A stretch of DNA of 63,036 nt, filler included, from Octopus bimaculoides (Eukaryota), in assembly GCF_001194135.2 (NCBI RefSeq). It is 7 parts of 7 records of this genome, joined end to end, with 100 filler letters (N's around TTAATTAATTAA, not from the genome) between each part and the next. Parts side by side here need not be neighbours in the genome. Positions count along the whole stretch, not along the records: positions 9,684 to 16,444 come from NW_026387767.1; 6 more parts are not named here. One strand, written 5' to 3'. Shown piece by piece: positions 1 through 63,036 of the stretch (position 1 is the stretch's first letter; every line of letters starts with the position of its first letter). The notes below the pieces were generated by a model. That model was given only the letters and a program-made list of their open reading frames with translations, did no database searches and was not told the origin of the DNA. Position numbers and translations under genes: made by a program.

Positions 1-14
1 ATATATATATATAT

Positions 15-843
15 AAAGGGCATTAACTGTGTAGTAATGCCTCACGCTTCGAGGGACGAAATAAGTCAAAAACTACCAAAAAATAACCATAAAATAAGCA
101 ACATATTTACTGAAAGCGAGGGAATGCAGCTTTCAAAATTTATCTCTTAAAAACATTTAACTCAACGGTAGACCACTGGTTTCTCAATCAAATACAGAAA
201 AACTGTGATGTCACCTGCATTCTTTTGTTCATCAGTACACGTATGGTCAAGATACATAACAATAAACAAGAATCAACCTACCACGATGTAACCATCACAG
301 TACGATGACTTCTGTCCATAATTATATATCCATGAAAGAGATTTGAATTTATCCGGTTGCTTCTCAGTAACATGTGCTTATACAGAATAATATTCAGCAC
401 TGAATATATTCTAATTATTTATAATATAATATAGGATAGATTCTTTATAAGAATTTATCAAGTATTCGGTGCTGAATATTATTCTGTATAAGCACATGTT
501 ACTGATATGCAACCGCATAAATTCAAATCTCTTGCATGGATATATAATTATGGAGAGAAGTCATCGTACTGTGATGGCTACATCGTGGTAGGTTGATTCT
601 TGTTTATTTTTATGTATCTTGACCATACGTGTACTGATGAACAAAGGAATACAGGTTACTTCACAGTTTTTCTGTATTTGATTGAGAAACCAGTGGTCAC
701 CCGTTGAGTCAAATGTTTTTAAGAGATAAATTGTGAAAGCTGCATTCTCTCGCTTTCAGTAAATATGTTGCTTATCTTTTGGTAGTTTTTGACTTATTTA
801 GTCCCTCGAAGCGTGAGGCATTACTACACAATTAATGCCCTTT
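15..843. mobile_element. Foldback/MITE-like element with ~390-bp imperfect inverted arms and ~56-bp spacer
   Basis: 15-406 (aaagggcattaactgtgtagtaatgcctcacg...tattcagcactgaata) is the near-exact reverse complement of 463-843 (tattcggtgctgaata...gcattactacacaattaatgcccttt). The left end abuts (TA)n; the right end abuts a gap. No coding capacity. Confidence 0.85.
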
Positions 844-2109
844 NNNNNNNNNNNNNNNNNNNNNNNNNNNNNNNNNNNNNNNNNNNNNNNNNNNNNNNNN
901 NNNNNNNNNNNNNNNNNNNNNNNNNNNNNNNNNNNNNNNNNNNNNNNNNNNNNNNNNNNNNNNNNNNNNNNNNNNNNNNNNNNNNNNNNNNNNNNNNNNN
1001 NNNNNNNNNNNNNNNNNNNNNNNNNNNNNNNNNNNNNNNNNNNNNNNNNNNNNNNNNNNNNNNNNNNNNNNNNNNNNNNNNNNNNNNNNNNNNNNNNNNN
1101 CTTATAAAGAATTTATCCTATATTATATATATATATTCACTTCTTTTACAGCGAATGCGCTTACGCACAATACGAAATCTTCCTTCCAAAATATTTGTGT
1201 CGCTCCTAACCTTGTTTTGCTATTAGTGATTTATCCTTAAGAGAACCTTTTATCAAGATATATTACAAGATATATATGGATATATATATTTAATACCCAT
1301 ATATACGGAAGCAAAGTCATATACATATTTACAAATATACATCCGTTTTCGCGTGAGTGTGAGTGAGTGTGTGTGTATGTTTGTTTGTGCATGTGTGCGT
1401 GTGTGTATGTGTTTGCTTGTGTGCCTCTTCACAGATATATAGATATTCGCAGTTATATATATAGATCGATAATTCATATCCACATACGCAATTGTTTTTC
1501 TGAAAGTAAATCAAAAGTAGACATTATGATTTACTGAATGACATTGTATTGTTGAAATTGCACATGTGTCTAAAATAACTCTGAAGTACTAGAAATGTAG
1601 CTACAATAAACTCTTAAGTATTGCTTAACAACGTGAGTCATAAGGCGTACATTTGTACCTATAATATACTAACAAAAATTTTAGGTTTCTACTCTTTAAC
1701 CCACACTTTCAGTACCACTAAATCCTCGTCTACCATCAAATGTTACCCTCCCTTTGAAAGTTAACAGCTGGGTGTCGTGAGTGGGGAAACCATATCTCTG
1801 TTCTACGTTTGTTGCGGACTACTGACCTGTCCAATTTGCCTAATTGATCAGGTGGTCTTGGCGGTTGTGTGACATTATTTCCACGCTAGCGATATAACAA
1901 AAGAGTTTTAAGCACCGAAAGCCAATGTGAAATTTTTTTTCTCGTGGTAACTATCAGATTATTCTGTGTCTTTTTACATCCACTTTCAAATAGAAATAGA
2001 TATTAACTATTATTAACATTTAGTCCCAGTGTTATCGTTGATACGATTTATATCATACTTACNNNNNNNNNNNNNNNNNNNNNNNNNNNNNNNNNNNNNN
2101 NNNNNNNNN

Positions 2110-2188
<79 letters not shown>

Positions 2189-2204
2189 CATGTATGTAAC
2201 ATTA

Positions 2205-2400
2205 ATCGTTTACCTAGTCTGTTATGAGACTTCGGCTCGGTTGGACCACCGCCTTCAAAAATGTTATCCAAATAAGAATGAACCCAGTCAATTATCTTAA
2301 AGCCGGGAACTTATTCAGTCTGTCTTTTTTGCCGAGCCACTTACAGTGAAGGAAACGCGCATAGACTTATAGTCAACCACTTTCGCAGGAAAAACACGGG
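2205..2400 (-). mobile_element. Degenerate 3' fragment of tRNA-derived SINE family A
   Basis: Similar to the 3' halves of the copies at 9150-9543, 25565-25925 and 46351-46729 (e.g. ttattc...gtctttttgccga motif). Confidence 0.5.
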
Positions 2401-2502
2401 TACACATACCAAAATGCGTGTGTTTATGCGTGTGTGTATATGTGTGTATGTATGTATGGGTGTGTATATATTTGTGTGTGTGGGTGTGTATGCATCCGTC
2501 TA

Positions 2503-3025
2503 AGGAACTCTCATAGTATGTAAAGAATTGAGGTCTATATTTCAACATAGTCTCCCTTGAAGTCTACACACTTCTTCCACTGAGGTTTCAGTGCTTGGAT
2601 CCAATTGTTGACCAAGCTTTTCTCCTATTGATCAAAATTCATCGACAGCAGATATGACGTCTTATCACAGGGATTCTGGTTCCCAGCCAAGTGATCATTT
2701 TATGTAGGAAACAGTCGATAGCTAAATGGGACCAATCCAAGAGAAACTAAAGGGTGATCAACCAGTTCAAAACCATAGTCACGCACTGCAGACATTGAAC
2801 CATGGACTTGTGTGCTGGTGCATTGTTCTAATTGAACAAGACCACTTTGATGATGTTGCCTTGGCGCTTGGTCTTCATAACTATTTGGAACTGTCTCAGC
2901 AATTTGGGATTGTACTCTTCATTGATGGTGGGACCACTTCGAAGTCAATACACGCACTACCTATTGCATCTTCCAAAAGTGAGCACATCACGTTCTCTGG
3001 CGATGAAACGACCTTGCCCTCGTGA
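2503..3025 (-). mobile_element. Mariner-type transposase remnant (C-terminal half, pseudogenised)
   Basis: Minus-strand frames give DNAPAHKS-like, DYGFELVDHP and DVISAVDEF segments and the terminal KKCVDFKGDYVEI*, typical of the mariner C-terminus. Many stops and frameshifts. Confidence 0.75.
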
Positions 3026-3457
3026 CGTAGATGTCTTCAAAATACAAACTAGACACTCACAAATCCAAAATATCGGATGAACTGATGACACGGCATGAGG
3101 TACAGGCGAAGGCAGCGGTTCCAACACTATCTCATACACTAAATGGGTCAGCAGCCGGAACAAACGCACGTAAGGCGTGGTTATATAAAGCCCCACTGCC
3201 ATGAGGAAATCATAGATAAATGTTCAAAATCACAGTGTTACTGGAGCATGACCGCAGCAGCATGGCTATAACGAATAAAAATAAAATACACGTACCCCCA
3301 CACATGTATATATATATATATNNNNNNNNNNNNNNNNNNNNNNNNNNNNNNNNNNNNNNNNNNNNNNNNNNNNNNNNNNNNNNNNNNNNNNNNNNNNNNN
3401 NNNNNNNNNNNNNNNNNNNNNNNNNNNNNNNNNNNNNNNNNNNNNNNNNNNNNNGTG

Positions 3458-3513
<56 letters not shown>

Positions 3514-5693
3514 TATAGACAGAGACAGAGACACAGAGAGAGAAGGAGAAAGAGAATGATGCATACATATGTACAAACACTAGTATATACATATCATACA
3601 CGCTTGTATATACACTCTTACACGTGCGCACAGAGTATCACTAACACAGTCAATTATAAGTGCATGTATATGCTGAACAGTTTCTGAGCAGTTTTAAAAG
3701 TTTTAGTTTTCGTATTTTGCTTTAAAAAATATACAGTCTAGGTGCTGTCTGTGTTATATGTATCATTGAAATATCTTGATTTCTTATTTTTTTTCTTCTC
3801 AAAATAGGGAAGCATACTTATGTAGGTAAGAGAATATACATCATAGTATAACGATTTCTGTGAAAATTGTCTACTCTTGCAGGCATTCAATGTCTTGTAT
3901 TCACTCACTTAAATTTGCACGGATATGTGTACCATGAAAATCTGAAAGTGCTACAAGAAAAAATAAATACGTAACATAAACTGTACTAGCATACGATACA
4001 TTTTGTGCTTTATTCTTTCCTGAAAACATTTGCTTTAGTAACAAAAATCTTTTTTCTACGGAAAGATATGATTTCACGATGATTTAATTAATACATCTAC
4101 GTACTTAAGATTTCTTTATCTCCTAATATTTGGCAACGTTTCTGTACTGGTATTAACATAATAAAGAAGAGGATTCGTCAGACTTTATAATTCGATTAGC
4201 TTAACACTTATAACGATGAAATGTGTTATGAAAACTCTATAGCTATTCAATATTTTTACACAAGTGTGTTCATTGAAGTGAGATAACTTATGTCACAGTG
4301 ACATGAGAAGGTGTTCGTATGTATACATGTATAAATATTTACATACACATAAGTACACATATGTGTATGTATAAATATATGCGTCTGTGTGTATGTGCGC
4401 GTCTGTGTGCATATATCTCTCTCTATATATATATGCATACATATATACATACATATATATATATATGTGTGTATGTGTGTGTGTCTGTGTATATGTATAT
4501 ATATATATATATATATATNNNNNNNNNNNNNNNNNNNNNNNNNNNNNNNNNNNNNNNNNNNNNNNNNNNNNNNNNNNNNNNNNNNNNNNNNNNNNNNNNN
4601 NNNNNNNNNNNNNNNNNNNNNNNNNNNNNNNNNNNNNNNNNNNNNNNNNNNNNNNNNNNNNNNNNNNNNNNNNNNNNNNNNNNNNNNNNNNNNNNNNNNN
4701 NNNNNNNNNNTATAAATATATGCGTCTGTGTGTATGTGCGCGTCTGTGTGCATATATCTCTCTCTATATATATATGCATACATATATACATACATATACA
4801 TAATATATAGATATAGTAGCAGAAAAACACGTCACTGAATCGGGTAATTACTTTTACTGTTTATCGGGACCAACATTAAATGTGTTATATGTATAATTTA
4901 CTCCTCCTGTATGTGTGCATTTTTAGAAGAGAAAATTATGTAATAATTGAAGTAGGAGAAAGATCAATATCATTCTTTGTTGGCTATCTGCAAGTCGGGC
5001 ATTTCGTTGATGTTCAGTTTCAGATGAACATCGAGATTTCTTTCTCTGTCACTGATCTGCTTGGAGTGCACATGTCCCAAAGTTTTCTGATGCACGTTAC
5101 GCGTTTGTTTGGTTTTCGTTTTGTGACGGTCATTTTTTATGAGACATTTTTTTGATAATAAATACCAGTAAGTAATAGCGACATGAAATTCGGACGTAAT
5201 GTACAGTAATGCAAAGAAAATAAGCATATCATATAGAAGAATAGCTAAAGGGAATGAGAAATGTTTTTGATAAGGAATGCCAGTAAGTTGTGGTGAAATG
5301 AAACTACAAATGATGTGTGGTTATTAGTAAGTAATAGTGAAATGAATTTACAAATGTTGAATGGTCTGTGATTTTTTATGAAATTCCGACGCTATAATAC
5401 AGGAAAGCAGGGATATGCGTTGAGTGGTTGTGTTTCTGTTGGCGTGTCGATGATTTTCGTTTCGCTGTGAATTTGTGTCTGTGTGCGTATGGTTTCATTA
5501 TCAGAATGTCTCCGCTTATGTGAAAGACAGTTGTATATATATATCTGAACGGAGAAGTAAGAAAAATAGGTATACATGAAACATGAATGAATATACATAT
5601 CTGTGCGTGTGCGCGCGCGCGCGAGCATATGTGTGTATGCTCTTTTAGAGAGACATAGAGACAGAAACTCTCTTTTATTCATATAAATGTGTG

Positions 5694-5737
<44 letters not shown>

Positions 5738-6773
5738 TTTGAAATTTTATTATTTGAAATTTTTATTATCTTTTATTGATTTATATTATTTGAATTTTTA
5801 ATATAAACGTTTAAACATTTTGACACATCGTCTCCGATGAAGGGATATAATAAATACCCTAGAAACAGCTGTAAGACCTGTTTATAAATGTTTTNNNNNN
5901 NNNNNNNNNNNNNNNNNNNNNNNNNNNNNNNNNNNNNNNNNNNNNNNNNNNNNNNNNNNNNNNNNNNNNNNNNNNNNNNNNNNNNNNNNNNNNNNNNNNN
6001 NNNNNNNNNNNNNNNNNNNNNNNNNNNNNNNNNNNNNNNNNNNNNNNNNNNNNNNNNNNNNNNNNNNNNNNNNNNNNNNNNNNNNNNNNNNNNNNNNNNN
6101 NNNNNNNNNNNNNNNNNNNNNNNNNNNNNNNNNNNNNNNNNNNNNNNNNNNNNNNNNNNNNNNNNNNNNNNNNNNNNNNNNNNNNNNNNNNNNNNNNNNN
6201 NNNNNNNNNNNNNNNNNNNNNNNNNNNNNNNNNNNNNNNNNNNNNNNNNNNNNNNNNNNNNNNNNNNNNNNNNNNNNNNNNNNNNNNNNNNNNNNNNNNN
6301 NNNNNNNNNNNNNNNNNNNNNNNNNNNNNNNNNNNNNNNNNNNNNNNNNNNNNNNNNNNNNNNNNNNNNNNNNNNNNNNNNNNNNNNNNNNNNNNNNNNN
6401 NNNNNNNNNNNNNNNNNNNNNNNNNNNNNNNNNNNNNNNNNNNNNNNNNNNNNNNNNNNNNNNNNNNNNNNNNNNNNNNNNNNNNNNNNNNNNNNNNNNN
6501 NNNNNNNNNNNNNNNNNNNNNNNNNNNNNNNNNNNNNNNNNNNNNNNNNNNNNNNNNNNNNNNNNNNNNNNNNNNNNNNNNNNNNNNNNNNNNNNNNNNN
6601 NNNNNNNNNNNNNNNNNNNNNNNNNNNNNNNNNNNNNNNNNNNNNNNNNNNNNNNNNNNNNNNNNNNNNNNNNNNNNNNNNNNNNNNNNNNNNNNNNNNN
6701 NNNNNNNNNNNNNNNNNNNNNNNNNNNNNNNNNNNNNNNNNNNNNNTATATAGGTGTGAGAGTTTGTATGTGT

Positions 6774-7054
6774 AAGAGTGAAAAAAATACAGAAGGCTTG
6801 TGTTATATAGTTAAAGTATATATTTAGTTCGTTATGTCAGAAAAATGTTATAAAATTTTGAGTACAGTAACATTGTTTTTGGAGAAATAACCGCTTTCGT
6901 AAAATTTGAAAATTTTCAAAAGAAAATACGAAACCGGTTATTTCTCCAAATACAATGTTTCTATACACAAACTTTTATAACATTTTTCTAACATAACGAT
7001 TTAAATATAAACGTTAACCATATAACAAAAGCCTTCTGTAGTTTTTTCACTCTT
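6774..7054. mobile_element. Foldback/MITE, ~128-bp imperfect inverted arms
   Basis: aagagtgaaaaaaatacagaaggcttgtgttatatagttaa...ggagaaataaccgctttcgta (6774-6901) pairs with tacgaaaccggttatttctcc...gccttctgtagttttttcactctt (6927-7054). Confidence 0.8.
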
Positions 7055-7384
7055 TTTTGTCTTTTATATATATATTCTAGGGGTCCCTGTTTAAAGGGTA
7101 ACGCCAAAGGCCTGGTTAGAGTCCCAAAATTCCAAATTGTTTTAGAGGGCTTAGAAAAACTGATGAACTGCTGCAATAAGTGTGTGGATATCTAACGTTG
7201 ATCTTACTCTGACAATACTACGTGACCCACCTTGACCAATAGGAGCCAATTTCTAGCAGCCTTCTGGGGTTCCTGTGTTTCTCCATTCGGTAATCTGAGT
7301 TGAAACGTGCTAGACTTCTGTATGTAACTTTGTCGCATGTGGCCAGATAAGAAATCTAATGTAAATAATAATAGTAAGACAGCA

Positions 7385-7557
7385 CGCTTAGTGGCATTTC
7401 TTCCGTGTGTACATTTTGAGTTCAAATCCCAGCAAGTTCGACTTTGCCTTTCGTCCTTTCCAGGTCAATAAAGACGTACCAACTGAACACTGGGGCCGAT
7501 GTACACGATTTACTCTTCCCTCGAAATTGCCTGTCCGAGGCCAAAATTTGAAAATAA
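7385..7557 (+). mobile_element. Old CORE-SINE (family C) copy
   Basis: gagttcaaatcc B-box region followed by the CORE-like gactttgcctttcgtcctttcc...aataaagacgtacc, homologous to 20562-20796. Confidence 0.7.
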
Positions 7558-7673
7558 TATTAGAAATAATTATACGATAGGTGATAATAGTAATATACAT
7601 ATATATTGGAAAGTAACACAAATGAAACTGTGGTGCATTATAAATACCGGAGTGGCTAATAATGCGAGCAAAC

Positions 7674-7772
7674 ACAACAATATGCCTACGATAGATGGTG
7701 GTAGGGAGATAACTGATCACAAAAACAACAATGTACCTACGATAGATGGTGGTAGGTAGATAACTGATCACA
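7674..7772. repeat. Two-unit 51-bp tandem duplication
   Basis: acaacaat..cctacgatagatggtggtagg.agataactgatcaca occurs twice with period 51 (ctacg at 7686 and 7737). Confidence 0.9.
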
Positions 7773-9149
7773 TACCAAACACATTAGATTTTACTGTGGT
7801 GAATATTAGTTTGAATATTTAGCTGTTGTGAATATTAGAATATTAGTTTGAATAATACGCATATCTTGGCGTATAGTTAAACTATTGAAACCGATGAGAC
7901 AATAATTAACAATATATACTAGGTACCTACGCTTTCTGTCAGTAGAAGATGCGGGTTTGACCATAAAAAATCATCTTACTACCCATCACAACAAAATGTC
8001 ATCTTAATGGACAATGCTTGAGCCAAAATACAAGACCCTGATCTACTAGATTTAAGCTAAGATTAAGTAACCACAAGTCTTTTAACAAGGACGGAGATGA
8101 AATGTGTAGCGCAAACCTTAGTGGATGTATTTGGTCATTAAAAGTTAAAAGCACAAAATTCGATATTAACTGAGAAATCGGGAGATTGAAATGTACTTTA
8201 TGCTTGGAAGAAATCTTCTATATTTACACTTCTAGATAAGTGTCATTGATTAATAGACGTGAATTACACCGGAAATATTAGCTTTCTTCCAGGAAAGTTT
8301 TTATATATTTCCAAAATAAGAATTTTAAATTAGATATTACTTACGCAAGTGTAACCTGATGAATTACCTAGGCAAATTTTGTTGATTTACTAAATGTTAT
8401 CTTTTAATAATACATCATCAAACTTCTTTTGTGACATTTTTATCGTCTGTTCACAACTCTTTCAATTGTTCTCAATCTATTTATATTTAAACTTCTTACT
8501 ATATTTACTTTATATGGACAGTGGGTGAAGCAAATCTTGACCTATTCGGGACTTCTCCAAATACTAAGACTTTTCTGTGTTGAAATATTTCCAATACAAA
8601 AATTACTTGAATAATTGTATGCGGAAAAATTACCTAGATATAATTTCAAATTTCCCACTGTTAGACTTTAGGAATATAAATGTAAACTCCACACAACACC
8701 TTTTTAGAATTTTTTTATGTTCATTTGATTTACTACACCCTTAATTATCTATTTATCCAAAAAAGTCTTTCTATATGTCACGTGGTCCGCGGGTGAACCG
8801 TATGTTGACATATTTTGCTCTGCTCTGATTGTTATGTTTGTCATGCTATTCCCTTTCAAATCTGAGGGGGATCACTCTAGGTGTAGAAGATAACTGACTT
8901 TCGTGCAATATCGTATTTCACAAACTCTCCTATCTTCTACATAAAATACACACCCCACCTATATTAAACCTAAGATAATATTGTCTAACACTGAATTCTT
9001 CAGTTAGCTTTCAAAAAATTCTAGAGGTTACAACTTAAATAAAACTGATCGGATATGCATTCCATGGACGAACTTATAGTGTAATTCAACAAACAGAATG
9101 CAACTGGATGCTACAAATTTAAATTCAAATCTTAACTGAATATATTTTT

Positions 9150-9543
9150 TTTATTCTTTTAATTACTTAACTGCGGCCATGCTGGAGTATCGCCTTAAAA
9201 GGATTTTTAGTCGAATGAATCGACCTCAGGGCATATTCTTTATAAGCCTAGTACTTATTATGTCGGTCTCTTTTGACGAACCGCTAATTTACAGGGAAAT
9301 ATACACTCTACAATCGGTTGTCAATCGATGGTGAAGAGACAAGCACAAAGATACATTCACACTAATATACGCATACATGCATAATTATATACATACATGC
9401 GTATTGCCGTCTAACAGACCCCTCACAAGGCTTTGGACAGCCTGAGGCTATAGTAGAAGGCACGTGCCCAAGTTTCCACGCCGTGATACTGAGTCCGGAA
9501 TCATGTGGTTGAGAAGCAGACTTGTTATCACACGTATGTGCCT
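9150..9543 (-). mobile_element. tRNA-derived SINE family A, full length
   Basis: Reverse complement of the 58398-58800 copy: tRNA-like head, cttgggcacgtg...ctactatagcc block, internal microsatellite, tail ending ccagcatggccgcag. Confidence 0.8.
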
Positions 9544-9627
9544 ATCTATTGTATATAATACCGTAATGTAGTATATATATATANNNNNNNNNNNNNNNNN
9601 NNNNNNNNNNNNNNNNNNNNNNNNNNN

Positions 9628-9639
9628 TTAATTAATTAA
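9628..9639. other. Assembly gap marker TTAATTAATTAA (also at 16489, 36252, 51667, 55905, 61939)
   Basis: The same 12-mer, with stops in all six frames, sits in the middle of N runs, making ~100-bp placeholder gaps. Confidence 0.95.
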
Positions 9640-10004
9640 NNNNNNNNNNNNNNNNNNNNNNNNNNNNNNNNNNNNNNNNNNNNCATTCACTTAACCATGA
9701 AACGATTCGTATCCAATTAACTAAAGGCTTGGTTTGTTTACGCTTTTCCCTCCGGTTTTTTGTTCTATGTGTGCCATAAATATCGCCATCCACTTTAGAG
9801 AAAAATTTGTAGTTTGGAATCAGTAGTTCTTTGACTGCTATTTCTAAATTTTCAGTATGTTGGAGAAGCAACTCAATTGCTAATCCCTGTATATTTATAA
9901 TGATAAATAGTTTTACCGATAAAGGTTTTTTTCATACTGAACTACTTGGCAGAATTGTTAATTATTAATTCTATTATTAATTGACGATTCTCTGCCCTTA
10001 TTCT

Positions 10005-10039
<35 letters not shown>

Positions 10040-10042
<3 letters not shown>

Positions 10043-10480
10043 TGAAATCTTTCAATATGGATGTTAGACTTCAGCAGGAGTGCATATTCTTTCTTTTTCA
10101 TAATTGTTATGAACTGGATTGACATGCACAGTCATTGTGGAAATGATCTCACAATCAGTTGGTGTAGGATCAGTTGGCTATTTGCAGATGACATAGTGCA
10201 GTTTGGCATATCAGAAGGTGGTCTCCAGCTTGGATGGACTGACCATATGAACTATGGATCAATCCAGGATGTCACCACAGTTATTCTACAGTGAACTTGA
10301 GAAGGGCAGTTGCACCCAAGGTTGCCCAAGGAAAAGGTATAAAGACAACCTCAAGTCCAATCTGAATTGGACTGAACTCCAGCCCAACAATCTTGAGAGA
10401 ACTGTGGTTGACCAGACCAATTGGTATAACGAAAGCTCTGAGGAAGCAAACAACCCATTTAGTGCATGCTGAAGATGACC
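10040..10480 (+). mobile_element. RTE-type LINE reverse transcriptase fragments, internally deleted
   Basis: LQQEC (QG motif region) and WLFADDIV (YADD-type catalytic motif), then a jump to the RTE C-terminal LGWTDH...QLFYSELEKG..GCPRKRYKDNLK. Confidence 0.75.
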
Positions 10481-10734
10481 TTCTGATGAGCCAAGTAGTC
10501 CCATGTCATCTTCAAATATATGCCAACCAATCCTTCACTCATTGTGATATCACTTCTACAATAGCTACACATGTTAACCCAGTTCACAAAATAGAGAGGT
10601 GAAAATACACCCTCCTGCCAAAGAACAACACCCACATTGGGAGGTTGTGAATTAGCATCATTCATCTGAACAAAAACATCTGGGTATTTGTATGGGGATT
10701 TGTTGCCCATAAATTCCAAAATCCTGCAAAGCCC

Positions 10735-10870
10735 TCCACAGCATGTTCTATAACCATGTAGACCATGTGGTCATATGCCTTTTCGAGGTCTACAAAACAA
10801 GCATACACCTCTTAGCAACATTCCCATGATTTCTTGAAGACCTTACAAAATTCAAATCGAAAAATATGTC
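10735..10870 (-). mobile_element. LINE RT fragment (FVDLEKAYD motif), inverted
   Basis: The minus frame reads KVFKKSWECC*EVYACFVDLEKAYDHMV, the non-LTR RT F.DL.KA.D motif. Confidence 0.7.
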
Positions 10871-11475
10871 ATATGTTCCTGTCACATGATAAAACAGATC
10901 ACATGATTAAACATCACCAACTGAAAAATGCTATGAATTGTTTTGCCAACCCAACAGTTTTGCATGCTCGTGATGAAAATTGCAGTTATTTTTTCAAAAA
11001 AACAAAAACGAATAGTAAAGAAGTTAGAAGCACTTAAAGTTATGTAATTTTAGCCAATGAAATAAGACTGTCTTCACAAGCAGAAGTGTAAACTGTTTGT
11101 TACCATGGCAATTCCAGTATATCGTTGTTTGTCCACAGAACTGTATACATATTTTTCATTTAATTCCAACCACTTGAAGATTTATATTTACATACAATTA
11201 GAATAATATTATTGCCATAGTCACAAGTTTTGCTTTGGACTTGCAAGAAATAACAAGCAAAATGAAACGAAAACACATGTACAGTTGATTAACGAAAACA
11301 TTGATGCAATAAAACATTTTTTGGCATAACTACAGATGTACAACCCACCAACTTTGTTGCCTTATAACTTTCAGAAAAATGGATACTTTTTAATGAAACT
11401 TTCAACAAATAATCACTTATAGTAAATAGGATAAACTTCAGATATTGTAAGAATCCTTCAAAATGTGATACAAAC

Positions 11476-14400
11476 ATGCAACCTGGTACACTTCTAATTT
11501 AAAACATGCAGTTTAAGATAGGCATGATTGCCAAAGTGAAAATCGAAAATGGCAGCCATCACAACCTCTCTCATCAATGGTCACATACACACTGAGTCTG
11601 CCACATCGAACTACAGCTGACTTAGCATAACGAGGCATAAATGCATTCAAACACAAATGCACACATACTCAACATTTGTAGAATAAAAACACCAATTTAC
11701 TATTTTAAAAAATCTATGTAAATTTACAATTAAAAATAACATAACTGTATTGAACTTCTATTGTTTCAGAGTCTTTTAAGGCTGTTTATTTTATTTTTAT
11801 AACAATACCCTTAGACATTGTAACAAATTGTCATGTCTGATATATGTTTCAATTTTGTAAGTGTACATGGCAAGTGTACACATCCCCACAGACTGGACAA
11901 AGTGCTGCCTATGCCAAAACGCCACTACGGAGAGACTTCAACAAGCTGATTACCATTACTTCCCCAACAGCAATGGCTACAAGACTCTGCACAAAAATAT
12001 TTATTTACTGTATGAACTTAGTGACTTTCCTATACCCATCAACCTAGCCAGGCTAGATGAAGGCAATCTTGGCATAGAGGAGACACTAAAGAGAAATGAT
12101 GCAAAGGACCTACCCAGCTGTTTCTTGATGTTTAGTAACACAAAAGTGGAAAGAGAGCAAGATAAAGGAAAGAGAGTGTGGCAGAGGGTCTTAGCAGAAA
12201 TGAAGAAAGGACCAAAAAGCAGCACATCAACACAAAAGAGAATATTTGTTTCATCTGTGAAAAGGAGGACATTTGGGAAAATATTTTGAGACATGCATCA
12301 ACAATGCAAATTGGTGTATCACTAAAGGAGCTTGCACTGACTTTGAGTGACAGCAAACTGCAAGCCAAGTTTAGTAGCTCTGATGCAGTTGCCCAAGAGC
12401 TGAAATATCATCTGCATTGCTACATAGGTCTGCAAAACAAAGCTCGTTCTTTAAAATCAGAAGAAAGGAGGCTTGAGAACAGTGATAGTAACAGTGGATA
12501 TCCATTTGCTTTCTCTGAACTACTTGCTTAGTTACATGAAAGTAGGAATGCTGCCAGGGTAGATCAAGTGACTGTATTCTAACAGGCTGATCTGACAAAA
12601 ATGTATTGTGAACAGCGAGTTAAGTTAGATGTGACAGAACCAAATGTGAATGCTACTAAGCTGAAGGAGAGGATCTTGTTCCATGTTCCAGAGGTAGAAG
12701 CATATAATTGTGGAAGAAACGTGATAATAGCTTTCCAAAAAGACATCAGACCAGTTCCATCTTCAGACACAATAAACTATAATGAAACCATACTTATCTA
12801 GAAAACTACTGATATACTCAGGAAGAAGATTCTCCAATGCTCCAGTTCATTCGATGGTAAGTTTGATAGCCAGTACCTAAACTCAAGTGTTCCTCCAGAG
12901 CTGCAACATTTTGTTACCTGTCTTGCCCAAAGGGCAGGTATCAAGGCACAAATAGAAAGTGGTGTGTCAAAAATTGATGTTGCAATGGGTCAATTGCTAC
13001 AGTTTAATTGCTGTTCCAAGAAAAAACTCACAGCTACAAGTTATAGACACTCAAATAAGAGAGAACCACCTTTATTTGTTTACTTGGGACTGTCTCTGTA
13101 TTCAAGGACTCAGAAAAAACAGTTAGTGGACAGACTGTTTGAACACAGATTGTTTGTCTCATATGATCACATACTTGAAATATCAAACCAGCTGGGCGAA
13201 GCTGTTGTTAGTCAGTATGTTTAAGATGACATAGTGTGTCCACCACAGATGAAGTGCAGCGTGTCCACACTTGTGGCTGTAGATAACATTGACCATGACC
13301 CAAAAGCAACAACATCATTCCATGGGACAAGTATTTCTCAGTTCCAGAGTACTGCAAGAGGAGAGCATCAAGCAGAACTGGCTCTAAAGAAAAAAGATCA
13401 AAAAGATTCCTGAGCTCCCAGAAAGCTACACAAAAGTAAAACAAGCTTTTCTGGAGAAGTGCCCTATACTTCCTACCTGGAGTGCCAAATCTAAAACCTG
13501 AGTATGACTGGTTGCAGTCAGTAGCTCTTGCAGAAATCTATGACAATACCATTAAAGTGACATGGTCAGCACACAATGCTCAACAAGTGAAAGATTTGCA
13601 GTTTGATGTGGATATGTCTGCCCTTATTCCCTTACTAAGAGACCATTCTAATGAGGTGTCAACTATCAAGCATCCCATGGACAAAGTCAAGGGCATCATA
13701 CATCACTTAAATCCAAGTCGGAGTCCAGTTCTGGCTGTAGATCAGCCACTGTTTGCACTGGACAAATAGATTCAATGGAAGTGGCCACAAATGGATGGCA
13801 GTTTTGTCATACTAATGGGCTCACTGCACACTGATATGGCCGCTTTAAGAGTAGCCGGTAGTTTGCGCAAAAGCAGTGGGTGGACAACAGTCAGTGATGA
13901 AGCTGGCATTGCAACCTCTGGCACAACTGATTCTTTCTTGTCTGCTACTAGTGTAACAAAAACAAGAAGAGTACATCAGGTAACATCCTGCAGCTTGTAT
14001 CAGCTAAAGAAAAGGGCATATGAGGCAAGTGATAAGTCTAGGAGTTTTAATGATTGGTGTGCCAAATGAGAAGCTCAGGAACCCCAGTTCTGGTACTGGA
14101 ACATGGTACATTCTCGGGTTTATCAGATCCATCAGGGTGGGAGATTCCACAGGGTATCTTGCCTCAATGAATGCCTTGATGTACTTCTTTGCCAATGACA
14201 GCACCCATTATGCAAGATCTGTGCACATCAATGATATGCGAAAGCTGCTTGAGGCCAATCCATCTGTCAATGAAGAGTTTGCAGCAGGAAGGTTTGAGAT
14301 CCACAAGATGGAAAGACTGTTCTCTGCCATCGGAGTGGATCAAGTCCATGAGCAAAATAATGCTCTAATCAAGGAAGATGGAGGAGCTGTAGGTATCATG

Positions 14401-16444
14401 GACAATTAGTCTGCCTTGCTAAGATGGATGGCGTCAGGGCTAGAGATATGTCATCTTGTTGGGGAATATGATGAGTTATCAAAAATCAGGCAGCGTACCA
14501 ATGCATCACACCACAAACACATTCCTTCTGTCCAAAAGACATTCCTGGAAGATGTGCAGAATTTTTGTAAAACAGTGGAAGAATTCAGAAATCCATTCTT
14601 GGATTAAACATTCTCTGAGCTGCTGATACTAATTTCCAAAGATGCAATGGACAGTGATGCAGCTGATACTTTGAAGAACTACGTTCCTGAAGGAATGAAG
14701 TAATTTGAGTGGTTTATATTTAATCTAAAAAATATATGTCACACTTTGAAGTAGAACAACTTCAAAATATTTAACAAGCCCAGAACAAAGACTGCAAGGA
14801 AGCTGGATAATGCTGTGGAACAAGACTGCAACCTTTTTGCAAACTTGTTCATCACTTCCCAAACAAGACAAGTAGATCTCGAAGAATTCTTCAGGTGCGA
14901 AAATGCTAACTTCCCAGCTTCCATCAGTTCAAACGGAGATTTCTACCGTGGAACGAAATCAGACCTTATAGCATGCCTAAAGAAGCAGGTGGAAATGTTA
15001 GCAAACAGGCCAGAAACTGATGCTATATTCATTGACAGAGCACACCTAGCACACGATATTCAACACAAGCATCTAACCTTCAAGGACTATGCTGAACATG
15101 ACTTTGTTGGAAAGATAAACAAATATGCTGAGAGGTACAGACATACTTACAATTCACAGTCACTGAAATCATTCATGAGATTACAAAGAAGTAGGGGATC
15201 CTGACACTGAGTAATAGAAAAAGGAAAGGTTCCCCAAAATTGGCCCAGTTTTCTTCAAAAGGAGGAGAACAAAAAAGAACTGTATACTTTCCTAGCCCAT
15301 AAGCTGAAACAAGCTACTGGTGGACAAGTGTTTACTACAGCCATGTCATCATGTGTTAGCAATAAAGAAGATGAGGTAAAACACTTGATGGAAGACATGA
15401 CCGACTGTTCCCATGAAGAAGCTGACACGAGGATTTTTGTCCATGTCATGAATGCTGTGAAGCAGAGCTACATCACTAGAGCAACCATCCTTGCAAATGA
15501 CATTGATATAGTTGTCATAGCAGTGGCAACATTCTCTGTTTTGAAGAGAAGTGGTCTAGACTTGTGGGTTGCGTACAGAATGGATAAAAGCAGGAGATGG
15601 TAACCAATCCTCAGCATAGTCACTAAGCTCGGGGAAAAGGCCTGTAGGTTATGCAGTGACTGGCTGTGATACAGTGAATGCTTTTAAAGAAAGAGGCTAA
15701 AAATCCTGCTTTCAAACCTGGGATATTTTTCCTCAAGCCAATAACACATTTCACCAGCTGTCTGCACCTTGTGCGGACATCACAGAAGATCAGATGCAAG
15801 TAATAGAAAGATTTGTTGTTCTACTGTATGATGGATCCAGTTCGGAGTTGTCTGTAAATAAAGCCTGGAAAATCATGTTTGCAGAAAAGAACAGACACTA
15901 TGATACAATCCCACCCACATGAGGAGCTCTTATTCAGCACATCCAATGAGTTACATATCAGGCAGGGCACATATGGGGCCAGGCTCTGCAGATGAAGCCA
16001 GCACTGCCATCACCTATCACCTGGAGGTCGAAAAAAATGACAATGGCACATTCACTGTTCACTGGACTGAACTAAGAGCCATAGCAGAACAATGCCAAGC
16101 ACTTAAAAAGTGCCAATGCAAAACTGAGTGTGCAGGACGTTGCACACGCAAGAAGTCAGCCCTTTGTGCCTGTACATACATTTGATTGATGATGAAACCT
16201 GTATAACCTGAATTAGTGAAGAAGATAGAAAAATCCTTCAAAAGATAAATATAAAGCTATTTGTGTAAAATACTGCATAATAAATAACGTTTATTCTAAT
16301 AAAACTTATTTCCTGTTCATCACAATTATTAATTTTTAATGCTGGACGCCATCTTGGATTTTGGCCACCATTTTCGATTTTCACATTGCCAATCATGCCT
16401 ATTTTAAAGTGCATATTTTAAACTATAGGCGTGCCACACTGCAT
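11476..16444 (+). mobile_element. Academ (AcademX-type) DNA transposon, decayed; outer ends not resolved
   Basis: Inverted repeat: atgcagtttaagataggcatgattgccaaagtgaaaatcgaaaatgg (~11505-11551) vs ccattttcgattttcacattgccaatcatgcctattttaaagtgcat (~16368-16414). Degenerate similarity continues outward until the gap at 16445. The repeat encloses the broken ORF below. The left arm may extend to ~10.9 kb. Confidence 0.75.
11867..16185 (+). pseudogene. Academ transposase-XPG nuclease-Cys finger polyprotein (~1400 aa), broken into more than 10 ORF fragments
   Basis: Collinear fragments: DWTKCCLCQ, CFICEK...QELKYHLHC, AVDNIDHDPKATTSFHGTSIS, PVLAVDQPLFAL, MGSLHTDM, FSAIGVDQVHEQNNALIKEDGGAVG, EFFRCEN..FPASIS, CSHEEADTRIFVH, ANDIDIVVIAV, GCDTVNAF (XPG/FEN-like PIN and H3TH motifs), C-terminal CQCKTECAGRC..KKSALCAC. 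Confidence 0.8.
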
Positions 16445-16544
16445 NNNNNNNNNNNNNNNNNNNNNNNNNNNNNNNNNNNNNNNNNNNNTTAATTAATTAA
16501 NNNNNNNNNNNNNNNNNNNNNNNNNNNNNNNNNNNNNNNNNNNN

Positions 16545-16594
<50 letters not shown>

Positions 16595-16607
16595 ATACAT
16601 ACATACA

Positions 16608-16641
<34 letters not shown>

Positions 16642-16647
16642 CACATG

Positions 16648-16681
<34 letters not shown>

Positions 16682-16744
16682 TACAGTGAGAGAAAAGGGA
16701 GACTGGAGACAGAGAAGAGGCAGATAGAGAGGCAGCAAACAACT

Positions 16745-16781
<37 letters not shown>

Positions 16782-16984
16782 GCCATGTATTCCAACCAAG
16801 AATATGTAATTGGTATTTTATTCTTCATCTTACCATCCTCGTTTTCATCATTATCATCATCATCATCGACGCCATTGTAATTAGCAGCAACGTCGACCGC
16901 CCTAATTATCATTGTCATTATCAACATCATTATCGATCGACATCCATCTGGAAATTAATGTGGTGTCCTAAACAAAATTGTGGT

Positions 16985-17180
16985 AAATTGGCAGATAAAA
17001 CACCTTGTGGTATCTAGTTACATCTTTTTGAGCTCTTAGCTCAAATTTCGTCGATTTCGTTAACTTTGCCTTTCATTGTTCTATGATCTATGAAAGGAGC
17101 ATCAGTCAAAGACCGGAATCCGTTAACTCGACGAAATCTCTTCCCACAAAAATGCGTGGTCTGGTGTCATTTTGTGAAAT
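16985..17180 (+). mobile_element. Old CORE-SINE (family C) remnant
   Basis: gttaactttgcctttcatt CORE-like motif with a degenerate head and tail. Confidence 0.55.
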
Positions 17181-17337
17181 CAATATCCTTTTTCTAAGTC
17201 AGATAAATTGACTGGAACAATTGTTAAGAGATCTTTATTTGTGCGTAGCTTTATGCCCTGCATGAGTTTGCACTCGCTTTTATTCTCCAGGAGTTCAGTA
17301 TTGGTGTAGATGTAGTTGATATAATACACTGATCTTT

Positions 17338-18450
17338 TGCGCCATCTTGTTGGAGAGTTACACCTCCTTATTTATTTATTGCCCACAAGGGGCTAAACAT
17401 AGAGGGGACAAACAAGGACAGACAAAGGATTAAGTCGATTACATCGACCCCAGTGCGTAACTGGTACTTAATTTATCAACCCTGAAATGATGAAAGGCTA
17501 AGTCGACCTCGGCGGAATTTGAACTCAGAACATAACGGCAGACGAAATACCGCTAAGCATTTCGCCCGGCGTGCTAACGATTCTGCCAACTCTCCGCCTT
17601 CAAGAGTTACACTTTCGTCCCCCATTGTTGCAATAACTCAAGGACTACTTTATCCTTAAACATGTCCAAATAAACATGTTGGTTGATTTTTACACCATCT
17701 TCAATGAAGATAAGAGGAATTTTCATGCCATTTGAGGTCACACCTGGATGCAGATTTCTGTCGCCGAAAGGATAATTTTTGTTCGACAGGAATGTCTTCT
17801 TTATTTACTGCATATACGCAATCATTTTGTGGATTGTGGCACGCTTGTACACTGAATAACTTTTCATCTGTGAGCAGTATTGGAAGCTGCGTGCCATCTC
17901 TCAGCTTTTGCAGAAGAAGCTTTACTCTTTGCAGTCCTTTTTTCTTTGTGGCTTCAGACAAAATATGTGCTTTTGATATCTTGCATGCGAATAATTGAAG
18001 AACATTTTTCAACAATTCATGCATAGTTTCGTAGCTTATACTAGACTCCGAAGCGAGTTTTCTGATGCTTCATTTTGGGTTACGCCTGATATTCGGTGTT
18101 TTTGATGAGATTCTGAGTTCTCACTGGTCGGCATGGAGTAGTTCTCACTTTTGGTAAGCAAGAAACGGTCTCTTTTATTTGTTTGATTACTGATCTACTG
18201 ACAGTGGGTTTCAAAATCTTGCAAAGCTCACTAGGGGTTTTCCTATTCTTGAATTGCTTTATTTATTCCACTCATACTAGCTTAAATACTAGCTTCAAGT
18301 ATACTAAATTTCTAGTACAAATTTAGCTTCAATACTACCTTAAATGTTAAGGGTATTAAATTTCTGAAATAAGAACGAGGAGGAGGATATTTTATTTTCA
18401 TTTATTCATTTTCATCTTTTGGCATTGTACTTGTCTAGTAAACGGCCTGG
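17338..18450 (-). mobile_element. Tc1/mariner (maT/DD37D-like) transposase remnant interrupted by a SINE
   Basis: LTDEKLFSVQACHNPQND.VYA, GVTSNGMKIPLIFIEDGVKINQHVYLD, and QQDGA resuming left of the SINE (17338-17352). An HTH-like N-terminal region lies near 18000-18150. Confidence 0.8.
17364..17600 (-). mobile_element. Young CORE-SINE (family C), full length, with 10-bp TSD
   Basis: Roughly 93-94% identical by eye to the reverse complement of 20562-20796. Flanked by the direct repeat agagttacac at 17354-17363 and 17603-17612. Confidence 0.9.
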
Positions 18451-18499
18451 TATGAATCCATATGTTAAAACTGACGCAATTACGTTGTGCTCCACCACA

Positions 18500-18640
18500 A
18501 TGTAACTGCATGTTTCAACATACGAATTTTAGTCATCTAAAAACACCGAGGTTGACTTTGCTTTTCATCCTTTGAGTATCGGGGTCGATGTAATTGGCTT
18601 TCCTTTCCCTCATAATTGCTGGCCGTCTGCGAAAATTAAA
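18500..18640 (+). mobile_element. CORE-SINE remnant with internal deletion
   Basis: gaggttgactttgcttttcatccttt...ggggtcgatgtaatt. Confidence 0.6.
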
Positions 18641-18659
18641 GCAGAAAAAAATTATTCTT

Positions 18660-18935
18660 TTCCCTGGGGTCATCGCTGATCAAGCTGATCTATAATCAAA
18701 TGCATTTCGATAGTGACCATTCCATCTTTTGGAGGTATGTAGTACTACATTGTCCAACGTATCCTTTGTTAAATCGTCGGGAAGACACTGGATTATGCAG
18801 TCCCACATAATTCTAAAATTATCACGACGTCGGATGTGACTTGAGGAGATTTGTGTTATATCTTGCAGGTTGAGCGACCATACAGATGCTTCATCGTTGG
18901 TTCGTAATAGTACTAGGCTGAGATAGCGAAATGAT
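18660..18935 (-). repeat. Unclassified interspersed repeat (related degenerate copy at 26860-27030, +)
   Basis: The reverse complement shares motifs with 26860-27030 (tcaacctgc.aga/tcgacctaccaga..agc.aaatct; gatggaatggtca/aatggctgaatgatca; gatcagc/ggtcagga). Confidence 0.45.
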
Positions 18936-19455
18936 CTGTTCATATACTTCGTTTTTGCGGGGGAGGGGATCTTTGCACTGTTGCTATAGTTGTATAAAAG
19001 AGTTTGTTATAAAAATGCTGACTGTACCTTTGGTCATTTTCTCTCATTTCATTCACTCCCCATCACTCTCTCATTGTTTTTCCTTCGTTCTTACTTATTC
19101 ATTTATTTTCATATTGCTTATATATTCGTTTCCTGTGTTTGTGATGTCTTTGTCATCAAGTTCCTGTTTATTCCGAAACTGATGTCTGTATCTAGTCGCT
19201 TCGATTCTGTAGGAAATACATTTATGATCTTGTCATGTTCCCTAATATATACATCAAATATATACAAATCATACAGTTGTTATTTTCCAATAGATTTCCG
19301 ACTAAATAAGTCCTTTGCCTTCTGGCAACTTTAGTAAATATGAACTGCCACAATAGGATTGTGTTTCTAAACATTATAAAGTAAATCTTTTAACAAATTT
19401 TCATTCAATTTCTGCCGGTTTATCTTTTTTAGCTTCTTCAACTGATAGTTTATAG

Positions 19456-19502
19456 AGGTGCAGGCGTGGCTTTGTGACTAAGAAGTTTGCTTCCCACCAC
19501 AT
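19456..19502 (+). mobile_element. Isolated 5' head of SINE family A
   Basis: aggtgcaggcgtggctttgtgactaagaagtttgcttcccaccacat matches the head of 58398-58445. Confidence 0.6.
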
Positions 19503-19547
19503 ACGCTGATGACGGGTTACTACCCAGAAACCCGGGTCCATGTGTAT
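19498..19547 (+). ncRNA. Minimal type-I hammerhead ribozyme motif (probably decayed)
   Basis: CTGATGA at 19506-19512; stem II GGGT-tact-ACCC; GAAA at 19527-19530; palindromic stem III ACCCGGGT; GTC cleavage triplet at 19536-19538; 7-bp stem I (19499-19505 with 19539-19545) with one mismatch and one G-U pair. Confidence 0.6.
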
Positions 19548-20561
19548 CACGCCAGGCTAGAGATGGGAACAATGATTTCCCTTCGCAAATACTGATCGGA
19601 CAGTGTGTCATTAGCCAGCTGGAAGAGATGTCTTCCTGGGACTATAAACTACAGTAGCATCGTCCCATATGAGTCAGCCATATTTAGGTGGCAAATATAC
19701 TTCACGATATATATATATATATATACAAGGGAAAGAGAGGGGGGCAGAGAAATGCACAGGTGTATGTGTGTTTGGGTGTATGCGCATGTTTCACAATGCA
19801 CATGTCAAGTAACACTATGCGAACAAACATAATATATATATATATTACCAGATATAAACTAACAGTGACCTCTCAAGACATACCCCAAATATCTTCATGG
19901 CACCCCATTTAGCTAAAGTTACATACAACACACAAAGTATGTGTTATTTATATCGCAAATAATAAATAAATAACCACACACCCTGAATTAAAACTGTTAT
20001 CGCAAATTCTTTAATCATCTCTATTCTATCTATCCTTTTGATATATACCTACATCAGTGGGTCCAGCACAGAGCCTTTCAAAGCAATTCTTTAAAGAATT
20101 TTCACACGAATTTCTCAAAAGAAAAATAAAAAATTTTCTATAAAAGTTGTTTAATCTCTAGTTTTATTCTGGTACATTTTAAAACTTGTCACAAGTGTTT
20201 CGCCCCTCAGGCTACGAGGCAAAACGTATGCATTTGTGTGTATGTGTACCTACTGATGATACAAAAAGATATCTGAGATTGCAACGAACTCAGAAGAGCT
20301 TGTAATACTTCCGAGTACCTCCTGCAGCAGTTTCTGTGTCTCCTGTGTTTGTTTCAACTTTGTGAATTTTAAGACTTGTTTAACATTGTTATATATCCAC
20401 ATCAGGAACCGGTGATTTCAGCAAAGTTGTGAACAGCGTAAAAACCTTGTATATAAAAGGAAGCTTCAAATTCCGTAAAATAATTCACCTCACGTTCGCA
20501 ACAAGAAGTTCCGAGTAGCTACCTACACAGAGTCAGATTTGAATTAATATTATATCATTCT

Positions 20562-20796
20562 AAGGCGGAGAGCTGGCAGAAACGTTAGCACGCCGGGCGA
20601 AATGCTTAGCAGTATTTCGTCTGCTGTTACGTTCTGAATTCAAATTCTGCCGCGGTCGACTTTGCCTTTCATCCTTTCGGGGTCGATAAATTAAGTACCA
20701 TTTACGCACTGGGGTCGATGTAATCGACTTAATCCCTTTGTCTGTCCTTGTTTGTCCCCTCTATGTTTAGCCCCTTGTGGGCAATAAAGAAATAAG
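20562..20796 (+). mobile_element. Young CORE-SINE (family C), full length
   Basis: Head aaggcggagagctggcagaa, B box gaattcaaattc, CORE gtcgactttgcctttcatcctttcggggtcgataaattaagtacc, A-rich tail. Confidence 0.9.
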
Positions 20797-20870
20797 AAAC
20801 GTTAGCACGTCGGGCGAGATGCTTAGCGGTATTTCGTCTGTCTTTACATTTCATCCTTTCGGGGTCGATA
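20797..20870 (+). mobile_element. Tandem partial, internally deleted second CORE-SINE copy
   Basis: aaacgttagcacgtcgggcgagatgcttagcggtatttcgtctg joined directly to tttcatcctttcggggtcgata. Confidence 0.8.
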
Positions 20871-20875
20871 TATAC

Positions 20876-22372
20876 TTAAATGATATACTTCTGGAAGGTT
20901 TTACAGATTTTTACTGTTCCAGTGATGGATTGGATCTGTAGTCTTCGAATCAGCTCTCTCCTTTCTGGTTTTGAGAAGCCTAATTATTCAAGATTGGTAT
21001 TTAGGTAGTGTGTTATATATCCCAGTACACCAATAATTACAGGTATAAACCTGAGCTTATAATCTGGATAGAAGAAGTACAGATTTCTCAATAGTTCAGC
21101 GTAGGTATTCTTTTTCACTGAACTACAGCTTTATGTTAACATCCGCTGGGCAGCTGATTTCCACAACTGTGCACAGTTTCTCTTCTCTATTCCAAATCAT
21201 TATATCAAGTCTATTGTGTATACGTTTAATTGAGGTTTTACTGGGACATTCCATCAGCACTCATTTTTATTATGTGTGGCTACGACTTCTGCAATACTGT
21301 GGGTTCTTGTTTCTTTGTCCTCTGGGTTATCCCTCCGGCGGATTTCATTATAGAGTGTCCTAGCTACATCATATCTCATCAGTAGATAATACCGTGATGA
21401 CATTTTCTGACAACTGCTTATGATGTGGGTGATATCTTCGGTATCAATTCTACAAAGGCTGCATCAGTTGTCACATTTTACTGCTTTTCCTGCATCTCTG
21501 TCCCTATTTAGTTGATATTTCCTCTTCCTGGATTACAAACGCATACCCTTCAAAGTGGGAGGTAGTAATCTGGTTGTTGGTTCATGATGATCAATGTTAC
21601 TATTATCACGGAGCTTTCTACTAACATATCCATGCGTCATCATCTGCTCATATACGCCCATCCTTTCATCTGAGGAAATGTTGCGGTAGAGAGTGCGACT
21701 TCTATGATCATGTATTCTAGGTTATCAGACAAAGAGTGTTGCTCAAGGAGCTACTTCCCCAGTCTCTTGATGTTGTCAGCCTCTTGTAATCAAACTTCAT
21801 CAAGGGATGCATGCACTTCGACACTTGATGGTGAAAAGATGTTGACGAAGGGATATAATACGACGTTCAAAAGCATTTTAATTGATGTTAAGCCTCTGCC
21901 GCCTTGTTTTCGTTCTAGACAGAAGCGGTTTACGTCACTGTTAATGAGGAACTTATGTCTGCTTGATAGTATCTTTCAGGTTTTCACATCGGTGGCTCGG
22001 TTCTCATCAAGCGTTCAATCAAGCCCAAATGTTGGTATGAGTACTGGCACTGCAAATACATTACGGGCCACTGTTTTATTGAATGCAGAAAGTTCCGAGT
22101 TTCAAATTTTTGTTTATGCGGCTGTAATATTCTTTAGTGACACGTATTTTGTAACAGGTGCTATTGAAAGATATGTTTTCATCCACCCTTAGATACCTGT
22201 AACATTCCTCGTCAGATATAGGGGAAAAGTCATTGATAGAGATGTTGCTTGTCTGGTTTACAGTTTTCCATTTTTTCACAACCATATAGCAACATTTCTC
22301 CAGATCAGATTCCAGCCCCATATCTTTTCAGAATGTTGTAACCAAGTCGAGGATCTTTTTCATAACATGCAT
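20876..22372 (-). mobile_element. R4/Dong-like non-LTR retrotransposon with restriction-like endonuclease, 5' truncated, decayed
   Basis: Post-RT segments GLESDLEKC, CYRYLRVDEN and NVFAVPVLIPTFG; INSDVNRFCLERKQGGRGL; CCHC knuckle CSLC...ITHIISSC; RPD-like RLE region; C-terminus LIRRLQIQSITGTVKICKTFQKYII* with stop at 20876-20878. Confidence 0.8.
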
Positions 22373-22518
22373 ATTCTTTGCATATTGTATGTATGTATGT
22401 ATGTATGTATGTATGTATNNNNNNNNNNNNNNNNNNNNNNNNNNNNNNNNNNNNNNNNNNNNNNNNNNNNNNNNNNNNNNNNNNNNNNNNNNNNNNNNNN
22501 NNNNNNNNNNNNNNNNNN

Positions 22519-22558
<40 letters not shown>

Positions 22559-22960
22559 CTGCATATCTATAATATATGTATATATATATATATATCCACA
22601 CATACAAGCTCAACTAACATAATAGTTACCATATGTATCTAGGACATCACTAAACGCAAGGAGAGAGTGACTGAAATAAAGACAAAATTGGTGCAGCGTA
22701 ATGACACGAATTGTCTCTATGGAAGTTGGTTAGTTTCTGTAGATTGACGCAAGGAACGTGACTTTATTGCGTATTGGTTAAGAAATCTGATACGACATAT
22801 ATATACTTCGTTAGATGAAATGGCTTTGGCTTCTTACACATCCTCGAACAGAGACGAGTATGACATGGGCTAATTGATATACAGTGTGGATCATCGAAAC
22901 AAGATCGATTGACAAATTGCGAAAGAATGAAACGACGAGTCGAGGGGAGAGGAAATGATT

Positions 22961-23060
<100 letters not shown>

Positions 23061-23272
23061 CATATATATATACCTATATACATATATATATATACATATA
23101 AGCACATATATACATAAATACACATATATATACATACATATATATGCATACATATACATATATACGCACACACTCACACACATACACACATACATATATA
23201 TATACTCATGTAAAAAACAAATACACCGATATTACTCACGCATATAGCAATATGTATCTATAAGTGTAAATG

Positions 23273-23309
<37 letters not shown>

Positions 23310-36448: not shown

Positions 36449-37157
36449 TGATTATATTTCTGTAGTCATATTTATTAAATTATATTATTTGTATTAATTT
36501 TTGCCTTACATGGGTCTTATATGCTAGCTACTTGATACAATCCTATATAGAATTTATTATCTATATGTAGTAATTCATGAAATTGCAAGTAAATCCGATT
36601 TTCAAGTTTTATTATTTACAACTTTTACAATTTTACAATATTGAAATACACTTCTAGTTTCATGCGTTACGCAACCATCAGGTTTATGTGATGACAGACG
36701 TGTTCCACAACTGATACCTTGTCACACTTGTCAACTTTGGAACACGTCTATCACTATAGAAACTTGATGATTGCATAACGCATGAAAGAACGAGTTTCTT
36801 TCGATAGAGTAAAATTGCAAAAGTTAAAACGTGATAATCGAACTTAGTTGGAATTCTATTGATTAATATATTCTTCTCCACATTATCATACGAACTGGGG
36901 CATATATGTGTGTGTGTGTGTTTGTGCGTGCGTGCGTGTATGTGTGTGTGTGTATGTGTGTGTTTGCGCGTACGTGTGTGTGTGTGTGTGTGTGTGTGTG
37001 TTGAGAGAGGGAAAGTGAGAGGGGTTAGAGAGAGAAAGAATGAAAGAGGTAAATACGATGGATGCGCATATATACACATATATATGTATATATATTGAGT
37101 GAGGGAGAGAAGGCGAGAGGGTTAGAAAAAGATTGAAAGAGGTAATTACGTGGATGC

Positions 37158-37207
<50 letters not shown>

Positions 37208-37923
37208 ATGTATGCATGCATATATGTATGTTTATATATTGTGCATTGTGTTTCTAAGATTCTGAATGTGAGAGTTTTTACTACTAATTCCACTATCGAT
37301 TATAGTCATAAGTCATTTTTCATACGTTTAAAAAATTGTCTGTAAACTCTAGATCTTGTAGTATGATTGTGTAAATTGTTTCTATAATGTAGTTAGGTAA
37401 AACTAAATGTGAGAAATATAGATTGTTGCTTCAGCTAAACTGTTTTTCACTTGAAATATATGTAAATTTATATTGCTGCAAATATACATATCGAGTTACG
37501 ATTTGTGATTTCTAAGCTAATAAAAGAAAATAAACTATTACGATTTTTTTATGGTTTCTCAAACTTCGACGATTGTTGACGCTGATAGTGAATATGTCTC
37601 GTTTAAGAGTCTGTGAACCAACGACAGAATGGATATTATAGGACATGATATACTAAAAAGTATACCTTGATTCTTCATATTAAGAAAAATATTTTCAGAG
37701 TTGAAAGTAAATTGTTAGTCGGGGAAAGAGATTCTGGCTAGTAAATTGTACTGAAGATTATTTATAGCTAACAACCTTCGATGAGCAAAGTCAGTAAAAG
37801 TCGTGAAATGATTTGGACGACAGTGAGATGTCTTGTCTATAGGCTAGAAATTATAACGTTTAAGGAGAATATTTAAAAATTTGCTCTCCTCTAGAATCAG
37901 TATAAAACTATATCTGTACTTGT

Positions 37924-37926
<3 letters not shown>

Positions 37927-38004
<78 letters not shown>

Positions 38005-38007
38005 GTT
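37927..38007. repeat. (ATT)n microsatellite
   Basis: Direct reading. Confidence 0.95.
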
Positions 38008-40228
38008 ATTTTATTTTTATTTTTATTATAATTTTTTTTCCAAACAATTGTTAGTTGTGGTGATTAAGTTCAGCTGTCCTAATGAAGTCTCTTCGATAAT
38101 AGGAATGTAAGACTGGCATTTAAGATTATATCAGACATGAGAAAATTTATCATGAATAGCTACCTTTAAATGATTTATTGGCGTGCTACCTAAGAGGATA
38201 AAAGCATTAATGGAAGATTTTCCTCCTTGTTAGATGCACAGGTGAACCATACGAAAATGATAAATGTTCATGTGCTTGCTGGAGAATGTTCGTTTTTGTC
38301 CACTCTGTTCATTGTTGCTGTTGAGAATTCAAATCATCAAGTTCATATATTTAAGATCTGCACACAACCATACAGGATTGAATAATCGTATGATTTATAT
38401 AGAAACCAGAGCTGCTAGGGTTAATTAAAAATAACATCTTTTTGTACAAGGCGAAATGAGTAAGGATACTATAGGAACTGTTAATATGAGAATATGTTGT
38501 TAACTGGGTTTCAAATACCACGTCATGACGTGTTATGAAGCTTATGTAAAGTAGATCTGAATCCAACAGATGAGTTACTGGTAAGAGACCCGACTAAATA
38601 TTTGCCGAGGTGAATAACAACGAACCACTCACGAAAGAGTGTTTCTTGGTATTTTGATTTGACATACATATCAAATTTGTGAACAAAATGAATCTCATTC
38701 TTTTTACCGGTTGTATATTTTGCATTACAAATCTCAAAAACATACACAATACCATATGTTTTCCAGCATTTATTTGACTAATCCATAAAATGTATTGTGT
38801 ATTGAAGTGAATAATATTTTCTTATACACGTATAAAGCATTAAAACTTCAATGAAAATTTGAGATGATATCATCTGAGAATATTAGAAAACTTAGATTTC
38901 ATTTCCTTTGGAGAATTAGGAATAAACAAAAAGATTTTCCTCTTTACTAGTTAAAGTATTAACCATGTAAAAAGAAAAGTATAAGAGGATGTGGAAAGAT
39001 GATACCTTACAGCACTAAAGATATTTGTACAATAAATACATTATTTGTTTTCATTTTTATTTCTATATTGCTTCTGGTAGTTATGGCGACTTCATGAGTA
39101 TTTTCAGAATCATACGTACCTCAATTATAAGTTCAGCATCTACCGTTTGGCTAAATACCAATTTTGACTCAGTCTTCAGCATGTTTTAACCAGCAGCATT
39201 GTGTCAAACCCTTAAACACATAAGAAAATTCATGGTTACAAACAGGCTCACAGACACACAGATAAATATTAAGTTTTTTTTTCCCCGTCACTCCCAGCCA
39301 AAAAGAAAGATTTCGTAGTATTAGATTCTTCAGTTCTCTTGGCAACTAAACTTTGTAAATTCTTCTGAGAACTACAGGATTTTTGCATGATTTATATAAT
39401 TTATTTAGGGTCTTAGTTCTTAATTCACTCTGCTTTTGTTCTCTCATTATTTCTATATATGTTTGCGTTTGTGAGAACCCATTCATGTGCGTCTGTGTGT
39501 ATTCGCATGCGCAGTTACATATACTCGTACAGCCAGCAGCATCATGTGCTGTGATTATCCCTGTATGACATGAGACAATAGAGAATGAAGCATGTGCACT
39601 GCGACATAATAAAAAAAGAATATTTATTAAATTTCAATAGCATTGTTCCAAAACCAACAACATATTATTTGCTTTTATTTTTGCAGTAATCCTTCCAGTA
39701 ATCTCCATTAATTCCCTGATGTTTTCATGTCTTCCATTAAGTAAGTTTCGTTCAGTAACGGATTTCTGTTTCATATGTAACAAAATACAAATACAATAAA
39801 TAAATACCCTTGCATATAGGATGTACTAACCACATGACACAAACAAAAGGCCCCTTATTTCATTTTTCAATTAACTTATCCTTTTGAAATCCGTATTCTT
39901 ATATACACCTGAGCAAAATTGTGTGTTTGTATGTGTGCATAGGTGTGTGTGCATGTGTGTGTGTGCGTGCGTGTGTGTGTGTGTGTGCATGTATGTGTGT
40001 GTGTGCGTGTGTGTGTGTGTGTGTGAATGTGTGTATGTGTGCGTGTATGTGTGGCAGTGACATTCTACATTAAGAGGACGAAATGTGCACGTGTGCTTTC
40101 AAAGATTTGTTTCGAATTACCAGAAAAAGAAAACGTTATAGTGAATTACGTTTATTGATTTTAATTTTATTCCTTCAGAATTTGTAAGTTACGCCTGTAT
40201 AAGTATTACCATGATTTACACGCACGCA

Positions 40229-40261
<33 letters not shown>

Positions 40262-40617
40262 CACAGACACACACACAGTACACGCGCAGGCATATATATA
40301 CGTGTGTTCGTATGTGTGTATGCGTGTGTGTGTGTGTGACTTTATTTTACATACATTATTGAGTCCCTTACGTTGATATTGCAGCGATATTTGTGTGGTG
40401 TTTCTTTTCCATAAAATGTAAAGAATTGCCTTTCGATATGACTTTTAATATTGCTATTGTCATTGGCTGCAGTCTATGTCGGTACACACTCGGCCATATC
40501 CGTATTGATCACTTAATGAACACTGAGCTCCATTTACTTGTCTATTCTTCTTAAATTTACGTTAGTGTATGTGCGAATCTAGCAAAGACGAATTAAATTT
40601 ACTGCTATTGCTTACAT

Positions 40618-40629
40618 CGATGATGATGA

Positions 40630-40703
<74 letters not shown>

Positions 40704-40724
40704 TTGATGATGATAACGATGATG
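40618..40724. repeat. (GAT)n(GAC)n(GAT)n compound trinucleotide repeat
   Basis: Direct reading. Confidence 0.95.
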
Positions 40725-41859
40725 AATAAATAAACAGCACCAATATTTCAGTGTCAAAAATAATGAAACTTATGGCATCAGCTTATATGCCTTTATATGC
40801 AAAATGTGATATTGCTACTATTGCGCCATCTGGTGATGATAATTGAAGAACTAAATCTTATTCGGAAAGGAAATTAGGGGAAATGGTGATGAATTCATAA
40901 TGCTCCTAATGTCATTACATGTTTCGTTTGTGTGGTCCTATCATTCTAACGTAGTACTTTACGTATCATATCTGCTCACGTTTAACTGATGACAGACGCA
41001 GATAGAACCGATGTTTCCAGGAAAAAAAAAACTACTGGTGGATCTTGATCATTGAAAATAGCATTTATCATTTTGATTTTGTGCTGTATGGATAAGCATA
41101 ATTTAAATTGTTCATTATCTAGTTTTGTGAATTGTTTCTGGTATGTTACCAAACGGTGTTGCATAATTTATATTGTGTCGCTTAAATTAGATTTTACCCA
41201 GAAAATGGGTTTATGGAAGCTGGATTAGTATAGCGGGTAATATCCCGTTGTGATTATTGCTGCGCTTTTGCATATTAGCTTGCGTGTTTCTTATATTTCA
41301 TAATGGTTTTGGAACCTTCTCATATAAATACCCGCATTTGTATAATAATTTTCTTTCCGTATCAGATTATATTCTATCGTGAGACAATCCTAATGTACAA
41401 TTCGTCAAATTCATGCAGGTTATGCTTTTGGTGTCGGATTTAAATTACGGCTAAGGTTAAAGAAAGTTTGAATTTCTTATTGTGAATGTTAGGCAAGAGA
41501 TTTGCCTTGCCTATTAAATTCAAATCACGATGTTTTAAAAATAAATGCATGCAGAGAAATTCAAATTATTTGAACCTACTTCACATAAAAGCCAAGATTT
41601 TAGAATAAGATGCAGAAAACATATAGCTTCTATTATTTTGTCAAATTGTTCACATTAATATCAACCGTTTCAATCTGCCGTGACAGTCTGCCACGCACAA
41701 TCACCGAACGTTCTATAGGAACACTCAACTTGATCAACACTACAATGGAAGTTAAAAGAAATGCATTGTAAATCGGAAAATAGCAATGCTTTCCTTAACG
41801 TAAAGGAATATTCTATAAACATTTAAAAGAACCAACTCTATATTAACCGTGTTATTCTA

Positions 41860-43195
41860 CAAGGTGTCTATTTTAAAAGTAGACTCAACTGTATTTATTA
41901 ATATTTATAACGAATTTTCAATATGATGGACTAACCTACTTTTATTAAAATTCTCATTTAAAAGTTACGTCAAACTAGTTGCAAAATTGTTGGTCGACAC
42001 GTTGTAGACATAAGTCAACACGATGATGTTTGTTCTGGAACACATTAATCTAAACTTCATTTGGGATATTTTGGACAATATCAGTAATATCCGTACTCAG
42101 TTCATCAAGGGTATGCAGATTCATTGCAAAGAGCGTCCTTGATGTAGCCGGATAAAAAGAAATCGAGAAGCGTTAATTCTGGCGGTCTGGGTAGCCATAG
42201 GCCTTTCGTGATCAACCTGTGTTCAAAAGTTTGTCGCAAGTGAAACAAAGTGTGGTTCCTAACATGACATGTTACTGAGTCCTGCTGAAGCCATGCGTTA
42301 CTTTTTTTAAAATTCTCAGTTAGCTGCTCAACATGCTGATCAATTATTTCACAATAATGCTCCGAATTAAAGGTTTCTTGGGAAAAAAATCGTTCCTAAT
42401 ATGCTTCGTCTGCTGATAGTCATCCATACACCAATCTTCACTGCATGTAAGGGTAATTCGACAAACCCGTGAAGATTGAGTGCACTCCAGGTGCGAATGT
42501 TTTGTGAATTTTTAGGCATCCCGATGGGTGAATACGAGCTTTGTCACTGAAAAAGGTTATATCAAGTTGGTTGTCATCCATGTTTTCTTGAAAGCATTTG
42601 CAGTAATCCAATCTTTTGGTAAAATCAGCAGTAGTAAGTTCATGTAAAGAAGACACACGGTATGGGTACAATTTCATCGACTTGCGAAGAGCAGTATGGC
42701 AGCTGCCAACAGATAATCCAGTTTCACGAGACAAACGTCGCACAGATTTCCTGGAAATGCAAAGAATTCGTTGATGATATCTTCCATAACATCATCAGTG
42801 AACGTGGTTCTCGTACATCGACGAACGTGTTTCTCGTTTTCAACTGAACCCGTCTTCCTAAACTTTTTAATCAGAACATTAGTCGCCTGCTTTGTTAACG
42901 GAGGCACATTTGGATATTCGCTCTTAAAATCAGTAACGCAATTGTCTAGGTGTAAATCCATCGCCCATTGATAAAACGTCCTGATCTAAAATAAGATTCC
43001 GAAATAAATGAACGTTGCTGCACTGATAATACCATTACCACTGCAGAAGAAATCCCGAATGAATGTTGCACTTGTAAAAGTCTAAAATCAATTTTGCATA
43101 GTGACACAATTGCAGAGAGCTAATATGAGCCAATCGAAGAGAGCCAATATTTCGACGGTTGATCAATCGAGTCAACTTTTAAATTGAACACCCTG
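41860..43195 (-). mobile_element. Full-length decayed mariner-like (DDD) element with both TIRs
   Basis: TIRs caaggtgtctattttaaaagtagactc (41860-41886) and gagtcaacttttaaattgaacaccctg (43169-43195). Transposase fragments: IKKFRKTGSVENEK, SMRRLSRETGLSVGSCHTALRK, TFFSDKARIH, AWLQQD, GLWLPRPPELTLLDFFL.GYIKD. Confidence 0.9.
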
Positions 43196-45597
43196 AGACA
43201 ATCTATGTATAAAGACAAGAATCCTGTGGGAAATTACAGCGTGAGAGTAGAATTTTCAAACACGTTCTTGCTGGTTTGAATAACATTCGTCAAATTAAAA
43301 ACTCAATGTCGCACAATATTGCTTACGTTTAATCGTAGATTTGGAGACATTGTAGGGGTTATTGTTTATGCTTAGAGTGATATTATAGATTTAGTGTACA
43401 GGTTTAAGGATCAGAGTTTGCATTAAAAAAATCATGATTAGGAAAAGAATTTAGGATTAAAATTCGTGCCTAGCGTTAATGTTGTATCCAAATTTAATGT
43501 TTAAGAATGATAAGGTATCAAACCGCCATAGATTTCCTGTATCGCTATATTAAAACACTAATGTAATCCGTACAGTAGCATCATGGTTTTTTTTATATTA
43601 AAATTTGTTTCCATTCCTAGATAATACATTCCCGTGGAGGGCTGTATAGATGGATAATGATAGGTAGTAAAGCTGAGATGAGAGATTTTTTTTTCCTTTT
43701 CCATCAGATAATTACTCTATAATAATACTGTGTACCTTCGTTTTTTAAGAAGTGCAGAATATATATACACGCTTACATATATATATATATGTATATANNN
43801 NNNNNNNNNNNNNNNNNNNNNNNNNNNNNNNNNNNNNNNNNNNNNNNNNNNNNNNNNNNNNNNNNNNNNNNNNNNNNNNNNNNNNNNNNNNNNNNNNNNN
43901 NNNNNNNNNNNNNNNNNNNNNNNNNNNNNNNNNNNNNNNNNNNNNNNNNNNNNNNNNNNNNNNNNNNNNNNNNNNNNNNNNNNNNNNNNNNNNNNNNNNN
44001 NNNNNNNNNNNNNNNNNNNNNNNNNNNNNNNNNNNNNNNNNNNNNNNNNNNNNNNNNNNNNNNNNNNNNNNNNNNNNNNNNNNNNNNNNNNNNNNNNNNN
44101 NNNNNNNNNNNNNNNNNNNNNNNNNNNNNNNNNNNNNNNNNNNNNNNNNNNNNNNNNNNNNNNNNNNNNNNNNNNNNNNNNNNNNNNNNNNNNNNNNNNN
44201 NNNNNNNNNNNNNNNNNNNNNNNNNNNNNNNNNNNNNNNNNNNNNNNNNNNNNNNNNNNNNNNNNNNNNNNNNNNNNNNNNNNNNNNNNNNNNNNNNNNN
44301 NNNNNNNNNNNNNNNNNNNNNNNNNNNNNNNNNNNNNNNNNNNNNNNNNNNNNNNNNNNNNNNNNNNNNNNNNNNNNNNNNNNNNNNNNNNNNNNATATA
44401 TATATATATATATATCCACAATAGTCCTGTTGTACATTAAATTTCTACTATTTTGGGATGTGCACTTGGTGTTTTCAATTTTACTGTTACAATTCCCCGT
44501 TTCATTTACTCTAGAATTTTCCTAAGAAATGATTTGGCCTTTGTTTACCTGATGCTGCATTAGAAGCATGTATTCCTAGATAACAGAAAATTCCTGATTA
44601 TACTATGTAGATATTCAATTAATGCTGCAAGACACGAGTTGTCAATAGATTTCTACAGTGAAACACGCAGGCAAGTTCGGTCGTGCTATGAAAAGTAAAT
44701 ATAAAGAGGTTAAGCAGAAAACTTAGAAAAAAAACTTACACCAAACATATAAAACATACAAAATACTTGCGTACGAACATAACGGTGTATGTGAAAGATA
44801 TTGCTCGGGCATTGTAATTGTGTGTTAATGTAGATCGAAGGAAATCTCTGCGAGTTTCTGAAAAACAGTATATATTAAGCCATTGCGAATGAATTCGTAC
44901 GTGCCTATATATATATATNNNNNNNNNNATATATATATATATACATACATACATACTGAAATACAAACATATATATGTATATGTATTCTCATATATATAT
45001 ATACATAAACATATAATCGTGTGTATCTGTGTGTGTGTGTATTTTTGTGTATGTGTGGGTGTGGGTGTGCATCTACAGAAAAAGCACAAGAAAACTTCTT
45101 TTTTTTTTATTCGCGACGGCCTCAGTAATTTCCGGGAATACAAAGATATTTGATTTGTGATTTACAAATAGCTGAAGCAGCTTAATATGGCCACACAAAG
45201 GATGGTCTCTGTAAACAAATATGACGAATCTCATTGGCATAGAACTTAGGACATTCCGATGCCTACAAAAGAAGTGACAGAACCTAAAAATATCTCTACA
45301 CTCTTTTATAGATGTAGGAAAAGAATTTGGGAACTTCTGGTTTGTTTTTGATGGAGCTTAAAGATTTTTGATTTATGCTTATGGGGTGAATATTAATATT
45401 TGGAAAAGTGCCCGAATTAATTGAATTTAGTTACTGCAACGAAATATGTGATGTGTTGGATGTGATGAAGACGTACATTGGGTAATGACCCACTGGTTGA
45501 CTTGCGAATATGATGAAACGGCGTATATACATAAATATACACACAACCAAATACAGACACACGAGCACCCCATCACAAATATATATATATGCGTGTT

Positions 45598-45634
<37 letters not shown>

Positions 45635-45641
45635 ATATATA

Positions 45642-45699
<58 letters not shown>

Positions 45700-46350
45700 T
45701 ATTCCTATGTATGTTTATGCGTATGCTTCACTGCGTGCGTACTATAGACACTGTCTCATATGTATTCGCACCTGTATCCGCATTTATAAGATACGTGTCG
45801 ACATACCAATCTAGACATATGGATATATATTTGTATATGAACATTCACAAATATGCATGTAATTACGCAAACAAACGCATGCTCATAGAAATTCTTATTT
45901 ATCGTTCTATACATCTATTTTCTTGACAATCGATGTTTTCGGTAGAAGAGACCGATAAAATAAGTACTAGGCTTAGAAAGAATGAATCCTGGGGCCTGGC
46001 ATGGCCACACTCAAATTATTGAAAGAAGTAAAAGAGTTAAAGAAAAGAATAAAATAATATATTTGTGTGTATTTGATTTGCAAGATTATTTATGTGAATT
46101 CGTGTTTTAAAGCATATTTTAGTGTGTCTGGGAAGAGTCATTCTCTTTTAGCCCTGATAACGGACAGAGTCAACGACTATAGAAAAGGTTGGAAGGCGTA
46201 AGGAAAATTTTAGAATAAATAAATAACTAAATGAGTGGAAATCGAAGCGGTGAGTGTGTTAAATAACAAAGCACTAAAAGAGAATTAAATACCCCGCTCA
46301 CAATAACATGTGTGTGTGTGTATGTATGTATGTATGTATGTATATATATT

Positions 46351-46729
46351 ATTTTACTTGCGGCCAAGCTGGGGTACTGCTTTTAATCGAACCAATTGAA
46401 CCCTGGAATTACTCTTTTTCAGCCTAGTACTTATTCTATGTTTTTTTGTTTTTTTTTGCCGAACTACTACGTTACGGGTATGTAAACGCACTAACATCGG
46501 TTGTCAAGCGATGGTGAAAAACAAAGAAAGACACACAGACACATACTTACATATATATATATATATATATATACGGCAGATTTCTTCCTGTTTCCTTCTA
46601 CTAAATCTACTCACAAGGCTTTCGTCTGGCCGCGGCTATCGTAGAAGTCCCCTGCCAAATGTGCCACACAGTGGGACTGAACCCGGAACCATGTGGCTGG
46701 AAGGCAAGCCACTTACCACACTCCTGCGC
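46351..46729 (-). mobile_element. tRNA-derived SINE family A, full length
   Basis: Reverse complement of the 58398-58800 family, with head gcgcaggagtgtggtaagtggcttgcc. Confidence 0.85.
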
Positions 46730-46839
46730 AAATAAAAATACTCTGACGCACACACACACACACACAGACACACACACACACACACACACACANNNNNNNN
46801 NNNNNNNNNNNNNNNNNNNNNNNNNNNNNNNNNNNNNNN

Positions 46840-46891
<52 letters not shown>

Positions 46892-46904
46892 GTATGTATA
46901 TATA

Positions 46905-47670
46905 CATGGTGCGTAAAAAAAAGTTGAGGACATACAATTTTTAGGTCATTGCTGCATTTTTTACTAACTCTGTGTAATCTTTCTTTCAAAAAATAATAAT
47001 GCCAGACCCTCAGCTTACTCAAGATATGAAGAGGTATGTCGTTCCTGTGGTTTGAAAGGCTGAGCATAGAGATTAGAAATATTTTAAAGTTGCCAGATCT
47101 TTCGTCTACAAAGTGTGTAAGGAACTAGAGATTTAAGGTGGAAACGTATCGCCAATATCAAAGCATAAAAAGCATTGTAAAAGCTCTGGATTCATCAGAA
47201 AATCTGAATTCATCCAACAAGTTCAACAGAGCATTGATCACAATCCCAGAATGTCCATGAGGTCAATTGCAAAAAGATCTTCATTTGTCAGAAATGTTGT
47301 CCCTGAACATATCAGATATGTCATATATGATGATGTAAGATGAATTTGTTAGAAAAAAGCGAAAGAAAATCACTAGATCTGATCTAAAAGTCTCTTAAAG
47401 AAGCTGAAAATTCCAGCAGAAGAATATTTGATTCAGTTTTTCTCAAGAGCAAAAGGTTAACAAAAAAATGACAGATGTTTATGTGTAGGCCCTTCTGAAG
47501 TTTCAAGTGTTATGCATACAGAATTTCCTGCAATTTTAATTGTGTAGGGGCTGTCAGCATTGAAGGACATGCGATGACTCCTTTCTTCTTTCCCCAAGAC
47601 CTTAAAGTTAACTCTGCTGCCAACATTGAGGTCCTGCAAATAATTGTTAAGCCCTGGATGTCTAAACGTA
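46905..47670 (+). mobile_element. Tc1/mariner (maT-like) element, 5' part, decayed
   Basis: MPDPQLTQDMKR..KVARSFVYKV..EL, IDHNPRMSMRSIAK, KNDRCLC..PSEV..VMHTEFPA, EGHAMTPFFFPQDLKVN..VKPW. Begins with TA-catggtgcg. Confidence 0.75.
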
Positions 47671-48534
47671 TATGAAATAGCAAATACTACGTCTTTGTGG
47701 AAGACTTACTTCCATTTTGGGATCATCACCCAGATTGTATATGTAACGAACATTTAGAGCAATATTTTAGAATGATATTTACTTGCGATATCCGAGTGAA
47801 TAACATGTATTTAACACCACACTCAAATACACGAATTCGTTTTCAATATAACTTCTCACGAAGAATACGTATATTCGTTCATGATACATTCAAGAATATG
47901 AAAACATGACATTTCTACAACTTAAAATCTAACGCGATCTTAAATCCATCTATATTCTATTTATTTTCTCTCTTTCTTATTGAAAAACGAATTACTAATA
48001 TTTTCAATAAATTTATTAACTTTGATAAACACACAAAAATCATCGATAACTGGATAATAATTTCTACAAGCAGAGTGTAAATATTATTAAATATACGTCG
48101 TAATTCTTTATCGAGTTATGATATACCATTTACGGTTACCTGCGTTTATGTCATTTGGAATGTGGAAGAAAATGCATTTATCATTGTACCGAGATTATTT
48201 CCCTTGTTGCTGGTAAAACAAATCAACATATTCTTCTTTGAAGCTATTAAATGATCCATGTTTATTGTTTATTTGGTGACAGTAATAATTTATCTCCGTT
48301 TTTTTTGTTGATGTTAATGTTATTTCTTCGCACAATATTTGTTTGTATTCTATATTAAATCAATATTAATATTAATATACACATACACAGAAACACAGAC
48401 ATAGAGACACACATACAGATACACATATACGAACACATAGACACAGACACACATACGTACGCACAGACACACACATATAAATACACGTAAAGATGTGTAT
48501 GTGTGTGTATGCGTGAAGGTGCATTTGATTGTGC

Positions 48535-48662
48535 TGGCGCCTAGCCTAGTGGTTATTAGATTGTACTCAGGATTGCTAGATCGAGCGTTCGATTACCAGA
48601 TCATGCGGCGCGGTCTTTTATTGAGCAAAACACTTCATTTCACGTTGCTCCAGTCCACTCAT
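48535..48662 (+). mobile_element. Degenerate tRNA-derived SINE head
   Basis: ggcgcctagcctagtggtta (A box), gttcgattacc (B box), ttgagcaaaacacttcatttcacgttgctccagtccactc. Confidence 0.6.
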
Positions 48663-49419
48663 CAGGATTATATAAAAAGACAATACAAGAAATGACATAA
48701 CTGAATATATGTAGAATTAAAAACAAACTAGAAAATAATCATACGAAAATATACTAAATACACAAACGAAAGGAAAACACAGACGGTCATCAACTTCTCT
48801 TCAGTTATCGTTCAGGGTGTTTAAGCGCAATTTCGGCCATTATCGATAATATGGCTTCCACTCTGGAGGCATCGGCAAGAAACTTACCGGGAATGTGACT
48901 AAAAAAAAAAGAAGACAAACACAAGAAACAGAATAAAGGCTTAGGGCCACACAAAAACAATTAAAATCATAATAACAGATATACAGGGAAAAAAAGTCTT
49001 TGGACTGCAAAACAAGACAAAAATGAATAAAGCCAAGGAGAAATGAAAAACTGTCCTACAGAACAATAAACAAGGAGCCCATAAAATCGTGTAAATATAT
49101 ACATATGTATATATATATATATATATATGTATATATAAATTAATATACTATTATTTCCGTGTCGACTGCTAAATATAAAATCAAAATACTAAAGAACTAA
49201 ATAACATAACCAGTGAATGACAATTAAGGTATTATATATGTAATGCTTACATAAATCACATATGATATTCACCCTCTGTCGTCTCCAAACATCTCTTTCG
49301 TGACCGAGGCTTTCATAAATGTTATAATTAACGCAAATAAAAACAGCCGTCTGGATATAGTTACAGGTACTTCGTCTTGAAATGAAAAACAATATCAACA
49401 AATTGTAACATGAACTAGA

Positions 49420-51250
49420 TATGAGACCTTCCGTGACCCGACTTTTCATCCGATGTCACATTGTCCAGCCTCACTTCGTCCACGTCTTTTCCTCCGACGT
49501 CTTTTGTCCGATCACTTCGTTGTCCAACGACTTTTTGCTCAATTTTAAATCAAATCTTTAGAAAACAAGGTGAACATCAACATCAAATGTCATTGAAAAT
49601 GTTATTGATAGAATTCAAGTAAAATAGTGTAGAGAATGTATTTTAAAAAAGTAATACGATATAACTAATGATTTATTATGAGCACTTAAAATTGATTCAA
49701 ACTATATGACACACTCTTCAAAAAATTATTTTTTCTTGTTCATACATAATCAGTGACCAATGTTTTGAGGCGTTCAGTTATTCTTCGATATCGTGTAAAC
49801 GAATTCGACGGATGTCCTTGGAGAATTTGAGTCGTTTTACCTTCAACGAACTCGTCCTCTTCCTTCCGAGTTTTGATTAATTTCCAAGTATTCAAATGTA
49901 CTCCAACCTCCGAATGCTTTATCGCACTATGATACCCTTCCACGGCATTCTTTCTTCTGGGAAGATCTTGAAGAATACGCTGATTAACATTCCATATAGC
50001 TATCGGGAATGCAGGTGTTGCTCTCATTCCTCTACCACCACGTCCTCTCACAATGGTGACATTAATAATTTATTTGGTGACAGTAATAATTTATCGACAT
50101 TTTTTGATGTTAATGCTATTTCCCCGCCCAAAAGTTTTTTGTATTCTATATAAAATTATTATTAATATTAATAAATATATACGCACAAACACAGTCAAGT
50201 CGGTGTAAGCGATGAATTCAGCAGGTATTACTTCATCGTCTATTAATTCTTCATAGGCTTTTCGACATCTTCAACGGATAGGAAGTCTAATGCTGAAAAA
50301 TATCGAATTTTAATACAGAATTGAGAGTCTTTATCGTATTTTTCTTTGAGACCTTAGGCTGTAATTTTTCGAAATAGTGATTGGCTCAAATGAAAAAAGA
50401 AAAGATGCAACGATAGATGAATTAGGAAATGAGGTATTAAATGCCTTATAAACTGAAAGTTCGAAATCTGCCATGAGATCAAGCGGATATGCATTAGGTT
50501 GCATAATTTTCCATTGCTCAAAAAACTAATTCGTATGTCTGCTTCGGTTTATTCGGCAGTAATGCAAAAACCTGTGGAAAACTGCTACCTTTAACTTGTA
50601 AATGAATGCCAAACAGCTGAAACCACTGTTCTGACACAAATTTGAACGTTCCATCACATGGCCGTTGAAGATATGATGATGTATCCTGAAGAGCACTTTC
50701 TGATGCAAATTCTAGTATGCGCTGTTGGTCATCGATGCCCGAATAGCATCTCAGAAACTATTCACCATTATCAAGTTTACAATATTTATTCTTCTGGAAA
50801 TTCAAAAGCAGTCCTAGATTAGCGGGAAATCCAGAACTCTTTTTCGGTACATTTGAATAGGTCTGAGTTTGTGCTTTGCTGTTTGTCTCCACCACCACAA
50901 CTTGACAGGCTGTGTTGGCTTGTTTACGTCCTCCTTATGTAGCGATTCCTACACATAAAGCACCTCAAATTCATACCCAAGTATAATTAGTGTCCAATGT
51001 CCATTGACTAGATCCATCTACTACATATGAGCTCATCTCAGAATGTTTATTTGACCAAATGACATACGTATACTGTTATGTAGACGTTTTCTGCATACCG
51101 AGGTGAACCTCGGTATGATTTCAATACACGATGGGCAACTAGACCGAAAGCCTGACATCACGTTCGAGTTAGACAAGGGACCAATACAAATCTCATACTT
51201 TGCAATGCAAACCTCTGATTTGCAATACAACAAAAACATAAAAGAGATTA
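49420..51250 (-). mobile_element. MULE/Mutator-like transposon remnant
   Basis: DGTFKFVSEQWFQLFGIH...FPQVFALLPNKPKQTYELVF...LMADFELSVYKAFNTSFP (MULE DDE domain), PAFPIAIWNVNQR..DLPRRKNAVEGYHS, and ttgtcc-type subterminal repeats at 49460-49530. Confidence 0.85.
50069..50194 (+). repeat. ~125-bp segment inside the MULE ORF, direct-repeat copy of 48268-48398
   Basis: Both copies read tttatttggtgacagtaataatttatc...ttgatgttaatg.tattt...ttgtattctatat.aaat..tattaatatta...aaacacag. Confidence 0.8.
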
Positions 51251-51534
51251 TAATGTCATGACTGTGTTAATAAAATGTATTCATGCTAGCATGGATTTGT
51301 CATGATTTCACTCTTTACAGAGATCACAGACTTCTATTCCAAATGATGTTTCATTTACAAATCAATATTTAAATAAATCATGATATTGTTCTTGTTCAGA
51401 CATTTATCAAATTCCACTGTGAATACATTTCATTTCATGGATATTCAAATTTATAAATATGTAATACCTATTTACATATATGTTATTTCTCCTAAAAAAT
51501 CATATAACTACCATCCAAGAACTAAAAATCACAT

Positions 51535-51588
<54 letters not shown>

Positions 51589-51589
51589 G

Positions 51590-51622
<33 letters not shown>

Positions 51623-51722
51623 NNNNNNNNNNNNNNNNNNNNNNNNNNNNNNNNNNNNNNNNNNNNTTAATTAATTAANNNNNNNNNNNNNNNNNNNNNN
51701 NNNNNNNNNNNNNNNNNNNNNN

Positions 51723-51759
<37 letters not shown>

Positions 51760-52064
51760 GTAAATATAATTTCATGTATCTAATTACATTTAATAGTTAG
51801 GTTCATTTGGCACATTCCAGCTCTCATATGAATCAAACAACACCTCGACTCCACCGTTCTGTGAATCATATGCTCACGGCTTTGTTCCCTTCCCGTCGCC
51901 CTTCGCACTTTCTTCTTTTTGTTCCTACGCGTTCCTCTTGTCTTTCACTACTGTTCTCTAATATTTCAGTGACGTACACACACCTATAGACAATTACATG
52001 GACGCCATATACATATATGTGTGTGTTTGTGTGTGTGTGTATATGTGTATATATACATACATAC

Positions 52065-52120
<56 letters not shown>

Positions 52121-52202
52121 ATATACATAAATATATATATATATGTATGTGTGTGTGTGTGTGTGTGCATGTATATCTATCTATCTATATATNNNNNNNN
52201 NN

Positions 52203-52244
<42 letters not shown>

Positions 52245-52789
52245 TCTATATGTATTTATGTATGTATGCATGTATGTACGTGTGTATATATGTATATATT
52301 TATTTTTATCGATTGTCAATTAAAAGAGAAATGGTCATGATTTGAACTCAGATCGTAATGAGGAACAAGATAAAACTTCAAAGGTTTAGTCCAACGATCT
52401 ACTAACTTGGTTACTTTGTTATGCACAAAGAATACACTTTTGAATAGAAGGGTTTAGTCGATAAGATCGAATCTAATACTTGACTAATACTTTATTATAT
52501 CGTTCGCAACGTAAGTATCATTTAAAATTTTGTACTTTATCTCTTTTTAGTATGTGTGTATATATGTATGGCCAGCATATTAAAATACCTTCAAGAAGAA
52601 AATTATAAACAATTATTAATAAGGGCAAAAGAAAAAGAATTGTATACAGACAAATAGACTTTAGATCGTCTAACCACATATAACATTTTCCACTATAAAA
52701 AGACAGCGTGTTGAAACGAGGAAACCAAGTTAACATAATGTTTTTTTTTAATTCCGTTATTTCCGGATCGGACCGATTTCTTGATTAAT

Positions 52790-53141
52790 CCTTGCACAAA
52801 GTAAGGAATTGAGAAATATAATTACAAATCAAAGTGTAACTCTCAGTAAGAGACAACCTAAAAACTTGAAAAAGCTATTAACAAAGGCAAGGTTTGACCT
52901 CAGCAACAAAAATCAGACATTCACTGTGTCCAAATGCAATGATAGCCGATGCGGTACATGCCAATCAATGCATACCGGCCCATATATGAAGACAAAAACA
53001 GGGAAAATATTCACCAATGCGAACATGAACTGCAAAAGTAGAAATCTAATCTACTGCATCAAATGACCTAATTGTGAAGAACTGTACGTTGGCCAGACAG
53101 GTAATGCACTATCGGAACGCTCACGTGTGCATCGACAACAG
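52790..53141 (+). mobile_element. Penelope-like element GIY-YIG endonuclease fragment
   Basis: KRQPKNLKKLLTKARF..CNDSRCGTC..NCKSRNLIYCIK*PNCEELYVGQTG..LSERSRVHRQQ; runs into a gap. Confidence 0.9.
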
Positions 53142-54483
53142 NNNNNNNNNNNNNNNNNNNNNNNNNNNNNNNNNNNNNNNNNNNNNNNNNNNNNNNNNNN
53201 NNNNNNNNNNNNNNNNNNNNNNNNNNNNNNNNNNNNNNNNNNNNNNNNNNNNNNNNNNNNNNNNNNNNNNNNNNNNNNNNNNNNNNNNNNNNNNNNNNNN
53301 NNNNNNNNNNNNNNNNNNNNNNNNNNNNNNNNNNNNNNNNNNNNNNNNNNNNNNNNNNNNNNNNNNNNNNNNNNNNNNNNNNNNNNNNNNNNNNNNNNNN
53401 NNNNNNNNNNNNNNNNNNNNNNNNNNNNNNNNNNNNNNNNNNNNNNNNNNNNNNNNNNNNNNNNNNNNNNNNNNNNNNNNNNNNNNNNNNNNNNNNNNNN
53501 NNNNNNNNNNNNNNNNNNNNNNNNNNNNNNNNNNNNNNNNNNNNNNNNNNNNNNNNNNNNNNNNNNNNNNNNNNNNNNNNNNNNNNNNNNNNNNNNNNNN
53601 NNNNNNNNNNNNNNNNNNNNNNNNNNNNNNNNNNNNNNNNNNNNNNNNNNNNNNNNNNNNNNATACACACATATAAATCTGTATATTTGTATGTATGTAC
53701 ATATATTCATGCAAGTATGTACACACGCATATAAAGATATACATATGTGAAAGTACTGTACTATATATAAGCTGATTATGATTATCATCATCATCATCAA
53801 CATTTCGTGTATATATTCGTTCGTGTGTGAGCATAAGGGAGATATAAACTTGAGTAGCTGGTGAAGGTTACTAGAAAATTAAGCAGATCTAGTGTAAAGT
53901 TGCGTTTCAGCATATCTGTACGTACAACACTGGAGCTAGAACTAGCTTAGCTTTAAACAGCAGATAGTTCTCTACTAATCATATATTCAATAATTTAATT
54001 AGTAATAACATCATTAGCGTTAACTCTAGCCGCTAGAAGAATGTTGGTAGCATTATAATGAGCAATCTCTGAAGGGCCAATCATGTCAAAATGCTGAATT
54101 CCATAAACAATTTCTTGATAAGGGCAACAATCTCCTAAACGGTACGTTATAATCAAAGACGTTATGTACAAATGAAAAGAATGGTTCATAAGCCAATTTT
54201 CTGATCATTTGTCAAACTTCATGAACGAGGCAAAGAGAAAAACTGCTCTTTTGTCATGGCATGTATACATACAGAAAAACATTTCGATACTGGTTACTTA
54301 GTCAGTCGTTGAACAAGCTACAAACGAAATAGTGATGTCAACTCTGCAACACTGAAAAATGTCACATAATATGCGAGCTAGCGTATACATTAAACAAAGT
54401 AAAAGAAATACCATCAAAATACAACCACAGATAAACATTTTATTTACTTGGTGAGCCCAAACCGATGCATCTGGTGGTTTTGC

Positions 54484-54518
<35 letters not shown>

Positions 54519-54532
54519 GGCACATACACAGA

Positions 54533-55133
54533 CATGCAGGAAGTAAATAGACACTTTTAATTTTCAAAATCTTTTATTTGATATTAATTGGCTGAAGGAG
54601 AGGTGTTTTTTTTTCTAGCTGATCGTCCATAATACCCAAGCTTGTGCAGATATGTAACACACGTTCTTGGACTAACTTCTAGCTGGTTTGCAATGTCANN
54701 NNNNNNNNCTTGTGCAGATATGTAACACACGTTCTTGGACTAACTTCTAGCTGGTTTGCAATGTCAGAAGCCTTCGAACGGGGTTCGTTTTCCACAATTC
54801 TCTTCAAACAGTGAAGCTTCCATTCCGAGGGCCCAGGTCGGCCGGGACGAGAATCTGTTGATTCTTTTCCTTGGCTTTTGAAATGCACTATAATTTGAAG
54901 ATTTTCGGCTAATACCAGCATCAGATTGCCCAACAATACGACTTCTTTGAAAATCTGACAGTTCTGCTGAATTTTTTGTGTGTGGCATGGTTACTCTTCG
55001 CAAATGTTTAATATAATGGCACCTGGAATGAAAAAGAATAATTACATTGTAAATTCTACACCGCTGAAAACTTATTAGGACGCTTCGATCAGAAATTTTG
55101 AAAATGAAAAGGTGTCTATTTACTTCCTGCATG
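54533..55133 (-). mobile_element. Internally deleted Tc1 element (both TIRs, N-terminal DNA-binding region only)
   Basis: TIRs catgcaggaagtaaatagacac (from 54533) and gtgtctatttacttcctgcatg-TA (to 55133). MPHTKNSAELSDFQRSRIVGQSDAG, then RPGRPGPS..LKRIVENEPRSKASDIANQLEVSPRT..YLHKLGYYGRSARKK. The catalytic domain is absent. Confidence 0.9.
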
Positions 55134-55324
55134 TATGTGTACATATATAGGTGTTTAAAGTAATGATATGAGGAAGTATGAAGAGATGATTAGGTCTTGT
55201 GATGATTTCGTAAGCGACAAAAAAATATATGAATCGACTTTAGTAATTATTGAACTCTGAGACAAGAAGTCTCGTGCTTAAATACAACAAGGCATTTAAT
55301 CTCACACCAACAAGTGGAACAAGG

Positions 55325-55430
55325 TGCTCGGCAGCATTTCTTCGGTTTGTTTACGTTCTGAGTTTAAATCCTGCTAAAGATCAACTTTGCCTTACATCTC
55401 TTCGGAATCGATAAAATAAGTATGAATTGA
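55325..55430 (+). mobile_element. CORE-SINE remnant
   Basis: gttctgagtttaaatcc...tcaactttgccttacatctcttcggaatcgataaaataagta. Confidence 0.65.
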
Positions 55431-55437
55431 TTTTAGC

Positions 55438-55508
55438 AACCGCCGGTTTTCGAACTCACGATCTTACGACCAGGAGCGGGATAAACTAACAACTAAGCCA
55501 TTGACCTA
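55438..55508 (-). mobile_element. tRNA-like SINE head
   Basis: Minus strand tggcttagttgttag (A box)...gagttcgaaaacc (B box); no convincing cloverleaf. Confidence 0.5.
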
Positions 55509-55960
55509 CATTCTACAAGTATATATGTGTGTGCATTATGTATATGTCTACCATGTGGTTTTATTTATCTATTTGCATCTCTCTCTCTCTCCCTCTCTCC
55601 ACCCTCTCTCTCTCCTTCTAAGAAAGCAGATTTACACTGATTAGAAAGACACAGGAGATTAAGAGGAGTAGGTATGGTATTATATGTCCCACAGATGGAG
55701 AGAAGCGCTTGCACTACTTGTTGCATATCCTTAACTTTTTACGAACCACACAAGCCAAAATTATGACGTAATTCCGAGCAGCAAGAAACAGCTCTCATAC
55801 TTGTAGTACTATACCTTCGCCCCTTATTTTTTGTGTCATTATATTTCTCTGTTAATATATNNNNNNNNNNNNNNNNNNNNNNNNNNNNNNNNNNNNNNNN
55901 NNNNTTAATTAATTAANNNNNNNNNNNNNNNNNNNNNNNNNNNNNNNNNNNNNNNNNNNN

Positions 55961-55999
<39 letters not shown>

Positions 56000-56608
56000 A
56001 TATGGATGAATATAATTTCACATATTCGTATTTATTTATATAAGATTTATATATGTATATGTGTTTATGTGTGTATATATATGTAGATATATATATGCAC
56101 ATATATATATGAATGAGTGTATGTATATATGTTTATTCATACGTGTGTGATTGAGGAAGTGAATGTGAGTGTATTTATGCATAGATGTATAGGAGTATAT
56201 AATGTAACCACAACCACTTATACTTAAAAAAAATTATACATCTACACACGCCCACACACATATATAAAAACACAAACAAACACTATATAGGCATGTACGT
56301 ATGTGCATATATGTGTGCGTATTGATATAAATCAAATACTTATAAGTACACACACACAACTTCATATTTATCTGTGTATTTGTATATGTGTGTTATTTTT
56401 TGAGACTGTTTGTATATATATATATATATATNNNNNNNNNNNNNNNNNNNNNNNNNNNNNNNNNNNNNNNNNNNNNNNNNNNNNNNNNNNNNNNNNNNNN
56501 NNNNNNNNNNNNNNNNNNNNNNNNNNNNNNNNNNNNNNNNNNNNNNNNNNNNNNNNNNNNNNNNNNNNNNNNNNNNNNNNNNNNNNNNNNNNNNNNNNNN
56601 NNNNNNNN

Positions 56609-56648
<40 letters not shown>

Positions 56649-57357
56649 ATATTTTTATATTGTATATTAATATTTTCTACTTTATATTGATATGTTTATA
56701 ATTTTCTATATTTTCTCATGTTGACACTTCTGCACTCTTATTGCCTTTTATACAACGGTTTAGGCAGAATGTCAATGTTTGTAAAAGAGTTTCATGGTCG
56801 CTTGAGTAAACCCAAATATCGTAGCTACAAATTTTATGCATGCCAAAAATATCATGAGGTGATAACACAATAAAGGAAGCCAAATGTTGTACACTTATAT
56901 TTATGAAATATTTCTTCATTCTTTAACTGGTTTCACTTTGTTGCCACAACGTATCATCATTTAGGTGTTTTGATGGTCACCAAACTCAGTAAACATTCCA
57001 ACGTGCTACCTTTTCAATGTTCCTCCATTTATTGCATGGTTAAGCTTTAAGATAAGTAGGAATACTAACATACACTATACTGGTTTTTAGACGGTAAGCA
57101 TAAATATTATAAGAGCTGTGAGAATTGCACACATCTACACAGTCACATGAGCATACAACATATAATTACGCACACATACACACACGCATACACACAGACA
57201 CATGTATACAAATATATGTATGTACGTATGTGGATGCATTTATGTATGTATATATGCTTATGTACGTGTATGTCTGTGTGAGTGCGTTTGTGCGTGCATG
57301 TGTGTGTACGTGTTTGTTTGTGTGTGTGTGCGTGTGTGTGTGCGTAAATTTGTTAAA

Positions 57358-57407
<50 letters not shown>

Positions 57408-57934
57408 TAGAATAAAGTTGAAATATGGTCTGGTTTCACGTTTTTATTCTAGTATTTAAAAAAAATACAATTTTTTTTACAATGTTGAAAAGTGTAAGAC
57501 ATTCAAAAAATATTTTGTAATGTTCATAAAGTTGAATTAGCACTTTCATACGTTCGTAGTAATCATCGGATTTCAAAATGTATTTAACTGACAGTTGAGC
57601 TCTTGACAACTGTAGTAAAATAATTGAGTTCTTCTTTTTTATACCTTTTAAAAGGTACCAACAAACTGAATTGTTGGAATACGGTTTTGACCGATCTGCA
57701 TGCATTTTAAACGTCATGGTTTGCCAGGCGTACCGATATTACTGGCATAGATCTCGCCTTTATCTTAAACAATTAGCTTGCGATTTACATGTAATGGTTT
57801 TATGAGTTAGTAAACTTAGTTGATTTCGACCTTTTTATTTCAATTGGTGGGAGTCTTCTGTAATTTGTTTATATTCATATCTTAAAGATATTTGTTAATC
57901 CACATCATTAACTAGTTGTTATATTATTGTCGTT

Positions 57935-58297
57935 ATTTCCGTTTAGAACAGGTTTGAATATATTAATAATAATAAAACGTTTTTCTTTTATCTTTCATCC
58001 AATCTCACTTGCGTCACGTAGTTTGTGGAAAGAAAAAAATAAAGACATTTTCTGAACACATGTTTCTATATGTTCGCTCAATGGAATTTGGCGAGCATTA
58101 CTGTTCCTAATTTATTGCCCGTGGGCTCGTAAGCGTTCTGATAATACATTCCCTGCCTCGCCAATATATAGTTCCTCGAAATTCGGGCATTTAATGCAGC
58201 AGATCAAATTTCTGCTTTTGCTGTTCAAATCAGCATTTGCGAAAATCTGTCCACTTTTAATTCTAATGGTTTTACCAGTATGCATGTATTGACACGT
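57935..58297 (-). mobile_element. Second Penelope-like GIY-YIG fragment
   Basis: TCQYMHTGKTIRIKSGQIFANADLNSKSRNLICCIKCPNFEELYIGEAGNVLSERLRAH..RQIPLSEHIETC..FKPVLN; homologous to 52965-53141. Confidence 0.9.
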
Positions 58298-58397
58298 TTC
58301 ATAATAAAAAGAAGTGAAAGCCAGACGATGTTTTAACTTTATTCAGCTGAAGTATTGTTCTATACACACGAACACAAATTCGAAATATGAATATATA

Positions 58398-58800
58398 AGC
58401 ACAGGAGAGGCTGTGTGGTAACAAGCTTCCTTCCCAAACCCACTGTTCTAGGTTCAGTCCCTCTACGTGGCACTTTGGAAAAGTGTCTTCTACTATAGCC
58501 TCGGGCCGACGAATGCCTTGTGAGTGGATTTGGAGGACGGAAACCGAAAGAAGCCCGTCGTATATATATATATCTGCATGTGTGTGTATGCGTGTCTGTG
58601 TTTGTCCTCTCACCAACGCTTGACACCGATGTAAGTGTGTTTTACGTCTCTGTAAATTAGCAGTTCGGCAAAACAACCGATAGAATAAGTACTAGGCTTA
58701 CAAGGCATAAGTCCTGGGGTCGACTTGCTCGGCTAAAGGCGGTGTTCTAGAATGACCGCAGTCAAATGACTAAAACAAGTAAAAGAATAAAAGAATAAAA
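58398..58800 (+). mobile_element. tRNA-derived SINE family A, full length
   Basis: Head gcacaggagaggctgtgtggtaacaagc, B box ggttcagtcc, body, aaaagaata tail. Confidence 0.9.
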
Positions 58801-58802
58801 GA

Positions 58803-58836
<34 letters not shown>

Positions 58837-58878
58837 ACACATATATATATATATCTATATATATATATATATATATAT

Positions 58879-58930
<52 letters not shown>

Positions 58931-59407
58931 AGTAAATGTTAGAGGTAATACTTGATAATTGTAAGCCCCTGTGCATGCCAGATCGTGAAAGATATTACAA
59001 GGTATATTACAATGGACAATACCAAGTGGACTCTCACCTTTTATCTCTCATGTTTCTCCCTCTTTTAATTTCTTCTTTGTGATATAATTCTTGGGAAAGA
59101 ATATATTTGCGGCTGAAGATAGCTTTATACTATCAATTATATACCAATAATGATGCAACAACTATAAAGCTTGAAACATGTGTACCGCAGAATCCTTTGT
59201 GTTTTGTTTTTATTTTTACGTTTTCAATTTATATATATNNNNNNNNNNNNNNNNNNNNNNNNNNNNNNNNNNNNNNNNNNNNNNNNNNNNNNNNNNNNNN
59301 NNNNNNNNNNNNNNNNNNNNNNNNNNNNNNNNNNNNNNNNNNNNNNNNNNNNNNNNNNNNNNNNNNNNNNNNNNNNNNNNNNNNNNNNNNNNNNNNNNNN
59401 NNNNNNN

Positions 59408-59565
<158 letters not shown>

Positions 59566-59764
59566 GGCATATGCAGAGATACACCTAGAAATTTAGAATT
59601 GAAAGAGGAGCTTAAAAGTTGAATTTCAAAAATATAGTCTCCCGCCTCAATTAAGGGTAACTTAGATTTCAAAATCCATATTTGTTGACAATTATCCAAT
59701 GCCTATGTTTCTTATGGATTTCTCATCAGCCTTCAATATGATGGCTGTGTTACCTTGAAATCAC

Positions 59765-59927
59765 CATATATGTATGTATGTATGTATGTACGTATGTATG
59801 TATGTATGTATGTATGTATGTATGCATGTATGCATGTATGTATGTATGTATGTATGCATGTATGCATGTATGTATGTATGTATGTATATATGTACGTATG
59901 TATGTATGTATGCATGCATGTATGTAT
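59765..59927. repeat. (TATG)n/(CATG) microsatellite array
   Basis: Direct reading. Confidence 0.95.
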
Positions 59928-60219
59928 GTTTCTCTACTGTTTTCTTTTTATTATTTCACTCTTTCTTTGAAAAGGGAACTGGATTCTAACAAAGATGCAA
60001 AGTTCCATCTCTGGAATTTAGATAGCAAAAGCAATGTCACATTTAAACCAGAGAAAAGTCTCGCATAGTTTTCCTGTTCCGCTTACAGACTGTATTGTGC
60101 GATTCAACAGGTTGATTTCTTTAACTGGAAATCCTATCTTATCCAGACTGACAGTTAAGCATTTACTTACAAAGCCAAGTGTACCAATGTATGTATGTAT
60201 GTATCTATGTATGTATGTG

Positions 60220-60295
60220 AAGGCGCGTGGCTTAGTTTTTAGGGTATTCGTCTAACGATCGTTTGGGCCTAAGTTTGATTCCCGCCAGCGCTTTG
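60220..60295 (+). mobile_element. Degenerate tRNA-derived SINE head
   Basis: gaaggcgcgtggcttagt (A box)...gtttgattccc (B box), directly after a (TATG)n tract. Confidence 0.5.
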
Positions 60296-62808
60296 TTTCG
60301 AACCACAAAGAAAAGAATGTTCTCCAGAAAAAAATTCACCACTTAGTTGGTCATCCCTTCTTATACGCATATAATATATTTTTTCTGAATCTTCAGACTT
60401 TTATATGCTAGGCGACTGGTTTTAAATTGATGTTAATTAAATTTATATTCAATTTATCACCCTCAGTATACATATATATATATATATATATANNNNNNNN
60501 NNNNNNNNNNNNNNNNNNNNNNNNNNNNNNNNNNNNNNNNNNNNNNNNNNNNNNNNNNNNNNNNNNNNNNNNNNNNNNNNNNNNNNNNNNNNNNNNNNNN
60601 NNNNNNNNNNNNNNNNNNNNNNNNNNNNNNNNNNNNNNNNNNNNNNNNNNNNNNNNNNNNNNNNNNNNNNNNNNNNNNNNNNNNNNNNNNNNNNNNNNNN
60701 NNNNNNNNNNNNNNNNNNNNNNNNNNNNNNNNNNNNNNNNNNNNNNNNNNNNNNNNNNNNNNNNNNNNNNNNNNNNNNNNNNNNNNNNNNNNNNNNNNNN
60801 NNNNNNNNNNNNNNNNNNNNNNNNNNNNNNNNNNNNNNNNNNNNNNNNNNNNNNNNNNNNNNNNNNNNNNNNNNNNNNNNNNNNNNNNNNNNNNNNNNNN
60901 NNNNNNNNNNNNNNNNNNNNNNNNNNNNNNNNNNNNNNNNNNNNNNNNNNNNNNNNNNNNNNNNNNNNNNNNNNNNNNNNNNNNNNNNNNNNNNNNNNNN
61001 NNNNNNNNNNNNNNNNNNNNNNNNNNNNNNNNNNNNNNNNNNNNNNNNNNNNNNNNNNNNNNNNNNNNNNNNNNNNNNNNNNNNNNNNNNNNNNNNNNNN
61101 NNNNNNNNNNNNNNNNNNNNNNNNNNNNNNNNNNNNNNNNNCATCACCAATACTATTATTAGCAAAACACACACATCATCCAAGAGGGTGAAAGAATAAT
61201 CGACGGCACGCAACCTACCATCGTTATTTTCTTACAGAATGTAAACAAACCAGTCAACCGAAATCCAGCGACGTACACCGCCCGGTTTACAGCGTAAAAA
61301 TCCCTTGCCAAAAATTCATCCCCCATGTACATCAAGATTTCCTATCGGATCTTCCTATAACGATAGTGTATTAATTAATTCATTAATTATACCCGCCCAC
61401 GCCCACGCACCGCACACCACCACCCACATGCCCACACCTACACCCACACACACATATACCTATACTTAGATACATACACCAATATATATTTATATGTATT
61501 TTTTATGTATAACCATACACAAACACATATATACACTCACATATGCATGCATATACATATACACACATACAGATACACATGCACCCACATAAACGCGCAC
61601 AGATACACACACACATTTACATATATACGCATACATACTCACATACACACATGCGTATATATGTACATACATACATATAGCTATACCTCCATATATACAT
61701 CGATACATATGCACATACACACACACAAGCTTATATATGTTTACATGTTTACATGTACACACATACACATACGTCTCCATACACACATATATACATATAT
61801 ACACACATACACTCTCACGTGTCTCCACATGTATACCTACACCCATATACATATACACTCATATATTTGCGCCACAGACCTAATTCCAGTAAGANNNNNN
61901 NNNNNNNNNNNNNNNNNNNNNNNNNNNNNNNNNNNNNNTTAATTAATTAANNNNNNNNNNNNNNNNNNNNNNNNNNNNNNNNNNNNNNNNNNNNTGTCTG
62001 TTTGTCCCCCAAGCATTACTTGACAACCGATGCTGTTTTCGTATATGTGTTTCCGTATGTATATAGATTAGATAAGTAATCAGACAGACAGATTATTTTC
62101 ATTGCATTTGCCTCCAAGTTCAAAGTCGAATGACTCATCTCACCTCCAAAATTACACGTACATAATACCACGTGCTTTTCTTTCCGGAAATCAAACCTTT
62201 TTAAATAACGTCTTCCTAGCTATCCTCTTATACATAATCTAATCCTGTATTAACACTGTTAGTGTTTCTTCTCTAAGATTCTTTCTTTTTCTTCGCGAAG
62301 TAAATATCCATCCCTGATTTCCAATAATTCTAAAGAACCGTCAAATACTATTTTACTGCGTTTCTTTCAAATATTTTCATCTAATAAAATTTTTCACTTC
62401 TAACCTTCTAGTTTCATATCTAAAATTAATGTTATTTGTGCTTCCATGATTCATTCAATTTGATATTCTCTACACTTTTAGCTTTTTTCTAGACGTGTCC
62501 CCTATTCTTACTTGCACCTCATTCCTATATTTTAATTAACCTCTATTTTCAGGGAATAAACATTTTTACTTATTCAACATATTTTTTATCTCCCCTTCTT
62601 TATATGTTATGGTCGCCATTTGCAACATTATACAAAATATAATAGAACTAATTTTCTTATAATGGTAATATTAATTCTTTCTCCTGTAACCTTTCATCTG
62701 CTAATTCGCCTGTATTTAATTTAAATATCGAAAGATTTTAAAAGAAAGAAAAAACAACAATAGCATTTTCAACTTGTTTATTTATTTCAAAAATTCCTTT
62801 TCATGTTC

Positions 62809-62809
<1 letters not shown>

Positions 62810-62865
<56 letters not shown>
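62810..62865. repeat. (ATT)n microsatellite
   Basis: Direct reading. Confidence 0.95.
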
Positions 62866-63036
62866 GTCACTGCTGCCTACTCCTTACAAATCTCGCTTTA
62901 ATCAAAATTACAAACCTTATCCCCTTATTTGCCCTTTCACCCCCAAATGTGTTTGATAATCACCGTAATATTATAATTATTTATAGTTAACACCCCTTAC
63001 ACACCTACTACTCAAATATCTGCGTGTGTATGTATA

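What the first reader, a model, noticed from the sequence alone, without database searches (positions are those of the whole stretch)
11476..16444. Near-complete Academ (AcademX) transposon carrying an XPG/flap-endonuclease domain and a Cys-rich finger
Seen: one collinear ~4.3-kb reading frame broken into more than 10 pieces, flanked by inverted repeats. It carries N-terminal Cys motifs, an acidic core (AVDNIDHD, AVDQPL, MGSLHTDM, DQVHEQNN), XPG-like HEEADTR, DIDIVV and GCDT motifs, and a C-terminal Cys cluster. Established: this transposase + XPG nuclease + Cys finger architecture in one ~1500-aa protein defines the poorly studied Academ superfamily, and such proteins are often annotated as hypothetical. 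Inference: the whole ancestral protein can be reconstructed from this copy, and the role of the second nuclease is not established. The right end is cut by an unsized gap, so termini and TSD cannot be read.
Basis: partly seen in the sequence, partly recalled or inferred. Interest (0 to 1): 0.7.

Follow-up and report, generated by a model that had tools for sequence, protein, structure and literature searches.

The report
Decayed Academ DNA transposon copy
This is a dead, mutation-riddled copy of an Academ-type cut-and-paste DNA transposon in a cephalopod-like genome; it is an ordinary genomic fossil of a known but little-studied transposon kind whose single giant protein joins a transposase to a flap-endonuclease-like nuclease.

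Summary
Window 11420-16444 (+) is one transposon copy with about 140-nt terminal inverted repeats. It carries a single collinear reading frame of about 1440 codons (11867-16182), broken by 6 frameshifts and 16 stops.

An intact relative exists (P0001, 1472 aa, 78% identical to the stitched protein; 87% DNA identity). That element is 5173 bp and appears in four independent assemblies.

Profile comparison with a published bivalve consensus labelled 'DNA/Academ-1' (1494-aa ORF) gives collinear homology over the whole protein (E 1.4e-80).

An AlphaFold model of the C-terminal 413 aa (pLDDT 85) matches only 5'-nuclease/FEN-superfamily structures: T5 flap endonuclease, ExoIX, Rat1/Xrn1, Rad2/XPG, FEN1 and GEN1. 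No sequence profile (Pfam XPG_N/XPG_I, PDB) detects this, and the nearest folds are phage and bacterial FENs, not XPG itself.

- The left terminus is at 11420, not 11476.
- About 45 bp of the right end are missing.
- The copy has lost coding segments, including a conserved acidic nuclease motif, so it cannot yield the whole ancestral protein by itself.
- The target-site duplication (TSD) could not be settled.

It is an ordinary member of a known, very abundant family and of low interest.

The parts
11420..11558 (+). Left terminal inverted repeat. The terminus reads 5'-TAGTAAATAGGATAAAC (5'-TAGTGTAGAAGATA in the intact relative).
   Evidence: Inverted repeat I1. Homology to the intact element reaches 11430 by BLAST and 11420/11421 by eye and MAFFT. 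Four independent left flanks all have T before AGTG.
11867..16182 (+). Pseudogene of the single Academ protein (about 1440 codons; 6 frameshifts, 16 in-frame stops, several in-frame deletions).
   Evidence: Three-frame translation and stitching. 78% identity over 100% of length to intact P0001. Indel list.
11867..12430 (+). N-terminal Cys/His motifs (WTKCCLCQ ... KYHxSC lost here; ICFICEKED ... ELKYHLHCY). Presumed zinc-binding DNA-recognition region.
   Evidence: Invariant C/H columns C85, C127, C130, H180 and C183 in the 17-sequence alignment. No Pfam family matches. The function is inferred.
13060..14640 (+). Transposase core with the conserved acidic motifs AVDNIDHD (13276), AVDQPL (13734), GSLHTDM (13815, family consensus GGLHIEM) and DQVHEQNN (14338).
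   Evidence: Invariant D471/D474, D633, H662/E664, D841/H844/E845 in P0001 numbering. The same motifs align in the published bivalve Academ-1 ORF. [quoted passage not shown]
15000..15700 (+). FEN/XPG-like PIN-type 5'-nuclease domain: IFIDRAH (15025), site of the lost DVVFD motif (18-bp deletion at about 15143), HEEADTR (15412), NDIDIVV (15496), TGCDTV (15659), then the remnant of the GKGKK loop.
   Evidence: AF2 model of the homologous region of P0001 (pLDDT 84.8). Foldseek hits are only 5'-nuclease superfamily members. Acidic residues are invariant. Deletion listed.
15700..16182 (+). C-terminal helical region (LYD..S, IPPT, WGW remnants) and Cys-rich cluster CQCKTECAGRC...LCAC (16111-16182, 15 bp deleted at 16165).
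   Evidence: Invariant or nearly invariant Cys columns (P0001 numbering) C1437, C1443, C1445, C1449, C1453, C1455, C1462, C1466 and C1468. The same KCGCK..C..RRC.C....L.CT pattern occurs in the bivalve Academ ORF. The AF2 model is of low confidence here.
16306..16444 (+). Right terminal inverted repeat, truncated by the piece's edge. About 45 nt, including the terminus ...TATCTTCTACACTA, are missing.
   Evidence: Inverted repeat I1. Global alignment with the intact element leaves 47 nt of L001 (to 5378; the element ends at 5376) unmatched.

Best explanation
Window 11420-16444 is a dead, nearly full-length copy of an autonomous Academ DNA transposon. It belongs to the nuclease-bearing lineage that Kojima (2020) called AcademX, and it sits in a cephalopod-type genome.

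**Shown.** The element had about 140-nt terminal inverted repeats ending 5'-TAG...CTA-3'. It had one intron-less gene for a protein of about 1470 aa, built in this order:
- two Cys/His motifs;
- a transposase core with conserved acidic motifs DNxDH, DQP, HxE and DxxxEQ;
- a PIN-like 5'-flap-endonuclease domain with a full set of conserved acidic residues (IDG, D..FD, EEAD, DTD, GCD) and a GKGKK loop;
- a helical region;
- a Cys-rich cluster.

**Inferred.**
- The core is an RNase-H-like DDE transposase that binds the repeats, nicks the 3' ends and joins them to a staggered target.
- The fused FEN-like domain cuts the other (5', non-transferred) strand, or trims the 5' flaps at the excision or integration intermediate. 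Full double-strand excision would then need two different active sites in one polypeptide, in the way Tn7 uses TnsB plus TnsA.

**State of this copy.** It can do none of this. It carries 6 frameshifts, 16 stops and deletions, and it is 13% diverged from the intact relative.
For: - **Anatomy.** Terminal inverted repeats. A single collinear broken ORF.
- **Intact relative.** P0001 (1472 aa) lies on four independent contigs that share only a 5173-bp element.
- **Link to Academ.** Whole-length collinear profile match to the ORF of the published DNA/Academ-1 consensus (E 1.4e-80). DNxDH, DQPLY, GGxHxEM, D..(I/H)EQ, IDG, VFD, DTD, TGCD, G.GKK, PPT, WGW and the Cys cluster all align. Both published bivalve consensuses seen also end 5'-TAG.
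- **AcademX, not AcademH.** No helicase domain in any of five full-length relatives. There is no room for a second gene in the 5.17-kb element.
- **Nuclease fold.** AF2 pLDDT 84.8, pTM 0.84. Foldseek gives T5 FEN E 2.1e-4 prob 1.0, ExoIX, mycobacterial FEN, Rat1/Xrn1, Rad2, FEN1, XPG and GEN1, and nothing else above noise. The acidic residues are invariant across crab, lancelet, mollusc and other relatives.
- **Abundance.** The core search returned 406 proteins. The nuclease module has 29,920 representative clusters at E <= 1e-3. The named sources are all animals.
Against: - The RNase-H fold of the core could not be shown. The AF2 model was poor (pLDDT 56.7) and its Foldseek hits were noise.
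- No sequence profile links the nuclease domain to XPG or FEN1.
- The 3-4-bp TSD said to mark AcademX (PMC10045372, citing Kojima 2020) could not be confirmed. The one locus with both flanks fits AAT/AAT only if the termini are AG...CT, and fits TA/TA if they are G...C. With the TAG...CTA termini it shows no duplication. A second contig shows none except under the TA reading.
- The division of labour between the two nucleases is pure inference. No experiment on any Academ transposase was found in the library searched.
- I could not compare directly with Repbase Academ proteins, and the defining papers were not held.
Confidence: 0.88

Rival explanations
1. It is a transposon of another DDE superfamily common in cephalopods (Zisupton/KDZ, CMC/EnSpm or similar) that happens to carry a PIN-like nuclease.
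For: A mollusc survey reports Academ as nearly confined to bivalves, and Zisupton, Novosib and Merlin as nearly confined to cephalopods (PMC10294476). Pfam recognises nothing in the core except DUF6589.
Against: No KDZ, Transposase_21/23/24 or other transposase Pfam family was listed for the window's pieces (E <= 1) or for five intact relatives (E <= 0.1). There is whole-length collinear homology to a consensus that the same survey curated as DNA/Academ-1 (E 1.4e-80). Close relatives occur in Octopus bimaculoides and Acanthosepion, so Academ is present in cephalopods.
Confidence: 0.04
2. It is Academ, but the FEN-like domain does not take part in strand cleavage at the transposon ends. Instead it processes flaps or gaps during repair of the donor or target site, or acts on RNA (its fold also resembles Xrn1/Rat1).
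For: Foldseek ranks the 5'-3' exoribonucleases Rat1 and Xrn1 among the top hits (ranks 2, 6, 10). Most DDE transposases cut both strands without a second nuclease (general knowledge). PMC10045372 relates the nuclease-versus-helicase difference to TSD length, which points to the integration or repair step.
Against: The domain is fused to the transposase, and its acidic residues are invariant across phyla. That argues for a core catalytic role in transposition. Nothing here separates the two roles.
Confidence: 0.3
3. It is a decayed host gene, or a domesticated transposase gene, rather than a mobile-element copy.
For: All relatives in databases are annotated only as hypothetical or uncharacterized proteins.
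Against: The frame is flanked by 140-nt inverted repeats. The same 5173-bp unit sits between different flanks in different contigs. The gene has no introns. There are thousands of diverged copies and fragments. This copy is riddled with stops.
Confidence: 0.01

Closest known systems
Academ superfamily, nuclease-bearing lineage (AcademX of Kojima 2020; 'DNA/Academ-1' in RepeatMasker-style libraries), e.g. Academ_A.kagoshimensis_2 from the bivalve Anadara kagoshimensis (PMC10294476)
   Same: - A 5-6.5 kb element with terminal inverted repeats ending 5'-TAG...CTA-3'.
- One ORF of about 1470-1500 aa.
- The same order of N-terminal Cys/His motifs, acidic core motifs, FEN-like nuclease motifs, PPT/WGW region and C-terminal Cys cluster.
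- Collinear profile match with E 1.4e-80.
   Different: - Only about 22-26% amino-acid identity to the bivalve element.
- HEEADTR here corresponds to ASADADV there.
- The host is cephalopod-like, where a survey found Academ scarce.
- This copy is dead and lacks its last 45 bp or so.
- The TSD is not established here.
AcademH (helicase-encoding Academ lineage; Kojima 2020, as cited in PMC10045372 and PMC10799480)
   Same: By the literature it is the same superfamily, and so presumably has a homologous transposase core. This was not tested here, because no AcademH sequence was available.
   Different: AcademH encodes a helicase and makes 9-10-bp TSDs. The family here has no helicase domain and carries a FEN-like nuclease instead.
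Structure-specific 5' nucleases: T5 D15 flap endonuclease, E. coli ExoIX, FEN1, XPG/Rad2, GEN1, Xrn1/Rat1
   Same: The predicted fold of the nuclease domain matches these and nothing else. The pattern of acidic residues on successive strand ends, plus a glycine/lysine-rich loop after the last Asp, resembles the FEN active site and H3TH motif. That motif mapping is from my own knowledge of FEN1, not a computed alignment.
   Different: - No detectable sequence-profile similarity.
- TM-scores are modest (0.49 relative to T5 FEN).
- The domain is fused to a transposase and followed by a family-specific helical and Cys-rich extension.
- Rad2/XPG is not the nearest structure.
Tn7 TnsA/TnsB heteromeric transposase
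   Same: As a working analogy only: a DDE enzyme for the 3' ends and a second, unrelated nuclease for the 5' ends.
   Different: TnsA is a restriction-endonuclease-fold protein and a separate polypeptide. There is no homology, and the analogy is untested for Academ.

Membership tests
Academ superfamily | Transposase homologous to named Academ transposases | tested here: met
   [quoted passage not shown] Result: 256.9 bits, E 1.4e-80, three collinear segments covering profile positions 75-1492. BLASTP of P0001 gives E 3e-43 and 6.6e-13; the stitched window protein gives 3.9e-18 and 1.9e-5. No direct Repbase comparison was possible.
Academ superfamily | DDE catalytic core with an RNase-H-like fold | tested here: inconclusive
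   Conserved acidic motifs are invariant and shared with the bivalve Academ ORF. The AF2 model of the core was poor (pLDDT 56.7) and its Foldseek hits were noise.
Academ superfamily | Terminal inverted repeats | tested here: met
   83-nt arms at 82% in the window. About 140-nt arms in the intact relative, with termini 5'-TAGTGTAGAAGATA. The two bivalve Academ consensuses read also start 5'-TAG.
AcademX lineage | Single protein joining the transposase to an XPG/FEN-type nuclease (my recollection of Kojima 2020; the paper was not held) | tested here: met
   One ORF of 1472 aa in the intact relative. Its C-terminal domain folds as a 5' nuclease.
AcademX lineage | No helicase | tested here: met
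   No DEAD, Helicase_C or PIF1 hits in five full-length relatives at E <= 0.1. The 5173-bp element has a single called gene.
AcademX lineage | 3- or 4-bp target-site duplication (PMC10045372, citing Kojima 2020) | tested here: inconclusive
   The window's right end is missing. The relative locus L001/L002 gives AAT|AG...CT|AAT under one choice of boundary, TA|G...C|TA under another, and none with TAG...CTA. L003 fits only the TA reading, and it may be a chimeric assembly.
AcademX lineage | C-terminal Cys-rich putative zinc finger | tested here: met
   Conserved Cys columns. The same pattern occurs in the bivalve Academ ORF. Metal binding was not tested, the AF2 model has low confidence there, and no Pfam family matches.
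XPG/Rad2-FEN1 family (Pfam XPG_N, XPG_I) | Sequence-profile match to XPG_N and XPG_I | tested here: not met
   No such Pfam hit for the window pieces, for full-length relatives, or for 13 isolated C-terminal regions even at E <= 10. PDB profile searches were empty or noise.
PIN-like 5'-nuclease (FEN) structural superfamily | PIN-like alpha/beta fold with a helical arch/H3TH region, matching solved 5' nucleases | tested here: met
   Foldseek against PDB: 5hml_A T5 FEN E 2.1e-4, prob 1.0, TM(target) 0.49. ExoIX, Mycobacterium FEN, Rat1/Xrn1, Rad2, FEN1, XPG and GEN1 fill ranks 1-15, 18 and 21.
PIN-like 5'-nuclease (FEN) structural superfamily | Cluster of conserved metal-binding carboxylates | tested here: inconclusive
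   D1073, D1111, D1115, E1206, E1207, D1209, D1234, D1236 and D1295 of P0001 are invariant in 17 sequences. Their equivalence to FEN1 D34, D86, E158, E160, D179, D181 and D233 is my motif-level inference, not a computed superposition.
KDZ/Zisupton and CMC (EnSpm) superfamilies | Match to the KDZ transposase or Transposase_21/23/24 Pfam families | tested here: not met
   None listed for the window pieces at E <= 1 or for five intact relatives at E <= 0.1. Only DUF6589 appears (P0004, E 6e-8).

The most novel reading that the evidence does not exclude
The fused FEN-like domain is the enzyme that cuts the non-transferred 5' strand at Academ ends. Academ transposases would then be single-chain, two-nuclease transposases (DDE plus flap endonuclease), a eukaryotic counterpart of the Tn7 TnsA/TnsB arrangement built from a different fold. 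Intact cephalopod or marine-animal copies such as P0001 are recent enough to be tested directly.
Probability: 0.35. Interest if true: 0.5.

Novelty: new member of a known kind. Interest (0 to 1): 0.15.

Why it matters
For genome annotation, it shows that Academ elements do occur in cephalopod-type genomes, where an automated survey found them scarce. It also shows that many 'hypothetical proteins' of about 1500 aa in animal genomes are Academ transposases.

For mechanism, the only added value is modest. A confident model places the second domain in the flap-endonuclease fold with all acidic residues conserved. Nearly identical intact copies (99.4-100% among four assemblies) give a candidate active element for testing why a cut-and-paste transposase carries a second nuclease.

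The window copy itself is a neutral fossil with no function.

Tried and rejected
- **Pfam on the window's own pieces and on isolated domains.** Nothing useful.
- **PDB sequence-profile searches.** The full-length and the C-terminal alignments gave nothing or noise, such as apolipoprotein A-I.
- **AF2 of the transposase core with a 13-sequence alignment.** pLDDT was 56.7 and the Foldseek hits were meaningless, so the RNase-H fold is unproven here.
- **Defining papers.** Kojima 2020 and Yuan & Wessler 2011 are not held. 'XPG nuclease' together with Academ occurs in no held paper. DUF6589 is mentioned once, uninformatively.
- **Second homolog search, with the core profile.** It returned only close, unnamed animal relatives and no named Academ or fungal AcademH protein.
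- **TSD hunt.**
  - The crab relative L005 has inner inverted repeats, but its true ends could not be fixed from a single copy.
- **Reverse-transcriptase (RT) check of the left flank.** I compared it with the RT part of the chimeric cuttlefish protein P0024 and found no match.
- **Rfam on the piece.** No hits.
- **Rejected readings.** KDZ/Zisupton/CMC (no profile hits, positive Academ anchor). Host gene (inverted repeats, multiple copies with different flanks, decay).


Full report
**What is in the window**

The piece 9684-16444 contains one long inverted repeat, with arms at 11476-11558 and 16362-16444 (83 nt, 82% complementary). Between the arms, a three-frame translation shows a single collinear reading frame from 11867 to 16182 on the + strand. 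It hops among all three frames and is interrupted by stops.

- WTKCCLCQ (11894)
- AVDNIDHD (13276)
- AVDQPL (13734)
- MGSLHTDM (13815)
- DQVHEQNN (14338)
- HEEADTR (15412)
- NDIDIVV (15496)
- TGCDTV (15659)
- the terminal Cys cluster (16111-16182)

I joined the pieces into a 1440-residue query with X at each stop.

**Relatives and the state of this copy**

The stitched protein finds an intact 1472-aa protein, P0001, at 78% identity over its whole length. It also finds an Octopus bimaculoides fragment at 77%. About fifteen full-length proteins of 1420-1550 aa match at roughly 40% identity. Where they have names, these come from a crab (Petrolisthes) and a lancelet (Branchiostoma), and all are called hypothetical or uncharacterized.

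P0001 is encoded on four contigs from independent assemblies. These contigs are 99.4-100% identical to one another across the element. L001 and L003 share only L001 204-5378, and their flanks differ, so the mobile unit is about 5173 bp.

The window copy aligns to that unit at 87% DNA identity. The alignment reveals:
- six frameshifting indels: 12150 +2, 13390 +1, 13472 -20, 14109 -17, 15651 -11, 16035 -1;
- sixteen in-frame stops;
- several in-frame deletions, including 18 bp at about 15143 that remove the conserved DVVFD motif, and 15 bp at 16165 inside the Cys cluster.

It is therefore a dead copy. It is near-complete in length but not in information.

**Ends**

Four independent left flanks (window, L001/L002, L003 and the metagenome contig L006) all read T-AGTG at the junction. 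The terminus is therefore 5'-TAGTGTAGAAGATA, and the window element starts at 11420.

In the intact relative the inverted repeats are about 140 nt long with one internal indel. On the right, the piece's edge removes about 45 nt.

The target-site duplication could not be settled:
- L001/L002 reads AAT|AG...CT|AAT under one choice of boundary.
- It reads TA|G...C|TA under another.
- It shows no duplication with the palindromic TAG...CTA ends.
- L003 has unequal flanks except under the TA reading, and it may be a chimeric short-read assembly.

**Is it Academ?**

The papers that define the superfamily were not available, and Pfam has no Academ model. Relatives hit only DUF6589, between the second and third acidic motifs.

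I found an anchor in the supplement of a mollusc transposon survey, PMC10294476. [quoted passage not shown] That survey classified its elements with HMMs built from Yuan & Wessler's superfamily alignments and checked them for terminal inverted repeats and TSDs.

Its coding region translates into one uninterrupted 1494-aa protein. A profile of my 17 full-length relatives matches that protein collinearly in three segments covering profile positions 75-1492 (256.9 bits, E 1.4e-80). BLASTP of P0001 gives E 3e-43 and 6.6e-13. The stitched window protein gives 3.9e-18 and 1.9e-5.

The aligned columns include all the signature motifs:

| This family | Bivalve Academ-1 ORF |
|---|---|
| AVDNIDHN | VADNVDHN |
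| AADQPLY | TFDQPLY |
| GGLHIEMA | GGFHLEMS |
| AIDQAHEQ | ADLIIEQ |
| IDGSA | IDGGS |
| DIVFD | VVVFD |
| NDTDV | EDTDL |
| TGCD..S.F.GKGKK | TGCDTTSRLYGIGKK |

PPT, WGW and the Cys cluster KCGCK..C..RRC.C also align. Both bivalve consensuses I read begin 5'-TAG, like this element.

No KDZ, CMC or other transposase Pfam family was listed for the window's pieces at E <= 1 or for five intact relatives at E <= 0.1. No relative carries a helicase domain, and the element has a single gene. It therefore belongs to the nuclease-bearing lineage (AcademX) rather than AcademH, which is reported to make 9-10-bp TSDs against 3-4 bp for AcademX.

**The second nuclease**

Sequence profiles do not connect the HEEADTR region to XPG or FEN1:
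- Pfam on the window pieces, on full-length relatives, and on 13 isolated C-terminal regions at E <= 10 found nothing relevant.
- PDB profile searches found nothing or noise.

Structure does connect it. An AlphaFold2 model of P0001 residues 1060-1472, built with a 13-sequence alignment, is confident through the nuclease and helical parts (mean pLDDT 84.8, pTM 0.84). It is unreliable only in the Cys cluster.

Foldseek against the PDB returns, above noise, only members of the PIN-like 5'-nuclease superfamily:
- T5 D15 flap endonuclease (E 2.1e-4, probability 1.0, TM 0.49 relative to the target)
- T5 exonuclease
- E. coli ExoIX
- Mycobacterium flap endonuclease
- Rat1 and Xrn1
- yeast Rad2
- human and archaeal FEN1
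- human XPG
- GEN1

The carboxylates D1073, D1111, D1115, E1206, E1207, D1209, D1234, D1236 and D1295 of P0001 are invariant in all 17 relatives. Their spacing on IDG, D..FD, EEAD, DTD and GCD, followed by a GKGKK loop, resembles the FEN1 active site and H3TH motif. That mapping is my own inference from knowledge of FEN1.

So 'XPG-like' is right at the level of fold and active-site pattern. The domain is not a sequence-level member of the XPG/Rad2 family, and its nearest solved structures are phage and bacterial FENs.

**The core**

The transposase core has invariant acidic motifs shared with the bivalve Academ ORF. However, my AlphaFold2 model of it was poor (pLDDT 56.7) and its fold search was noise. 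The RNase-H-like DDE fold therefore rests on the literature's definition of Academ, not on a test made here.

**How it most likely works**

The domain order, the conservation and the fold are shown. The rest is inferred:
- The N-terminal Cys/His motifs and the core recognise the 140-nt ends.
- The DDE core nicks and transfers the 3' ends.
- The fused flap-endonuclease domain cuts or trims the 5' strand.

I give about 0.35 to the specific two-nuclease end-cleavage model. A repair or flap-trimming role is about equally likely. Mutating the two sets of acidic residues separately in an intact copy would decide between them.

**Abundance and novelty**

The family is very common. The core profile search returned 406 proteins, the named ones all from animals. 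The nuclease-plus-Cys module has 29,920 representative clusters at E <= 1e-3 and 2,654 at E <= 1e-30.

The finding is therefore a correct identification of an ordinary fossil of a known superfamily. The only mildly new points are these:
- Academ elements are present in cephalopod-type genomes (Octopus bimaculoides, Acanthosepion and this window), whereas an automated survey reported Academ almost only in bivalves among molluscs.
- An apparently young, intact family exists that could be used for experiments.

Noticed in passing
window 11546-11553 (-) and 16348-16355 (+); L001 element positions 134 (-) and 5032/5051 (+); L005 about 2203/2220 and 7873/7890: A GCCATYTT motif (AAGATGGC-type, like a YY1 site) sits at the inner edge of both inverted-repeat arms in the window copy, in the intact relative and in the crab relative. 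In the crab it forms GGCGGCCATTTTCCAAGATGGCCGCC. The count in the window is not above chance (2 against 0.79 expected), but the position is conserved across phyla. It could be a transposase-binding site or a promoter element.
   Followed up: partly
L006 260-327 (JGI metagenome contig Ga0081606_1152451): This contig shares only the terminal 68 nt or so (81%) with the octopus-type Academ end, including 5'-TAGTGTAGAAGATA. After that it is unrelated. It may be a non-autonomous derivative or a sister family in another organism.
   Followed up: partly
window 10061-10808: The left flank holds reverse-transcriptase-like strings in opposite orientations (FVDLEKAYD on the - strand, LFADD on the + strand) and a 54-nt inverted repeat (10179-10232 / 10465-10518, 76%). 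This suggests rearranged retroelement debris. Pfam found nothing, and the RT part of P0024 does not match.
   Followed up: partly
window 10007-10038: A perfect (TA)16 microsatellite.
   Followed up: yes
P0024 (Acanthosepion pharaonis, 921 aa): This annotated cuttlefish 'reverse transcriptase domain-containing' protein is a chimeric gene model. Its residues from about 208 onward are pieces of an Academ transposase (they match window 13234-16024), joined to an RVT_1 domain.
   Followed up: partly
P0142 (470 aa), P0143 (440 aa) and similar representatives: Some proteins consist of the complete FEN-like plus Cys-rich module alone, without the transposase core. They may be fragments of gene calls, or free-standing (domesticated?) copies of the module.
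   Followed up: no
PMC10294476: The survey's statement that Academ is almost restricted to bivalves among molluscs does not fit the clear Academ proteins from Octopus bimaculoides (A0A0L8FV64), Acanthosepion and this window. Automated libraries probably leave them unclassified.
   Followed up: partly
L001 5623-6144: A 173-aa gene with no Pfam hit is called just outside the right end of the intact element, in flank shared by L001 and L002. It was not examined.
   Followed up: no
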